Assembly (NCBI GenBank): GCA_965223265.1
Contig: OZ244999.1
Coordinates: forward strand, 5,376,001-5,440,000
DNA length: 64,000 nt
Direction of reading: 5' to 3'
Source: Planctomycetota bacterium
GTDB lineage: Bacteria; Planctomycetota; UBA8108; SXIK01
In this document: in pieces, positions 1 through 64,000 of the stretch
Layout: the number at the start of each line of letters is the position of its first letter
How positions within the stretch are numbered: position 1 is the stretch's first letter
Program-made: the position numbers and the translations under genes
The notes under the pieces: generated by a model
What the model saw: the letters and a program-made list of their open reading frames with translations, nothing else
Told to the model about the DNA's origin: nothing
Database searches by the model: none

Positions 1-1272
1 TTGGCGGCGCACTACCCGAGCCTCTGGAGCGCCGCGAGCCCGGGAGCAGGATTCGCCGAAACGGCGCTCTACAACCGACTGACGCCAGACGATCTGCCGC
101 CAACATACGAGCAACGACTATGGCATCTCTACGATGCTCCGAGCTACGTCCGCAACTTGTTCAACTTTGACGTCATTGCCTATAGCGGCGAGCACGACAA
201 GCAGATCCAAGCGGCGCGCACGATGCAGCGCGCCTACGAGCTGCACGGCAAGGAGCTCACCCATATCGTCGGCCCGGGCATGGGCCACAAGTACCATCCC
301 GAGTCTCTGCAGGAGATTCTTCGCCGGCTACACGAGCGCCAACAAACAGGCCGAAATCAAGACGCCGAGCGCGTTTCCTTGCAAACACGAACGCTCCGCT
401 ACAATCGTTGCCACTGGTTGACTATTCTCGGTCTCGAACGACACTGGGAAGAGAGTCGCGTCGACGCACGTCAAATCGCCGAGTCCGTTGTGTTGACGAC
501 ACAAGGTGTCACCTCGCTGCGGATCACAGCCGCACCTGCGCATTCGAACTTGAGACTCAAGCACTTCACGATCGATGGCCAGACGGTTCCAGCACCGGCC
601 ACCGCACAGACAAACGCGGCGCGTCTTGACAAACGTCGTGGTCGCTGGATCTGGGTGAACGACAGAGCACCGTCGAGCGGCAAAGTCCCCGGTCTACAAG
701 GTCCCATCGACGACGCTTTCATGGCGCCGTTCCTCGTCGTCGAACCCGACGGTCGCTGTCGCCAACCAGCGGTCGATCGCTGGGTGGCGTTCGAGCTCGA
801 ACACTTCAAGGAGCGCTGGCGACGTCTCTTTCGCGCCCACGTGCGTTCGAAAACTCCGCAAGCAGTCAACGCCGAAGACGTGGAGCGTTTCCACCTCATC
901 CTTTGGGGCGACGCAACGGCAAACAGCCTCATTGCGCGTGTGCTCCCCGGTCTACCTCTTGAGTGGAACGAGCATGGGCTTCGTCTTCGCGACGTTGACG
1001 AGGCCGCCGCCGGCTCCACGGACGAACCTACGTTCCCAGCTGCCCATCACGTGCCTCTCCTGATCTATCCGAATCCCCTGAACCCGAAACGTTATGTCGT
1101 CCTCAACAGCGGCATCACATTTCGCGAAGGTCACGATCGCACCAACTCACTGCAGAACCCAAAGCTGCCGGACTGGGCGATCGTCGATGTGCGTCGGGAC
1201 CCGGACGCGCTCGCCCCCGGACGCATTGCCGCGGCCGACTTTTTCGACGAGGGTTGGCGCCTACGCCCGTAG
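1..1272 (+). CDS. C-terminal part of an alpha/beta-hydrolase (esterase/peptidase-like) protein, truncated at window edge
   Basis: Open frame from base 1; YSGEHD and GMGHKY resemble catalytic Asp and His segments of an alpha/beta hydrolase; extra C-terminal domain. Confidence 0.6.
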   Translation: MAAHYPSLWSAASPGAGFAETALYNRLTPDDLPPTYEQRLWHLYDAPSYVRNLFNFDVIAYSGEHDKQIQAARTMQRAYELHGKELTHIVGPGMGHKYHPESLQEILRRLHERQQTGRNQDAERVSLQTRTLRYNRCHWLTILGLERHWEESRVDARQIAESVVLTTQGVTSLRITAAPAHSNLRLKHFTIDGQTVPAPATAQTNAARLDKRRGRWIWVNDRAPSSGKVPGLQGPIDDAFMAPFLVVEPDGRCRQPAVDRWVAFELEHFKERWRRLFRAHVRSKTPQAVNAEDVERFHLILWGDATANSLIARVLPGLPLEWNEHGLRLRDVDEAAAGSTDEPTFPAAHHVPLLIYPNPLNPKRYVVLNSGITFREGHDRTNSLQNPKLPDWAIVDVRRDPDALAPGRIAAADFFDEGWRLRP

Positions 1273-1377
1273 CACGCACGCGGTCGGCGGAGGTGGGGCG
1301 AAGAGACGCTGCGTGCGGCGGAGAGGCGCGAGTGCGTGGGCATGGATCCTCGGGCGCCTGCTGCGTCTCTGCCTGAT

Positions 1378-1458
1378 CTTCGTCTGCTTCGTTCGCTTCT
1401 GTTCAAAATTTAAGAGATCAGAAGAATTGTTGAACGAAAGGAAACCGAGTCAACGAAG
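1378..1458. repeat. REP-like imperfect intergenic palindrome
   Basis: Arms cttcgtctgcttcgttcgcttctgttcaa and ttgaacgaaaggaaaccgagtcaacgaag; similar style to the hairpin at 40410-40741. Confidence 0.45.
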
Positions 1459-1583
1459 GAAGACCGTCCAAGGGAGCAGGCAACGCCGTGGGTCGTCCAG
1501 TCAGGCACACTCCGACGCCATTGTTGCAAAAGAAAAGTGCTTCAAGGCCATCCCCGATTGCGTGGGCGTGCGCGCGCCAGCAC

Positions 1584-1710
1584 TCTGCTTCTGACTCCGT
1601 GTCTGACTCTGTATCCGTATCTCCTTCTGACCCCGTGTCTGACTCTGTATCCGTATCTGTATCTGACTCCGTGTCTGACTCTGTATCTGTATTAGTCTGT
1701 ATCCGACTCC
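1584..1710. repeat. Hexamer-based tandem repeat with three 36-bp higher-order units
   Basis: Units tctgac/tccgtg/tctgta/tccgta; 36-bp units at 1590-1625, 1626-1661, 1662-1697, between convergent genes. Confidence 0.85.
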
Positions 1711-1813
1711 ACCCGCTGCCCACGGCCGCCGCCGTCGCCTCCGTTTTTCGCGAGTCTCGGGTTGAGTCGACCTTCGTTGGCAAAAAAAAGCACGAGACGT
1801 GCGGAAGCAAAAG

Positions 1814-3331
1814 CTAGGACGCCTGCATGACGCGCACTTTGAATCCGAGCGCCGTGCTCACGGCAGCCATCTCCTCGAAGATATCCCCGTAGGCGACGAC
1901 GATGTGGTTCGACATGTAGTGCGCCATCACCGTCTCCTGCGAGCAATGCAGATCGGCGGCCATGAACGGCCACTCACGCGTCGTGCCTTTCCACCACGCG
2001 TCACGCTTCTTTGGCGGCAACTTGACGACATCACCCCGACCGATATCCATCCATAGGTCTCCGCCATTGAGATAAGCGCGCGCCCAGGTCATCTTGCCTG
2101 GACGACTTTCGCCGGCGAAGGTCCCGCCCGGCTGTGGAAAGTAGCCGGCAGGCTGGCGATACGAATGCACGCCTTTGAGCGTCTTCGCGTCGTGGTTGAA
2201 TGCGTACGCACCGCAAGACCCGGAGTTGAGAAGCACCCAGACGAATTTGCCGTTGTGCGTGCCGCCCCAGCGCACGTCGTGGAACATCGTCGCCGGATGT
2301 AGTCGTTTCTTCTTGAGGATGCGTTTCATGAGTTCCATGGGGACGAGGTTCCCCTGGTCGGCCTCAGTCGCACACATCACGGGTTCACCCGTTGACTCAG
2401 GACGGCATGCGGAGTTGAACAGACCTTCGCAGAAGTCGCTTGGCGGCAGGAGCGGAATGAGCCCGAGCTGGTACTGCCAGCCGAGACAGTCCGCCTTGAA
2501 CTCTTTCATTAAGTCGACGACGGCGAGATACATCCGCAGCTGCTCGCGGGTCGCGTCCTCGTCGAAGTCTTCAGCGCCTTTCTCCCGCCAGTGGAACTTG
2601 ACGCCTTTCGAGACGACATACTGAAATGCTTTCTCAACGCGCGCATTGCTGATCCGCTTCATACGGTCGATGATCCATGCTTGGTCCACCTTGTGTTCGG
2701 TGAACCCGATCTGGTTCAGCAGACGACTACCAAAGTAGCCGTTGATCATGCCCATGGATGTATCGCCAAGCATGAGGGCGAGGACGCGTCGTTTGCGAAT
2801 GTCATCAACGACCGCATCGGCAATCTTCTTCGCCCGTGGACTGACCGTCGCGGTGAAGCTCAGTTCGTCCTCGCGGTAACGGATTTTGCCGGTCGAACAC
2901 CACTCGTCGAGGCGAGCCATCGCCTTTTTATCCTTCGTCCAATCCTTCGCCGCGGTCCAGAGGCGTGAGAATTCGCGCCCAACGCTCGCCAGACACGCGC
3001 CCGTGTTGAGTAGAGCAACCAACCCTGGCCAAGTTCCGGAGAAGTTGCTTGCCAGGAGCAATGGGTTGTCCTTGCCAACAACTCCGTCGGTGGTATGTGG
3101 CCCGTACGTCCAATGCACGAAGACGCCGATCATCGGGTCGTCGATACGACTTAGTTTCGTGATTGCCTGGTCGGGCTTGGTGATGAAACCCGGAATCAGT
3201 CGCGGCTTCCGCCCCACCTTTTTCAAAGCGCGAGTGAGATTGCTCACGGTGTCGTTCACTTGCGGTAGCGCCCACTTGTTCGGCAGCGCTCGATAATCGC
3301 CCGGCAGGAAAATCGCGACAGTCTTGGACAA
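1814..3331 (-). CDS. L-fucose isomerase-like sugar isomerase
   Basis: 505 aa; EADQG and HDVRWG candidate metal-binding segments, C-terminal NHIVVAYG; divergent from a sugar kinase. Confidence 0.7.
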   Translation of the reverse strand: MSKTVAIFLPGDYRALPNKWALPQVNDTVSNLTRALKKVGRKPRLIPGFITKPDQAITKLSRIDDPMIGVFVHWTYGPHTTDGVVGKDNPLLLASNFSGTWPGLVALLNTGACLASVGREFSRLWTAAKDWTKDKKAMARLDEWCSTGKIRYREDELSFTATVSPRAKKIADAVVDDIRKRRVLALMLGDTSMGMINGYFGSRLLNQIGFTEHKVDQAWIIDRMKRISNARVEKAFQYVVSKGVKFHWREKGAEDFDEDATREQLRMYLAVVDLMKEFKADCLGWQYQLGLIPLLPPSDFCEGLFNSACRPESTGEPVMCATEADQGNLVPMELMKRILKKKRLHPATMFHDVRWGGTHNGKFVWVLLNSGSCGAYAFNHDAKTLKGVHSYRQPAGYFPQPGGTFAGESRPGKMTWARAYLNGGDLWMDIGRGDVVKLPPKKRDAWWKGTTREWPFMAADLHCSQETVMAHYMSNHIVVAYGDIFEEMAAVSTALGFKVRVMQAS

Positions 3332-3348
3332 GGTTCTTCTCCGTTGAG

Positions 3349-3533
3349 CAGTCTGTTGAAAAAGTGCTTCGAGTCGAAAACCGGGTTAATCCGCGCCCAG
3401 GATCGGCGGTGGCAAACGCAGGTAGTCTCCGAGCCTCTTCTGTAAGACTAAGACGTGTTTGGCGAGTATTGACGCAGTCGAGCTGGGCGTGAAGGGCCCG
3501 GTTCGTCGGCCGAATGACTTTGTCAGCGGGCTG
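3349..3533. mobile_element. MITE family A, diverged copy (185 bp)
   Basis: Ends cagtctgttgaaaaa...tttgtcagcgggctg; TGAG duplicated at 3345-3348 and 3534-3537; similar to copies at 13882, 32587, 42641, 62322. Confidence 0.8.
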
Positions 3534-3749
3534 TGAGTCGTTGCGATCGGAAGCGTCACGGTGAGGACGACCGACTGCATGCCTCAGCGAAGTTGAACGG
3601 CCCAGCTCGCTTGCAAACGCAGTTGGAGGATGCGAACGTATTACCCTAACTCTTCACTGCTTTCAAGTCGGCAGGCTGCGTCGCTCAGGATCTCGGCACG
3701 AACGGAGTCGCCGGCGTGCAGGTCCCTGGAGAAAATCCTCGCGTTATCG

Positions 3750-5258
3750 ATGTCAAGGTCTCGAGCTCATTCCTATCTCGCCATCGATCTCGGAGCAGCG
3801 AGCGGTCGCGTCATGCTCGGTCGACTGCAGGAAGGCCGGATCGAACTCCACGAGCTCCATCGATTTGCGAATCAACCGGTTCGCGTCCACTCCACCCTCT
3901 ACTGGGACGTGCTACGCCTGTTCCTCGAGATCAAGGAAGGGCTGCGGCGAGGGGCCGAACGCTGTGGTGGCAACGTCGACGGCGTCGCGGTTGATAGTTG
4001 GGGAGTCGACTATGCGGTCCTAGATAAGGCAGGGAATCTGCTCGGCAACCCCGTGCACTACCGCGATGCGCGAACCGAAGGCATGATGGCTCGCGTCTTC
4101 GAACGTCTCCCGAAGGACGATATCTTTGGGGAAACGGGCCTACAGTTTCTTGAGCTCAACACGATCTATCAGCTGGCAGCGCACCGCGATCAGTGGCCGG
4201 AAAGCTGGAGCTCCGCCGCATGCATTCTTCTGGTGGCGGATTTGATCAGTTACTTTCTTTGCGGCGCCAAATTCGCTGAGCGAACACTCGCTTCAACAAC
4301 CCAGCTGTGGAATCCGGTCTCGCGCGACTGGTCCACACGCCTCGCCAGCGCGCTCGAGATCCAGTCGTCCCTGCTACCCCCGCTGGTCGATCCGGGGACC
4401 GTCGTCGGAACGCTGCGTGCTGACCTTGCGCGCGACGCCGGCTTTCGAACACCCCCACCGGTGATCGCCTCGTGCTCGCACGACACCGCCGCCGCGGTCG
4501 CCGCAGTGCCGGCCGACGAAGGCGACAACTGGGCTTTCATCTCCAGCGGCACGTGGTGCATGCTCGGAGTCGAGCTCGGAAGTCCGCGGATGCGCCCCGA
4601 AGTGCTAGCCGCCAATTTCACGAACGAAGCAGGCATCGACGGCACGACGCGATTTCTCCGCAATCTGAACGGACTCTGGCTTGTGCAAGAATGCCAACGC
4701 TCCTGGTGCGACGAAGACGGCCACGAGACCTCGCACGCTGAGTTGACGCGATGGGCGAGTGAAGTCTGTGAAAACCGGTCATTCATTTCTCCGAACCACG
4801 GTATGTTCTTCGCGCCAAAGAACATGCCGGAAGCGATTCGCGACTTCTGCCGCCGCAGCGCGCAAGAGGTACCCGACTCGCGCGGCCATGTTCTGCGCTG
4901 CGCTCTCGAGTCGCTGGCGCTGTCGTTTCGCGGCGTGATGGCGCGGGCCGAGGAACTGAGTGGGCGCAGCGTCGAACGAGTTCACATCGTCGGCGGCGGC
5001 AGTCAGAACGTCGTATTGAACCAGCTCATCGCCAACGCGCTGGGACGCCCGCTGATCGCAGGCCCGGCAGAGGCGACAGCAACCGGAAACGTGCTGGTGC
5101 AGGCGAAAGCTACCGGATCCATCCGATCACTCTCCGAGCTCCGCACCATCGTGCGTACGTCAGCGGACCCCGTCGAATACCTTCCGAAGGAGAATGCTGC
5201 CTGGGCAGAAAAGGCCAAGCGCTACGGCGAGCTCGTGGATCTCCCGATCACCGGGTGA
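3750..5258 (+). CDS. rhaB: Rhamnulokinase-like FGGY carbohydrate kinase
   Basis: LAIDLGAASGR, DSWGVDY, HDTAAAV, ISSGTW, VGGGSQN, GPAEATATGN motifs; start moved to ATG 3750. Confidence 0.85.
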   Translation: MSRSRAHSYLAIDLGAASGRVMLGRLQEGRIELHELHRFANQPVRVHSTLYWDVLRLFLEIKEGLRRGAERCGGNVDGVAVDSWGVDYAVLDKAGNLLGNPVHYRDARTEGMMARVFERLPKDDIFGETGLQFLELNTIYQLAAHRDQWPESWSSAACILLVADLISYFLCGAKFAERTLASTTQLWNPVSRDWSTRLASALEIQSSLLPPLVDPGTVVGTLRADLARDAGFRTPPPVIASCSHDTAAAVAAVPADEGDNWAFISSGTWCMLGVELGSPRMRPEVLAANFTNEAGIDGTTRFLRNLNGLWLVQECQRSWCDEDGHETSHAELTRWASEVCENRSFISPNHGMFFAPKNMPEAIRDFCRRSAQEVPDSRGHVLRCALESLALSFRGVMARAEELSGRSVERVHIVGGGSQNVVLNQLIANALGRPLIAGPAEATATGNVLVQAKATGSIRSLSELRTIVRTSADPVEYLPKENAAWAEKAKRYGELVDLPITG

Positions 5259-5271
5259 CGCAGCCTGACGA

Positions 5272-7875
5272 TCACGCCGGGGCAGTGTGGTCTGCGGGCA
5301 CCGGATCGTGTGCCGGACGATTCTCAGCGCGCCACCACGTCAGGAGTCCGGTCTCGAACTTGTTGCCGACGTCGCGACGCATCGGCAGGGCGCGCACGGC
5401 GAATCCGTGCTGCCCGGCTTCACGACACGGCACGTCGCCAACGTACACCGCAGCGTCACCGTCGAAGCCCCTAAACTCCAGGGCGATCGTCTCGATTTCG
5501 TTGAGTTCGGCGCTAGAGTCAAGTGGACCAAAAATCACTTCCACGGCAACTTCTTCCTGCGACAAGCTGCCGAGAGCGAGCTTCGCTTCGAGGGTCAAGT
5601 CCGCGCCTACTTCGAGCTCCTGCGACGAGTCGGCGTCGACCGCGAGAATCCGCACTTCATCCCAGTGATCGCGCACACGCCGCTTCCATTCCGCGATGGA
5701 GCGAGCGACGGTGTATTCGTTGTCGGCAAGGGATGCTGCTTGCAGCATCGCCGGCACGTACATCCGTTTTGTGTACTCCTGGACCATACGGTTCGTGTTG
5801 AACTGCGGCCCACAGCTGCGGATCGACTCCTTCATGCGAGCCGTCCACTCGCGCGGCACATCGTCAGGGCCGCGTTCGTAAAAGAGTGGCACAACCTCAG
5901 TTTCCAGCAGGTCGTAGAGCATTTCCGACTCGACCCAGTCCTGGTAGTCGCGATCCGCGAACTCCTCGCCGGATCCAATCGCCCAACCGTTGTTGCCGTT
6001 GTATCCCTCGCACCACCAACCATCGAGCACGCTGAGGTTGAGGCTACCATTCATCGCGGCTTTCATGCCGCTCGTGCCGCTGGCCTCGAGAGGTCGCCTC
6101 GGCGTGTTGAGCCAAACATCAACGCCCTGCACGAGATATCGCGCCACTTCGATGTCGTAGTCCTCAATGAACACGATGCGATTCTGAAATTCCTTCGTCT
6201 TTGCAAGATGGACGATCTGTCGAATGAGTTCCTTACCCGGCTGGTCCTGAGGATGCGCCTTGCCGGCAAAGATCAACTGCACAGGACGGTCTCGATCATG
6301 CAGGATACGCCCCAGTCGCTCGGTATCGCGGAAGATGAGATTGGCGCGCTTGTAGGTGGCAAATCGGCGCGCGAAACCAATCGTGAGTGCATCCGGATCG
6401 AGCGCCTCTTCGGCGAGGCTCAGCTTGGTGTGCGACGCGCCCTGGCGGCGCAGCTGTTTCCTGACACGATCGCGGGCAAAGTTCACCAGCCGCGACCGAA
6501 GAAGCTCTTTCGCCCGCCAGACCTCGTGCTCCGAGATATCGGAGACACGCAGCCAGACGCGCTGATTGACGGCGTCGTCGAGCCAACGCGGTCCGAGATA
6601 GCGCTCGAATAGTCGGCCGAACTCGTCGGAGAGCCAAGAGTGAGTGTGGACACCGTTCGTCACGTGCGAGATCGGAATCTCTTGCTCAGGAACCCGCGGC
6701 CAGATGTCCTGCCACATTCGTCGACTGATCTTGCCATGCAGAGCGCTAACGCCGTTGGCCTTAGAGGCGAGGCGCAGGGCGAGAATCGTCATACAAAAGT
6801 GCTCGTTGGCGTCCGCTGGATCTTGCCTACCTAGTGCGATGAAGTCATCCATCCGCAGCTGCAGTAGCTCGACGTATTCACCAAAGTACTTGTGAATCAA
6901 CTCGGCAGGAAAACGATCGTTGCCAGCCGGTACTGGCGTGTGGGTTGTGAACACTGTTCCAGCGGCAACGGCTTCTCGAGCCTCGTCGAAGCTTAAACTG
7001 TGCTCCTCCATGAGCACCCGCACACGCTCGAGAGCAAGAAACGCGGAGTGCCCCTCGTTCATGTGGCATACCGTGGGGTGGACACCGAGGAGAGCAAGTG
7101 CACGCAAGCCCCCGATGCCGAGGAGAATCTCCTGTCGTACACGCATGTCGAGGTCGCCGCCGTAGAGCCGGCGGGTAATCTCTCGATCCCGCGGGTCATT
7201 CGCCGGTACGTTCGAATCGAGGAGATAGACAGGCACCCTCCCAACCTGCACCTTCCAGATGCGCGCACGCACGAGCCGTTCGCCAATCTTCACTTCCACC
7301 TGCAGCTCACGCTTGTGGTCGTCGCGCACAAGAGTCATCGGCAGGTTGAAAAAGTCGTTGTCCGGATAGTGTTCCAGCTGCCAGCCGTCGGAGCTAAGGT
7401 GCTGATGGTTGTAGCCCTGAAAATAGCAGAGGCCGATTCCCACGAGCGGCAGCCCGAGCTCAGCGCAGCTCTTGATGTGATCCCCGGCGAGGACCCCGAG
7501 GCCTCCAGAGTAAACCGGCAGGCTTTCATGCAGGCCGAACTCAGCCGAGAAATACGCGATCGAAGCCGATTCGGCTGCGGCGTAGGTTTTGCGGAACCAC
7601 GTCGTCGCCTCCAAGTGCTGCTTGAGGTCAGAGTGAACCGACTCCATGTGAGCGATAAATGCTTCATCCTCGCAGAGGAGCTGCAAACGGTCCTCGCGCA
7701 GCGCCCCCAACAAGGCGATCGGGTTGTGGCCGCATTCCTCCCACAGATCGAGGTCGATCCGTCGAAAGAGGGACACCGCGTTACGATTCCACATCCACCA
7801 CAAGTTTCGCGCGATCGTCAGAAGCGGGCGCAGGCGTTCGGGAACACGGGGCACAACGGTGAATTTCTGAATCAC
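5272..7875 (-). CDS. glgP: Alpha-glucan (glycogen/maltodextrin) phosphorylase
   Basis: YFSAEFG, YSGGLGVLAGD, ARRFATYKRA, EASGTSGMKA PLP-lysine motif. Confidence 0.95.
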   Translation of the reverse strand: MIQKFTVVPRVPERLRPLLTIARNLWWMWNRNAVSLFRRIDLDLWEECGHNPIALLGALREDRLQLLCEDEAFIAHMESVHSDLKQHLEATTWFRKTYAAAESASIAYFSAEFGLHESLPVYSGGLGVLAGDHIKSCAELGLPLVGIGLCYFQGYNHQHLSSDGWQLEHYPDNDFFNLPMTLVRDDHKRELQVEVKIGERLVRARIWKVQVGRVPVYLLDSNVPANDPRDREITRRLYGGDLDMRVRQEILLGIGGLRALALLGVHPTVCHMNEGHSAFLALERVRVLMEEHSLSFDEAREAVAAGTVFTTHTPVPAGNDRFPAELIHKYFGEYVELLQLRMDDFIALGRQDPADANEHFCMTILALRLASKANGVSALHGKISRRMWQDIWPRVPEQEIPISHVTNGVHTHSWLSDEFGRLFERYLGPRWLDDAVNQRVWLRVSDISEHEVWRAKELLRSRLVNFARDRVRKQLRRQGASHTKLSLAEEALDPDALTIGFARRFATYKRANLIFRDTERLGRILHDRDRPVQLIFAGKAHPQDQPGKELIRQIVHLAKTKEFQNRIVFIEDYDIEVARYLVQGVDVWLNTPRRPLEASGTSGMKAAMNGSLNLSVLDGWWCEGYNGNNGWAIGSGEEFADRDYQDWVESEMLYDLLETEVVPLFYERGPDDVPREWTARMKESIRSCGPQFNTNRMVQEYTKRMYVPAMLQAASLADNEYTVARSIAEWKRRVRDHWDEVRILAVDADSSQELEVGADLTLEAKLALGSLSQEEVAVEVIFGPLDSSAELNEIETIALEFRGFDGDAAVYVGDVPCREAGQHGFAVRALPMRRDVGNKFETGLLTWWRAENRPAHDPVPADHTAPA

Positions 7876-8576
7876 GAGAGCAACTTCCTCTTCCTGTCCG
7901 GTTCAGTTCGGTCGATTCAATCTCGTTCAGAATGTGTTCATCGGCCCAGACCGGCACACAGCTAAACGCCTGCGCACGAGATCCTCAAACGTCTCTCCAC
8001 GCGCCGACGCAACACCCCGCAATTATCGGATCACAAATGCAGCGAAAAGTGGCACGGTACGAGGATTCCTCGGCCGCGGTCGCATCCCCGCGTTCGCGAG
8101 ATTTTCAGGTCGGTGCGGGTTTGACAGCCTGCTAACTGCCGAGCTTCTCCGTCGCTACTGGTCGCCCCCCGCGACCGAAGCCGATTCACGCTGGTCGTTT
8201 GGCCTCTCGGAAGAACCGCTGGGAGGGCCGATTCGAAGAGCTGCAAGTCGTTACGCGCCGACGCTCTTCTCCACACACGGTTGAGAGTATAATGGGATCA
8301 GCGCGTCGGCGAACGCCGGTGCGTCGAGGCGCGTATTGTACCCGGCGCCTCTCTCGAGATTCCACTGAAGAAGAGACTCTTGCCGCAGCGCGTGAACAGA
8401 ATGACGACTGAATCTCCTCTGTCCGGTTGCAGCGGGCGGCAGGGCTGACGAGCCAAAATGCGCCACGCGGTAGCGAATTTGCGATTCGGGACGACGTCTC
8501 TGCGGACGAAGAAGTCTTAGGAGGCGAGCTACTACGGCGAACTGAGCTCAGCCACTCTAATTTCCGGAAATCTCCT

Positions 8577-9032
8577 GTGCGCATCCTGATCATCGACGAC
8601 GACCAAAGCCATGGCGAGAGTCTCGCGGATCTGATTCAGGTCCTGGGGCACGAGCCGCAGTACGCTGCGAGCTTCGACGACACGCAGTGGCTCCTCGAGC
8701 TGTTTTCGTTCGATCTGGCTCTCATCGACTTCGACATGCCGACGACGACTGGCGTACAAGTAGCCAAGACACTGCGCCGAGACTTTCCTCAGATCCACAC
8801 GGTGATCATGTCAGCGCGCGCGCTCGATCGAGAGACGTCGAGCGAGCTCGTCGGCTTAACGTTCATGCAAAAGCCGCTGTCGCGGTCGGTCCTCAAAGAA
8901 CTGTTCTTGGACCTGGCTCGATCGCAGTCGGGCCTGAGCATCGTGCGGCGAGCGTCGTTCCCGCTCCTCAAGGTCACCGACGATAAACCGACCGACAGCG
9001 ACGACAAAGGCGACGCCGAAGCGACGACGTGA
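8577..9032 (+). CDS. Response regulator receiver-domain protein
   Basis: RILIIDDD, DLALIDFDMP, IMSA, QKP receiver motifs; GTG start at 8577 inferred. Confidence 0.8.
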   Translation: MRILIIDDDQSHGESLADLIQVLGHEPQYAASFDDTQWLLELFSFDLALIDFDMPTTTGVQVAKTLRRDFPQIHTVIMSARALDRETSSELVGLTFMQKPLSRSVLKELFLDLARSQSGLSIVRRASFPLLKVTDDKPTDSDDKGDAEATT

Positions 9033-9219
9033 GTGCGGCAAATCGGCGCAACTCTGCTACCGCAGCTTTTGGGTACACAGCGGCGGCGTAAGATGGGACA
9101 ACTGTTAGCGTACCGCCCTGCAATCGGAGCTCGCCACTGGGGCCCATCGTGAGTCGCACGCTCTGAGCCAAAAACCGGGGCTTCTTCGCGGCGGCTTCCG
9201 TTTCAGATTCGACTCGAGG

Positions 9220-10314
9220 TTGAGAGAGATCCGCACGCATCCGACGAATCAACTGCGCTCGTACTTCGAGCTCGTCCGTGTCTTCTTGACACCTACCGCC
9301 GTGGCGGACAGCTTCGCAGGCTACGTCTTAGCGGCGCGGCTATTCGGCGTGCCGTCGAATGCGGAGAGACTGGATGCCGAGAGACTGGGGTTCGTGTGCG
9401 CGGTAAGCGTCGCGATCTATTGGTTCGGGATGATCTGTAACGATCTGTTCGATCTACCGAAGGACCGAGCCGCAAACGTCAACCGGCCGATCGTCCAAGG
9501 CCGCGTTAGCGTCCGTGGGTCGATCATGCTCGCTGTAGTGCTGGGGGCGGCGGCGCTCGCCATGGCCGCCTACCTGGGTGCATTGATTCCTGCTCTCGCA
9601 CTTGTCGCGCTTGTCTGCGCATACGACTTCGGCGGCAAGAGAATCCCAGTGGTTGGAAACATACTCATGGGGAGCTGCCGCAGCGGCAACCTGCTCATCG
9701 GCGCGTACGCCGCCGCAGGCAGCGACGCCCTCACTTCTTCCACGGTCATCGCGGCGGCCGCGATCCTCGGTGTCTATATCGCCGGCGTCACTGCGGTGAG
9801 TCTGCTGGAGGACTCTCCATTCGATGCCCGCCGCCTGGCGGTCAGTGCGGCACCACTCTTCTTGACGCCGTGCCTCCTCGCGGCGTTGAACTCAAGCCAC
9901 CTCTTCAACGTGCTCAACTCGATCGTTCTCGTCGTCCTGCTGGGCAGCGCACTCAACACCGCCCGGCGAGTCGGGGCTGCGAACGCCGCAGGGAGGTCGG
10001 GTCAGGAACTGGCTTCCACGGTCGCCAGCACCCCAGCCGAAGACACCCCCGCCGCGGCGCGAGAGATTCCAGCCAAGGAGAGCTCAACTGCCGAGCCAGT
10101 CGCGAACACCGCACCTCACGGCGCCGCCATTTTTGTTCGCCAGTCGCTCGGAGGGCTCTTTCTCGTCGACGCCGGCTGCCTGATGGCGCTCAGCCCGTCG
10201 TCGCCGACGGGGACGGCGGCGTTCGACCAGCAAGCCGCAATCCTCTACGCCCTCTTCGCCCTGGGCTGGGCGTGGAAACGGCGCTGGATACGCCAGGGTT
10301 CACAAGGTTCGTAG
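9220..10314 (+). CDS. UbiA prenyltransferase family membrane protein
   Basis: NDLFDLPKDR...RPI Asp-rich motif, YD..GK, multiple TM helices. Confidence 0.8.
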   Translation: MREIRTHPTNQLRSYFELVRVFLTPTAVADSFAGYVLAARLFGVPSNAERLDAERLGFVCAVSVAIYWFGMICNDLFDLPKDRAANVNRPIVQGRVSVRGSIMLAVVLGAAALAMAAYLGALIPALALVALVCAYDFGGKRIPVVGNILMGSCRSGNLLIGAYAAAGSDALTSSTVIAAAAILGVYIAGVTAVSLLEDSPFDARRLAVSAAPLFLTPCLLAALNSSHLFNVLNSIVLVVLLGSALNTARRVGAANAAGRSGQELASTVASTPAEDTPAAAREIPAKESSTAEPVANTAPHGAAIFVRQSLGGLFLVDAGCLMALSPSSPTGTAAFDQQAAILYALFALGWAWKRRWIRQGSQGS

Positions 10315-10756
10315 GGCGAGAGCTCTGCAAGGACGTCGCCCTCGAGAACGTCTTGGTGCCTGACCGTAACGCCGCAAGCTCGACCATCTGCCATCTCGCG
10401 CCGGCCTGGCCCAGTTCGGGATTCCAAAGCCCGTGAGAGTTTTTCATCACCCCCGAGGAACGTTGTGGGGTCCAGAAGGCGCGGTCCCGCCTCTCGAGGA
10501 AAACCCCCGCCAGCCTCGCTCCTGCGCCACACTGGCGGCAAGATCGTGCCCGAGTCGCTTGTGGGTCTCGACGCCAGATGGCCGAACTCGAGCGGACTGC
10601 TTGACAGACCCTGGGTACGCACGCCATCCTCCTCAACACCACGGTAGTCGCCCGCGTTCAAGAGGCGTTCGGCACTCCAGTCTCGTCAACCTCCCTGCGG
10701 TAGGCGCCGCGAAGCGACTTCCCGGAGAGACTCACGATCGCAACGAAAGGATCACC

Positions 10757-12031
10757 ATGAAAATCCTCGTTCTCGGCTCGGGCGGCCGCGAACATGCGCT
10801 GGTGACGGCATTCGCTCGCTCGCCTCAAAAGCCGCAAGTTTTCTGCTCCCCTGGCAACGCGGGCATTCACGCCGAGGCCGACGCGCTCGAGGTCAGCCCG
10901 CACGGTGCTGTGGCGCACGGCGACCTCATCGAGGCGGCTCGTCGCGAACGGATCGACCTGACGATCGTTGGTCCCGAAGCTCCCCTAGCGGCCGGTATCG
11001 TCGACGACTTCGAATCGGCGGACCTGAGAATCTTCGGGCCGGATGCGCAGGCGGCCCAGCTCGAGGGCAGCAAATGCTTCACAAAGGAGTTCCTCGCGCG
11101 TCACGATATCCCGACCGCGGCGTTCGAGATCTTCGAGGACGCTCCGGCAGCATACGCCTACATCGAGAAACGCGGCACGCCGATCGTCGTCAAAGCGGAT
11201 GGCCTCGCCGCCGGCAAAGGGGTCGTGGTCGCTCAAGACATGGACGCGGCGTGTCAAGCCGTCGATTCCATGCTGGTCGAAGGCGACTTCGGTGACGCCG
11301 GCCGACGCGTCGTCATCGAGGACTGTCTCCGCGGCTCGGAAATTTCGCTGTTCGCGATTTGCGATGGCACCGACTACGTCCTGCTCGAGACCGCGCAGGA
11401 CTATAAGCCGATCTTCGACGGCGACCGTGGCCCGAACACCGGCGGCATGGGGACGTACTCTCCTTACTATGCCGTGCACGATCCAATCGTCGTCGAGGCG
11501 CGACGGCGCATCATCGAGCCCACGCTGGCAGGCATGCAGAAGGAAGGCCATCCGTTTCGCGGCATTCTGTACGCAGGGCTCATGCTCACCCCTTCAGGCC
11601 CACAGGTCATCGAGTTCAATGTCCGTTTCGGCGACCCAGAGGCACAGGTGATCCTGCCGCGGCTCCTGAGCGACCCGCTCGAGCTCTTCGAGCGGGCTGC
11701 CGTCGGCGAGCTCGCAGGATACGAGCCACGCTGGGATCCACGTCACAGCGTCTGCGTCATCGCGGCATCAGGCGGCTATCCAGGGAGCTACGCCAAGGGT
11801 CGCAAAATCACCGGCCTGGAGGCGATCAAAGATCCGCTGGTGAAGGTGTACCACGCGGGCACGGCGCGCGATCACGACGGCGACCTGATCACCAGCGGCG
11901 GACGCGTTCTCGGCGTCACGGCGCTCGGGGACGATCGTCAGGCCGCACGCGCTCGAGCATACGCTGCGATGGCGCACATTCAGTTCGACGGTGTGCAGTA
12001 TCGGCGCGACATTGCGAGCGGAGAGCGTTAG
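10757..12031 (+). CDS. purD: Phosphoribosylamine--glycine ligase
   Basis: MKILVLGSGGREHAL, KADGLAAGKGV, GPNTGGMG, EFNVRFGDPE; RBS aaagga before ATG 10757. Confidence 0.97.
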   Translation: MKILVLGSGGREHALVTAFARSPQKPQVFCSPGNAGIHAEADALEVSPHGAVAHGDLIEAARRERIDLTIVGPEAPLAAGIVDDFESADLRIFGPDAQAAQLEGSKCFTKEFLARHDIPTAAFEIFEDAPAAYAYIEKRGTPIVVKADGLAAGKGVVVAQDMDAACQAVDSMLVEGDFGDAGRRVVIEDCLRGSEISLFAICDGTDYVLLETAQDYKPIFDGDRGPNTGGMGTYSPYYAVHDPIVVEARRRIIEPTLAGMQKEGHPFRGILYAGLMLTPSGPQVIEFNVRFGDPEAQVILPRLLSDPLELFERAAVGELAGYEPRWDPRHSVCVIAASGGYPGSYAKGRKITGLEAIKDPLVKVYHAGTARDHDGDLITSGGRVLGVTALGDDRQAARARAYAAMAHIQFDGVQYRRDIASGER

Positions 12032-12073
12032 GTCGCCAGACGTACGTTCTGAACCAGTGACGCATCACTCGAA

Positions 12074-12108
12074 CAGAAATGCGCGTAGACCTCTGGCGCG
12101 CGTTTCTG
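12074..12108. terminator. Hairpin between convergent purD and tRNA array
   Basis: cagaaatgcgcg-N11-cgcgcgtttctg inverted repeat. Confidence 0.5.
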
Positions 12109-12119
12109 CTTTAGAGGCG

Positions 12120-12191
12120 TGACCCCACCGGGAATCGAACCCGGTCCTCCAGGTTGAAAGCCTAGCGTCCTACACAGTAGACCATGGGGCC
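12120..12191 (-). tRNA. tRNA-Glu(UUC), CCA not encoded
   Basis: ggccccatggtc...ctagg-ctttcaa-cctgg...gggttcgattccc; full cloverleaf. Confidence 0.85.
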
Positions 12192-12195
12192 ACGG

Positions 12196-12271
12196 TGGTG
12201 ACCCCGGCGAGAGTCGAACTCGCGTCTCCGGATTGAGAGTCCGGTGTTCTGACCAACTAAACTACGGGGCC
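12196..12271 (-). tRNA. tRNA-Glu(CUC)
   Basis: ccgga-ctctcaa-tccgg anticodon arm, T-loop ttcgact, CCA end. Confidence 0.92.
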
Positions 12272-12312
12272 ACGGTGAAGTCGTGTGCGCTCGCGTAGTT
12301 GCTGGTGAAAAA

Positions 12313-12387
12313 TGGCGGCGGCGGCCGGAGTCGAACCTCCGTAGCTGGGCTTATGAGGCTCAGCAGGCAACCAACAGCCTCACCGCA
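12313..12387 (-). pseudogene. Degenerate tRNA-Met(CAU), initiator-like
   Basis: Loop ctcataa, 1:72 mismatch, CCA end, but T-stem mismatched and D-arm shortened. Confidence 0.6.
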
Positions 12388-12468
12388 CCAGGGTAGAAAG
12401 CACCTACCACTCGAGAGCGCGCGTTCTGCGCTCCCGTTCATGAAACTGGAACTTGTGGAAGTGGTTCA

Positions 12469-12524
12469 TGGCCACGGCTGAGGTTTGCGGTTTACGAGAC
12501 AGCAGCTCTGTGAGCTACGCAGGC
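12469..12524 (-). pseudogene. Relic tRNA-Thr(CGU)
   Basis: gcctgcgtagctcacagagctgctgt-ctcgtaa; D-loop shortened, T-arm lost. Confidence 0.45.
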
Positions 12525-12536
12525 AAAGGAAAAGAG

Positions 12537-12613
12537 TGGTAGGGCCGGGTGGATTCGAACCACCAACAACCAGGCTCTCGACCTGGTGCCTCTGCCAGTT
12601 GGGCTACGACCCC
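12537..12613 (-). tRNA. tRNA-Leu(GAG) with short variable loop and C33
   Basis: ccagg-tcgagag-cctgg, variable region ttgtt, perfect T-arm, A73, CCA. Confidence 0.8.
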
Positions 12614-12623
12614 AGAGTGTTTC

Positions 12624-12701
12624 TGGTGGAGGTGGTGAGATTCGAACTCACACGTAACGAGATTCTAAATCTCGCGCCTCTGCCAGTTGGGCTACACCTC
12701 C
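12624..12701 (-). tRNA. tRNA-Leu(UAG) with short variable loop
   Basis: cgaga-tttagaa-tctcg, variable region ttacgt, A73, CCA. Confidence 0.88.
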
Positions 12702-12798
12702 ACGTTACTGTTCGGCGCTTGGGCTCCGGATGAGCGGCGGGATGATTGCGTGCGTACGACTCCTTTCAAGAAGGGGAAATCGACTTTTTTCGAATGAG

Positions 12799-12864
12799 TA
12801 CCCGTGGAAGGATTCACCCGCGAGGTTTTAAGCCTCGCCGCTCTGCCAGTTGGCGCACACGGGT
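12799..12864 (-). pseudogene. Degenerate tRNA-Leu(UAA)
   Basis: Acceptor, D-arm and cgagg-cttaaaa-cctcg intact; T-arm partly deleted. Confidence 0.65.
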
Positions 12865-12871
12865 ACAAAAG

Positions 12872-12945
12872 CGGTGGAGACCGGGAATCGAACCTGACAC
12901 AGGAGGTTTGCGACAGCTCCTCTCCCCCTTGGCACATGGGCCCCC
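12872..12945 (-). pseudogene. Relic tRNA, probably Cys(GCA)
   Basis: gccaag D-arm remnant, tcgcaaa loop, tcaggttcgattcccgg T-arm. Confidence 0.4.
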
Positions 12946-12953
12946 AAGTGAGA

Positions 12954-13020
12954 GTGCCCGAGGCAAGAGTCGAACGTGCAACTAGCTGGGTTTAACGAGT
13001 CTGCTACGAGCCCACACTGC
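12954..13020 (-). pseudogene. Relic tRNA, identity uncertain (Leu or Asn)
   Basis: T-arm remnant gcacgttcgactcttgc and 3' acceptor strand ctcgggca; 5' half decayed. Confidence 0.3.
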
Positions 13021-13025
13021 TTCGA

Positions 13026-13117
13026 TGGCGGAAGGCCTGGGAATCGAACCCAGAGGACCGCACGCAGTCCCACGGTTTAGCAAACCGCTCCGGCTAACCA
13101 ATATCCGGCTACCTTCC
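13026..13117 (-). tRNA. tRNA-Ser(GCU), atypical (A8, long D-loop)
   Basis: gcggt-ttgctaa-accgt, long variable arm, G73, CCA. Confidence 0.85.
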
Positions 13118-13119
13118 AA

Positions 13120-13213
13120 TGGAGGAAGGTAGAGGAGTCGAACCCCCGACGACACATGACACGCCGCCGCCCCGGTGTTCAAAACCGGTTCGCTACCACT
13201 AGCGATACCTTCC
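13120..13213 (-). tRNA. tRNA-Ser(UGA), atypical (possible 8/4 fold, U73)
   Basis: ccggt-tttgaac-accgg, long variable arm, D-arm tcgcta-gtgg-tagcga, CCA. Confidence 0.8.
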
Positions 13214-13220
13214 TTTTTCC

Positions 13221-13296
13221 TGGTTCGCCCGAGAGGACTCGAACCTCTAACCTCAGCGTTCGTAGCGCTACGCTCTTCCAGTTGAGCTACGGGCGA
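13221..13296 (-). tRNA. tRNA-Arg(ACG)
   Basis: tagcg-ctacgaa-cgctg, A20, CCA. Confidence 0.92.
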
Positions 13297-13305
13297 AGAA
13301 TTCTC

Positions 13306-13381
13306 TGGCTGGCCCGGTAGGGATCGAACCTACGACCTCCGGGTTCAAAGCCCAGCGCTCTTCCAGTTGAGCTACAGGCCA
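13306..13381 (-). tRNA. tRNA-Gln(UUG)
   Basis: ctggg-ctttgaa-cccgg, U1-A72, G73, CCA. Confidence 0.9.
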
Positions 13382-13390
13382 GCAAATACT

Positions 13391-13466
13391 TGGCACGCCC
13401 GCGAGGAGTCGAACCTCGAACCGGCGGATTTGGAATCCGCTGCGCTACCAGTTGCGCCACGGACGC
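13391..13466 (-). tRNA. tRNA-Trp(CCA)
   Basis: gcgga-ttccaaa-tccgc, G73, CCA. Confidence 0.92.
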
Positions 13467-13479
13467 ATGCACGAGCAAA

Positions 13480-13491
13480 TTGTCAAAGAAC
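13480..13491 (-). promoter_or_regulatory. boxA-like antitermination motif
   Basis: GTTCTTTGACAA on the transcribed strand just before the first intact tRNA; resembles rrn boxA. Confidence 0.55.
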
Positions 13492-13557
13492 ACGTTTCCT
13501 TCCATCACGGCGTGAGCCGCTTCGTGAAAAAGAAGAGTCACGTCGGACTCGCAAGTT

Positions 13558-13639
13558 TGGCGCAGACGCGGGGAATCGGACCCCGAGCTGCGGGATAGAC
13601 AATCCACCAAGATGCCGTTGCACCTTGCACCACGCCTCC
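13558..13639 (-). pseudogene. Degenerate tRNA-Asp(GUC)
   Basis: gga-ttgtcta-tcc arm, T-loop tccgatt, acceptor mismatch, GCCA end. Confidence 0.55.
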
Positions 13640-13710
13640 ATAGGCGCTCGTGCGACGGTGAACTCTTCAGTAGAGTCGCGGGAGAGTGAAGGTCTCGTTC
13701 TCTGGGGTCC

Positions 13711-13869
13711 CTACGACCGCAGGGAGAGAAGAGACAGGCGCCGCCTATTCCAGGACGGACAGGCGCACTGCCAGATAGCGAGACTATCGTGGCGTTCCAA
13801 GACCATGGCCGCTCTTTGGTGGGCGGCTTCGCGTGAGTGCGAATTGAGGTTGGTCTTCGGCTTGGTCAT
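13711..13869 (-). CDS. Putative 52-aa leader peptide of the tRNA array
   Basis: ATG 13869 to TAG 13711: MTKPKTNLNSHSREAAHQRAAMVLERHDSLAIWQCACPSWNRRRLSLLSLRS; stop enclosed in hairpin 13692-13735. Confidence 0.35.
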   Translation of the reverse strand: MTKPKTNLNSHSREAAHQRAAMVLERHDSLAIWQCACPSWNRRRLSLLSLRS

Positions 13870-13881
13870 GACTTAACTTAA

Positions 13882-14060
13882 CAGCCCGTTGAAAAAAGTC
13901 ATTCGGCCGAAGAAACTGGCCTCTTCACGCCCAGCTCGACCGCGTCAATACTCGCCATCAGAATCGAAAAAAGAGGGCCCGAAGATTGCCTCCGTTTGCC
14001 GCAGCCGATCTGGACGCGAAGAGACCAGTTTTCGGCTCGAAGCACTTTTTCAACAGGCTG
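13882..14060. mobile_element. MITE family A copy (179 bp)
   Basis: TIR cagcccgttgaaaaa / tttttcaacaggctg; TTAA on both flanks. Confidence 0.9.
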
Positions 14061-14115
14061 TTAATAGACGACGCTCGGGGGTCGTCTATTGCACATTTTT
14101 TGAAAAAAATTTCTT
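14061..14115 (-). promoter_or_regulatory. Putative promoter plus palindromic operator for the tRNA array
   Basis: Perfect IR aatagacgac-N8-gtcgtctatt (14063-14090); minus strand TAGACG-N16-TATTAA with upstream A/T tract. Confidence 0.55.
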
Positions 14116-14231
14116 GGGGTTTCTCTCGGGCACGACGCTGCGCGCTGTGGCGAGCCATTCCGTCTCGGGGCCAGCAAACACAGCGACCACGGACGGTGGA
14201 AGAAGACGCCAAAGCTGACGAAAGCCGCGTG

Positions 14232-15437
14232 TCAGTCCTTCGATTTCCCGCGTCGTTTCTTCTTCCCGCGCTTTTTCTTCTTGCCCTTCTTCTCGGCCTT
14301 GCCGTCCTTATCGGCTGTGGCCGCGGCCTTGCCGTCATCGCCCTCGTCTTTCTTCGCGTCACCCTTCTGGGCATCGCCGTCTGACGGTTTTGTCGCCGGC
14401 TTCTTTGCTGTATCCTCTTTTTTGGTCTCGGGGCAGGCCGACGCGAGGATCGCGGAGACAACCCGGTTCAGCGCCGCACGGTCGACGGGATCGGCGTAGC
14501 CGGCGTCAAATCCTTCGAGTTTCGCTTTCTCGCGTCTCCCATCGAACTTGAAGTCTTCTTCCTCGAGCGACTTCATGAAAGCCTCTTGGCGCTCGACGCA
14601 CGTCTTCGAAACCATGCGACCGAGTTTCAGCAGCTCAATGAACGCCTCCGACGTGTTGCGCAGCAACTGTTGACGATTCATCTGCAGCTTCAGAATGTCG
14701 TTTTGCACTTTGGCCTGCGAGGTCCGCCAGTCCAGGACTTTCCGACGCAGCTTGCGCAGGTCGACGTCGACTGCCTCTTCAGACTCTTCATCAGGCTCAA
14801 CCTCCGCCATGATCTTCGAAAAATCTTTGTAGTTGTTGATCAAGCGGTCGATGAACTTGCCGTAGACGTCGCACGCCTCCTTCACCAATTTGTCGAGTTC
14901 CTCGCGACTGCCGACAAGGAGGGGCGTGTCCCGAAATGTGAACGGCCATGGAGCGTCCTTAGTCTTGTACGCCTTTGAGATCTGACGCTTGACAGCGGCG
15001 TTCTGCTTTTTGGGGTCGAGCTCCACCTTGACGTAGTACGCGTCGATCTCCGGATCGATCGATGGATCAAGGTTGCCCCTGGGTGTCCACTCCAGCGTCA
15101 AGTTGCGCTTTTGGGCGCCGGCAACTTCGTATTCCTTCACACCACCGTCGACGAGCGCACCGCGGTTCACCAAATTGAAATCGATCTTCGCCCCAGCTGG
15201 CAGGCTCTTCGACAAGTGAAAGGTGATCTCGATCGTCGTCCGCCCTCGTCCGGTGCGCGCGATCTGCTTGACTCCCTGCAGATCGATCAGCGGCTCATAG
15301 CCGTCGTAGCTCAGCGCTTTCCGGTCCTTCTTTTTCTTGGCTTTCGCCTTCCCCTGACCTTCCGTTTGCGACGCGACGCCGAACATTAACAAACCGCACA
15401 GCGCCGCACAGACGAACCGTGAGCTCTGAGTCAGCAT
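14232..15437 (-). CDS. Hypothetical exported protein with Lys-rich tail
   Basis: About 400 aa, signal-peptide-like N-terminus, RBS gaggagg, directly downstream of the 1224-aa gene. Confidence 0.75.
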   Translation of the reverse strand: MLTQSSRFVCAALCGLLMFGVASQTEGQGKAKAKKKKDRKALSYDGYEPLIDLQGVKQIARTGRGRTTIEITFHLSKSLPAGAKIDFNLVNRGALVDGGVKEYEVAGAQKRNLTLEWTPRGNLDPSIDPEIDAYYVKVELDPKKQNAAVKRQISKAYKTKDAPWPFTFRDTPLLVGSREELDKLVKEACDVYGKFIDRLINNYKDFSKIMAEVEPDEESEEAVDVDLRKLRRKVLDWRTSQAKVQNDILKLQMNRQQLLRNTSEAFIELLKLGRMVSKTCVERQEAFMKSLEEEDFKFDGRREKAKLEGFDAGYADPVDRAALNRVVSAILASACPETKKEDTAKKPATKPSDGDAQKGDAKKDEGDDGKAAATADKDGKAEKKGKKKKRGKKKRRGKSKD

Positions 15438-15457
15438 GGAATGAGACCTCCTCGCAG

Positions 15458-18400
15458 TCACTCAACTTCTTCTTGCAAATGAATCTTAGGCGTCGGCAAA
15501 AAATACGTGAGTGTGACGTCGTCGATGACTGGCGTGGCGACGGAACCACCACTCGTGTTTCCCGTAACGCCTTTTGCGGCCTGGAATCGAAAACGGTAGC
15601 CGACTTTAACATGGTCACCCTGAACACCAGTCGCACGCCGTGCTGCCCGACGACCGGCGATGCGATTGACAGGTTCCTGCAGCTGCCACGGCTCGATGAA
15701 GCCGCCCGGGATCGTGCTGTTTCCGACCGGGAGATAGACGACTTCAGCCTGGATCTGCATATCGCTGCGTCGCAGCGGCTGAGGAATCTGCTGCGGCAAA
15801 GAATCCGTGAACATCGCCGGATAGTACGACGTCCAGTCGAACGATCGGAGCATGATCGAGTCAACGCTCGGCGGCAACGGCACGTCGAACACGTTCGCGT
15901 ATTCGCATGGACGGTTCGTGTAGTAGCCAGGCGACTGCGCCACAAGGTAGTTCTTCACACCCGGGAAGGCGCCGTCAAACACAATGAATTCGTCGATCGT
16001 GGCGTTCGCCATGAATCGCTTGACGTTGCGCTCAACCTCGACGATTCCGCCGCGCCCCTGACCAGCGCTCGTCGAGTTCGTGTACCACTTGAACAGGCCG
16101 TAGTTTGAGTCACCCTGCTCCCGGATAAACCCACCTATGTGGAGGCCATCTTTGGGTTGCCGCTCGTTCAGGCGCACCCAGGAGTTCGCCGAACCGATAT
16201 CGCCCTGCGCGTGAATCGGCCCGCCGCCGGCGCGGCTCTCCTGAAAGTCGACGTAGAGGCGCACCGAAAGATTCGGATTCTGATCGTCCCAGTCGATCGC
16301 GATGTGGTGCCACTCATGCGCCTTGAAGTGGCGAATCGGCACCATGATGTCGGTGCGCGAGATAATCTTCTGCGGATCGAGCAACTCGAGAATCGGGTTG
16401 CTCTCGTTGTCTGCGATCACCTGTGGGTAGAGCTGCGAGACGCCGTCGCCGCCTTCTCCAATCGAATGGAGAAATGCTTGGTGGTAGTACATGCGGACGA
16501 CGCGGAGCTGGCCGATCGAATTCTTGAAGATATAGAACTGAGAGCCTTCAGAGCCACTGAAGTCTGCACCGTTCTGACTGACTTCACGCACCACCTGGGT
16601 GGACGAGACCAGTCCGGAGAACACAGGGTCGTCGCCGTTGAACTCGAACTTGACCCAAAACCCAATGCCGCCGCGATAATAAGGCACGTTACCGAGCGTG
16701 TTCTGACCGCGGCTCCCAAGCCCCGAGGCGCCAACCTTGACCACACCGCTTTCCTCACGGCCAAGATCGATCCGCTGCCGTGCGGGCATCGACAGATGCC
16801 GGCTAGCGATGTGGCTGGTGCGCACGATCGACGAGTGCAGGCCGTCGGGGAAGACGTCAGTCCCCAGCACTTCCTTGTTGATCAGAGGATCTCGCGGGAT
16901 CGCCGCTTCATTGGTGTAGGCCTGATAGTTCAGCACCTCGGCGCGGCGATAGAACTTATCCATGCGGGCGCCAAAACGTGAGAAGGGGGCGTCAAAGAGG
17001 TCACGCAGCGCGTCGGTAAACTCCTCGGTGAAGAGGCTTGTGCTGCCGCCCTGCTTGACGCGGCGAAGACGGCTGAGGGACTGCGATGGACGAGAGTCGA
17101 AACCATTCGTCACCGTGATCGACGGGTGCGATGCACGATATGTCTGCGGCCGACTCAAATAGGCGCCTTCCATGCGGCGGCCGTCCAAAAGCCCTGCCAC
17201 CTCGATGCGCCCATCGCGCACGCTTCCCGCAGTCACCAGTTCTGTCAAAGCTTCCATCGGTTCTGGCCAGGTGACGACATTTTTGCGGTTGTTGACGCTG
17301 GAAAGCGCGCCGACACCCTGGAACGTCTTTTCGAAGTGGTACTGGTTCGTGTGCCGGAGGACTCCATACGTCTGCACGACCGTACGAACGCGGCGCTCGA
17401 ACGGACGTCGAAACGGCACCGGCATGCCAAGCTGTCCCCGCCCTCTCGACGAAGTCGTGGTCGAGCTCTGCGCCGTGCGATCGGAGATGGGCCCGATCTG
17501 TCCCAAGCTGGTGATTTCGTAGTACCCCATGGAGTCGAAAGCGAACTCCGTGGTGTTGCCTTTGAACAGATTGAAGTTGTCCTGCGCCCAGACCAAGTCG
17601 GACTTGTCCACCGGCACGTACACCGCAGCGTTTGGGTTGTAGCGATTGATGCGCGTGTTGGGATTGAAGTTCGCTTTGAGGACGCCTTTGACGAGCTCGT
17701 AGTACCATGCGTTCTGATCGTGAAACCCGATCCCCGCCTGGCGGTACGTGCCGCGCGTGCTGCCAACATCGGTCCCCTTGATCCAGAGGCGCCCGACGGG
17801 GCTTGTGGCGCCGCCCGACACCAAAGCGCGTTTGATCTGCTGGTTGTTCGGCTGGTCCGGGTCGATCACGAGAGCGTTGGTCGGCGATGGAAAAAAGCTC
17901 GTCTCCAGGAGATCGACGAAATCTTCGAATCCTTGACGCCCCTGGTCGTTCGTCCGCCAAGCCATGAACGGCCGGATCTTTCGCCGCACGATGATTTGCT
18001 CCGCCAGTCGCTTTGCATGCTGGTATTCCAGCCGCGGGCTGTAGACGAAAATCGCCCGCGGCAGCACGCTGCCAACCTCCTCCTGCGCGGTGAGGCGACG
18101 ACCTAGGATCTGCGCCCCGGCATCGACCTGCGGCGCCATTGTCGCGTTGATGCCAGCACCACCCCCGAGGAACGAGAAGGGAAAAACGCGCCGCCCCGCA
18201 AGTCCTTGCAGACAAGCAATCAGCACCTCTTCGGGTGCGGTGTTGAGGTTGACCGGATACCGCGGCTGTCGCTCCATGCGCGGCTGAGCCGACGCCGGCG
18301 GCTGAGACTGCTGGGCGCTGCTACCACCCAGCCCGCCCGTCGAACCGAGAAGCTCCGGCACCTCGTTGAGACCATCAAGCGGCCCGAACACGTCACTGTC

Positions 18401-19132
18401 CAGCCAGCCATAGCAGGTCACGAAGTCCTTGACGATTTCATAATTCTCATCGCCAATCAGCTGCCGCAGCTGCGTCTTCGACGTGAATTGACCGCCAGGA
18501 AGGCGACGACGCAGTCGCACGATGTCCGCGCCGCGAATCCGCTGCCCGCTCCGGTTCGGTCCTTCATAGAACGGGTTAGTGATCTTCCGGCCACCACGTT
18601 TGAGTCGCTCACTGCTATCGATCGCTTGGCCAAGGTTGTCGAGCATGCGAGCGAGCGTATCCTGACGACCGTTCAAATTGATCTGTGAGGCGCAGTCGAT
18701 CACCTTGGTGTTGATCCACTGCTCGACGCCCGAGCGGCGTGCGAACATCTCCCAGCGGCTGACGCGGCGGTTGTTCATATCGACACGGCCGTGCGCCATA
18801 GTGTCCTCATCGCGCAGACGATAAAGCCACGGATTGTCTGTGTAGACCGAGAAGCTGCGAAAGTTCTTCGCCCCCTGCAGTTCGGCGATCGCGCGGCTGA
18901 GTCCAGTTTCGAGCAGAAAGTCCATCTGCCGTGCTTCGAGGTAGTTGTCGGTAGCAGCTCGTTCCAGGCGCATGAGCTGTGCGAATGCCGTACCCAGAAC
19001 GGCCATAATCGTCAGCACGCCGAGCGCAATGATCAGCACCGCACCGCGCTCGCCGCGGTCAGAACTGCCAGAGCGGCACCGACCGTGTGAACACGGCAAC
19101 TGCGAGGAACGTTGAGAGATCCATCGCCTCAT
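15458..19132 (-). CDS. Giant PilX/GspK-like (pseudo)pilin with HhH segment and LamG-like domain
   Basis: ERG-AVLIIALGVLTIMAVLG class III-like leader, INLNG and VNLNTAPEEVL HhH-like motifs, WHHIAIDWD...IDEF LamG-like motifs. Confidence 0.65.
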   Translation of the reverse strand: MRRWISQRSSQLPCSHGRCRSGSSDRGERGAVLIIALGVLTIMAVLGTAFAQLMRLERAATDNYLEARQMDFLLETGLSRAIAELQGAKNFRSFSVYTDNPWLYRLRDEDTMAHGRVDMNNRRVSRWEMFARRSGVEQWINTKVIDCASQINLNGRQDTLARMLDNLGQAIDSSERLKRGGRKITNPFYEGPNRSGQRIRGADIVRLRRRLPGGQFTSKTQLRQLIGDENYEIVKDFVTCYGWLDSDVFGPLDGLNEVPELLGSTGGLGGSSAQQSQPPASAQPRMERQPRYPVNLNTAPEEVLIACLQGLAGRRVFPFSFLGGGAGINATMAPQVDAGAQILGRRLTAQEEVGSVLPRAIFVYSPRLEYQHAKRLAEQIIVRRKIRPFMAWRTNDQGRQGFEDFVDLLETSFFPSPTNALVIDPDQPNNQQIKRALVSGGATSPVGRLWIKGTDVGSTRGTYRQAGIGFHDQNAWYYELVKGVLKANFNPNTRINRYNPNAAVYVPVDKSDLVWAQDNFNLFKGNTTEFAFDSMGYYEITSLGQIGPISDRTAQSSTTTSSRGRGQLGMPVPFRRPFERRVRTVVQTYGVLRHTNQYHFEKTFQGVGALSSVNNRKNVVTWPEPMEALTELVTAGSVRDGRIEVAGLLDGRRMEGAYLSRPQTYRASHPSITVTNGFDSRPSQSLSRLRRVKQGGSTSLFTEEFTDALRDLFDAPFSRFGARMDKFYRRAEVLNYQAYTNEAAIPRDPLINKEVLGTDVFPDGLHSSIVRTSHIASRHLSMPARQRIDLGREESGVVKVGASGLGSRGQNTLGNVPYYRGGIGFWVKFEFNGDDPVFSGLVSSTQVVREVSQNGADFSGSEGSQFYIFKNSIGQLRVVRMYYHQAFLHSIGEGGDGVSQLYPQVIADNESNPILELLDPQKIISRTDIMVPIRHFKAHEWHHIAIDWDDQNPNLSVRLYVDFQESRAGGGPIHAQGDIGSANSWVRLNERQPKDGLHIGGFIREQGDSNYGLFKWYTNSTSAGQGRGGIVEVERNVKRFMANATIDEFIVFDGAFPGVKNYLVAQSPGYYTNRPCEYANVFDVPLPPSVDSIMLRSFDWTSYYPAMFTDSLPQQIPQPLRRSDMQIQAEVVYLPVGNSTIPGGFIEPWQLQEPVNRIAGRRAARRATGVQGDHVKVGYRFRFQAAKGVTGNTSGGSVATPVIDDVTLTYFLPTPKIHLQEEVE

Positions 19133-19669
19133 GTCAAAGCTCTCCCTGAAACCTGCTGAGGAGACTGTTACCCAGCGGTCTGGTTGTGTTCGTGGACGCG
19201 GCGTAAGTCACGGTCGCTTCCGAATGTCTTCCGAATGTCTTCTGGCTCACGAGCGAATTGTCTGCCGGGCATTCTGCATCAAAGACAGACGTGGCGGTCG
19301 CTCTGTTGCATCAAACGCTCCGCTCAACGGCCCGGCTGGAACGGTTGATATAGTAACAGTTGGACGAACTCCTCCGTCGTCAATCCCTCGCTCAGCCCGG
19401 AAACAGTCACGCATTCTTTAAACGCACTTCTCATTCTGCCGCTCATTTGCCATTCGTCCTGCACTCGCTCATTCGCACCCAACGCGGCCTCGTCGTGCCC
19501 GTCGCAGATCGCCAACTCGTGACGCGGACATAACATGTGACGAGACCCTGAGCCGGAAGCCCTCAGTTTAGCACACCAGCATAAGTTCCCCAACGGGCTT
19601 CGGGGACGGTCGCAGACTTCTTGCAGCAGTTTTAGGGTAGGCTCGGGACGGCGCGGCCGATCCTGGGCC

Positions 19670-20794
19670 TCAGTTAGACTCAGGCGAAGCCCCGCCTTCA
19701 CTCACGACGAGGCCGAGCTTGGTCCGCACCTCACGATCCAGTTTCTCCAGAAGTGGTGGGTTTTCGTCCAAAAACTGCACCGAACGGTCACGCCCTTGGC
19801 CGAGGCGAACCTCGCCGTAGGAATGCCACGTACCACTCCGCGCCACGACGTCGTTTTCGACCGCAAGGTCAAGCAGATCACCGATATACGACACGCCTTG
19901 GTTGAAAAGGATGTCGAACTCTGCCTGTCGAAACGGCGGTGCCACCTTGTTCTTGACGACTTTGACACGGGTCCGGTTACCACGCACGCGATCGCCCTCT
20001 TTGAGCGCGGCAATGCGCCGGATATCAAAACGCATGGAGGAGTAAAACTTGAGGGCTCGACCGCCGGTCGTGGTCTCAGGGCTACCAAACATCACACCGA
20101 TCTTTTCACGGATCTGGTTGATGAAAATCAGGCACGTCTGGGATTTGTTGACGATCGCGGTGAGCTTGCGCATGGCCTGCGACATGAGCCGAGCGTGCAA
20201 ACCGACATGCGAGTCACCGATCTCGCCTTCGAGCTCCGCACGCGGCACGAGAGCTGCAACCGAATCGACGACGACGACGCTAATGGCGTTTGAAGAGATG
20301 AGCATCTCGGCAATCTCAAGCGCCTGCTCTCCCGAGTCCGGCTGCGAGACGAGAAGCGTGTCGAGGTTCACCCCAAGCCGTTTCGCGTAAGCTGGGTCGA
20401 GAGCGTGCTCGGCATCGATGAACGCGGCGTTGCCCCCAGCGCGCTGGGCATTGGCAACGATGTGCAGAGTCAAAGTGGTCTTGCCGGAAGACTCCGGTCC
20501 GAAGATCTCAACGATGCGCCCCTGCGGCACACCACCGACGCCCGTCGCAACATCGAGAGACGGTGAACCGGTCGAAATGACCGGTACGTTCGCCTTGTAG
20601 TCAGCACCCAGGTACATGATCGAGCCCTGACCACAGCGCTTCTGGATCTGCCCCAAGGTGAACTCAAGAGCCTGGTTTTGCTGCTTGTCATCATCTGCAG
20701 CCCGGCCCTTTGTCGCCCGTGTGCCGTTGCTGCGGCTGCGGGACGTGGTCTCAGCCGACGCTCGTGAGCTGGTGGACGTTTTCATTTTTCCCAT
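19670..20794 (-). CDS. recA: Recombinase RecA
   Basis: [40 protein letters not shown]. Confidence 0.98.
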
Positions 20795-20926
20795 GCGGAT
20801 TCACTTCCTTTCTTGGCTCAACGGCCTTTCTTGGCTCAACCGCTTCGCAAAAACTTTTTTACTTCAACGACGTTGACTCTTTCTCGCACGTGCTGGCGTG
20901 CGACCTCTTGCACCGTGACTTCGCCT

Positions 20927-21322
20927 CTACTCTTCACCGCCCCGAAGCCGCTCTCGCACTTCGAGGTCGATCGCCCGCCGCTCCGCAGCAGTGATCTCGT
21001 CTTGTTCACGCTGCAGTGACTTGTAGTACGCATCGATCTCGCGCTCGGTCCGGCCTGGAAAGTTCCCCAGCCGGTCAGCGAGAGAGTAAGAGATCTCCTG
21101 GCGCTGAACGAGCTGCCGTTTGTAGCTCAGCGCTTCCATTTCCGACAACCGCCGGTCCTTGTCGTTACAGCCCGTCACCGCAGACACGGCGACACCGATC
21201 AGCAGCGCGGAAGCGACAAACCGGCGAGCCCAAAAACAGACGCCCCGATCACGACGCGACTTGCGACGAGGCGCAGTACCGCTGCAGGTGGTCTCGACAA
21301 CAACACGACGTTCGGCAGCCAT
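20927..21322 (-). CDS. Hypothetical lipoprotein with coiled coil (start uncertain)
   Basis: Hydrophobic stretch ending VTGC lipobox followed by charged helix. Confidence 0.55.
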   Translation of the reverse strand: MAAERRVVVETTCSGTAPRRKSRRDRGVCFWARRFVASALLIGVAVSAVTGCNDKDRRLSEMEALSYKRQLVQRQEISYSLADRLGNFPGRTEREIDAYYKSLQREQDEITAAERRAIDLEVRERLRGGEE

Positions 21323-21671
21323 TCGCTCAGCTGCCAGGCATTCGGTGTAGAAAGAGGATCTCATGTGACGAGGAAAGCCTCGGGATGAACAGTGGAGAAA
21401 GGGCGGAAGAACTCCAGCCAGCGCAGCGGTTCTGCCGACCGACATGGACGCAACGAGACAGACACAACACCGATGGCATGCGCGCCGCGGCTTCCCAAAA
21501 CGAACGCGCCTTCAAACGCTGAACGTCAGACGACGAACGCCAGAAGACTCTGCGGAAAGGGTTGCCTTGTCCTGGTAAGAGGTCCACCCATACCCGACCC
21601 TTACCAGGTGACTGCAAGACGTGAAATACCGACTTGAACGGTCATTGTAGAAGGCGACTTCGACGCATCAA

Positions 21672-21708
21672 GGAAAAAGGGTTCACGACGAACGTCGCAA
21701 ACCCTTTG
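21672..21708 (-). terminator. Rho-independent terminator after tRNA-Ile2
   Basis: aaagggtttgcgacg-ttc-gtcgtgaaccctttttcc on minus strand. Confidence 0.65.
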
Positions 21709-21717
21709 GCGTCATCT

Positions 21718-21794
21718 TGGTGGGCCCAGCAGGACTCGAACCTGCGACCCGGAGATTATGAGTCCCCTGCTCTAACCAACTGAGCTATAGGCCC
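21718..21794 (-). tRNA. tRNA-Ile2(CAU), lysidine type
   Basis: gggcctatagctcagttggttagagcagggga-ctcataa; Ile-type acceptor stem, CCA. Confidence 0.88.
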
Positions 21795-21919
21795 CCAGCC
21801 GGCGCCTATCATGCCCGCAATGCCGCCCGGAGTGAAGAGGGGGCCCGCTGGCGCAATATCGGTGCGGCATGACCCGGTCGCGGCAGGTGCAGGAACCGTT
21901 CTCTGCCGGCAGCGGCACA

Positions 21920-22393
21920 TCAGATGCCCTGAGGCCGCACCTTGTCTAGAATCTCACGGGCGATCGCTTGTTCTTCAAGCGGCAACCGCTGCAGCGGCTT
22001 CCAGCGCTCGACTCCCATGAACTGATTGCGGCTCTGATACACCGTGCCTGGGTCGCCGCTGTGGGGTGGCTGCCCCCACTCGACGTACTCGGTTACCGTC
22101 ACGCGCGGCTCAAAAGCGCCGGTGAAGTTCGGCCTGACGGCAATCGATATCTGCTTGCGGCTTTTCGCGGTGCCGTTCAGCTCGACCTCCGTCAAAGCGT
22201 ACAGCTGCGCGTACCGCTCGGTCGACGAACTCATCGCATAGCGCTGCGACAAAACCTCGCGTGCTGCCGCGAAAACCTGGTCTCGATGAGGCGCAGTCTC
22301 GGGCAGCGTCGACTGACACCCGGTCGCGGCCACCATCGAGAGAACAGCCGCTGAGACGATCGCCGCACCTGCACTAGTGGAGAAACGGGTCAT
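21920..22393 (-). CDS. Hypothetical lipoprotein
   Basis: MTRFSTSAG...VAATGC lipobox; RBS ggaagga. Confidence 0.7.
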   Translation of the reverse strand: MTRFSTSAGAAIVSAAVLSMVAATGCQSTLPETAPHRDQVFAAAREVLSQRYAMSSSTERYAQLYALTEVELNGTAKSRKQISIAVRPNFTGAFEPRVTVTEYVEWGQPPHSGDPGTVYQSRNQFMGVERWKPLQRLPLEEQAIAREILDKVRPQGI

Positions 22394-22752
22394 GCGAGAT
22401 AATCCTTCCATCGTGTGAGACCGACCGCAGAGCGCGCCTCGTGCCCGCAACCGAATCGCTGCCGACCGACGAACGCTCTTGGCGCCCACCGATCCAGTTG
22501 GCGATGAGACTTCCGCTCCAAAGTTGAGGTTCAACTCTCTTCGGCGACTTCTCATCCTAAACGCGGACGAAAACAGCCTCAAGAAAAACCAAACCGTGCG
22601 GCGCCACCCGAACACTGGGCTCACAAACTGGCGACAGTCCCAAGCGAGCGCCCGCGCGGTCCGCCCATGGGCAAGGCACACACCCGAGTGCGACTCAACG
22701 CGAGATCACGCCTGGAGCCCACCAGGAGAGATCGTAGGAGCGTCTCTGTACC

Positions 22753-23115
22753 TTATGGGGCAGACGAGTCGCCGCTGACTTCCGGGCTGGGAACCTGCAC
22801 CCCAGAAGATTCGCCCGCGCCGTCGTCGTCTTCGCGCTGAATCTTCTTCTTCATGAGACGACCGACTTTGAACTTAACTGTCGTCTTCTCAGGAACTTGA
22901 ACCTTGTCACCGGTGCGCGGATTGCGCGCCACACGCTGCGCCTTTGACTTCGGCTCGAAGACACCGAAGTCTCTGAACTCGAGACGATTGCCGTTGGCAA
23001 GCTCGTTGATGATCTCGTCGAGGAAGCTCTGGATCACCTCTTTTGCACTCACCTGCTGCACGCCCGTCTTCTCGGCGATTCGCTGCACCAGCTCACGTTT
23101 CGTTATGGTTTGCAT
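22753..23115 (-). CDS. HU/IHF family DNA-binding protein
   Basis: ITKRELV, RLEFRDFGVFE, ARNPRTGDKVQVP, KFKVG. Confidence 0.93.
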   Translation of the reverse strand: MQTITKRELVQRIAEKTGVQQVSAKEVIQSFLDEIINELANGNRLEFRDFGVFEPKSKAQRVARNPRTGDKVQVPEKTTVKFKVGRLMKKKIQREDDDGAGESSGVQVPSPEVSGDSSAP

Positions 23116-23514
23116 CCGACGACTCCTTGAGTACCCGACTCAACGCGGCAGACGAACGACTTGTTCGGCCCCTGCTCGCCCGGTCGAGCTCCATAGAGTA
23201 TTACCTCTATTTCAGTTACGTCTCAAGCGAAGATATCCCAATCATGCGGCCGAGACAAGCGCCGATCTTTTGAAAACAGGCACAACTCGTTTCCGTAGAA
23301 AGGGTTAAAGCCTGCAACAAAGACGCCACAGAGACCACCTTCGCGGCCTCATCGGCAGCGTTTACCGGCCCCCTTCGGCTAGAGGCTTAGGCGCTTTTGG
23401 GTCCAGGACTTATGGCCCTCGTTCAGAAAAAAGGGGGCACCGCCGATAGCACCAGGAAGCGCGCAAGGGTTGGGGAATCATTTGCGCCGGTCTGACCGCG
23501 GAGGAGGGTCAACA

Positions 23515-23703
23515 ATGCTGAGCACGCTCTCAACGGAAGAATTCCAATTCATCAAGGCGATCGAGAAGTACAAAGCAGAGAACAGTAAGACGTTCCTGTC
23601 GTGGTCCGAAGTTCTCAAGATCGTGAAAGACCTGGGCTATCGCCAGCAAGCGCAGCGATCGGCCCCTGAGCCCAAAAAAGGAAGCGGCGGCAGCAGCAGC
23701 TGA
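23515..23703 (+). CDS. Small helical hypothetical protein
   Basis: RBS ggaggag; EFQFIKAIEKYK...WSEVLKIVKDLGY resembles small planctomycete proteins as I recall them. Confidence 0.7.
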   Translation: MLSTLSTEEFQFIKAIEKYKAENSKTFLSWSEVLKIVKDLGYRQQAQRSAPEPKKGSGGSSS

Positions 23704-23719
23704 CACCGAGCGACCGAAT

Positions 23720-25078
23720 TCAGCCGCCGCTGGCTGCAGGGGCGACGCCCTCGTCGTCGCCTGCGGACATCCCCGCATCGTCAACGGCCGGGCCTGGCGC
23801 CGCTTGGCCACTAGCGCGCTGCTCTTCGATCAGCGCCCACCACTCGTCCTGAAGAGCTCCTAGGCTCTTGCCGTAGGTGTTTTCAAACGCCTTGGAGAGC
23901 GACTCTTGCGACTTCAGCTCGTCCAGCAGTAGACGTAGTCGGAAAAGATGATAGCGCTGCTGCAAGTAAACGACGAACCCAAGACCATGAAGGTAGATCG
24001 AACGCACGAGTTCCTCGTCCTCGATCGCCGCCAAACGTACCGGCAGCTGCTCGAAGTGAAGGCGCTGCACCGTTTTGAGACGCCGTGCAATCTCCTCTGA
24101 GGCGGGGGCCTCGCCGAGCAGCTGGGCCAGGCCTTCGTTCAGCCAACCGGGACACAGCGGCGCGATTTCGCGCACGTGCGCGTGCGTCAGCTCATGGCGC
24201 AGCGCACGCTCGATGTGGTCAAGCTCCTGCGGCGACGGAGTGCCGACGGGAACCGGCAGCTTGACTTGCCCATCATAGCGGCCGCCAACCCAGTGCTTCG
24301 CACCGATCGCGGCGTGAAAATCCGCGTCCGGTAAGAGGACGACGACGACGTTCGCTCTCGACCGATGCGCCAACGCCTGGCGCACATGAGCCCCGGCCCG
24401 CCGCACCATACGGCGGTAGCGAGTGAGCTGCTCGCTGTCGATCCGAGTGTCGCTGAAGAGAACGAAACCATCGAGCAGCGTCCGCTTCTGATCCGGTGAG
24501 TGGGCACGTTCGTTCTCCCACCTCTCCAAAAGCTTCTTCGCCTCGACATCACGAGGGTCGCGCTGATGCGCCTCCCGCAGAAGCTGGAGAGCGCGCTCCA
24601 CCTCCCCAGCTCGATAGGCGATGACGGCGAGGATCTTGTAGGCTACGGCTTGGCCTGGATCGAGCTCGATCGCGCGCGTCAGCTCCTCGCGCGCAGACTG
24701 GTCTTCAGCACGCAAGAACGCGACCATTCCCAGCCCGACGTGAACCAGCGGGTCCAGCGCGTCCTGTTTAGCACGCTGAAGAATTCGCTGTGCCTGCCGA
24801 ACCTCACCGACATCGAGCATCTGCATGGCCAGCGCGCTGCGTATTCGAGCCAATACACGCCGGATGTGCGGGCGCTCGGAAGCGGCGGCGCGCTCCAGAG
24901 CTGTTTCGTAAGCCGCGAGCGCCTCGGAAAACTGCCGCCGTTCGTAAAACGCCGCGCCGCGCTTCTCGAGGTCGCCGACCGTGGGCTCTTCGGCCTGGGT
25001 GCTTCGTGTCAGTGCGGCACTCAGCACGAGGCAGCCAGCTGCAGAAACGAAGAGAGCGCGTCGCCAGAGCCGATCCAT
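23720..25078 (-). CDS. TPR-repeat protein with zincin (peptidase MA-like) domain
   Basis: Signal peptide, TPR helices, HELTH and WLNEGLA motifs. Confidence 0.8.
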   Translation of the reverse strand: MDRLWRRALFVSAAGCLVLSAALTRSTQAEEPTVGDLEKRGAAFYERRQFSEALAAYETALERAAASERPHIRRVLARIRSALAMQMLDVGEVRQAQRILQRAKQDALDPLVHVGLGMVAFLRAEDQSAREELTRAIELDPGQAVAYKILAVIAYRAGEVERALQLLREAHQRDPRDVEAKKLLERWENERAHSPDQKRTLLDGFVLFSDTRIDSEQLTRYRRMVRRAGAHVRQALAHRSRANVVVVLLPDADFHAAIGAKHWVGGRYDGQVKLPVPVGTPSPQELDHIERALRHELTHAHVREIAPLCPGWLNEGLAQLLGEAPASEEIARRLKTVQRLHFEQLPVRLAAIEDEELVRSIYLHGLGFVVYLQQRYHLFRLRLLLDELKSQESLSKAFENTYGKSLGALQDEWWALIEEQRASGQAAPGPAVDDAGMSAGDDEGVAPAASGG

Positions 25079-25091
25079 GCATGCGGCGGCG

Positions 25092-25865
25092 TCAACGCGC
25101 CCGGGTGAGCTCAAGAACCTCCGCCCCCAGTTTGCGAAAATCCTCCGCGCCGCGCGATTCGGGAGCATACTCAAAGATCGTCTTCCCATGGCTCGAAGCC
25201 TCGGCCAGCTTGACGTTCGTGTGAATGATCGAGTCAAACACCTTGGCCTCGAAGAATCGCCGTATGTCCGCCAGCACTTCGCGGCTCAGGATGGTCCGCA
25301 TATCGTAAAGTGTGGGGATCACGCCGGTGATCTCAAGTGGCATTCCAAGGTGGGATCTGACCTTCTCCACGAACTCAAGCAGTCCGCTCGTACCCTGCAG
25401 CGCGAAAAACTCCGTCTGTAGAGGGACGAAAACTTCCTCCGCGGCTGTCAAGGCGTTGAGAGACAGGAGGCCAAGCGATGGCGGGCAGTCGAAGAGTACG
25501 AAGTCATAGGAGCGGGACTCAAGCAGCGGCGCCATGGCGCGCTGCAGAACCGACTCGCGCCCGATGGCGTTGACCAGTTCGATCTCCGCTCCCGAGAGGT
25601 CGATGTTCGAGGGCATGACCGAGAGATGGGGGCGCAGGTCGAAGCATGTCGCCGCCTCAGCGGTCGATCGCCCCGTGAGTACGGTGTACACACTGTTTTC
25701 GAGTTCGTAAACGTTCACGTTGAGATGGATACTCAGGTTCGCTTGAGGATCCATGTCGACAAGTAGAACGTCTCTCCCTTCGAGAGCCAGAGCAGCCCCG
25801 AGGTTGACAGCGCACGTCGTCTTACCAACGCCGCCCTTCTGATTCATGAACGCGATGCGACGCAG
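25092..25865 (-). CDS. parA: ParA/Soj family ATPase, probable CTG start
   Basis: NQKGGVGKTT, DMDPQAN, DCPPSLG; GGAGGA 7 nt before in-frame CTG giving (M)RRIAFMNQKGG. Confidence 0.9.
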   Translation of the reverse strand: MRRIAFMNQKGGVGKTTCAVNLGAALALEGRDVLLVDMDPQANLSIHLNVNVYELENSVYTVLTGRSTAEAATCFDLRPHLSVMPSNIDLSGAEIELVNAIGRESVLQRAMAPLLESRSYDFVLFDCPPSLGLLSLNALTAAEEVFVPLQTEFFALQGTSGLLEFVEKVRSHLGMPLEITGVIPTLYDMRTILSREVLADIRRFFEAKVFDSIIHTNVKLAEASSHGKTIFEYAPESRGAEDFRKLGAEVLELTRAR

Positions 25866-26347
25866 GGCCTCGTCCTCCAGTAGTGGATCGCTGCAATGTC
25901 CGAGAGCGCCGACGCACGCAATAGGCTGCCGGACTACGGGAAGGTCTCAAAGTGAGACTCCCGGCGTCCTACCTTGACGTGATCGCAGCTCGGGTTCAAC
26001 AGTGAGCCCGAAAAGTGTGTCGTGGTGACACAGGCTCGCGGCGAGCGGCCGGCAAGAGATCACGGCAAGAAGTTGGCTGGCTTGGCGGCCTGGCCGCGAG
26101 TTCTGGCCATTTCGAATCGCGCCTGGAATACAGGGAAGACAGGAGGCGTCGAGGCCAGGGAGCGACCCGGGCGCGATCCTGTGCGCGATCGTGGCGGAGA
26201 GGCGAGGCGGGGCGTCGACCTTCCTGGCGCTCGCCGGCGCGCCGGGAAAAGCTTGCTCAACGTGCAAAGGACTTCTCGGCCACGCTTTCACTGCACGGAT
26301 CCACTGCATTCACTGCACGGATTCACTGCACAGGCCGGCCGGTAAGT

Positions 26348-27442
26348 TCACGAGCGATCAGCTCCGTCGACCGCAGCACGCCGAAAATGGTCCCAACCGC
26401 GACGCGGTTGCAGCCGCACGCTACGGCCGCCTTGCTGCCGTAGACGAATTCCCGCCGCGCCGGTAACCGTCCCTATTTGCCGCAGCGCGACACCAAAACG
26501 ACGCTCGAAACGACGCACGATCGACGTGCTCAGGCTGCCTGGGGCGGTCATGAAGCACAGCTCGTACGCTTCCCCGCCGAAGAGCAAGAAACTGACCGGG
26601 TCTTCATTCAGGGCGCGCGCTGCGGACTCCAGCCGAGCGCCACCAGTCCACGACGCCGGGTCGAGCTCCACCCCGAGCTGGCCGCTTCGGGCGGCACGAC
26701 TCTCCGAGATAATGTGGTCGACATCCGCGACCAAACCATCGCTCACGTCGATCATGGCACGGGGCTTAGCATTTCGACGCAGAAACAGCGCCTCTGCGAC
26801 GCGGGCGCAGGGACGCCGGTAAGCCGCAACCGCGGCGCGAAGCGACGACGGCGGTGCCGGCAACTTGCGGCCGGGCTCTTCAGGCTCGGCGCGCCGAAGC
26901 CACTCGACGCCAGCGGCGGCAAGCCCCGGCTCACCCGTCACCCACACCTCGTCGCCCTCACGAGCGCCCGCGCGTTTCACGAGAACGCCCGCTTTCCCTT
27001 CACCTAACGCTGTCACATGGAGAGCCAGGGGGCCCCCACTCAGGTTGCCCCCGATGACGGCTGCACCGTAGTCGTCCGCCGCCCGCTGCACGCCGGATTG
27101 AATCTGACGAAACTCTCGCGTCGGAGCACCAACGGGGAGCGTCATCGAAACCAACACCGCGCGGGGCTCGGCTGCCATCGCCGCTAGATCGCTCACCGCA
27201 ACCGCAACCGCTCGGCGACCCAGCTGAGCGAGAGAGAGCCAGCGCCGCCGAAAGTGGATGCCCTCACACTGTGCGTCGACCGTCGCCACCACGGCCGTGC
27301 CGGGGTGCGGCCGCCACGCGGCAGCGTCGTCGCCGATGGCGATCGGAAAGCGTCGGCCGCCAGTGGCGGGAGCCCGATCGCGTGCCCATTCGATCCAGGC
27401 GAATTCTTGGCGCCCGCCGCCGCGCCGCGATCGCGCGCTCAC
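26348..27442 (-). CDS. thiL: Thiamine-monophosphate kinase
   Basis: IGDDAA, VSDLAAM, MIDVSDGL, GGEAYEL. Confidence 0.9.
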   Translation of the reverse strand: MSARSRRGGGRQEFAWIEWARDRAPATGGRRFPIAIGDDAAAWRPHPGTAVVATVDAQCEGIHFRRRWLSLAQLGRRAVAVAVSDLAAMAAEPRAVLVSMTLPVGAPTREFRQIQSGVQRAADDYGAAVIGGNLSGGPLALHVTALGEGKAGVLVKRAGAREGDEVWVTGEPGLAAAGVEWLRRAEPEEPGRKLPAPPSSLRAAVAAYRRPCARVAEALFLRRNAKPRAMIDVSDGLVADVDHIISESRAARSGQLGVELDPASWTGGARLESAARALNEDPVSFLLFGGEAYELCFMTAPGSLSTSIVRRFERRFGVALRQIGTVTGAAGIRLRQQGGRSVRLQPRRGWDHFRRAAVDGADRS

Positions 27443-29583
27443 TCCTCTTCGTGATCCTGGTAGCGCCGGAGGCCGTGCGCGATTTCCTCCAGCCGACGAT
27501 CAACAAGGTCGAAGACACTTCCGGGGGTGTAACGCCCGCTTTTCAGCCGGCGACCGGCCGGAACGCCCGTGAGGATCTCAATACCCTGGTCGATCGTGTC
27601 GATCGCGAAGACATGAAACTTCCTCCTCGCGATCGCCTTGACGACATCTTGGCGCAGCACCAGTTCGCGAAGATTCTTGCTGGGAATGATCACTCCCTCG
27701 CGACCGGAAGGCCGAGAGGCGCGCACGCAATCAAAGAAGCCTTCGATCTTCTCATTCGCACCACCAATCGGCTGCATATCACCTTTCTGGTTGAGCGACC
27801 CGGTGACGGCGATGTCTTGACGTACGGGCAAACCCGATAGGCTCGAGAGGATGGCATAAATCTCCGACGCCGAAGCGCTGTCACCGTCGATGCCCGAGTA
27901 CGACTGCTCGAAACAGACGCTCGCCGTCAAGCTGAGCGGCCGGGTTTGCGCGAACAACGAGCGCAAATAGGCGACGAGAATGTGGACGCCCTTGTCGTGG
28001 CTGCGACCACTGAAGCCGACTTCTCGCTCGATGTTGATGATGCCGCTTTGCCCAACCGAAGTCTCGGCGGTGATGCGCGATGGTTTCGCGAACAGGTAGT
28101 CCCCCATGTCATAGATCGCCAGCCCGTTGACCTGGCCGATGCGCTCGCCAGACGTGGTGATCAGAATGGTCCCTTCGCTGATCATTTCGGAGATCTTCGT
28201 CTCGACCAGATTGAGCCGCAAAACCGCTTCGCTGACGGCTCGCTGCACGTCTGCGCCGGTGATGACCCGCCGGTTCTCCACGCGACACCAGTAGTCGGCC
28301 TCGCGCAGGAGGTCTTCGACGACAGCGGTTTCCGCGATCACTTTGCGTTTCCGACCGGCTTTGCGCACCGCGAACTCAAGCACGCGCGCGACGCCGCTCG
28401 CCGACACAGGTCGCAGCCCCCGCCGCTCGCAACTGCGCGACACGAGCGCCGGGTAGTCCTTGCGGATGATCTTCGACGTCAAAGGAACCTCGGAGTCGAA
28501 ATCAACGCGAATCTTAAACACGTCCGGAAAGTCGGGCTCAACCTCGAAGAGATGGTCATAGAGGCCGAAGTCGCCAACGAGAATCACTTTGGTGCGAATC
28601 GGAATCGGTTCGGGGCGCATGCCGCTGCGCGGCCCGGCGCCGTCGCTGTCGTCGATACAGAGGCGCCCGTACTTCAGGCACGTCTTCAGACCGTTCCAAA
28701 CGTTGAGGTGTCCCTGGAAATCGGCCGCGTTGAGGACCAAAACGCCGCCGTCGGCGCTCAAAAGCGAGCCGGCATGAATCTCTGAGAAGTGCGGTACCTG
28801 CCCCGCCTCCCCCATCGACCGGCGCCCAACCCAACCGAAAAGGTTCGACGCCGATGGATTCTGCTCGAAAATGACCGGCGCCTTCTTTCGTGCCGGTTGA
28901 GTGAGGAGGTTGATCTCGAAGTCCTCGATATAGGCGTCGAAAATATGATCGATCAAGTGACGCCGCCAGCCGCGCAGGAAGGACCGAATGGACTTGAGGG
29001 GAAACTCAGCGTCCAGCCCCGCCACGCCTTCACGTAGTACCTTGGCAGCGACGTTCTTGCGGTTCTGCTCTGGCACCTTGTCGAGCGCTCGGTGCAGTCG
29101 AACGAGAAGTGCGTGGACGCCATCAGCGAGCGCCGCACCGCGACCCGCAGGCAGCTCGAGAAGCTTCGGCCGCAGGGGGTCGGCGAAATTGTGCACGTAG
29201 CAGCGGTCGGGGGGCCGCTCCCACTCGAGGCGCTCGCGAGCGATGTGATCGACCAACTCCGCGATCGACTCGGTACTCGAGAGGCCGCAGATGAAAAGAT
29301 TGTAGCCGTGTCCGTGCATCGCCAAGCCAAGACTTAGGGTCTTGAGCGCCTGACGTTGTCCGAGCATGCCGCGGAGCGGGCGCACCTCCTTGGTGTTGCG
29401 GAAGTCGAACAGCTGCGGATCGCAGCTCCACGTCAACTGCTCGACTGGCACGCGCAAGCGGCGCACGCGCTGGGACACCTTCGCTCGCGTTGCGCGCAGC
29501 GGCAACGGACGCCGCGCAGCGGGTGCCGGCGCCGCCGTCTTGTAACTCTTTCCCCTGGACTTCTTCTTTTTCGCTTTGGCCAT
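27439..29583 (-). CDS. Lon-like S16 protease (LonC type)
   Basis: FEQSYSGIDGDSAS catalytic Ser, PIGGANEKIEGF catalytic Lys; Walker A degenerate. Confidence 0.88.
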   Translation of the reverse strand: MAKAKKKKSRGKSYKTAAPAPAARRPLPLRATRAKVSQRVRRLRVPVEQLTWSCDPQLFDFRNTKEVRPLRGMLGQRQALKTLSLGLAMHGHGYNLFICGLSSTESIAELVDHIARERLEWERPPDRCYVHNFADPLRPKLLELPAGRGAALADGVHALLVRLHRALDKVPEQNRKNVAAKVLREGVAGLDAEFPLKSIRSFLRGWRRHLIDHIFDAYIEDFEINLLTQPARKKAPVIFEQNPSASNLFGWVGRRSMGEAGQVPHFSEIHAGSLLSADGGVLVLNAADFQGHLNVWNGLKTCLKYGRLCIDDSDGAGPRSGMRPEPIPIRTKVILVGDFGLYDHLFEVEPDFPDVFKIRVDFDSEVPLTSKIIRKDYPALVSRSCERRGLRPVSASGVARVLEFAVRKAGRKRKVIAETAVVEDLLREADYWCRVENRRVITGADVQRAVSEAVLRLNLVETKISEMISEGTILITTSGERIGQVNGLAIYDMGDYLFAKPSRITAETSVGQSGIINIEREVGFSGRSHDKGVHILVAYLRSLFAQTRPLSLTASVCFEQSYSGIDGDSASASEIYAILSSLSGLPVRQDIAVTGSLNQKGDMQPIGGANEKIEGFFDCVRASRPSGREGVIIPSKNLRELVLRQDVVKAIARRKFHVFAIDTIDQGIEILTGVPAGRRLKSGRYTPGSVFDLVDRRLEEIAHGLRRYQDHEEE

Positions 29584-29867
29584 TGGATCTCGTGGCTGTT
29601 CTGCCGTCCGATCAGCGCCTTCTCGGCGGGCTGGGCGGCTCGTTCGACGCCGCCCCACGGCGACGCGGGGCGAGGCTCAGGATGAGTTATACACCAGGGC
29701 GCCGCCCGAGGAGACCCGGTTGTTTCGAGACAACTGGCTAACAGCAGCGGGAAGAGGCAACGGCTGCCCCCTAACTCCAAAGAGAGCCTCACTCTACCGC
29801 GCGACGGAAACCGCGGAGCGGGGCGACAAATGGAGCTTGTGACAGCCGGAAGGCGGCGTGGAAGAAG

Positions 29868-29897
29868 TTGACTTCGGCCAACGCGCAGTCCTACAAT
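29868..29897 (+). promoter_or_regulatory. Sigma70-like promoter
   Basis: TTGACT-N18-TACAAT upstream of small lipoprotein gene. Confidence 0.5.
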
Positions 29898-30143
29898 GGA
29901 CGTTCCCTGAATGGGAGATTCGGAGTCGTTCCTGACTTTGCCGTCTCCTGACACACCTAGCCTAAAAACTGGCCTGCAACCAAGAGAGCAGCTGTCACCA
30001 CGGCGTCCGTCACACGACCCGAATGACAGTTGAATCACTCAAGTTGATCCGGAATTCCGCCAATGTTCCGGTCCGTCGTCGTCAGGCTGTAGGAATTCGT
30101 AAGATTGAAGCACGCGCTCCGCCAGGAGCGTCGGGAGGATTTC

Positions 30144-30353
30144 ATGCTCAAACGATTGTTGATCGTCGCTGGTCTCGTCGGAATGTTTGTTCCCTTCGGT
30201 GCGGGCTGCAACACCACAGAGCCGGTCATGTGGAGTTGGCCGCATCACAAACGCCGCATCATGACCGTGCTCGATGGGTTCCATCGCTTCCATATGGATG
30301 TCGATCGCATCATCTTCGACATGGAAGAGCACCCGATCGAGTCGGAGTACTAG
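30144..30353 (+). CDS. Small lipoprotein 1 (69 aa)
   Basis: RBS ggagga, signal peptide ending GAGC. Confidence 0.8.
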   Translation: MLKRLLIVAGLVGMFVPFGAGCNTTEPVMWSWPHHKRRIMTVLDGFHRFHMDVDRIIFDMEEHPIESEY

Positions 30354-30499
30354 GCACTCCACGCAGACCGGGCTCTGCCGCTGTCTGAGTGTTTGACGTC
30401 TGCGCCTGACCGCCCACTTCCGAGAATCACCTCCGAACATCACCTCCGAGCACTCCATTACCGGGTATTGGAGCTCAAGAAAGAATTCAGCACACACTG

Positions 30500-30531
30500 A
30501 CGGACGCCTCCGTGGCGTCCGTTTTCTTTTT
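30500..30531 (+). terminator. Rho-independent terminator
   Basis: acggacgcc-tccgt-ggcgtccgt then tttcttttt. Confidence 0.8.
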
Positions 30532-30793
30532 CGGGCGCTCGCACACCTGCCCGGCGTTTTCCCTGCACAGGAAGCCTCGCCCACGCCGAAAGCAATGGTG
30601 GCTCCCCGTTTGTTTTGCACCAGCTGCGAGCGGGCTAGCCACCCGAAATGCTTTCAGCTCGCTGCCAGCCCTCGCACAGCGTCTTCGGAAGTTGTCGAGG
30701 TGAAGCCCGATGCTATTCTTTTTCTGAGTTCAAATCGCTGCTCGATCCGTAGGGGACCTGATCCCCGGCGTCTCAGCGTCCACGGAGGATTGC

Positions 30794-31018
30794 ATGATTT
30801 CGCGTGTTTGCCTTGTCGCCGTCTTGCTCGCCGGTTCATTTCTCGCTGGTTGCGGCTCCTGTCGCTGTGTCGGCCTTGAGCCACCTCGATTCAAGGTGTG
30901 CAACGGCGGCCGCATCGTCGACGAGTTCCGCTGGCTCTACGCCGATATTCAAGACACGATCTTCGGCGTCGACTACAACTACGACATGGATCACGAGTTC
31001 GACACCGATCCTTATTGA
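30794..31018 (+). CDS. Small lipoprotein 2 (74 aa)
   Basis: RBS ggagga, LAGC lipobox, C-terminal helix similar to lipoprotein 1. Confidence 0.8.
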   Translation: MISRVCLVAVLLAGSFLAGCGSCRCVGLEPPRFKVCNGGRIVDEFRWLYADIQDTIFGVDYNYDMDHEFDTDPY

Positions 31019-31284
31019 TCGCAGCGTACGGTAACGCCCGGATCTGCGGCTACCGCGGGTTCCGGGCGCGCCAAGGCGGCACTCTTCGTTGTCAGAACGC
31101 TGCCTCTCCGCGCGACTCGTGTGCGGCGTAGCCGCTTCTCGTCCCCCACAGGACCATCGTGCGCCAATTCGCCTGCGTCGGCCGATGGTCTCACCGTGCT
31201 GCAAAGACTCCTCCAGACCTTCTCTGATCGGTCTGCGGATTCTTGCTGCTCAACACAGGAGTGCGTGGGCAGAGCTTCGCCCCC

Positions 31285-32211
31285 TCACGCTCCGCGACCA
31301 AGTCGCCGCAACACGTCGTCGGCCCATTGCCCGGGATCGGCAGCACCGGATGCGATCCACTCGATCGGCATCTTGCGAAACCAAGTGAGCTGTCGTTTGG
31401 CGAAACGACGTGTGCTCTGCTGTACACGCGCGATAATCTCTGCTTCAGTCTCCCCCGCTTCCCAGCCGGCAATCACCTCCTTGTAGCCGATGACTTGAAG
31501 CGCGCTGCGCGAAAGCGGCGAACGTCGCCCGCGCGCCCGGCGAATCTCGTCGAAGAGTCCGGCGTCCACCATGCACTCGACGCGCCGGTTGATGCGTTCG
31601 TAGAGCGTCTCTCGGTCCCATTGGATTCCGAAGATCCTCGCCGGACGTCGCCGCTCCCCGGGTCGATCACCCCACTCGCGGCGCGCACTCGGCAGCTCGC
31701 CCGTCTGTTTGTGGATTTCGAGGGCGCGCACGAGACGGCGCAGATCGGTGGCGTGGATTCTCTCGGCGGAAGCTCGGTCGATCGCAGCTAAACGGACGTG
31801 TAGCGATTCACTGCCCTGAGCTGCAGCCTCGCGCATCAGCTGCCGGCGAAAACCCCAATCAGCCGCAGGTCCGTCGCGAAATCCGTCGAGAAACGACTTC
31901 AGATAGAGCGCCGTGCCGCCACAGAGGATCGCCGGCGTCGACCTCGTCTCGAGCTCGTCGAGGACTGCCTCAAGTCGGCACAAATACTCGCCGGTGCTAA
32001 AATCCGTATCTGGCGACACGAAGTCGATGAGGTGATAACGCACAGCCTGCCGATGAAGCGGCGACGGCTTGGCGGTGCCGATGTCCAGCTCGCGGTACAC
32101 CTTCATCGAATCGAGCGACACGATCTCAGCACCGAGGCGCCCGGCGAGCTCGAACGCCAGCGACTCCTTGCCACTGGCGGTCGGCCCCGTGATGACCAAG
32201 ATCGGATCCAT
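31285..32211 (-). CDS. miaA: tRNA dimethylallyltransferase
   Basis: GPTASGK, DSMKVYR.LDIGTAKP, GGTALY, FAKRQLTW. Confidence 0.95.
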   Translation of the reverse strand: MDPILVITGPTASGKESLAFELAGRLGAEIVSLDSMKVYRELDIGTAKPSPLHRQAVRYHLIDFVSPDTDFSTGEYLCRLEAVLDELETRSTPAILCGGTALYLKSFLDGFRDGPAADWGFRRQLMREAAAQGSESLHVRLAAIDRASAERIHATDLRRLVRALEIHKQTGELPSARREWGDRPGERRRPARIFGIQWDRETLYERINRRVECMVDAGLFDEIRRARGRRSPLSRSALQVIGYKEVIAGWEAGETEAEIIARVQQSTRRFAKRQLTWFRKMPIEWIASGAADPGQWADDVLRRLGRGA

Positions 32212-32397
32212 CGCTGAGTTCGTCCTCGAAAAACTATGACGCGCCGCCGTCAGCATTATATTGCCGCCGGGGAGCCGTAGAACAGGGTGCACGCGGCCGC
32301 AAGGGACTCCGATGCGGTGACGCCCAAGTGCCGACAGAGCCGCGACACACGTGTTCGGGGATCCGCGGCTGGATTGAGGTGGGCCGGGCGGAGACTG

Positions 32398-32431
32398 CGT
32401 TTGCGTGGGCGTGGGCGTGGGCGTGGGCGTG
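32398..32431. repeat. (CGTGGG)n short tandem repeat
   Basis: cgtttg-cgtggg x4-cgtg in intergenic region. Confidence 0.7.
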
Positions 32432-32586
32432 CTAAAGTAGCAGGCACACTCCTGTACCCTTCTGAAGATCCTGCTCGACGGATAAGTTGAGTGCGAGGGG
32501 GTGGACGTGTGGTGTGGACGGTCCACCCGGGGCGACCTGAGAAGCGACGACGTCACGACGCCTCTCAAGACGCTTGATCGTCTGCT

Positions 32587-32763
32587 AGCCTGTTGAAAAA
32601 GTGCTTCGAGCCGAAAACTGGTCTCTTCGCGTCCGGATCGGCTGCGGCAAACGGAGGCAATCTTCGGGCCCTCTTTTTTCGATTCTGATGGCGAGTATTG
32701 ACGCGGTCGAGCTGGGCGTGAAGAGGCCAGTTTCTTCGGCCGAATGACTTTTTCAACGGGCTG
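32587..32763. mobile_element. MITE family A copy, inverted relative to 13882
   Basis: agcctgttgaaaaa...tttttcaacgggctg; near-identical reverse complement of 13882-14060. Confidence 0.9.
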
Positions 32764-32848
32764 CTAACGCTTCTTTGTGGCTGACTCGCTGAGCCTGCAG
32801 ACAATGCGCCCGCTGTCTGCGCGGCGGGCGCAATCATCTAACTTCTAT

Positions 32849-35185
32849 CTATGAACCTTCGTCGGCGCTGTCCCCAGGCGATGATGCATGGCCCGTGTCG
32901 GCGCTTTCATCGCGGCTGGCGTGCAGTCCACCAGACTCAGCGACTGAGACTCCGTCGCCACGAACGTGCAGGGTGTGGCGCGCGGGATCGAGTCGGATCG
33001 AGAGCACGAAAGACTCTTCGACGCCGTCGCCAAAGTTCGGTTGGGAAACGAAGATCTGCCGCAGATCAGGACTGAGCTCGCGCAGGACCTCGAGAGTCCC
33101 TGCGGCTCTCTGGTCATCCATCATCTTGAACGGCTCGTCGAGGAATACAAACTGCGCCTGATGGAGGCGTGAGGCGACAAAAGCTTGCGAGAGCGCCAGG
33201 CGCATCGCTAAGCGAAGCGCCTCTTGCGTCCCGCCGCTCAGCTCGCCAAGCGCGAGAAAATCGCTCTTCGTGCTCGAGAACACCCGCACGGTGAGCTCGT
33301 CATCAACTTTGACGTCGCGATATTGGCCCGCTGTGACGCGCGGCAAGACCACTTTCAGAAGTGCTGTCAACGCAGGCGCCACCTTCGCCCGAATGGCCGC
33401 GATTGTCTCGTCGACAAGACGCGTCGCCGCGAGGCGCGTGTCCATGCGACGCTGTACGCGAGCCGCCTCGAGTTCGACTTCCATGGTCTCGTCGAGCAAC
33501 TTTGCAGCACGCTGCTCTTGCGACTCACATTCGCGAATCTCGCTCAGGAGGCGGTCGTGATCACCGCGCTTCCTTCTCCCAGTCTTCTCCGTAGCATCGA
33601 GCTCCTTCGGTAGTCTTTGCGAGCGCTCCACAAGACGCCCACGTAGGGTGCGGTCGTTCTGAGCCAAGTCGCTGAGCTCGCGCGCGAGATCGTCACCACT
33701 CGAACTCTCCGTACCAGCGCTTCCGGCGTCGATCGCAGCCCGGGCAAGACTCGCCACTGACTCGCCATCCGTCTCCGCGAGTTGGGCGAGCTGCGCGTTA
33801 ACGCCGGCGACCTTAACGTCTTGCACCGCGTCGGCGAGCGACGATTGCAGTTGACGCAAGCGATCGAAATCGCGACGACACTCCTCCAGCGCAGACCGCA
33901 GCATCGCAATCGCCTGGCGTGCTCTGCTCCATGACAAGCACGAGCAGATCAGCCCGATCAAAGAGCCGACCGCGACAACACCACCTCCCCAGCGAAGAAT
34001 TGGCAGCACATCAGCAGGTAGGTTGGTCGGAGGCTTTACGCCAAGAAAGACGGCGACTGCACCAATGGTCAGAAACACAACCGCGGCCATAGAACACCTC
34101 GCCCACCGTCGCCGGCGTGCCAGCGCGCTTTGCCGTTCAGTCTCGATCTGACTCAATCGGGCCTGAGGACCTACCTCAGCGCCAGGGTCGAGCCCCTGCC
34201 CTAGCTCGGCGACGCGTGCAGCCACCGCGGCACGGACGTCGCGCCATGCTTCGAGTCGCTGACGGAGCGGACTGAGCCCATCGTACGAGCGATCGAACTC
34301 TTTCTTCCAAGACTCAGCGACCTCGGCACGTGTCCGCCTTGCTTCGTCCTCTTCACGCACGAGACGATTCACAATCTCGAGAGCGGCCTCGGCAGGTTTC
34401 GAAGCGAGCTTCTTTAGTTCTGCCGCGCGTCCTTCCAAACGTTTGGATTCCTTCTTGAGGGCCGCCAGCTCGCCCTTCTGCGCGGAAATCTGCTTTTCAG
34501 CTTCTTCTAGTGCATGGGCACACTCGTCACGTTTCGTGCGCAACTCGGTAAGTTTGGCAGCACCACGCTGAAGTCGAACGATCTGGTTCCGATTGAGCGA
34601 TAGCACCTTTTGCACTGAGGCGTGGTCGTGCTCGATCTCCTCATACCCCTCCATCAACCTCGCCTTCACCAGCCGCAGATCCGAAATGCCGCTAGCCTGT
34701 TCCAGAAAGTCGAGGCGCCCAGACCGACCGGCGCGCAGCTCATGCTGCGAGTGATAGAAAGAGTCTTGAAACTCCTCATAATCAAACCGGAGGCACTCGG
34801 CGACGAACTGCTGTACTTTCAAATTCCCAGTTGCCACGTCTTTGCGCGCCGGCAACTCGACGATGCGCACATAATTCGTCCCGCCCCGATCGATCTCGCG
34901 GTAGAGCATAAACTCGCGCGTCGAGCCACCACCATCGCACGGAGCCACAGCAAATCGCAGTTCGACGCTCAACGACTCGGCCCCCCAGCGAATCGCACGG
35001 CCGACAGGCTCATTCGGTCGATCGCTCAGATGGCCGAACAACGCGAAGACAACGAGTTCTCCGAGAGTGCTTTTACCGCTCTCATTGGCACCCTCGAGAC
35101 CGATGACACCACGTTCCGGCAAGTCTTCGACGAGAACTTGCTCGAAGCGCATGAAGTTTTCGGCTCGGATCGAACGAATGAGCAT
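32849..35185 (-). CDS. SMC/Rad50-like ATPase with central transmembrane hairpin (YhaN-like)
   Basis: Walker A GANESGKST, LSGG signature, FLDEP Walker B, coiled coils flanking two hydrophobic helices. Confidence 0.85.
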   Translation of the reverse strand: MLIRSIRAENFMRFEQVLVEDLPERGVIGLEGANESGKSTLGELVVFALFGHLSDRPNEPVGRAIRWGAESLSVELRFAVAPCDGGGSTREFMLYREIDRGGTNYVRIVELPARKDVATGNLKVQQFVAECLRFDYEEFQDSFYHSQHELRAGRSGRLDFLEQASGISDLRLVKARLMEGYEEIEHDHASVQKVLSLNRNQIVRLQRGAAKLTELRTKRDECAHALEEAEKQISAQKGELAALKKESKRLEGRAAELKKLASKPAEAALEIVNRLVREEDEARRTRAEVAESWKKEFDRSYDGLSPLRQRLEAWRDVRAAVAARVAELGQGLDPGAEVGPQARLSQIETERQSALARRRRWARCSMAAVVFLTIGAVAVFLGVKPPTNLPADVLPILRWGGGVVAVGSLIGLICSCLSWSRARQAIAMLRSALEECRRDFDRLRQLQSSLADAVQDVKVAGVNAQLAQLAETDGESVASLARAAIDAGSAGTESSSGDDLARELSDLAQNDRTLRGRLVERSQRLPKELDATEKTGRRKRGDHDRLLSEIRECESQEQRAAKLLDETMEVELEAARVQRRMDTRLAATRLVDETIAAIRAKVAPALTALLKVVLPRVTAGQYRDVKVDDELTVRVFSSTKSDFLALGELSGGTQEALRLAMRLALSQAFVASRLHQAQFVFLDEPFKMMDDQRAAGTLEVLRELSPDLRQIFVSQPNFGDGVEESFVLSIRLDPARHTLHVRGDGVSVAESGGLHASRDESADTGHASSPGDSADEGS

Positions 35186-35194
35186 CGAAAAGAG

Positions 35195-35500
35195 TCAGGC
35201 TGGAGTGTCGTGGTCGTGGTTGGGATCTGATGGCGATGGCGTCTCGTGCGCCGGATCTTCCGCTGATGAAGTCGCCGTCGACGAAGCCGCCGTAGACGAG
35301 CGAATCGCTTCGAGTTGCTGCCGCACGAGCTCAAATGCGTCGTCGAGAAGTTCCGAGTTCCGCGACTCAGCTAGATTCTCGTACGTCGCACGCCGTCTCG
35401 CATACGTCTGCTCCAACTCTTCGAGCGGATCACGCAGGTCAATCTGTGAAAGCAAAAAGGAGGGGCTCTCCCTCCTCGAGTTGTCTTCGGTATCTGTCAT
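35195..35500 (-). CDS. Hypothetical small helical protein
   Basis: 101 aa ORF 9 bp upstream of the SMC-like gene, same strand. Confidence 0.6.
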   Translation of the reverse strand: MTDTEDNSRRESPSFLLSQIDLRDPLEELEQTYARRRATYENLAESRNSELLDDAFELVRQQLEAIRSSTAASSTATSSAEDPAHETPSPSDPNHDHDTPA

Positions 35501-35716
35501 GGCGAGTTCAAGCTGTAGTTATCTGCAACGTGCGAGGCATAGGACGCAGGGCCGGGGGAACGAGAGCAGGCACCTTGTCGATGAGCGAGCGACGACCGGA
35601 ATTCGCCGATAAGCGACACACTACCGCTGCCAGATGAGTTCCTGCTCAAGTGCACTTAGCTGCTGCTGATTAGGTCAAAAGATAGACTACCTCGTTTCGA
35701 TCACCGAGATCCAGAT

Positions 35717-37051
35717 TCAGTCGGGAGCCAAGGCCATCTTGGTGCTTCTCAATGCGACATCCAGGCGCATGAGTTCCTCGAGCACTTCGTCGACCGATTG
35801 GAACCGGTTCGCCGGGTTCTTCTGCATCATACGTTCCACGAGCGCCTCCACTTCCGGAGGCACCTCTGGGCGAAGGTCCCGCATCGGCACCTTCCTACCG
35901 TCGAGAGCCTTGATCATGACTTCAATCGGACTTCGCCCATCAAACGGGACCCGTGACGTAATCATGCGGTACATCGTCACGCCAAGGCTATAGATGTCAG
36001 AACGAGCGTCGACCTTGCTGAAGTCCTTCGCCTGCTCCGGTGCCATGTAATACGGCGTGCCGAGGATCGACCCCGCATGCGTGATTCCGGCGGACTGCTC
36101 CGACATCCTCTTTGCGAGGCCTAGATCCGCGAGCTTTACGATTCCGTCCCGTGAGATCATGATGTTCTCGGGCTTGATATCGCGATGAATGATCCCTCGT
36201 CCGTGTGCGTGTCGAAGAGCGTGGCAAGACTGAATCATGATGTCGATCGTCTCGCCAACCTCAAAGCACTTACGCTCTTGGAGTATGTCCTTGAGGTTGC
36301 GTCCGTCGACGAACTCCATGACAAAATAGAACACGCCCTGCTGCTCGCCGACGTCATTGATGTGAACGATTCCACCGTGGCTCAGCTGCCCGGCAGCACG
36401 CGCCTCCAGAAAGAATCTTTTGACGAAGCTCTTGTCTTTCGCGAGCTCTTCTGCAAGCACCTTGACGGCCACCGTGCGCCCCAAATTGAGCTGCACGGCC
36501 TTATATACGGTTCCCATTCCACCGTTGGCGATTTTGGAGTCGATCTGGCAGCCGCCGAGGACGCGCCCGACGAACCGATCGCTCTCCTCGCCCTCCTGTG
36601 GCTCGCGCCGCCGTGGGGAGACCTCTTCCTTCGCCTCGGGAGGATTGCCACCCCGCGCTGCGGCGGCCGCGCGCTGCTGGAGTCGAGCTGAAGCCTCGGG
36701 GTCGACGAGAGTCAACGCGCTGCCGCATTCTGGACAATTGTCGCTGCTGCCGGGCGAGTACGCCGCTGGTCGAGACGTCGTGGCGCACGTTTCACACAAG
36801 AGCGTTAGAACGCCCAGTTCGGAGAGAGCCGCACGTAGGCCGGATTCATCGATCGATCCCGCCTCAATGAGCTGGCGGCCGAGCGCCAGCACCGACATTC
36901 CGCCTTTCGAATTTCGTCGATGTCTCGCTAGCGCTTCGTTAAACGCCAGGAGCGAGCACTTCTTACGCCGCAGCAAGACCTGACCGAGACGGGTCTCCAA
37001 CGAATTCGCGGATTTCGACATGCAGCGGCTCGTTTCTCTGCTCGTTGCCAT
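35717..37051 (-). CDS. Hanks-type Ser/Thr protein kinase with N-terminal Zn-ribbon-like region
   Basis: GGMGTVY, VAVK, HRDIKPEN, DLG, GTPYYMAPEQ; CxxC...CxxC upstream. Confidence 0.93.
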   Translation of the reverse strand: MATSRETSRCMSKSANSLETRLGQVLLRRKKCSLLAFNEALARHRRNSKGGMSVLALGRQLIEAGSIDESGLRAALSELGVLTLLCETCATTSRPAAYSPGSSDNCPECGSALTLVDPEASARLQQRAAAAARGGNPPEAKEEVSPRRREPQEGEESDRFVGRVLGGCQIDSKIANGGMGTVYKAVQLNLGRTVAVKVLAEELAKDKSFVKRFFLEARAAGQLSHGGIVHINDVGEQQGVFYFVMEFVDGRNLKDILQERKCFEVGETIDIMIQSCHALRHAHGRGIIHRDIKPENIMISRDGIVKLADLGLAKRMSEQSAGITHAGSILGTPYYMAPEQAKDFSKVDARSDIYSLGVTMYRMITSRVPFDGRSPIEVMIKALDGRKVPMRDLRPEVPPEVEALVERMMQKNPANRFQSVDEVLEELMRLDVALRSTKMALAPD

Positions 37052-37301
37052 CCAAGGCGAAGGGTTCAGAAACTCTCAGCTCTCCACACCGAGCGACTAC
37101 GACGATCGTGGCAGCTCAGAGAAGTCCGCTCAGCCCTCGCAAGCCGGACACGGCATCGCAGGGCTCGTCGAGCGTCACCACTCGTCCAGGGTGGACCGTG
37201 ATCATTCGCAACGGGATGGAGGCTGGTTCTCAGGCCTGCTTCCGCTGACCAGACGCGCGGCTTCCCACGCGGCGGTCGCGAGAGTCATCGACCTTTTCCA
37301 T

Positions 37302-37829
37302 TTATCCCCCGTGCGGGGCAGGAAACTTTAGATTCGCGAGACGGGAAGCCCATAGATCTTCGCGCCCCGAAAACGTCAGCGTCCGCCCCGTGGACGTCGG
37401 CATGTCGTTTCCGCCACTTCCCGTAAAACCGAAATCGACCCACAAACTCGTCGGAGGGAACACATCCGCGACGCGATCCGCCCACTCGACGACGACAATC
37501 GCACGGCCATCCTGGACTCTCTCGTCAAAGCCAAGGTCCAGAAACTCACCGGATGAACCCAAGCGATACGCATCGTAGTGATGCAGCGGGATGGTCGACG
37601 AGTAAATATGCTCGAGAACGTATGTTGGGCTGGCGACCGAAATCTCTGACGAAGTTCCGATACCTTCGACCAACCAACGCGTGAACGTCGTTTTGCCGCT
37701 TCCCAGGTCACCCGTCAGCCCCAAGACATCCCCGGCACGAAGACATACCGCGAGCGCCTGCGCCAGACACCGCGTGTCGTCTACGGACGCCACGTCGAAC
37801 ACTCGAAGCCGTGGTGGATTGTCTGCCAT
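37302..37829 (-). CDS. tsaE: tRNA threonylcarbamoyladenosine biosynthesis ATPase
   Basis: GDLGSGKTT, SPTY, HYDAYRL, VEW. Confidence 0.93.
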   Translation of the reverse strand: MADNPPRLRVFDVASVDDTRCLAQALAVCLRAGDVLGLTGDLGSGKTTFTRWLVEGIGTSSEISVASPTYVLEHIYSSTIPLHHYDAYRLGSSGEFLDLGFDERVQDGRAIVVVEWADRVADVFPPTSLWVDFGFTGSGGNDMPTSTGRTLTFSGREDLWASRLANLKFPAPHGG

Positions 37830-37884
37830 ATCCTCTAGAAGCATCAGCCGGACACAGGGAACCGCGTGTCGGATTCGGCTTCGA

Positions 37885-38370
37885 TCAATCCCCCGCAGCC
37901 GGCCGTAGCTCCTTGCTTCGGCGCGCCTCAGGGTGTGGATCCGCGCTTGCGAATCTCTGAACCTCTTCGTTGGACGTCCAGTCCATACGCGGACAGTCAC
38001 CCCATAGAAGTTCGAGGTCGTAGAACGCGCGACTCTCTTCTTCGAAGAGATGCACGACAACATCGACAAGGTCGACGAGCACCCACTTCCCGTCGCGATA
38101 CCCTTCGACGCCGAAGCGGCTGACGTCCGATTCCCGTAGGAACTGAAAGAGGCGCGTCGCCGCAGCCTTTAAATGGCGCGGGTTACGACCAGAAGCGATG
38201 ACAAAGTAGTCGGTGATCCGCAATGGAGAGCCGACCTTCAGCACGCGGATGTCATCCATTTTCGCCTCATCCAAAATCCGCGCGCACGCGGCGGCCAGTT
38301 CCGCCGTGTTCACAACCACCCGCGTATCCTGTCTACTGCTTTGCAAGAATCGCACCTCCTCCCGGCGCAC
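37885..38370 (-). CDS. rsfS: Ribosome silencing factor (start uncertain)
   Basis: TDYFVIASG, WVLVDLVDVVVHLF, RAFYDLELLW. Confidence 0.93.
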   Translation of the reverse strand: MRREEVRFLQSSRQDTRVVVNTAELAAACARILDEAKMDDIRVLKVGSPLRITDYFVIASGRNPRHLKAAATRLFQFLRESDVSRFGVEGYRDGKWVLVDLVDVVVHLFEEESRAFYDLELLWGDCPRMDWTSNEEVQRFASADPHPEARRSKELRPAAGD

Positions 38371-38661
38371 AACCGGGCTGAAGAATCTTCTCGGTCGCGA
38401 AGCAAGCGTTTCTCGCCCGCGCGACCCGACTCAGAAAACTTCGACGCATCTCGCGTGCCACAACCTGACTTCATGGTAGCACGAATTCGACGCCACTCCT
38501 CGCCGAGACGGGGAAGTGACGCGACAGATTCCTTACAACTTTCCACTGAACATCGTGGACATCTCTGCGGTCGCCGGTTCGTTTCGCTAACAATAATGCA
38601 AACAACGTGCGAACGAAAACTGCTACATTCCTCGACATCAGTCTGAGTATACTACCGGTGT

Positions 38662-40134
38662 ATGGCGACCTTGCGCGGAAAAAACGGGCAACTAGCAGGG
38701 AAAGTTTTTCCGCTCTTCACCCTGCCTCGCGCCACCATTCTTGGGCGTGACGAGGAAGCGGATGTCCCCATCGCGGATCCGCGCTCGTCCAGACGGCACG
38801 CCGAGATCTCGTATCGCCACGGCATCTGGAGTCTTCGCGATCTCGAATCGAGCAACGGCACTTTCGTCGGCGGGCAGCGCGTTAAGCAGCAGCAACTGGT
38901 CGACGGCGCCTCCGTGCGCATTGGCCACCAGATTTTCCAGTTCAGCGCCACCGAAATCTCTCCCACCGAGATCGAGACGTTTCAAGACGCACGACTTGGA
39001 AAAGCCGTGCGCGAGCGCGCGGGTGTCGTCACCTACTTCGCGGCCACGCCTGGCGCTGCCGAACTCAGCCGCGTGGACCATCTTCACTCTGCGTCTCGAG
39101 TTTTCGATCCGCTCCACGGCCATATCGAACGTGCCTGCGCGGCCGCCCGAACGATGCAAGGCGACGGGATTCACCTCATCTCTGCGTTCGCGTTCGACCC
39201 CAAAGCGAAGCGCGCGACCGTGCTGCTGAGGGGCGCGACAGACGACCTCGCGAGCCAGCTCGACGTGATTCGTGGCCTGCCTCTACCGGCGCGCCTGCAG
39301 CTGACCGTCGAGATCGCGTCTATTGTACTCCGGCGCGCATCCCGCCCAGAGCTGCGCTACCCGTTGAGCCTGCACCAAGTGTTCCTGCGGCAGGAGCCCG
39401 ATCGTCCGCGGGCTTCTGTCGCTGCGTTCGAGATGGGCGCGTTCGTCGCAGCGGTCAGCGGCTTCTGCTCTCACCTGCCGGAATTCACCGCGTTCTTGGC
39501 TCCCGAGCAACAGGATGACAAGCCTCCGGCGCCGGAGATCGCCTACGCTTCGGTCCTTTACAGCCTGGGCGCTCTCCTCTATCAGCTCCTGACGGGAGAA
39601 CCGCCCATGGGACGAGGGGACCATCAAAGCATTCTCGAACGACACAAAAGCAAAGAAATCACGAACCCGCTGGACCTCGTGCGGGAGCTTCCCGCGGAGG
39701 TCGGCGAGTTGTTGCGGCGTTTGCTCCACAAGGACGTTCGCCAGAGGGTGATTCCCGCTGCCGAGATCATCGCGACCCTTCGGCGAGCTTGTGAGATCGG
39801 CGCCGCAGAAGCACCGCCGTCTGCGCCGGACCCGCGATCGTCAAGTCGTCCAGAGGAGACTCCCGGCGCCGATCATCGCCCCGTCGCGGTGGACGCTCCT
39901 GCCGGTGGCCTCGCCCCCTCGCAACTCGAAGTTGGAGCGCTGATGCGAAGGGAAACCAAAGCAGACGACGCGCGCCTCGTGGCTAGCGGCGGTTCACACG
40001 TGGCGCCGGAGCATGCATCGGCGCGCTGGGTCTATCTACCGTTTTGGATCCTCGCCTGGATCTTTCTTTTCTTCGCATCCAAACAGATCACCCTCTGGTT
40101 CCTCGCTGCGAGCAGCTCAACACCAGCCGGTTGA
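38662..40134 (+). CDS. FHA domain plus inactive kinase-like domain, C-terminal TM
   Basis: LGR, SRRHA, DLESSNGT FHA motifs; APEQ and YSLGALLY kept but HRD and DFG absent. Confidence 0.85.
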   Translation: MATLRGKNGQLAGKVFPLFTLPRATILGRDEEADVPIADPRSSRRHAEISYRHGIWSLRDLESSNGTFVGGQRVKQQQLVDGASVRIGHQIFQFSATEISPTEIETFQDARLGKAVRERAGVVTYFAATPGAAELSRVDHLHSASRVFDPLHGHIERACAAARTMQGDGIHLISAFAFDPKAKRATVLLRGATDDLASQLDVIRGLPLPARLQLTVEIASIVLRRASRPELRYPLSLHQVFLRQEPDRPRASVAAFEMGAFVAAVSGFCSHLPEFTAFLAPEQQDDKPPAPEIAYASVLYSLGALLYQLLTGEPPMGRGDHQSILERHKSKEITNPLDLVRELPAEVGELLRRLLHKDVRQRVIPAAEIIATLRRACEIGAAEAPPSAPDPRSSSRPEETPGADHRPVAVDAPAGGLAPSQLEVGALMRRETKADDARLVASGGSHVAPEHASARWVYLPFWILAWIFLFFASKQITLWFLAASSSTPAG

Positions 40135-40349
40135 AAAAACGCCCCCGAGACGCGCGCGGACGCATGTGCGCCGCGACGGGATCGAACGCGGCGAAGAGGA
40201 ACGACCACGAAACTCCTCCGCCGGCGCAACGTTCTCTTCACCGGCGACGTGGGTGAGTGCTCCCGCTGACAAATTCTCCTGAATCCCATCTTCCCCGAGG
40301 CGTTCCCTCTTTCGTGGAGCTTGAAAACGCAGACACAGCAGGGGTGGGC

Positions 40350-40741
40350 TTCTTTGTTGCCTTCTCTTCGGAAACTCTTCTATTCTTAAACACAAGGCCG
40401 CAGGCGGACTTCTTTGTTGCCTCTGTTACCTCGAGTTTGGCCATTTCGCGCCGGCCTGGCCGGACGAGTTTCGCGGGAATTCAACGGCCCTTTCGACTTT
40501 GTCGTACCCTGAGAACCCTTGTGCATGTTCAAAAACTCCTGTCCGGCCCTTCGGGGAACGCCAGGAGCGCCGATGCCTGCGCCCGTCCTCCGCCACGACC
40601 CGAGCGGGATCGCGCCCGAGTCGCTCCTTGGCCTCGACGCTCCTGGCGCTGGCAGGCTCGACGCGAAATGGCCAAACTCGAGGTTACCTTCTGTTCGGAA
40701 ACTCTTCTGTTCTTAAACACAAAGCAACAGAGGCAGCGAAG
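40350..40741. repeat. REP-like hairpin with partial direct duplicate, interrupted by MITE B
   Basis: ccttct.ttcggaaactcttct.ttcttaaacacaa occurs at about 40360 and 40687; arms pair after removing the MITE. Confidence 0.65.
40429..40683. mobile_element. MITE family B full copy (255 bp)
   Basis: Perfect 22-bp TIR cctcgagtttggccatttcgcg; TTA on both flanks. Confidence 0.92.
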
Positions 40742-40807
40742 CGGGGCGTCTCGACGCTCGCTCCGTATTTCCCTTCCCAGTCGGGCGGATGGATTTTTCA
40801 ATGCCCA

Positions 40808-42208
40808 TTAGGGCAAGAAAGTGCACTTGCCATCGTTGCGCTCGGCGAGCGTCAGCACGAACTGACGCATCGCGCGGCTCCTCACCTGTTCGAAGCTGAT
40901 CGTATGTATACGGCAGCGACGGTAGCGGTTCAAGCTGTCGACCATTCGGACAATGCCGTCGACGGATATTGGCCGATTCTCCTCGTCCTGAGGTCGTCCA
41001 TCGGTCAAAAGGTAAACTGTGTCTGCTTCACGAAATTCAAATGCTCGCGCCAGCGCCGCGTCTGTTCGAGTCGCACCGATGGCGTTGAGACCAGCGACCC
41101 AAGCGACGGCGGCAGCCTTGGCTTCAGTCGTCGCGGGCTGCAGATTTGACACGCCACCCCAGACGCCAATCTCATGACTAAAGCTCACCACTCCGAACGA
41201 CACGCGTTCAGGAAGCCCTCGAATCAGGGAGATTAGTTCGTTCTTAACGCGATTGATACGGGCTCGCGATGGTGGCAGCTCCTCGGGCTTCGGCTGGTTT
41301 TTCTTGCGGCGGTCGACGGACGTACGCGGCTTCGGGTCCGTATCGGGCGACAACTCCTCATCACGCTTGAGCATGCTGTGCGAGACATCGATCACGAAAA
41401 GAACCCGATCCGAATTGATCGGCACAGAGAAAAAACTGGGGCCAACCGATGTTCGGCCACGCCGACGCCGCTTTTCCTGACGCGGCGGGAGCTTGCCGGA
41501 GTCGAGATCAGCTTTGAAGTCGCGAACGTATCGCCTCCAAGCAGCGGCTCCCTTGTAGCTGCGTCCCGTGATCTCTTTCAACGTCGAAACGAGATCGTGG
41601 TACCGGCGGTCACGCCGCTCTTTCGGCTCGAGTCTCTCCAGCAGCTCGACCAACGGCTCGACAGACTCGGCTCGCCGCAGCTGCCGTAGTCTTAGAAGCG
41701 CGTAAAAGACAACGGAGGGCGACGGATCACTTAGGGCAGGGTGAAGCACGTCGAGAGCTGCGACGTGGTCCGTTCCTTCCGCCGCGAGCGAAAGCAACGC
41801 GATGCGGGCGCGGTAGTTGCGATGTTTCGTCGCCTGCAGGCGAACCAAGTTCAGGATCTTGGGATCTGTGATTTGCTGCAGTCGCCGCATGGTCTCGGCC
41901 TCGACCGCAGCCGAGGTGCCGAGGAACGCGTACCTGAGAAGAGCCTCGAACGATTCCGTAGACGAGATTTCGACGAGCTTCTCGACGACCTTCAACGCCT
42001 CTTGATCATCTCTGGCCTGCATCGCCAAACGGAGAGACCTGGCGAGTCGACCGACGTGACTCTTTTCCTTCTTCGACGCCCCTGACACGGGCGACACGGC
42101 AAAGATGCCCAGCAGCGACACACAAAGTAGAGCGAGGAACGCCGCACAGAGTCGAGCGCCGCGGCACCGCTCCGGGGCGCTTCCGTATGCATCATTCGGA
42201 CGGCCCAT
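40808..42208 (-). CDS. Exported HEAT-repeat plus vWA domain protein
   Basis: Signal peptide, HEAT-like helices, MIDAS DVSHS, T, LLTDG; start uncertain. Confidence 0.8.
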   Translation of the reverse strand: MGRPNDAYGSAPERCRGARLCAAFLALLCVSLLGIFAVSPVSGASKKEKSHVGRLARSLRLAMQARDDQEALKVVEKLVEISSTESFEALLRYAFLGTSAAVEAETMRRLQQITDPKILNLVRLQATKHRNYRARIALLSLAAEGTDHVAALDVLHPALSDPSPSVVFYALLRLRQLRRAESVEPLVELLERLEPKERRDRRYHDLVSTLKEITGRSYKGAAAWRRYVRDFKADLDSGKLPPRQEKRRRRGRTSVGPSFFSVPINSDRVLFVIDVSHSMLKRDEELSPDTDPKPRTSVDRRKKNQPKPEELPPSRARINRVKNELISLIRGLPERVSFGVVSFSHEIGVWGGVSNLQPATTEAKAAAVAWVAGLNAIGATRTDAALARAFEFREADTVYLLTDGRPQDEENRPISVDGIVRMVDSLNRYRRCRIHTISFEQVRSRAMRQFVLTLAERNDGKCTFLP

Positions 42209-42640
42209 CGAGACCGCACGTTCTCCCGCGTCGACGTTGGCCGCGTTCACTCCCAACGCGTAGGGAGGACGACGCGCTGCCGCGACCCAAAATGCGCCCG
42301 AGGGCCGTAAACGCGCCCGAGTAGCGTCGGTCGACCATGGATGTTCGGAACTCTCTCTGAGCGCGCCAGCCGTCACGTCCTGTTCCGTCAGTGGATCGAG
42401 AGACATACCTTCTCCTGAAACTCGCTCAAGTTTCCGATCTGCACTCGTTCCATCACCAGGGAAACGCATCACATCGCGTCACGTCACCCGTTTTCGCCGC
42501 CGTCCCCCAGCAATGAGCTCCGGCATCGGCCTGGCCACCGCCCAACAGCGGTAGGTCTCAGCTCGAAACGGCGTGCTTCGGCTCGACGGAACTCCTCAGA
42601 TACAGATGGCCTGGGTACGCTCGCTCTCTGACTCTCTTAA

Positions 42641-42799
42641 CAGCCCGTTGAAAAAGTCATTCGGCCGAGAAACTGGCCTCTTCACGCCCAGATCGACCGC
42701 GGCGAGCCTCGAAAATCTCGGAGATTACCTACGTTCGCCGCGGCCGATCTGGACGCGAAGCGACCAGTTTTCGACTCGAAGCACTTTTTCAACAGGCTG
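42641..42799. mobile_element. MITE family A short variant (159 bp)
   Basis: Same TIRs as 13882 copy; TTAA at 42637-42640 and 42800-42803. Confidence 0.9.
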
Positions 42800-43028
42800 T
42801 TAATCATCCTAACGCCTCCGTCCGAAAACGTGAACGGACGATATGGGATCAACTTTGGCCGGTACTCCTGGAATGTCCTATTCTTCGGTGAACGATTATT
42901 TAGAGATCTTAGATCAAGCCCAGGCGCAATAACCCTCCCCGAGTCGACAGATTCGGCGCCGACGCCGGTAAGTGAGTCTCCCTTCCCGGCGTGAGGCGCC
43001 CTTGCGAGCTCAGGTGCAGCGAACCTCG

Positions 43029-46000
43029 ATGGACCTCTTCAAGCTACTGATGCAGCAAATCGAACGGCAAAGCGTGGGAACGCTGACGCTAGGCCGAATG
43101 AAGAGATTCCGTGAGATCTTCTTCGACCGAGACGCGGTCTATCTCGCAGGCAATGAGTTTGCCGGCAAGGTCGAATTCGACTCTCTCTTGTCCTCGACTC
43201 GCGTGCTCGAGAAAATCGACGTAGCTTCGCTTGAAGCGATCATCCTGAGCACCGACTTGAATCGCCATCTGCTTGCTCAGGTGCTTTTGGACCAGGGGCT
43301 GATCGATGCGGGTGAAGTGAAACCGCTGGCCGAAGCGCAATTGATGGAGGAATTTCTCCACCTCTTCGCGCGCGATGGTGGCTCGTTTCACTACCAGGAG
43401 GGGAGAGTTCCGGAGTGTCTCCTACAATACGACGCGATCCACACCCAAACCCCGGTGTCCCTGACTCGACTGGTCGAAGCGCTCGGGCAACGCCTCGAGT
43501 TCATGAAGAAATGCAGCGAGATCATTCCGTCCGTTGAGGAAACCTTTGTCATCACCGAGAAGGGGATGGCCTACAAGCAGTCAAACTCGGAAGACTTCGT
43601 CCTCCAGAGAATCTTCGGAATGATTGACGGCTTTCGCGATCTCAGTACGATCCTCGCCGACTCGTTTTTCTTTGAGCCGGTCATCTTGAGCACGATCTAC
43701 CAAGCCCTGGAGAACGGACATCTCAAGAAGGCTCGGATCCCGGAGCTGAACAATCTCCAGCCCGCCGGCTTCACACGAGACGAAGCGGCCCGGCACTTGC
43801 CGATCTTCAAAAACGCGGTCCGCCACGGCGTCGACGAACTTGGCGCACGTGGGAAGCTGGCCATCGTCTACGAAAAACTGGGAATGGTGGACGATGCGGT
43901 CATTCAGTACAACTTCATTGGCGACGCGCTGTTCCGGATGAATAAGGCGGGCAAGGCGATCAAGGCATATCAAGCCGCCCTCGCACTCAAACCCGGTGAA
44001 CAGCTTCTCACCGACAAGATCACGGAGATCTACATTTCCGCTGCGGAGGACGAACACGCCAGTGGCAACGTTGATCAATCGGTACAACTTCTCATCGGCG
44101 CCTTGAAGCTCCGTCCCGATGACGAGGTAGTTGGAGCCCGCGTCGTGCAGATTCTTGGAGATCACGGCCGGTTCGATGAACTGGATCGTATCTGCAGTAC
44201 CCTTCTAGGTGCACGGAAGAGCGAGAAGCAGCTCAAGGCCGCTCTGTGCTTGCTGGAAAGTGCGGTCGGTCGGCATCCAACTCACACCGGAATGCGCAAA
44301 CAGCTCATCAACCTCTACGTTGATTTACGGATGCCTGAGTCGGCCATTGAGCACATGGAGGTGCTCGCGAAGGCATTCGCAGACAAGGGAGACGTGGCAC
44401 GAGCTCAAGATCTTCTCGTGAAGATTCAGCGACTCGAGGGAACAACCCGGGCGCCAACGCGAGTCAGCTCCAAGATTCTGCAGAAAAAGAAAGGTCGCCG
44501 CAGCTCTACCCGAAAGAGCCGAGTCAAGAGAGTCGCCCTATGGATCTTTCTCCTAGTCTTCATGGCGTACCAAGCCTGGTCGTTCATGAACTGGAACGTG
44601 GTGAGTGAACGATTCGCCCTGCCCGGAATCCTTGCACCACGGTCAGTCAACGCTAAGTCCCTGGTCGAATCCCTTCCCGAAGAGCAGCGGGATGCTCTGC
44701 AGATCGTACCAGCGTCGACGGAACTGCGCTTCCGCAACTTGATTCTGGCATGCGACCGCTTCATGTACAAGCACCCTGCGAGCCTCTTCTCTCTGCAAGC
44801 AAAGTCGTTCCGGGATTGGGCGCGGACGAACATCAGGCTCCTCGAGAGACTGCGTGAGACGAACAAGCAACGGATCCTAGACGACGCACACGAGGACTTC
44901 GAAGAACAGGGGGATGTCGACCGGGCGACCTCGTTGCTGGCACAGCTCTTCACGTTGCCCGACAGTGACCCTTTCCACGGCAAGGCCCTACAACTGAAAG
45001 CCGAATTCGCTCGCCGCCGCGTGCCGTCAGCCACGGAAGTCGTTCGGCGAGCGGAGAAGTTCACCGCCATCGGCCAGTACGACAGCGCAAGCGAGCAATT
45101 AAGAGAACTCGCGTCGAGGTACCCCAATTCCGAAGCCGCAAAGAGCGCAACCGTCCCTCTACGAGTCATCTCCGTCCCGAGTGGTGCAAAGGTCTTCGAA
45201 CACGGCAAGGACGAACCGGTCGGCACTACGCCTTGTGTTGTCAGGATTCCGCTGCAGATTGACTCGATGATTCTGCACCTAAAGCGCAGCGGCTTTTCGG
45301 ACGTCTCCGAATTCGTGACCTCAGAAAAACTCTTTGAGTATCACGGCAAGATCGTTCGCGCTCTTGGACGGAGTAAGACCCGGGAGATCGCGACGCGACA
45401 CCCCGCCCACAAAACGCCAATCATCTCACAGAACTTCGCGCAGAACCTCGTTTTTTGGGGCGACAATCGCGGATCACTGTTGTGGTTTCGCCTGGGCGAT
45501 AGCGCTTCCGTGCGACAAAGATTCGTCACGAGCGGTGGCAACGTACGTCATGCGCCAACCTTGGGAGATGACGCGCTGTACTCGCTCTGGGAAGACGGCA
45601 AAATCCGCCGCCTGCCCTATGAGGAGCTCACCAGGATGAATCCGCGCGTGCAAACATTCGCTCTCAATCAACTTTCCTCGACGAACCTTTGTCGCATTCC
45701 GAAACGGCGCCTCGTGCTCACAGCTACGGATGGCCAAATCCATGCAGTCGACAGTGGCGGCATTCGCTCGCTCTTATCACGACGCAAAGAGTCGACCCTC
45801 GCTGAGCTGCGCCGTCCGACCGTGCTTCGATACAACGAGTTGCAAGATCAAATCGTCGTGGCCGATCGCCAGGGATTCATTCGCGGTTTCAAAATCCGCA
45901 GCAGTGGCCCTCGCCACTTCTTCTCTCCGACCTGGAGCCGCCACATCAGCGACGAAGCAGTGACTGCGCTTTACATCTCGGACCATGTTGTCGTGGCCAA

Positions 46001-46439
46001 GTCAGGCAGTGAGCTTCACCTCGCCCCCCTCGAGGAAGGGAAGCCAGTCAGTCGCACGGCAGCAAGCTGGAAGACAGTGGCGGCACCGAGCGCTTATTGC
46101 GTCCACGCTTCAGGTGCTGTCTTTACGTGGTCAAAAAAGAGTGGCCTGCGGCGCCACGGCGTCGACCGCACAGATGACGCTCCCCCGCCCGAACTCACCG
46201 AGATCATAGGCGCCCAAGAGCTCGAACGCCTGATCGCCATGCCGCGCTCAATCGCAGCTCTCTACCAAGCAGCAAACGAGCTCGGAGAGCGCGTGCACCG
46301 CGTGCTCTTCTTCGACATCGAGACGTTCCAACCGCAATGGGCCATCGATTGTCCAACCGCGCCGCTACACGTTTCGGGGGATGAAAAGTGGGTTGTCGTC
46401 GCAGAGGAGGCCACACTCAGCCTCTACGAATGGCCGTAG
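43029..46439 (+). CDS. Large membrane protein: DUF4388-like domain, TPRs, TM, PEGA-like and beta-propeller-like regions
   Basis: N-terminal LMQQ...GTLTL pattern, TPR helices, single TM, VISVPSGAKV...GTTP PEGA-like motif. Confidence 0.75.
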   Translation: MDLFKLLMQQIERQSVGTLTLGRMKRFREIFFDRDAVYLAGNEFAGKVEFDSLLSSTRVLEKIDVASLEAIILSTDLNRHLLAQVLLDQGLIDAGEVKPLAEAQLMEEFLHLFARDGGSFHYQEGRVPECLLQYDAIHTQTPVSLTRLVEALGQRLEFMKKCSEIIPSVEETFVITEKGMAYKQSNSEDFVLQRIFGMIDGFRDLSTILADSFFFEPVILSTIYQALENGHLKKARIPELNNLQPAGFTRDEAARHLPIFKNAVRHGVDELGARGKLAIVYEKLGMVDDAVIQYNFIGDALFRMNKAGKAIKAYQAALALKPGEQLLTDKITEIYISAAEDEHASGNVDQSVQLLIGALKLRPDDEVVGARVVQILGDHGRFDELDRICSTLLGARKSEKQLKAALCLLESAVGRHPTHTGMRKQLINLYVDLRMPESAIEHMEVLAKAFADKGDVARAQDLLVKIQRLEGTTRAPTRVSSKILQKKKGRRSSTRKSRVKRVALWIFLLVFMAYQAWSFMNWNVVSERFALPGILAPRSVNAKSLVESLPEEQRDALQIVPASTELRFRNLILACDRFMYKHPASLFSLQAKSFRDWARTNIRLLERLRETNKQRILDDAHEDFEEQGDVDRATSLLAQLFTLPDSDPFHGKALQLKAEFARRRVPSATEVVRRAEKFTAIGQYDSASEQLRELASRYPNSEAAKSATVPLRVISVPSGAKVFEHGKDEPVGTTPCVVRIPLQIDSMILHLKRSGFSDVSEFVTSEKLFEYHGKIVRALGRSKTREIATRHPAHKTPIISQNFAQNLVFWGDNRGSLLWFRLGDSASVRQRFVTSGGNVRHAPTLGDDALYSLWEDGKIRRLPYEELTRMNPRVQTFALNQLSSTNLCRIPKRRLVLTATDGQIHAVDSGGIRSLLSRRKESTLAELRRPTVLRYNELQDQIVVADRQGFIRGFKIRSSGPRHFFSPTWSRHISDEAVTALYISDHVVVAKSGSELHLAPLEEGKPVSRTAASWKTVAAPSAYCVHASGAVFTWSKKSGLRRHGVDRTDDAPPPELTEIIGAQELERLIAMPRSIAALYQAANELGERVHRVLFFDIETFQPQWAIDCPTAPLHVSGDEKWVVVAEEATLSLYEWP

Positions 46440-46535
46440 TCAAACGCTCGAGGGGCGACGAGCGAAGGGTTGACCCATTCGGCGGCGGACGCCCCGAAGA
46501 AGCAGAACGCCCCTTGGATCGGTCAACTCTGCCGC

Positions 46536-47999
46536 CTACGAGTTGATGATTTCGTCGAGTAGCTTGGCCACCAGACCGGGGTTCGCCTTGCCTTTCGTCG
46601 CCCGCATCACTTGGCCAACGAGGAAATTGACCGAGTTCTTCTTTCCTTCGCGAACGTCGTTGACGGCGCTTGGCTGCGACTTGATGACCTCTTCGACGGC
46701 CGCGCGCAAAACTTGATCGTCGCTGATTTGCCCGAGTCCCAGCTCGTCGATCACGACGTCGACCGCCTTGTCGTTGCCGAGCATCCCTTTGAACACATCA
46801 CGCGCCTTCTGCTTGCTCACGGCACCGGTGGTCGAGGCCTTGATTACGCTGGCCAAACGCTGCGGGCTGATTCCGATCGCTCCTGCGTCAACACCGCGAG
46901 CGTTCATCTCTTCGCGTACGTTGTTGACGAGCCAGTTGGCGATCTCTTGCGGCTCGTCGAGCTCGCTCCGGCAAGCGTCGAAGAAAAGCGCCAAGCTCGG
47001 GTCGCGCACGATGACATCTGCGTGGTAATACGACAAACCGAGATCGGTCTGCAGTCGATCGAGACGCGCGTTCGGCAGCTCCGGCAAACCCGCGCGCACT
47101 TCCTCGACCCAAGCTCGGTCGAACTCGAGCGGAACGAGGTCGGGGTCAGGAAAATAGCGATAGTCTTGCGCCTCTTCCTTACCGCGCATAGGGCGCGTCA
47201 CACCTCTATCCGGGTCAAACAAACGAGTCTCTTGCACGACAGAGGAGCCACTGCTTCGCAGCTTGATCTGTCGCTCGATTTCGTACGCGAGCGCGCTTTC
47301 CACGTTGGAAAACGAGTTGAGATTCTTGATTTCGCAGCGCGTCTCGAGTGCGTCACTACCGCGAGGCCGAATCGACACGTTCACATCGCATCGCAGCGAT
47401 CCTTCCTCCATGTTGCAATCGGAAACGCCCAAGTAGAGCATGGTCAATCGCAGCATGCGGAGATAGGCGCCGGACTCGTCAGGGGTTCGCAAGTCGGGTT
47501 CGGAAACAATCTCCATGAGAGGAACGCCAGCTCGGTTGAGATCAACCCAGCTCTCCGGCGCCCCTTCGGCATGGATGTTCTTGCCGGCGTCCTCTTCGAG
47601 ATGAATGCGTGTCAGGCCAATCGTCCGCGTCACGTCGTCGACTCGAATTTCGATGCCCCCACCACGGCAGAGTGGCAGATCGAACTGTGAAATCTGGTAG
47701 TTCTTCGGCAGGTCCGGATAGTAGTAGTTCTTTCGATCGAACTTACTGACTGGATCGATCTCGCATCCACACGCCAAACCAGCGCGAATTGTGGACTCGA
47801 CCGCGGCACGGTTGATGACGGGAAGTGAACCGGGAAGCGCAAGACACACGGGGCACGTGAGAGCATTCGGGTCTGCACCGAAACGGTTCTCGCAGCCGCA
47901 AAACATCTTCGTTTTCGTGCTCAACTGGACGTGGACTTCAAGCCCAATCACCGCCTCGAAAGGCGTCCCTGTCGTCGGGTCGGTTGACTTCGTCGCCAT
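46536..47999 (-). CDS. gatB: Asp/Glu-tRNA amidotransferase subunit B
   Basis: IGLEVHVQL, DRKNYYYPDLPK, HLEEDAGK, DYRYFPDPDL. Confidence 0.98.
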   Translation of the reverse strand: MATKSTDPTTGTPFEAVIGLEVHVQLSTKTKMFCGCENRFGADPNALTCPVCLALPGSLPVINRAAVESTIRAGLACGCEIDPVSKFDRKNYYYPDLPKNYQISQFDLPLCRGGGIEIRVDDVTRTIGLTRIHLEEDAGKNIHAEGAPESWVDLNRAGVPLMEIVSEPDLRTPDESGAYLRMLRLTMLYLGVSDCNMEEGSLRCDVNVSIRPRGSDALETRCEIKNLNSFSNVESALAYEIERQIKLRSSGSSVVQETRLFDPDRGVTRPMRGKEEAQDYRYFPDPDLVPLEFDRAWVEEVRAGLPELPNARLDRLQTDLGLSYYHADVIVRDPSLALFFDACRSELDEPQEIANWLVNNVREEMNARGVDAGAIGISPQRLASVIKASTTGAVSKQKARDVFKGMLGNDKAVDVVIDELGLGQISDDQVLRAAVEEVIKSQPSAVNDVREGKKNSVNFLVGQVMRATKGKANPGLVAKLLDEIINS

Positions 48000-48001
48000 C
48001 G

Positions 48002-49465
48002 TCAGTCTCCGGCAGCGTGAATCGACGGCCGACGGAGGTGAAAGTCCGTGGCCTCCTGGTAGGCATGACCCAGTCTCAAGACGTCACCGTCGGCAAACGC
48101 TCGCCCATACAACTGCAGTCCGATCGGCAGGCCAGCCTCCGAAAACCCGCATGGCACAGAAAGACCAGGAATGCCAGCAAGGTTCGCGGGCACAGTCAGC
48201 ACGTCGACGGCGTAGAGCTTGAGCGGATCGTCAAATCGCTCACCGATGCCAAACGCAGTAACGGGCGAAGTCGGAGATACGAGCGCATCGACTTCCTCGA
48301 AGACCGTTTCGAAATCGCGGCGCACCAGCTTTCGAACCTGGCATGCCTTCTTGTAGAACGCATCGTGGTAGCCCGAGCTAAGGACAAACGTGCCGATCAT
48401 GACACGACGCTTGACTTCCGGTCCAAATCCCTCGTCGCGCGTCCTCGAGTACAGATCGATGAGTCCATCCGCATCCTTCGCGCGATGACCGTAGTGAATA
48501 CCGTCGTAGCGCGCCAGGTTCGAGCTCGCCTCTGCCGCAGAGATCAAGACGTAGACAGGGTTGGCGTACACGGTGTGCGGCATATCGACCTCGCGCACCT
48601 CGGCACCGAGTTCACGGAGCGTGTCGATGGCTCGCTCAACGGCGGCGCGCACGTCAGGATCAAGACCCTCTGGAAAGTATTCGCGCGGCACCCCCAGCTT
48701 GACCCCTTTGACGAGCGGCGAGATGGAATCGAGCCCAGAAGGCATCGGTTCGCGAGACGACGTGGAGTCGCGCCGGTCATGGCCACCGATGACATCGAGC
48801 ACCGCAGCGCACTCCGCAGCAGAGGTCTGGAGACAACCGATTTGATCGAGCGAGCTGGCGAAGGCGAGCAAGCCAAAACGCGAGACGCGTCCGTACGAAG
48901 GTTTAAATCCAGCAACACCGCAGTATCCAGCCGGTTGACGAATCGAGCCACCGGTATCCGATCCCAGGTGAATCATTCCGCACGTCGCGGCGGCGGTCGC
49001 AGCCGCGCCGCCACTGGAGCCACCGGGGACGTGACGATCGCTCCACGGGTTCTTCGTCGTCGCGAAAGCGGAATTCTCCGTCGACGAACCCATGCCGAAT
49101 TCATCAAGGTTGGTCTTGCCGACGCATACGGCCCCGGCGGCCTCAAGGCGCTCGATAACAGTGGCTGAATACGGCGCTGCGAATCTCTCAAGAATACGAC
49201 TACCAGCCGTCGTGTGACCGCAGGGTGTACAGATGTTGTCTTTAGCGGTGAACGCCACGCCAGCAAGTGGAAGTTCTTCGCCGGCGGCGATCCTTGCGTC
49301 GACCCGCTGCGCGGCGGTGCGGGCGGACTCGTGAAGGATTTCTTTGACCGAGTCGAGTCGTGGGTTCACCGCCTCGAGCTGCGAAAGAGCGTGCTCGATC
49401 GTTTCAGCGGCTCGGGCCTCGCCTCGACGCACGGCGTCGCGGACGTCGAAAATATTCGCGAACAC
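48002..49465 (-). CDS. gatA: Asp/Glu-tRNA amidotransferase subunit A
   Basis: KDNI, GGSSGG, GSDTGGSIRQPA amidase signature; between gatC and gatB. Confidence 0.97.
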   Translation of the reverse strand: MFANIFDVRDAVRRGEARAAETIEHALSQLEAVNPRLDSVKEILHESARTAAQRVDARIAAGEELPLAGVAFTAKDNICTPCGHTTAGSRILERFAAPYSATVIERLEAAGAVCVGKTNLDEFGMGSSTENSAFATTKNPWSDRHVPGGSSGGAAATAAATCGMIHLGSDTGGSIRQPAGYCGVAGFKPSYGRVSRFGLLAFASSLDQIGCLQTSAAECAAVLDVIGGHDRRDSTSSREPMPSGLDSISPLVKGVKLGVPREYFPEGLDPDVRAAVERAIDTLRELGAEVREVDMPHTVYANPVYVLISAAEASSNLARYDGIHYGHRAKDADGLIDLYSRTRDEGFGPEVKRRVMIGTFVLSSGYHDAFYKKACQVRKLVRRDFETVFEEVDALVSPTSPVTAFGIGERFDDPLKLYAVDVLTVPANLAGIPGLSVPCGFSEAGLPIGLQLYGRAFADGDVLRLGHAYQEATDFHLRRPSIHAAGD

Positions 49466-49466
49466 G

Positions 49467-49787
49467 TCACGCGCCTCCTACCTCGTCGGCACCGGAGTCG
49501 ATGATCCGCGGCACAACGAAGCTTCCGTCTCGGGCGGCCGGAGCGTTGCGGAGTCCCAACTCGCGTGCGAGCGACGGATCCACGACGTCCTCGCGCCACA
49601 CGTTGCGGGTGGCGACCGAGAAGTGTGTGGGGTCGATTGAGGTTGTGTCGAGCTCCTGGAGAGATTCGACGAACGACAAGATCTTCTCCAAGTGAGCCTT
49701 CATCTCCACTCTCTCTTCGGTCGTCAGAGCCAGTCTGGCTAGTCGCGCAACTTGGGAGACCAACTCGTCGGTCACCTGAATGTCCAT
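49467..49787 (-). CDS. gatC: Asp/Glu-tRNA amidotransferase subunit C
   Basis: VARLARL, WRED, NAP, FVVPRII; operon position. Confidence 0.95.
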   Translation of the reverse strand: MDIQVTDELVSQVARLARLALTTEERVEMKAHLEKILSFVESLQELDTTSIDPTHFSVATRNVWREDVVDPSLARELGLRNAPAARDGSFVVPRIIDSGADEVGGA

Positions 49788-50082
49788 GAGGAATTCACCG
49801 CGATAGGTGTGGGGAGGAGTCGTGAGCGCATGCAGAGAGCTCTGGATTTTAAGAAGTGTCCTTTCGACGTCAAGAAGTTAGCGTCGCGCTGAAGAAAGTA
49901 GTGCCGACGAAAAAGTGCGATTCGGCGAGAAGACCGGTCGCATTCCCATGATGAGATCGATATTCTACCGGCAGCTTAGCGCCGCCATAGCGCATCGATC
50001 GACGCGTGCCGCCGGCGACACCGCCCGAAGCGCAGGCGTGAGGAAAAGGACGTGAGGCAAGAGGTGAAGCAGGGAGACGTGT

Positions 50083-50364
50083 ATGGAAGAACTGCATGAA
50101 GACGCGAAGGCAGGAAAACGCAGCGACGACGCGCTGCTGGACATAGAGGTCGAGGTGGCCGTGTCAGCCGCGCAGCGCTCGCTGCCGCTGCTGGACATTC
50201 TTGATCTTCAGGAAGGACAGCTCATCGAGTTCTCGGACCGCGCCGACGGCCCACTCACCATCACGACCAACGGTACGGAGCTTGGGTCGGGTTACGCGGT
50301 TGACGTTGGGGAGCGGCTTGGTGTTGAGATCGAGACGATCGATAGGCACGCCGCTGAACCTTAG
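50083..50364 (+). CDS. FliN/SpoA-like single-domain protein
   Basis: LLDIEVEV.V, ILDLQEGQLIE, NG..LG.G..V.V..RLGVEI pattern. Confidence 0.75.
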   Translation: MEELHEDAKAGKRSDDALLDIEVEVAVSAAQRSLPLLDILDLQEGQLIEFSDRADGPLTITTNGTELGSGYAVDVGERLGVEIETIDRHAAEP

Positions 50365-50531
50365 CAGCCTGCCTGAAAAAGTGCTTCGAGCCGAAAACTG
50401 GTCTCTTCGCGTCCAGATCGGCCGCGGCAAACGCAGGCAACCTTCGGGCCCTCTTCTTTCGATTCTGATGGCGAGTATTGACGCGGCCCGACTTTTTCAG
50501 GCGGGCCGGCGCGAAATGGCCAAACTCGAGG
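50365..50531. mobile_element. Chimeric MITE: family A body plus family B terminus
   Basis: Starts cagcctgcctgaaaaa right after TTAG, ends cgcgaaatggccaaactcgagg before TTAA. Confidence 0.8.
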
Positions 50532-50543
50532 TTAAGTTTTGGC

Positions 50544-51119
50544 ATGGTGGCTCGCGATCCGACGGAAGCCCCCGGCGCATTTCTCTTTTTCGGGGTGTTT
50601 TCGCATCACAAGGCGCTTCTGGCCGACGTCAGGCAGTCGGTGGAGAGACGATTCGGCCCGCTCCATCGTCTCGGCATCAGCTCGGAGTACCCGTTTCCTC
50701 AAACGCGCACGTATGCCCGTGAGATGGGTTCCCCTCTCGTGCGGCAGTTTTTCGTTCTGCGAGAGCTGCAGCGCCAAGACTGCCTGGCCGACGTCAAGCA
50801 CGAGACGATCGCCATGGAGCAAAGCATCTGTGCGAGCGGCTGCTTCGACGTACCTCGCCCGGTCAACATCGACCCTGGCCTTCTCAACGATTGCCGGTTG
50901 ATTCTCGCGAGCACGAAAGACTACGCGCATAGAATCTACCGCGGTCGCGGTATATGGGAGGAGATCACTCTGATCTATCGCCACGGCCGCTTCGACACAC
51001 TGCCGTGGACCTACCCGGACTTTCGTGCGCCGACCTACCACGCGTTCTTCGCTGAGCTGCGCGCTGCTTTGCTCGCGGCAATCCGTGCCAACAAGGCGCA
51101 GCCGGGACAGCAGCCGTGA
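50544..51119 (+). CDS. DUF4416-family-like protein
   Basis: YAREMG, RPVNIDPG, LILASTKDYAHRIY, PWTYPD motifs. Confidence 0.8.
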   Translation: MVARDPTEAPGAFLFFGVFSHHKALLADVRQSVERRFGPLHRLGISSEYPFPQTRTYAREMGSPLVRQFFVLRELQRQDCLADVKHETIAMEQSICASGCFDVPRPVNIDPGLLNDCRLILASTKDYAHRIYRGRGIWEEITLIYRHGRFDTLPWTYPDFRAPTYHAFFAELRAALLAAIRANKAQPGQQP

Positions 51120-51161
51120 CGCGAAGACGCGCGCGACTTGCCCCATGTCCAAGGCGCGATC

Positions 51162-52079
51162 TCACGCCAACGGCGGTGAGATCGCGAGAGCCAGAAGCGC
51201 AACGCGCCGCACCCCAGCGCGGCGAAGAGAGCGGGCACAAGCGGCCGCAGTCGTGCCAGTCGTCAGCACGTCGTCGAGCAGGAGGACACGAGCAGGAAGC
51301 GGCCGGGACGCATCGACGTCAAATGAGCGTGTCAATCTGCGACGCCGGCGACGGTCAACACCGCTAAGACCCGATTGCGGCTGCGTCCAGCGGGACTTGC
51401 GCAGGAGCGGTACGGTGGGCGGTTTGCCGGGGAGATCGAGACCGATCGCCGCGGCCAACTCCGCCACTGGATTCCAGCCTCGTGCAAGCGTCTTGGTCCA
51501 GTGCTGCGGCACGGGGACGACCGCCTCAACGCCGGCAAGCGCGTCGGCGACCCAAGGGCGTGCCGCCGCGAAGCGCAGGAGCTCGCGAAGGAGCGGCAAG
51601 CCACTTCGATCGTTGTGGAACTTGTAGCGCAGAATGATCGTACGAACCGCGTCGGTGTAGAGGGCACCGGCCGCCGCCGCGTCGATGCCGGATCGGCAGC
51701 CGCGACATGCCGCACAGCCAAGATCGTCCAGCGCCACCCCGGCATGCGGCAGCGGCGTCGCGCAGCGCCGGCAGGCGGCAGAGACAAGGACGATCGATCG
51801 ACGACAGCGCCGACAGAGAGGAAGTGTCCCCGGGCCGGCGTGGCCACAATGCTGACAAGATTCCGGCGCCAACAAATCCAGGAAAGCAGTCCGCAGCCCC
51901 CGGCCGAGCTCACCGAGCGTCGCGACCGTGGCACGTGCTCTGCCGCGGCTCGAGCAGTCATCCAAGCGCGGCGGTCGGCGGTAGCGCCCGCCGTGCATCG
52001 AGTGAGCACGCGGAGATTCCATCACGCTCCGATCTAAAGCTCGAACACACTGCCCCGAAAAGCTCCGAGACTCGCCCAC
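51162..52079 (-). CDS. comF: ComF family protein (double Zn ribbon plus PRTase), start uncertain
   Basis: Four CxxC pairs, VPVP, RGWN, LLDDVLTTGTT. Confidence 0.88.
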   Translation of the reverse strand: MGESRSFSGQCVRALDRSVMESPRAHSMHGGRYRRPPRLDDCSSRGRARATVATLGELGRGLRTAFLDLLAPESCQHCGHAGPGTLPLCRRCRRSIVLVSAACRRCATPLPHAGVALDDLGCAACRGCRSGIDAAAAGALYTDAVRTIILRYKFHNDRSGLPLLRELLRFAAARPWVADALAGVEAVVPVPQHWTKTLARGWNPVAELAAAIGLDLPGKPPTVPLLRKSRWTQPQSGLSGVDRRRRRRLTRSFDVDASRPLPARVLLLDDVLTTGTTAAACARSLRRAGVRRVALLALAISPPLA

Positions 52080-52220
52080 GCAGCTGCGATAGTACCCCGT
52101 CGGGCAGCAGAGCTACCCGGACAGCGGCAAACAGCGCACGCGTGTGTAGTCCAGATGACAGGTCGGTTTTTCACCGTCATTTCTCGCGAACGTTCGGGTA
52201 TACTTCCGACGACAATCTGA

Positions 52221-52297
52221 GGCGGCGTAGCTCAGCTGGCTAGAGCGGCGGATTCATAACCCGCAGGTCGGCAGTTCAAGTCTGCCCGCCGCTACCA
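52221..52297 (+). tRNA. tRNA-Met(CAU), elongator type
   Basis: ggcggcgtagctcagctggctagagc, loop ttcataa, CCA. Confidence 0.92.
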
Positions 52298-52345
52298 ATA
52301 CTTTAAGGTCTGCGACGCCGGTCGTAGGCCTTTTTCTTAACTTAA

Positions 52346-52429
52346 CAGCCCGCCTGAAAAAGTCATTCGGCTGAGAAACTGGCCTCTTCACGCCCAGATC
52401 GACCGCGGCGAGCCTCGATAATCTCGAGG
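52346..52429. mobile_element. Truncated or chimeric MITE: family A left end, ctcgagg right end
   Basis: cagcccgcctgaaaaagtcattcgg...; TTAA on both flanks. Confidence 0.7.
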
Positions 52430-52471
52430 TTAATGGCCTTTGAGGCGGAAGTCTCGGTGAGTCGCAGCCAT

Positions 52472-52521
52472 AAAAAAAAAGGGTAAAGGCTCAACCGTTC
52501 TACCGGTGGTCTTCCTTTACC
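52472..52521 (-). terminator. Rho-independent terminator for the 52592-54106 gene
   Basis: gggtaaagg...cctttaccc followed by T9 on minus strand. Confidence 0.75.
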
Positions 52522-52591
52522 CAACAGCCACACGAGCGGAAGCGGGGTGGTGACTCTTCCGCAGGCGCGCTGGAACAAAACTCAAATCTCG

Positions 52592-54106
52592 TCAGCGATC
52601 TCCTTCGCCACTCTTGCGAGTGGATCGGTCCTCATCGTCCCACCATCGGGGCAGGTCGCGAAACACGCCTGAAAAATCGAAGCCTGGAGCAGCAGGAAAC
52701 CAGCGCGTCAAAAGCCGCGCCTGAAAGACCGCTCGCGCGGCACTTCCCGTGCGCTCCCGAGAAAGGTCGAGCCGTCCACGCGCAAGGAGTGCGTGGAAAA
52801 GCTGCAGGGCACGGTCTGGCACCTGCCCCCGCCGCACGTGCGGAGGCCGCAGTCGGCTCAGATGGACAAGCGTCGCGACACTCTCGCCGATAGCGGCGGC
52901 ATGCTCGATCGCACTTTCGACCTGTCGCCCCCTCTCGAGCCAAAGCCGTTCGAGCTCATCGCGCACGACCGCCTCATGGGCGACGACCTGAAACACGAGC
53001 ATGGCCTCGGAGACGCAATCCTCCGTCTCTTCGTTCGTCTTCACCTCCGGGTCCGCACGACTCCGCAGCTCGAGCAACTGGTCGAGGCCGTCGAGGGACG
53101 AATCGGGACGATCGTCCGCCGCTGCGTACGCCGCGTCAAGGCGCTGCCTCATCGCTCGCTGGAGCTCCCCTCGGAGACGCAACCGCTCGACACCCAGCAG
53201 CGCCTCTGCCTCGCGTTTGAGCGCGACATCGCTGCGCCACGTCTCTGTCTGACGAAAAAAGCTCGTCGCCAAGACGGCTTGCGGATCGAGTCGCTCGGCG
53301 ATCTCGAAAATAAGGCGCCCCCTGGAGGCCTCTCCCGCCACGACCGCACGCAAGCCAGCAAACGACAGCGCCTGCGCAACATCGTGCGGAAGCGTTTGAA
53401 ACGGCTCTGACCCCGCCATGAGCTGTCGCGGCAAGTCATCGACGAACTCCATGTCGATGTCCTCCGCTGCCGATGTCACGACAACGACGTCGTCGTGTTG
53501 AACGTTGATGCCGAGACCGTGAAGACGACGGCGTAGGGCAGTGGCGATCGATATGCCGCCTTCGAGCTGCTGACGTCTCGCGGCAAGCTCCTCGATCACG
53601 ATCGCTCCGCGCTCTAGCTGCCCAGCTAAGCGATCACGAATCGCGCTAGCGTGACTCTGCAGTAGGTCCAAGCTACGCCCTCTGCCCAAACTCGGCAGAC
53701 GGACTTGATCTACAGACTCCGGGGCGGCGAGGAGCTCACCGCCATTACGTACCCACAGCTCCATCAGCTGTCGAATCATCGCCGCACGCTCGCGCGCGCC
53801 GGTGCCCTTGAACCGTACCATGGAGTCAGCGAGCGGCTGGCGTGAAGCGATTCCCGCGAAGAAACGCTCTGCATCTTTGCGGCGCCCGAGTCTCTCGCCG
53901 CAGATGGCCGCGCGCAGCGCGGCGGCGACCTTCGTCAACGGATACCCGGCTTCAAACGGGGGCTGACTCGAATAGACTCGTGCGTAGACCGACGCAACCG
54001 CAGCCATCTCGCCGCGATAAACCTCGCGGTACCACGACTCGGTAACACTCGCGGCTGCCGTCGGCTGCGCCATTGCACAGGTCAAGACGAACGCCGAAAT
54101 GATCAT
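52592..54106 (-). CDS. Hypothetical exported helical protein
   Basis: 504-aa ORF with signal-like N-terminus and its own terminator. Confidence 0.6.
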   Translation of the reverse strand: MIISAFVLTCAMAQPTAAASVTESWYREVYRGEMAAVASVYARVYSSQPPFEAGYPLTKVAAALRAAICGERLGRRKDAERFFAGIASRQPLADSMVRFKGTGARERAAMIRQLMELWVRNGGELLAAPESVDQVRLPSLGRGRSLDLLQSHASAIRDRLAGQLERGAIVIEELAARRQQLEGGISIATALRRRLHGLGINVQHDDVVVVTSAAEDIDMEFVDDLPRQLMAGSEPFQTLPHDVAQALSFAGLRAVVAGEASRGRLIFEIAERLDPQAVLATSFFRQTETWRSDVALKREAEALLGVERLRLRGELQRAMRQRLDAAYAAADDRPDSSLDGLDQLLELRSRADPEVKTNEETEDCVSEAMLVFQVVAHEAVVRDELERLWLERGRQVESAIEHAAAIGESVATLVHLSRLRPPHVRRGQVPDRALQLFHALLARGRLDLSRERTGSAARAVFQARLLTRWFPAAPGFDFSGVFRDLPRWWDDEDRSTRKSGEGDR

Positions 54107-54340
54107 CGCATCATCACTCCTGCGGCAACCGACTCAAAACGCTCAAGTGCTTAGTGCCATCGCAACCGCGACAGAACACCTTTGCAGCAGAACTCGTCGA
54201 CAGGCTTGCTCAGCCGAAAGCTGGTTTCACTTGAGGGGCAGAAGCAGCAGCTTGGGACGTCCGAACAACAAAAGAGAGAAAAGAGAAGAGAATGAACCCT
54301 GATACGTGAGACGACACCACGCCCCAAGCTGCTGATACGC

Positions 54341-54372
54341 ATTATGGTGGGCGTCTGTCACGGATGTGTCAC
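54341..54372 (-). promoter_or_regulatory. OmpR/PhoB-type direct repeat next to a -10 element
   Basis: Plus strand ctgtcac-ggat-gtgtcac (54355-54372); minus strand CATAAT 8 nt downstream. Confidence 0.45.
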
Positions 54373-54565
54373 CGCACCAAAAAAAATCGCAGCGTCGCGC
54401 CAACAGCGTTCGCCTCACCAAGTTGCGCAGCTCTGCTGCCCGGAAGAATCGCTGCAGAATTCCCTTTGGACAGCACGGAGAGCCACCCAGAGCTTGGTTG
54501 GTCGCGAGTCTACGTTGGCGGTGGCCCAAGCCCGGCGTGAAGAAGCCAACGACTTACAAAAAGTC

Positions 54566-54597
54566 TTTGAATCCCCGCGAAACGACCGATCTCGAGG
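54566..54597. repeat. Remnant of MITE family B end
   Basis: tttgaatccccgcgaaac shared with the copy at about 62703; ends ctcgagg. Confidence 0.5.
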
Positions 54598-54608
54598 CTA
54601 GCGCTAGG

Positions 54609-55325
54609 CTAGGCCGGATCGTGGTGAAATCGGTAGCCGACTCCACGGATCGTCAGGATATGACGCGGCGTCTCGGAATCGTCACCGATTTTTTGGCGCA
54701 AGCGATTGATGAAGTTGTCGATCGTGCGCGACGTTCCGTAGTAGTTGTATCCCCACACCTTGTTGAGGATCGACTCGCGCGTCAGAACCTTGCCACCCGA
54801 GCGCAAAAGAAAATGAAGCAGCTCGAACTCTTTCGACGTCATGCGGACTTCACGTCCGCGCAACCACACCCTGCGGCTCGCAATATCGACCTTCACTTTC
54901 CCGAACTCGATCGCCGCGGACTTTTCGCCGCGTGATCGCCTCAGTACCGTCTTCACACGCGCGAGAAGCTCTCTGACGCTGAACGGCTTAGTCATGTAGT
55001 CATCACAGCCAAGATCGAACCCGAGAATCTTGTCGGCTTCCTGCACCTTTGCGGTCAGAAAGATGATCGGCACTTCGATGTCACGCTGACGCAAACTCTC
55101 GCAGATCTCGTATCCGTTGACACGCGGCAACATGACATCGAGAATGATCAAGTCTGGGCGCTGATCAACAGCGCTCTGTAGCCCAGCTTCCCCTTCGTTG
55201 GCGACGAAAACTTCGTAGCCTTCGAACTGAAGATTCTTCTGCAGCCCGCGTGCGATCGCCCGGTCGTCTTCGACGATGAGAATCTTACCTCGGGGAGTCG
55301 CACGTGCAGCCTCTGCACCCATCAT
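54609..55325 (-). CDS. OmpR/PhoB family response regulator
   Basis: ILIVEDD, DVMLP, DDYMTKPF, wHTH with TIRGVGYRF. Confidence 0.95.
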   Translation of the reverse strand: MMGAEAARATPRGKILIVEDDRAIARGLQKNLQFEGYEVFVANEGEAGLQSAVDQRPDLIILDVMLPRVNGYEICESLRQRDIEVPIIFLTAKVQEADKILGFDLGCDDYMTKPFSVRELLARVKTVLRRSRGEKSAAIEFGKVKVDIASRRVWLRGREVRMTSKEFELLHFLLRSGGKVLTRESILNKVWGYNYYGTSRTIDNFINRLRQKIGDDSETPRHILTIRGVGYRFHHDPA

Positions 55326-55840
55326 GAACTCCTAACAGATTCTTCGGCCCGCCCATCTCGCTGCCAAGCAGTCTTCCCCACCCAAATTCGCTGCGATCAA
55401 ACGACTGAAGTCGTCCATCGAGTCCACTCTTCAGGCAGACCGTCAAGGCTTCAGATCGATTGTACGCGACGAGACGCCGATGCAAGCCAAAAAGCGGCTC
55501 CAGGCACATAGCCTGCGGTTGGTCACCTGGGTGCGCGCGGCAGCCGCCCGTCCGCCCCATGCTCTGGCTGCCGCGCCCAGCACTCCTGCGAACAGGATTC
55601 CTTGACCATACAAAAGACTCTCGGCGGGCAACAGAAACCCGTGCAACTCGTCCAGCCAGGATTGACGCGAAACTTGAGCTAACAGCTTCCTCTGAACAGG
55701 TCGGTCGGCCGGGAGAACTCCCGCCTCTTCGAGTAGAGCCCCCCACGACGACAAGTCTCGACGATCTGCGCGCTCGGCCGCGCCGCCGACTCGAATCACT
55801 CTCTCAGCAACTCAGCCGAACCGTAGGCCCCTCGTCAGCG

Positions 55841-57868
55841 TCATTCGGCGAGCACGTGAGTCTTTCGGAGGGACAACGTGAAGCTGCTACCCGAACCGAG
55901 TTGGCTGGCAACCTTGATGTCACCGTTGTGGACCTTCGCGATGTAACGTGCAAACGTCAGCCCGAGTCCGGTGCCGTCAACGTCGCGAGTCAGATAGTCG
56001 TCAGCACGGTAGAACCGGTCGAAAATCTTCTTGTGGTCGCGCTTGCGAATGCCGACGCCTTCGTCAACCACTTCGACAGAAATGTCTGTGATCGACTCGC
56101 GAAGGTTCACGGTGATTCTCTTGGCTGGATCGGAATACTTGGCGGCATTGTTGATCAAGTTGAGGAGGAGCTCGATCATCGCGGCGCGATCGACACGGAT
56201 TTTCGAGATATGCTGCGCCGAGTGGAGCTCGACGATTCGCGTCGGTTCACGGTGGTGTTTATGAAAAATTCGAATCGACTCGCGGACGATCTCCAGCATG
56301 TCGGCGCTTGCAAAACGGAACTTCTTCCGATGTCGCTCGAGCTTCGAGTACTCCAGGATCTGATCGATCAACTTCGAAAGCCGCTGACTCTCTTGATCGA
56401 TCATCTGAACGCATTCCGATCGATCCGTTTCATCGCGAACCCGCCCGTCGAGCATAGTCTCGGTGTACATGCGGATCGCAGTGAGAGGGGTCTTGAGCTC
56501 GTGCGAAACAAAGCTGACGAAGTCGGTTTTCAGCCGTGCAGTCTCAAGTTCACGAAGGATGTAGCGAAGCGTGAACACCGCGCCGACAACAATCGTCGCG
56601 ACGATCACGACGACCGCCCATGTAAAGGTCGCAAGCGGAACAACGTTGAACGCACGAAAGCCCTGCGGCCTCAGCTCGTCGGTCGGAGTGTAACGAAACT
56701 TCAGAGACGAAAGCGGCGCCGGCGCCGCGAGTACAACCGCGTCGTCCTCACCGACCGGTTTCGTATCGACCGGAACCAACTCGAGTCTCTCGAACGGGAT
56801 ATTGAAAGCGTCGCAGTAGGGGCGGGCGTCATCTAGGAAGACCTGAAGCGACAAGACGACATACGCCGAGCCACCCCCCTCGGCAGCGAGCGAAAGACCA
56901 ACGAAAACGAGCGTATCCCCTAGCCCGCGATGCCAAGAAAACGTAGGTGGTTCGTTTCCCGCGGCGACTGCTGCCGCACGAAATCTTCCAGCGAGCGATT
57001 CGAGCTCTGGGTCCGTGAGAACACTCTCCCCATGTTCGATCTGGCTTTCCGCCGCGGCGGAGTGAACCTCCACGCTCGAGGGCGTGAGCTGCTTCATGCG
57101 GTCGCTCACGCGCTCGACCTCCTCGGCCGGCATGAACGGCGCGTACTTTTCGAGGCTCACCGCTAGAGCACGAAGGCGCTGCACCAGCTCGTCCTCGTCG
57201 GCCTTCTCGGCTGCCAGCTCGGCAAGTCGCAACCCCATCGCCACTTCCCGGACGTTCTGCATGTGGTCTTGCGTCGGCCCGAAACGCTCAACGGCCCAGC
57301 TCAGATACTCGGTAGCGCCTTCCAAGTCGCCGAGCTTGTCACTCGAACGGGCAGCCGACATCATCGCTTCAAGCGCAACGACCTCCGAAGTCGTCGCCGC
57401 CAAAAGCTTCAGCGCTTCGTCACGTACTGCCGCGAAGTCTTGTTCGACGAACTCGAGTCGCTGGAGAGTCTCAAGCTCGGGATGCGGTGCGATCGTGAGA
57501 AGGATTCGCGGCTGCCAGCGATGAATTCGCTCGACGCCGTTGTGTCCGTCCCACAGCAACACTTCTCGGACCGCCGGATCCTCGCGTTGCAGCTGCGCGA
57601 GGTACGGCCGGCGCTCCCCGGCTGAGTGCGCCGAGAGCCGATACGCGTTCAAGCGCTCCGTCCAGACCTTTGCGACATGTTCGCGAAGCTCGTAGAGCTG
57701 GCGTTCGATCGGTCTGCGGAGGCTCTGACGGACGAAGCGATCTGCCTGAAACACCTCGACCAGCCCGAGTGCGGTCACGAGCAAGCTCGGGATAAGAACC
57801 GCGAACAAAAGCACCGAAATCAGTTTAACCGGTGCGTTCGCAAGCGTCGTACGGACTCTCGAACTCAA
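55841..57868 (-). CDS. Sensor histidine kinase
   Basis: Two TMs, SHELKTPL H-box, NAAKYS, DEGVGI, GTGLGL. Confidence 0.95.
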   Translation of the reverse strand: MSSRVRTTLANAPVKLISVLLFAVLIPSLLVTALGLVEVFQADRFVRQSLRRPIERQLYELREHVAKVWTERLNAYRLSAHSAGERRPYLAQLQREDPAVREVLLWDGHNGVERIHRWQPRILLTIAPHPELETLQRLEFVEQDFAAVRDEALKLLAATTSEVVALEAMMSAARSSDKLGDLEGATEYLSWAVERFGPTQDHMQNVREVAMGLRLAELAAEKADEDELVQRLRALAVSLEKYAPFMPAEEVERVSDRMKQLTPSSVEVHSAAAESQIEHGESVLTDPELESLAGRFRAAAVAAGNEPPTFSWHRGLGDTLVFVGLSLAAEGGGSAYVVLSLQVFLDDARPYCDAFNIPFERLELVPVDTKPVGEDDAVVLAAPAPLSSLKFRYTPTDELRPQGFRAFNVVPLATFTWAVVVIVATIVVGAVFTLRYILRELETARLKTDFVSFVSHELKTPLTAIRMYTETMLDGRVRDETDRSECVQMIDQESQRLSKLIDQILEYSKLERHRKKFRFASADMLEIVRESIRIFHKHHREPTRIVELHSAQHISKIRVDRAAMIELLLNLINNAAKYSDPAKRITVNLRESITDISVEVVDEGVGIRKRDHKKIFDRFYRADDYLTRDVDGTGLGLTFARYIAKVHNGDIKVASQLGSGSSFTLSLRKTHVLAE

Positions 57869-57893
57869 GTTCGCCTCGCTGCTGTAGCAGTAG

Positions 57894-58039
57894 CAGCCCG
57901 TCTCCTGGCGTTCCCTGAAGGGCCGGACAGGAATTCTTGAACATGCACAAGGGTTCTCAGGGTACTAAAAAGTCGAAAGGGCTTTGAATTCCCGCGAAAC
58001 TCGTCCGGCGAGGCCGGCGCGAAATGGCCAAACTCGAGG
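57894..58039. mobile_element. Chimeric MITE: cagcccg family A tip fused to half of family B
   Basis: Matches about 62622-62763; ends cgcgaaatggccaaactcgagg. Confidence 0.8.
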
Positions 58040-58122
58040 TTAGCTTACAAAAACCTAGCCGCGCCCCGCCCACAGTCGCCTCGATTATAGCCTATCGAAG
58101 CGGCCGCCGCGCCGTAGGGGGG

Positions 58123-60216
58123 TCAGCGCTTTTTCTTGGAGCGCATCTTGCCCCATCGGCGCTGCGGCCCAGAGCCACCGCGCCGTTCGTCCCGGGTTCG
58201 GGCCTTCGATCTGGCCCCGCCTTGCTGCGGCGTCTCCGCAGACGCGGCACTCTGGGCGGCGTCGATCAAATCACGCAGCTCAGCCGCACGCTCGAAATCA
58301 AGCTTTTCGGCCGCAGCTAACATTTCTGCTTCGAGCTCACGCAAACGTTCATTCTGTTCGTAGTCACCCGCCGGCGACCGAACCGCACCTCGCGCGACGC
58401 GATATCCTTTGATCTCGTCCTCGATGCTGGGAAGGATCTCCTTCTGCACTGTTCGCGGCACGATGCCGTTGGCTTCGTTGAATTCCGACTGCAGAGCCCG
58501 CCGCCGTTCAGTCTCTTTGATCGCCCGCTCCATCGAACCCGTGACCTGGTCGCCATACAAGATCACGTAAGCCCGTTCGTTGCGCGCAGCCCTGCCGATC
58601 GTTTGAATCAAAGAGGTCTCCGAACGCAAAAATCCCTCCTTGTCAGCGTCAAGGACGGCGACAAGGGCAACCTCTGGAAGATCAAGGCCTTCACGTAACA
58701 AGTTGACGCCAACGACCACGTCATACTTGCCGCGTCTCAAGTCCTGAAGGATCTCGACTCGCTCAATCGTGTGGACTTCAGAGTGAAGGTATTGCGATCG
58801 AATGCCCCTCTCCTGGAGGTGCTCGTGTAGGTCTTCCGCCATCCGTTTCGTGAGCGTCGTCACCAAAGTTCGGTCGCCGCGCTCAATCGTGGCGCGGATC
58901 TCCGCAACGAGATCAGGTACTTGTCCCGTCGCGGAGCGCACCTCGACACGTGGATCGACAAGTCCGGTCGGACGATTAATCAGTTCGACGACTTCGCCTC
59001 GTGATTTACGCAGTTCATAATCGGCGGGAGTCGCACTAACGAACAGCGCCTTCTTCACCATCGCCTCCCACTCCTCAAAGCGCAGCGGACGGTTGTCAAG
59101 GGCTGACGGCAAGCGAAATCCATGATTGACGAGGGTCTGTTTGCGCGACCGGTCGCCGTTGTACATCGCAGAGATCTGCGGCACGGTTACATGAGACTCG
59201 TCGATGACGACGAGAAACTCATCGGGGAAATAGTCGAGCAAATTGTACGTGCGTTCCCCTGGTTGCCTGCCGGTGAAGTGGCGTGAGTAGTTTTCGATTC
59301 CGGGGCAGTATCCAACCTCGAGCATGAGCTCACAGTCATATCGAGTTCGCGAGTTGAGTCGCTGCGCTTCAACAAGCTTCCCCTGACTCTCGAGCACGTC
59401 GAGTTGCTCGCGGAGCTCAGCGCGAATACTCCGCACTGCCGTTTCGACCTTGTCGCGATTGAGCACAAAGTGCTTCGCTGGGTAGATCGTCAATTGATCG
59501 AACTCGCCTTTGCCGACCCCGGAGAGTGGGTCGATCTCGTGAATTGACTCAATCTCGTCACCGAACATCTCGATGCGGTATGCGGTTTCCTCGTAGGCGG
59601 GAAAAATCTCGACGACGTCGCCGCGGACACGAAACGTGCCGCGAAGCAGTTCCAAATCGCGTCGTTCGTACTGAATGTCGACGAGCTTGCGCAGCAGGTC
59701 GTCACGATCGACCTCTGCGCCGCGCTCGACTTGCACCAGCATGCCTTGGTAGTCGTTGGGATCCCCAAGACCGTAGATGCAGGAGACGCTCGCAACGATG
59801 ATCACGTCCGACCGTGATAGAAGTGCGCTGGTGGCAGCCAGGCGTAGCCGATCGATGTCGTTGTTGATCGACGCATCCTTCTCGATGTAAATGTCGCGCT
59901 GCGGGATATAGGCCTCGGGCTGATAGTAGTCGTAGTAGCTCACGAAATACTCGACTGCGTTCTGCGGACAGAACTCTCGCAACTCCGAGAAGAGCTGTGC
60001 GGCGAGCGTCTTGTTGTGGGAGAGAATGAGCGCCGGCACGTTCAGCTGGCTGAGCACATGAGCGACCGTGAAGGTCTTACCCGATCCTGTCACCCCCAAG
60101 AGCGTTTGGAAGTCTCGGCCGCCGCGAAATCCAGCGACGAGTTCAGAAATCGCGTGCGGTTGATCACCGCGCGGCTCGAACGAGCTCACCACCTCGATCT
60201 GGATATCATGGCTCAT
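58123..60216 (-). CDS. uvrB: Excinuclease ABC subunit B
   Basis: [35 protein letters not shown]-terminal UVR domain. Confidence 0.98.
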
Positions 60217-60389
60217 TGGATCAACTCGAAACGAAGTAGCATGGCGAACGTCTGCGGTGTCCCATCGGGGTCGTTGGTGTGTCGTGACGAACTTTGGTGT
60301 TTTCGCGAAACCTGGGCCGGGTGTTGGCACCCGTGAGCTCGCTGTCGTGGACTTGCCCGTAGGAATCTCCGCGCCAGGAACTCGCTGGC

Positions 60390-60785
60390 TCAACGGGCCG
60401 ACAGATCACGCCTGGCGCGCACGATTGTGAGGTGAGGCCTGGCTCGCTCGACCCAACCCGCCGGCAACCCAGGGACGCGCCCCAGGTCATCGATGGTGCT
60501 AAAGGGGCCATGCTGAGCTCGAAAGGTCACGATCCTTCGTGCCCGAGCCTCTCCGATGCCGCGCAAGAGCGCCCATTCATACCACGGTGCGGAGTTGATT
60601 TCGACCACGAGGGATTCCAACGGTACTTCGGTGACTCGAAGCCGACGCGTCGGAGCGACGCGGATCCAGGCTGGCAGAAGCAAAATCGTCGCGCACACAC
60701 CCAGCAGAAACAGATCAGCGAGAAGCTGACGCCGCACCGACGACGCTACTCCCGACTCTTTCTGCTGCGATCGATAGCGGCGCAT
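60390..60785 (-). CDS. ComEA-like helix-hairpin-helix DNA-binding protein
   Basis: TM then [29 protein letters not shown]. Confidence 0.85.
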
Positions 60786-60920
60786 CGCACGCCCCAGTTT
60801 CTCCCCGCCGAACCAGGAGTTATCACCACTGTTTGTAGCCGTCGGGATCTTGCTTCGCGATCTCTCGGTCGACACCACAACACCTGTACGGGAACTCGGC
60901 ACTCCCGCCCCCGGAGCCTC

Positions 60921-61715
60921 TCACTTTCGTAGGCGACCGTGGGCGTCATACATGGCATCGTAGAGCGGTTGGGGCTGCTTCTCAACTCGGTCGCCGGCAG
61001 GGAGGGACGACGCCGGATCGGTCGGACGAGAGGCTTGGCCGGTGGCGTGGCCGTCAGCTGCCACATCGGGGCGCGCCGAGGCGCCCCACAGCCGAACACG
61101 CAGCTGCTTGTAAAACCCGCGCAGCTGCGTCCGGGCTTGCGACTCGACCCAGCGCGACACTTTCTCCGGCTCCTTCTCCCCACCCCCTAGAACCTGAACT
61201 TCAAGAGTCACGTCGCGCTGGTTCCAAAGAACAGAGCGGAAACTCATCTTCGGCTGTCGGTCGATTACCGTCTGCAGCTTCTCGATGCGCTGCTCACGCC
61301 GCACTGCCAATCGCAGAGGGTAGAGTTCGACCTCGGCTTGCCGCAGCGGACGAGACGCGGACGAGCCGCACCCCCACTGCGGCTTCGGAACGTACTTGAT
61401 CTTCAGCTTCGTACCGTTCGCGTCGTGGTAGTTGCGTACAAAGTAGTCGGCGACGTCACGATCGACTTCCGCCAACTCGGCTATTTCTGCATCCTGGCAC
61501 TGCAGAACAATCTCATATTCGCGGCGGTCAGCCAGGCGGCGCACGGAGGCTTCCGACACGCCATGGGCCGCGAAAGTCTCAGCCACTGCCGTCTTGAACT
61601 CGACCAAGCGCTGAAGGTTGGGATTCGACTCAACCGCGACTTTGGCCATGATCCCGAACGCACAGACGGAGAGCACTCCGATAATCACGATCAACAACCA
61701 GGAGCGCGAGTTCAT
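60921..61715 (-). CDS. Hypothetical membrane-anchored protein
   Basis: N-terminal TM helix, long ORF within same-strand gene run. Confidence 0.7.
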   Translation of the reverse strand: MNSRSWLLIVIIGVLSVCAFGIMAKVAVESNPNLQRLVEFKTAVAETFAAHGVSEASVRRLADRREYEIVLQCQDAEIAELAEVDRDVADYFVRNYHDANGTKLKIKYVPKPQWGCGSSASRPLRQAEVELYPLRLAVRREQRIEKLQTVIDRQPKMSFRSVLWNQRDVTLEVQVLGGGEKEPEKVSRWVESQARTQLRGFYKQLRVRLWGASARPDVAADGHATGQASRPTDPASSLPAGDRVEKQPQPLYDAMYDAHGRLRK

Positions 61716-61763
61716 CGGCCTCTTCAACCTCAAATCTCAGCACTCTGTCGATCTCGAGTCTGC

Positions 61764-62282
61764 TCAGGGAGAAATCACAAAGCGCTGCAGTTTATCGAAG
61801 TCAACGATACGATCCCCAACGCCGACTTGATTGCGTTCAAACCATCCTTGGTTCACCTCCAGGGCGTACCGCAGCATCTGTGTCGACCGTGTCGTCCGTA
61901 ATTCATTAGGCTCCATGTCCTCGACCTGCTGGATAACACCTTCATCCGAGATAAACGCTATCGAAAGCGGGATGGTCGTGTTCTTCATCCAGAATGACAT
62001 GACGCGTCGACTTGGGTAGATGAACACCATCCCGTGATTCTCAGGTAGATGCGAACGGCGCATGAGTCCAAGCGCACGCGACCCTTCGTCACAGGCTACC
62101 TCGACGATGAGCCTTTTGTCCTTGACGTTGAGCTCGACGACATCGTGCGGTCGACCGGGTGGCAAGGGGCGTTCGCCGCAGCCGATCGACAGGAGCGCGA
62201 CCAGCGTGCCGCAGACCCAGCTGCATGGTTTTCTGCCCCGTATCCTTTCGATGGTTGAGCTGCTCGGAACGAACGAGTTCAT
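61764..62282 (-). CDS. DUF192 family lipoprotein
   Basis: SIGC lipobox, GLMRR, GMVF, FWMKNT.IPLSIAF, YALEVNQG. Confidence 0.9.
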   Translation of the reverse strand: MNSFVPSSSTIERIRGRKPCSWVCGTLVALLSIGCGERPLPPGRPHDVVELNVKDKRLIVEVACDEGSRALGLMRRSHLPENHGMVFIYPSRRVMSFWMKNTTIPLSIAFISDEGVIQQVEDMEPNELRTTRSTQMLRYALEVNQGWFERNQVGVGDRIVDFDKLQRFVISP

Positions 62283-62321
62283 CGTGATCGACACAGTCCT
62301 CCTTGCTGGGCCTCCGGTGAA

Positions 62322-62501
62322 CAGCCCGCCTGAAAAAGTCATTCGGCCGAGAAAACTGGCCTCTTCACGCCCAGACGGGCCGCGTCAATACTCGCCATCA
62401 GAATCGAAAGAAGAGGGCCCGAAGATTGCCTGCGTTTGCCGCGGCCGACCTGGACGCGAAGAGACCAGTTTACGGCTCGAAGCACTTTTTCAGGCAGGCT
62501 G
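62322..62501. mobile_element. MITE family A copy (180 bp)
   Basis: cagcccgcctgaaaaa...tttttcaggcaggctg; abuts family B copy via TTA. Confidence 0.9.
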
Positions 62502-62504
62502 TTA

Positions 62505-62763
62505 CCTCGAGTTTGGCCATTTCGCGCCGAGTCTGCCAGCGCCAGGAGCGCCGAGGCCAAGGAGCGACTCGGGCGCGATCCCGCTCGGGTCGTGGCGGAG
62601 GATGGGCGCAGGCATCGGCGCTCCTGGCGTTCCCAGAAGGGCCGGACAGGAGTTTTTGAACGGGCACAAGGGTTCTCAGGGTACAAAAAAGTTGAAAGGG
62701 CCTTTGAATCCCCGCGAAACTCGTCCGCCAGGCCGACGCGAAATGGCTTCCTTGAACTCGAGG
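62505..62763. mobile_element. MITE family B full copy, inverted relative to 40429
   Basis: cctcgagtttggccatttcgcg...aactcgagg; TTA flanks, the right one being the nadC stop codon. Confidence 0.9.
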
Positions 62764-63681
62764 TTACGCCCTCTCCGGCGCTGCAAACGACAGGTCAAGC
62801 CCGATATCCAATGACGGCGCCGAGTGCGTCAGCGCGCCGACGCTGATGCGATCGATGCCAGTAGCGGCAATACCCGCAAGCTGCTCAAAGCTCACGCCGC
62901 CCGAGGCTTCGAGAAGCGGAGCTCGACGCCCCGCCGCGTCGCGCGCAGCGACAGCTCGGCGAAGATCCGCGAGCGAGAAATTATCGAGCAGAATCGCATC
63001 GACGGCAAGGCCGAGCAGTGCGCAGGCATCTTCCACGGTATCGACTTCAACCTCGAGAAAACCGTCGCCGATCGCTTGGCGCAGTTGAGGCACCCAGGAG
63101 TCGAAACTCGTCAATCCTCGACGCCGAAGGACACCAAGGTGGTTGTCCTTGATCAACACACCGTCGGAAAGGTTGAGCCGGTGGTTCTGTCCGCCGCCGC
63201 AGCGCACGGCGTACTTCTCCAGGTAGCGCCAGCCGGGCGTCGTCTTGCGGGTATCGAGAAGCCGTGCCTTTGAACCCTCCAGCTGCTCCGCCCAGCGTCT
63301 GGTCATCGTCGCGATTCCGGAAAGACGCTGCACGAAGTTGAGCATTGTCCGCTCAAGGCGGAAGATCGTCGCCGCAGGTCCCCGCAGCACCGCGAGCGAC
63401 CGGGTCGGATCAATCGCGTCGCCGTCGGTGGCGCCCAGCTCCACGCGGACGTCCGGAGCGCGTGCGGCGAAAAGCAGCTGCACCAGAGGCAGGCCGCAGA
63501 CGACACCGGCAGAACGAGTGGCCACAACCGCCTCGACGAGCTCACTTGCCGTCGAGGCGAGCGGCGGTCGAAAGAGTGGGTCCGTGGTGGCGTCGCCGGC
63601 CGGTAAATCTTCAGCAAGCGCGAGGGCGATGAGCTCCTCAGCCTGGCGGCGCTCGAGCGCGCCAAATTCGATCTCAGTCAT
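62764..63681 (-). CDS. nadC: Quinolinate phosphoribosyltransferase
   Basis: DTRKTTPG, NHRLNLSDGVLIKDNH, EVEV, LLDN, EASGG. Confidence 0.97.
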   Translation of the reverse strand: MTEIEFGALERRQAEELIALALAEDLPAGDATTDPLFRPPLASTASELVEAVVATRSAGVVCGLPLVQLLFAARAPDVRVELGATDGDAIDPTRSLAVLRGPAATIFRLERTMLNFVQRLSGIATMTRRWAEQLEGSKARLLDTRKTTPGWRYLEKYAVRCGGGQNHRLNLSDGVLIKDNHLGVLRRRGLTSFDSWVPQLRQAIGDGFLEVEVDTVEDACALLGLAVDAILLDNFSLADLRRAVAARDAAGRRAPLLEASGGVSFEQLAGIAATGIDRISVGALTHSAPSLDIGLDLSFAAPERA

Positions 63682-64000
63682 GTTCGCTTCCCCCGTCGCC
63701 GGCCACTCGAGCCCCCTTCAACGCTCCGGACCCGGCGCCCGTCGCTGCCGCGCAACAATCCGATAACGTTTTTCAGTAAATAGGCTTACGTACGGAGCCA
63801 GAAGAATACGTGGAATCTTAGCGCAAGCTCAGCTGAGATTTCACTTGCGATTTGAATCGGCGGAATGCATTTCTTCGTGGTCAGCGCGAGCCAGCCGGTA
63901 CCCAGGTCCCGGCAGACAGCAGTACACGCTGCAGTCCAGCCGACTGCAGTACAATTGGAGTTGAGGCCCCTCGACGGGTCGCCGCTCGACTGGTTCAGGA

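Follow-up and report, generated by a model that had tools for sequence, protein, structure and literature searches.

The window analysed here is a 64,000-nt stretch of contig OZ244999.1 (GCA_965223265.1, forward-strand positions 5,376,001-5,440,000) from a Planctomycetota bacterium whose complete genome of 9.18 Mb has a single rrn operon and 60 tRNAs; all coordinates below are window positions. On the minus strand, between 12119 and 13639, lies an array of nine intact tRNA genes and six decayed units (Table 1). ARAGORN calls the nine genes within 12119-13466 in the order Trp(CCA), Gln(TTG), Arg(ACG), Ser(TGA), Ser(GCT), Leu(TAG), Leu(GAG), Glu(CTC) and Glu(TTC), the same nine in the same order as an earlier note on this DNA had read there. 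Seven of them score 50-73 bits with the Rfam tRNA model and Ser(TGA) reaches 31.9 bits, while Ser(GCT) matches the tRNA-Sec model only, at 38 bits, under the threshold of that model. A CCA end is encoded in eight of the nine genes, Glu(TTC) being the exception. The array is 1.35 kb long, with about 6.7 intact genes per kb, and the stable hairpin between its end and the convergent purD gene is, judging from its predicted folds, a likely terminator for the array, for purD or for both.

The six decayed units give scores of 35-43 in their best local match to a set of 1336 tRNAs, whereas 20 shuffles reach no more than 27-29, and six non-tRNA control segments from the same region yield shuffle-level scores only. 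The best-matching tRNA of every relic agrees with the amino-acid identity assigned earlier (6/6), so that all the proposed relics are supported, and with relaxed thresholds ARAGORN also calls three of them, namely the Asp site (labelled Thr), Met and Leu(TAA). The Asp relic has a homologue in the leading tRNA, also an Asp, of the 19-tRNA array of a related planctomycete, G005, with 82% identity across 39 nt.

Table 1. Features of the tRNA array and its flanks (window positions).
Feature	Position	Strand	Remarks
purD	10433-12031	+	flank, convergent with the array
Hairpin between array end and purD	12072-12110	both	z -2.5 on minus strand, -3.6 on plus strand; likely terminator (predicted fold)
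tRNA-Glu(CTC), tRNA-Glu(TTC)	12119-12271	-	ARAGORN, Rfam
Decayed Met	12389-12310	-	local match to tRNA set; relaxed ARAGORN
Decayed Thr	12536-12460	-	local match to tRNA set
tRNA-Leu(TAG), tRNA-Leu(GAG)	12537-12701	-	77-78 nt, short variable arm (class I), A73, Leu-type D loop
Sigma-70-like site TTGAAA-16-AATCAT	12742-12769	-	ends 40 nt before Leu(TAG); possible internal promoter
Decayed Leu(TAA)	12866-12773	-	local match to tRNA set; relaxed ARAGORN
Decayed Cys	12949-12870	-	local match to tRNA set
Decayed Leu-like	13025-12950	-	local match to tRNA set
Trp(CCA), Gln(TTG), Arg(ACG), Ser(TGA), Ser(GCT)	13026-13466	-	all intact, spacers 2-9 nt; ARAGORN, Rfam
boxA TGTTCTTTGACAATTTG	13476-13492	-	ends 9 nt before tRNA-Trp
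Decayed tRNA-Asp(GTC)	13645-13555	-	7-bp D-arm duplication, weakened anticodon stem
Long-range helix around Asp relic	13522-13668	-	13668-13650 pairs with 13545-13532, then UUUUU at 13531-13527
Hairpin over ORF stop	13692-13735	-	stem holds last ORF codons and TAG stop; fold z -3.4
52-codon ORF, MTKPK...WNRRRLSLLSLRS-stop	13711-13869	-	putative leader peptide
MITE, about 183 bp	about 13880-14064		34-nt terminal inverted repeats; between palindrome and ORF
Perfect 10-bp inverted repeat, AATAGACGAC-N8-GTCGTCTATT	14062-14091	both	8-nt spacer; stable hairpin
A/T tract CAAGAAATTTTTTTCAAAAAATGTG	14092-14116	-	next to palindrome
409-aa gene without Pfam family	14232-15461	-	same strand as array, upstream; conserved neighbour of purD

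The array is redundant, foreign to the purD site and decaying. Each of its nine anticodons has exactly one further copy elsewhere among the 60 tRNAs of the genome, and since every isoacceptor thus has another copy, the earlier description of a spare array stands: the locus does not hold the only copies of these tRNAs, a situation that would have told against it. The array tRNAs are 63-77% identical to the housekeeping copies of the same genome and 74-83% identical to their best external array or viral tRNA. In five of five relatives, purD has the homologue of the 409-aa gene as its direct neighbour with no array, the two lying 25-700 bp apart where convergent. Fifteen window ORFs within 1814-29658 were put to Pfam; those that match are housekeeping genes (purD, UbiA, recA, phosphorylase, ParA, Lon) and three have no Pfam match. 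No integrase or phage gene was found among these 15 ORFs, about 10 kb around the array being covered, which agrees with the note, and no HNH, RtcB or similar gene linked to the array was detected by Pfam in the flanking ORFs.

Furthermore, a short tRNA-Leu whose D arm reads GTAGCCCAA..GGCAGAGGC is found in nearly all loci retrieved by that pattern, with 116 short Leu or Leu-like tRNAs in the 119 loci retrieved from IMG/VR and 109 in the 120 loci retrieved from genomes. Many of the short-Leu loci sit inside arrays of 10-38 tRNAs, cyanobacterial L-arrays among them. Related planctomycete arrays are those of G005, G009 (17 tRNAs) and G021. The short-variable-arm tRNA-Leu, common to such arrays and to many phage arrays, can serve as a convenient marker when searching for them.

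An exact copy of the host rrn boxA lies on the array strand 9 nt ahead of the first intact tRNA. What the note had called a boxA-like motif is identical to the boxA of the host 16S leader at 17 of 17 bases, and the pattern TG[TC]TCTTTGA[AC]AA has only three sites in 9.18 Mb on both strands: the rrn leader, the rrn spacer and the array. The two rrn copies start 241 nt before the sole 16S gene and 166 nt before the 23S gene, respectively. From base composition, 0.28 matches are expected per genome and 1.2e-5 in the array leader, and a reversed control pattern has no genomic match. A NusB domain is encoded in the host genome. The same boxA word exists in relatives, for example in G005 as TGTTCTTTGACAA, which follows the 16S gene at a distance of about 470 nt. 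Identity with the host's own boxA, together with a chance of about 1e-5 at this site, argues for selection in the host or for a recent copy from it; absence of the word from the related arrays indicates that it did not just come along with the array by inheritance.

Among eight cellular arrays examined, a host-type boxA heads the array or lies inside it in four, from three phyla, a count that comes from a biased sample because the arrays of other phyla were reached via the tRNA-Leu pattern and chosen by hand. The Cylindrospermum array has the exact host rrn boxA 86 nt before its first tRNA, the Microcoleus array has a boxA with one mismatch 136 nt before its first tRNA, and in the Asanoa array boxA stands between tRNA 1 and tRNA 2, the 16-mer pattern having three matches in the Asanoa genome, of which one falls in the rrn leader and one in the array. 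No host-type boxA was found in the other four of the eight, namely the G005, G009 and G021 arrays and that of Actinokineospora. The Cylindrospermum array has TTGACA, two TGTAGTAT sites, a 64-codon ORF and boxA ahead of tRNA-Asp, its first tRNA; to judge from these motifs, a cyanobacterial L-array combines a repressor site with boxA. The conservation in homologous arrays that the note had proposed as a check was not borne out, as conservation of palindrome, ORF and boxA is lacking in all three of the related planctomycete arrays. Literature searches returned no description of a host-type boxA in cellular tRNA arrays, and a word search of PMC8421152 found none of boxA, 'antitermination', 'terminator', 'leader' and 'Rho'.

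Upstream of boxA, both elements described earlier are present, a 52-codon ORF and a hairpin covering its stop codon. Trp, Arg, Leu or Ser occupies 12 of the last 13 codons, a tail as extreme as this occurring in 6 of 44,836 ORF tails before correction for window choice; with that correction, the run of Trp, Gln, Arg, Ser, Leu and Glu is equalled in 240 of 33,466 control ORFs (0.7%), and in 2256 of 33,466 once the amino acids of the relics are added to the set. The ORF reaches its highest GC content, 0.75, at codon position 3, a profile that real genes of the host also show. There is no Shine-Dalgarno sequence before its ATG. The stop-codon hairpin, in an 81-nt fold, is matched by 2 of 200 shuffles and is not followed by a U tract. 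Further downstream, the long-range helix around the Asp relic (z -2.6; 1/200 shuffles) runs into five U. A short local hairpin flagged near it is not stable alone (z 0.07). Constrained folds revealed no ribosome-dependent switch: the downstream helix and U tract stay the same when a ribosome masks the Arg codons or the stop codon. Across 21 genomes of the order, nothing of the leader but the Asp tRNA has a homologue, and the host genome and 239 retrieved loci yielded none either; a 12-mer at a hairpin apex is shared with G005, with an estimated probability of 0.02-0.05 of arising by chance. The attenuation suggested by the note thus keeps a tail enriched in the amino acids of the array but lacks a U tract, a switch in the folds and a homologue, and the ORF with its stop-codon hairpin might perhaps act as a translation-sensing leader.

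The note had further placed an A/T tract and a promoter, overlapped by a perfect palindrome, at the head of the operon, with an inserted MITE. Palindrome and A/T tract are there and the MITE is confirmed (498 blastn matches in the genome at E<=1e-3, of which 184 are near-full copies at E<=1e-20), but no sigma-70-like site scoring at least 8/12 occurs on the minus strand in 13467-14300, A/T tract and palindrome included. Public contigs break at the MITE, with a several hundred-fold increase in depth. Just upstream of many housekeeping tRNA genes, the host has TTGACA-16/17-TAnnAT; the only sigma-70-like site of the region (one found versus 0.4 expected) falls within the array and is, from its sequence, a possible internal promoter. 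The palindrome folds into a hairpin with z values of -4.4 and -4.8 on the two strands (0/200 shuffles fold as well) and is terminator-like on the plus strand because CACATTTTTT (T6) comes after it. Its left arm abuts the MITE end, the same 10 bases, ATAGACGACG, flank another MITE copy, and the whole genome contains no second copy of the palindrome and no enrichment of its half-site. TrcR-type TGTAGTAT repeats were not found at the array. These folds and contexts make a terminator hairpin a likelier reading of the palindrome than an operator, and the repression that the note assigned to it is not supported.

We consider it probable that a supernumerary tRNA array of the phage or L-array kind was acquired here by horizontal transfer, inserted between purD and its conserved neighbour, and has since partly decayed, with a MITE upstream; a host-type boxA is proposed to aid its transcription. 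RNA polymerase could enter by read-through from the upstream same-strand operon or from an unrecognised promoter. As happens in the rRNA operon, the boxA RNA would then recruit NusB/NusE together with the remaining Nus factors, and the modified polymerase would resist Rho and cross the 1.35-kb untranslated array, after which normal processing enzymes would cut the transcript into tRNAs. The predicted helix and U tract upstream of boxA could stop transcripts before they reach it. A variant of this scheme, very improbable in our opinion, gives boxA a part in folding and processing instead of antitermination: the Nus complex would keep the transcript 5' end on the polymerase and help the tRNA precursor to fold and be cut while it is being transcribed, a role already proposed for 16S rRNA. 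The position of boxA directly before the first intact tRNA, the resemblance of the long-range helix to the leader-trailer helices of rRNA precursors and the chaperone role of the rrn complex stated in the available text of PMC10250234 would suit it, yet no helix bracketing the whole array was found; here the variant is indistinguishable from protection against Rho, and the two roles are compatible.

With six of 15 units dead and a MITE upstream, the whole locus could be drifting without function, and it might be a dead relic of an old transfer with no useful transcription, its boxA a leftover or a chance match. We find this unlikely: although no promoter was found, one tRNA lacks an encoded CCA, Ser(GCT) falls under the Rfam tRNA threshold and the array is missing from all five syntenic relatives, most of the intact genes retain high tRNA scores and an encoded CCA, and the 17/17 identity of boxA with the host's own rrn copy, at a word that related arrays lack, speaks against chance or simple inheritance with the array. 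The full model of the note, a silent rescue operon in which a palindrome-bound repressor over the promoter, attenuation through the leader ORF and antitermination through boxA act together, also seems improbable to us. Of its three controls, the boxA motif, with its three genomic pattern sites, has held up, operator repression has not and attenuation is weak. The array-matched codon run, the gene-like GC profile of the ORF, a stop codon inside a stable hairpin, the helix and U tract downstream and the repressor sites combined with boxA in the Cylindrospermum L-array (TrcR site as given in the available text of PMC10272220) all fit that model. Against it stand the missing promoter, the unique and terminator-like palindrome abutting a MITE that puts about 180 bp between it and the ORF, the lack of a U tract at the stop-codon hairpin, a downstream helix indifferent to ribosome masking, the weaker ORF statistic when relic amino acids are counted, the leader without homologues and the absence of a TrcR-type site.

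Returning to the acquired array with a host-type boxA, long tRNA arrays should be easy targets of Rho because their untranslated transcripts span one to several kb, and the available text of the L-array papers (PMC8421152, PMC10272220) does not address how arrays are transcribed in full. A host-matched boxA, present here and in three of four further cellular arrays from two other phyla, is a concrete and testable answer, and a route other than the TrcR repressor of Anabaena for wiring a foreign array into host circuits. The genome studied here offers a clean test case, as it is complete, with a single rrn operon and exactly three boxA sites. A bolder proposal, which we regard as speculative and rather doubtful, is that spare (L-type) arrays are generally tied to host rRNA antitermination by a host-matched boxA and that, here, a codon-matched leader ORF ending in a hairpin also gates the array by the decoding of Trp, Arg, Leu and Ser; if true, this would be a translation-sensing control of tRNA supply undescribed in print.

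The attenuators of amino-acid operons (trpL, hisL, leuL) and the Rho-dependent tnaC leader have a short upstream ORF rich in regulatory codons. The present leader resembles them by a short ORF with a codon run for amino acids served downstream and by RNA structure at the ORF end, but it has no ORF-coupled terminator/antiterminator pair, no U tract and no conservation, and what follows it are tRNAs. The boxA of rrn leaders and spacers, which works with a Nus-factor antitermination complex (available text of PMC5725501, PMC4807359 and PMC10250234), is the same word and likewise precedes a long, structured RNA that is not translated, on what would be the transcribed strand; here it heads a stand-alone tRNA array instead of rRNA, outside any established promoter or boxB/boxC context. 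According to the available text of PMC5725501, boxA was sought before protein genes only, non-coding RNAs were not considered and the word tRNA is never used.

Phage tRNA clusters (available text of PMC6409571) have in common with the array the short-variable-arm tRNA-Leu, which was seen across the IMG/VR loci retrieved by its pattern, many of them in large arrays; unlike them, the array has no phage genes within about 10 kb and is flanked by conserved host genes. The tRNA array unit, defined in the available text of Tran et al. 2016 (PMC4758250) by at least 20 tRNA genes at two or more per kb, shares high density, redundancy and restriction to few organisms per phylum, Planctomycetes included; the density here exceeds that limit, whereas nine intact genes, or 15 with relics, stay below 20.

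The closest comparison is with L-arrays, which the available text of Santamaria-Gomez et al. 2021 (PMC8421152) describes as dense same-strand supernumerary tRNA genes with short intergenic distances, no new anticodons and some pseudogenes, whose patchy distribution points to horizontal transfer and whose carrier phyla include Planctomycetes. Such arrays are longer than accretion of genes would produce, the thresholds being specific to each phylum and no fixed minimum being given in that text. L-arrays such as the trn operon of Anabaena sp. PCC 7120 are silent under standard conditions and induced by translational stress (available text of PMC8421152 and PMC10272220). The present locus differs by its nine intact genes (15 units) versus 26-43, by the absence of TGTAGTAT-type repeats over a promoter and of any promoter found, by its chromosomal position among housekeeping genes with no linked HNH, RtcB or similar, and by a boxA, a word missing from PMC8421152. 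Both are nevertheless dense, non-periodic, supernumerary without new anticodons and partly made of pseudogenes, and both are patchy and foreign, as seen here from the array-free relatives, the low identity to housekeeping copies and the phage-type tRNA-Leu. Moreover, Asp(GTC) comes first in the G005, Cylindrospermum and Microcoleus arrays, and it is also the first, decayed, unit of this one.

The strongest result of this analysis is the boxA of the minus-strand tRNA array. Located 9 nt upstream of the tRNA-Trp gene, the element TGTTCTTTGACAATTTG matches base for base a 17-mer beginning 241 nt ahead of the only 16S gene of the genome. The pattern TG[TC]TCTTTGA[AC]AA occurs at exactly three sites on both strands of the whole genome: in the leader of the 16S gene, in the 16S-23S spacer at 166 nt ahead of the 23S gene, and in the array; the reversed pattern, used as a control, has none. 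Base composition predicts 0.28 chance sites per genome and about 1e-5 in the array leader. Because of this identity with the host rrn copy, the three genome sites and the low chance expectation, we take the motif to be a true rrn-type boxA; the boxA-like motif of the earlier note thus stands more strongly than could be known from the window. The word is common to the order, the copy of the related planctomycete G005 lying about 470 nt past its 16S gene, and a NusB domain is encoded in the host genome. Such an element would render polymerase Rho-resistant across the untranslated array.

The array lies in a complete genome (9.18 Mb, one contig, 60.8% GC), and public contigs (four runs from two samples of one study, with flat depth) agree with the window sequence and break at the MITE upstream. 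ARAGORN calls nine tRNA genes in the order that had been proposed, and eight of them encode CCA. The Rfam tRNA model scores seven at 50-73 bits and Ser TGA at 31.9 bits, and the sole Rfam match of Ser GCT is to the Sec model, with a score under that model's threshold. Six tRNA relics (Asp, Leu-like, Cys, Leu, Thr and Met) lie at the array's head and in the gaps between its intact genes. Their identities, which agree with those first suggested, are those of the best local match among 1336 tRNAs, with scores of 35-43, where shuffled sequences reach at most 27-29; six non-tRNA segments taken as controls stay at the level of shuffles, and ARAGORN with relaxed settings recovers three of the six relics. 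Since nine ARAGORN genes and six relics scoring above shuffles are present, the count of about 15 tRNA-like genes is correct. Rfam at E<=10 yields only tRNA-type matches and noise in the region. Decayed tRNAs were also considered as the origin of the leader and ruled out, its local-match scores being equal to those of shuffles.

Coordinates of the array, its upstream elements and the related features discussed in the text
Feature	Reference	Position	Strand	Details
Nine tRNA genes	window	13466-12119	minus	ARAGORN; order Trp CCA, Gln TTG, Arg ACG, Ser TGA, Ser GCT, Leu TAG, Leu GAG, Glu CTC, Glu TTC
Short Leu-anticodon tRNAs	window	12537-12701		same family at loci L028-L266
Leader	window	13467-13880		upstream of tRNA-Trp
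52-codon ORF	window	13869-13711
Shared 12-mer	window	13713-13724		CTGCGGTCGTAG, host array head
Shared 12-mer	L013 (G005 array)	~6866-6877		CTGCGGTCGTAG, G005 array head
Local hairpin	window	13550-13535		rejected as terminator
C-rich segment	window	13740-13663		rejected as Rho loading site
Palindrome	window	14063-14090		AATAGACGAC-N8-GTCGTCTATT
MITE upstream of array	window	13880-14064
Further MITE copy	window	~32587-32763		genome 5408587
Further MITE copy	window	~62320-62504		genome 5438504
MITE copy with shared flank	genome	391836-392024		flank ATAGACGACG
tRNA-Tyr(GUA)-like gene	L013 (G005 array)	6246-6478	minus	between Asp and Trp genes
tRNA with anticodon CTA	L013 (G005 array)	5271-5346	minus	labelled Pyl by ARAGORN
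tRNA-Cys(GCA)	genome	5637533-5637604		72 nt
tRNA-Cys(GCA)	genome	5645785-5645861
Thr CGT call	genome	1384907
Arg TCG call	genome	5678809
Cylindrospermum array head	L225	450 nt ahead of first array tRNA		order TTGACA, two TGTAGTAT repeats, 64-codon ORF, short hairpin, exact rrn boxA, tRNA-Asp

The array is foreign and spare, the latter as had been supposed. Among the 60 tRNAs of the genome, every anticodon of the nine array genes has exactly one further copy elsewhere, and array and housekeeping copies share only 63-77% identity. Two ARAGORN calls for tRNA-Cys(GCA), both outside the window, have identical 3' halves, and the shorter looks like a partial duplicate since its 5' half is aberrant; the Thr CGT and Arg TCG calls are odd and look like false positives. 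The 2.2 kb between purD and a 409-aa gene without Pfam family is an insertion, because the two genes adjoin, with no array between them, in the five of five relatives searched. Of the window ORFs searched against Pfam, none was recognised as an integrase or phage gene, in agreement with the earlier note. The leader DNA matches nothing in the 21 genomes of the order apart from the Asp tRNA of G005, and nothing elsewhere in the host genome or among the 239 loci fetched. A search of metagenomes with the Trp-Gln junction pattern of the array gave no match, and the Ser-pair pattern gave a single contig, which breaks off at the Ser pair and carries no boxA-like word.

In addition to antitermination, attenuation through a leader peptide had been proposed, on the basis of a 52-codon ORF with a hairpin over its stop. 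This ORF is present, its last codons and TAG stop lying inside a hairpin (z -3.4). At its end, WNRRRLSLLSLRS, 12 of the 13 last codons specify amino acids that the array serves, and 6 of 44,836 ORF tails are as extreme; once the choice of window position and length is corrected for, the equally extreme control ORFs number 240 of 33,466 (0.7%), a share that rises to 6.7% if the set is widened to include the amino acids of the relics. Furthermore, the Trp/Arg/Leu/Ser-rich run doubles as a CU-rich hairpin arm, which in itself favours Leu and Ser codons. The stop-codon hairpin lacks a U tract; the sole U tract comes after a long-range helix enclosing the Asp relic (z -2.6), and this helix is unchanged in folds that mask a ribosome footprint over the Arg codons or over the stop codon. 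No homologue of the ORF was found. The corrected rarity of the run speaks for attenuation, and the missing U tract, the insensitive helix and the lack of a homologue speak against it; attenuation is thus unproven, and a translation-sensing leader would be a minority reading, which we consider rather unlikely. As for other elements of the leader, the local hairpin is unstable as a stand-alone terminator (z 0.07), the C-rich segment that follows the ORF is too weak a candidate for a Rho loading site (C/G ratio 1.6, about the 95th genome percentile), and direct repeats amount to one 9-nt pair, part of hairpins. The array heads of the host and G005 have a 12-mer in common, which sits at a hairpin apex upstream of Asp; the pair below differs on both sides (C-G versus G-C), and an ORF stops inside this hairpin in both heads. 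The G005 hairpin has a z of -1.4, and the word is several times commoner in the host genome than a random 12-mer; since it is fairly frequent there, the sharing could be due to chance.

The palindrome, which had been taken for an operator overlapping a promoter, is exact as described and folds stably on either strand. Its role as an operator finds no support: it overlaps no detectable promoter, it is unique in the genome with a half-site that is not enriched, it is followed on the plus strand by T6, resembling an intrinsic terminator, and its left arm adjoins the end of the MITE, the same ten bases flanking another MITE copy at genome position 392015. No sigma-70-like site (>=8/12 matches) was found on the array strand from 14300 to 13467, and the promoter is not confirmed; the region contains a single such site, which is internal to the array and 40 nt ahead of Leu(TAG). 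TTGACA-16/17-TAnnAT promoters are clearly seen at many housekeeping tRNA genes of the host. No TrcR-type site was found. The inserted MITE is borne out as an abundant repeat, about 183 bp in length, that carries 34-nt terminal inverted repeats and has the family termini TA(G/A)CAGCC...GGCTG(T/C)TA; it has 498 genome matches at E<=1e-3, with 184 near-full copies. Two further copies lie in the window, and one elsewhere has the same flank as the copy upstream of the array. The observations made from the window hold, apart from the promoter; their interpretation is supported in part, in that the spare array and the boxA stand, the operator does not, and attenuation is unproven.

The boxA word is absent from three related planctomycete arrays (G005, G009 and G021). 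Four further cellular arrays were each compared with their own rrn operon. In Cylindrospermum NIES-4074, an exact rrn boxA, GAACCTTGAAAAC, lies 86 nt ahead of the first tRNA (Asp); of the 13 genome copies of the boxA 13-mer, four lie away from rrn operons, and the array can account for just one of them. This boxA follows a TTGACA promoter, and the two TGTAGTAT repeats in the same head are of the published TrcR site type (PMC10272220). The Microcoleus array has the boxA word with one mismatch 136 nt ahead of Asp, and that of Asanoa has TTTGAGAACTCCACAG between tRNA 1 and tRNA 2, the 16-mer pattern having three genome sites, one in an rrn leader and one in the array. The Actinokineospora array has no boxA, six of six genome copies lying in rrn operons. 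A host-type boxA is present in four of eight arrays including the present one, a count that is not a rate since the arrays were chosen by hand. A one-mismatch scan of 54 fetched arrays gave 34 same-strand versus 18 opposite-strand matches, a count that is uninformative on boxA as a general feature of those arrays because many are TTGACA-type promoter words.

The array's two tRNA-Leu have short variable arms and lengths of 77-78 nt, against 84-89 nt for the Leu tRNAs of the host. The short ones retain A73 and a Leu-type D loop, which matter for E. coli LeuRS, and the long variable arm does not (PMC9976931). They fall in a family of short Leu-anticodon tRNAs of 73-79 nt with A73 and the D arm GTAGCCCAA..GGCAGAGGC. 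A D-arm pattern search retrieved such tRNAs from almost every locus it returned, 116 across 119 IMG/VR loci and 109 across 120 genome loci, many matches being inside arrays of 10-38 tRNAs, cyanobacterial ones included. The family is widely distributed, in the phage contigs of IMG/VR as well as in cellular arrays and as single genes, with many members in Actinomycetota, and a literature search on class I tRNA-Leu turned up no description of it. The arrays of G005 (19 tRNAs), G021 and others also have this type. The G005 array further contains a tRNA of the amber-suppressor type and a tRNA-Tyr(GUA)-like gene, detected by neither ARAGORN nor Rfam, in which acceptor, anticodon and T arms are present and a multi-hairpin insertion of about 165 nt (fold z -7.5) takes the place of the variable arm.

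Our search found no literature joining boxA with a tRNA operon, array or cluster, the sole co-occurrence being the BOXA1R PCR primer. The boxA survey of Baniulyte et al. excluded non-coding RNAs, as its authors state (PMC5725501). PMC8421152 uses none of the words boxA, antitermination, terminator, leader and Rho, and PMC4758250 uses neither boxA nor antitermination. Having nine intact genes, the array falls short of the definition of Tran et al. (PMC4758250), which requires at least 20. Because its short tRNA-Leu type recurs in phage and cyanobacterial arrays, its sequence places it in the pool of phage arrays and L-arrays reported by Santamaria-Gomez et al. (PMC8421152), who list Planctomycetes among the phyla with L-arrays, and the locus, as read from its DNA, is probably an L-type array wired to the rrn boxA of its host.
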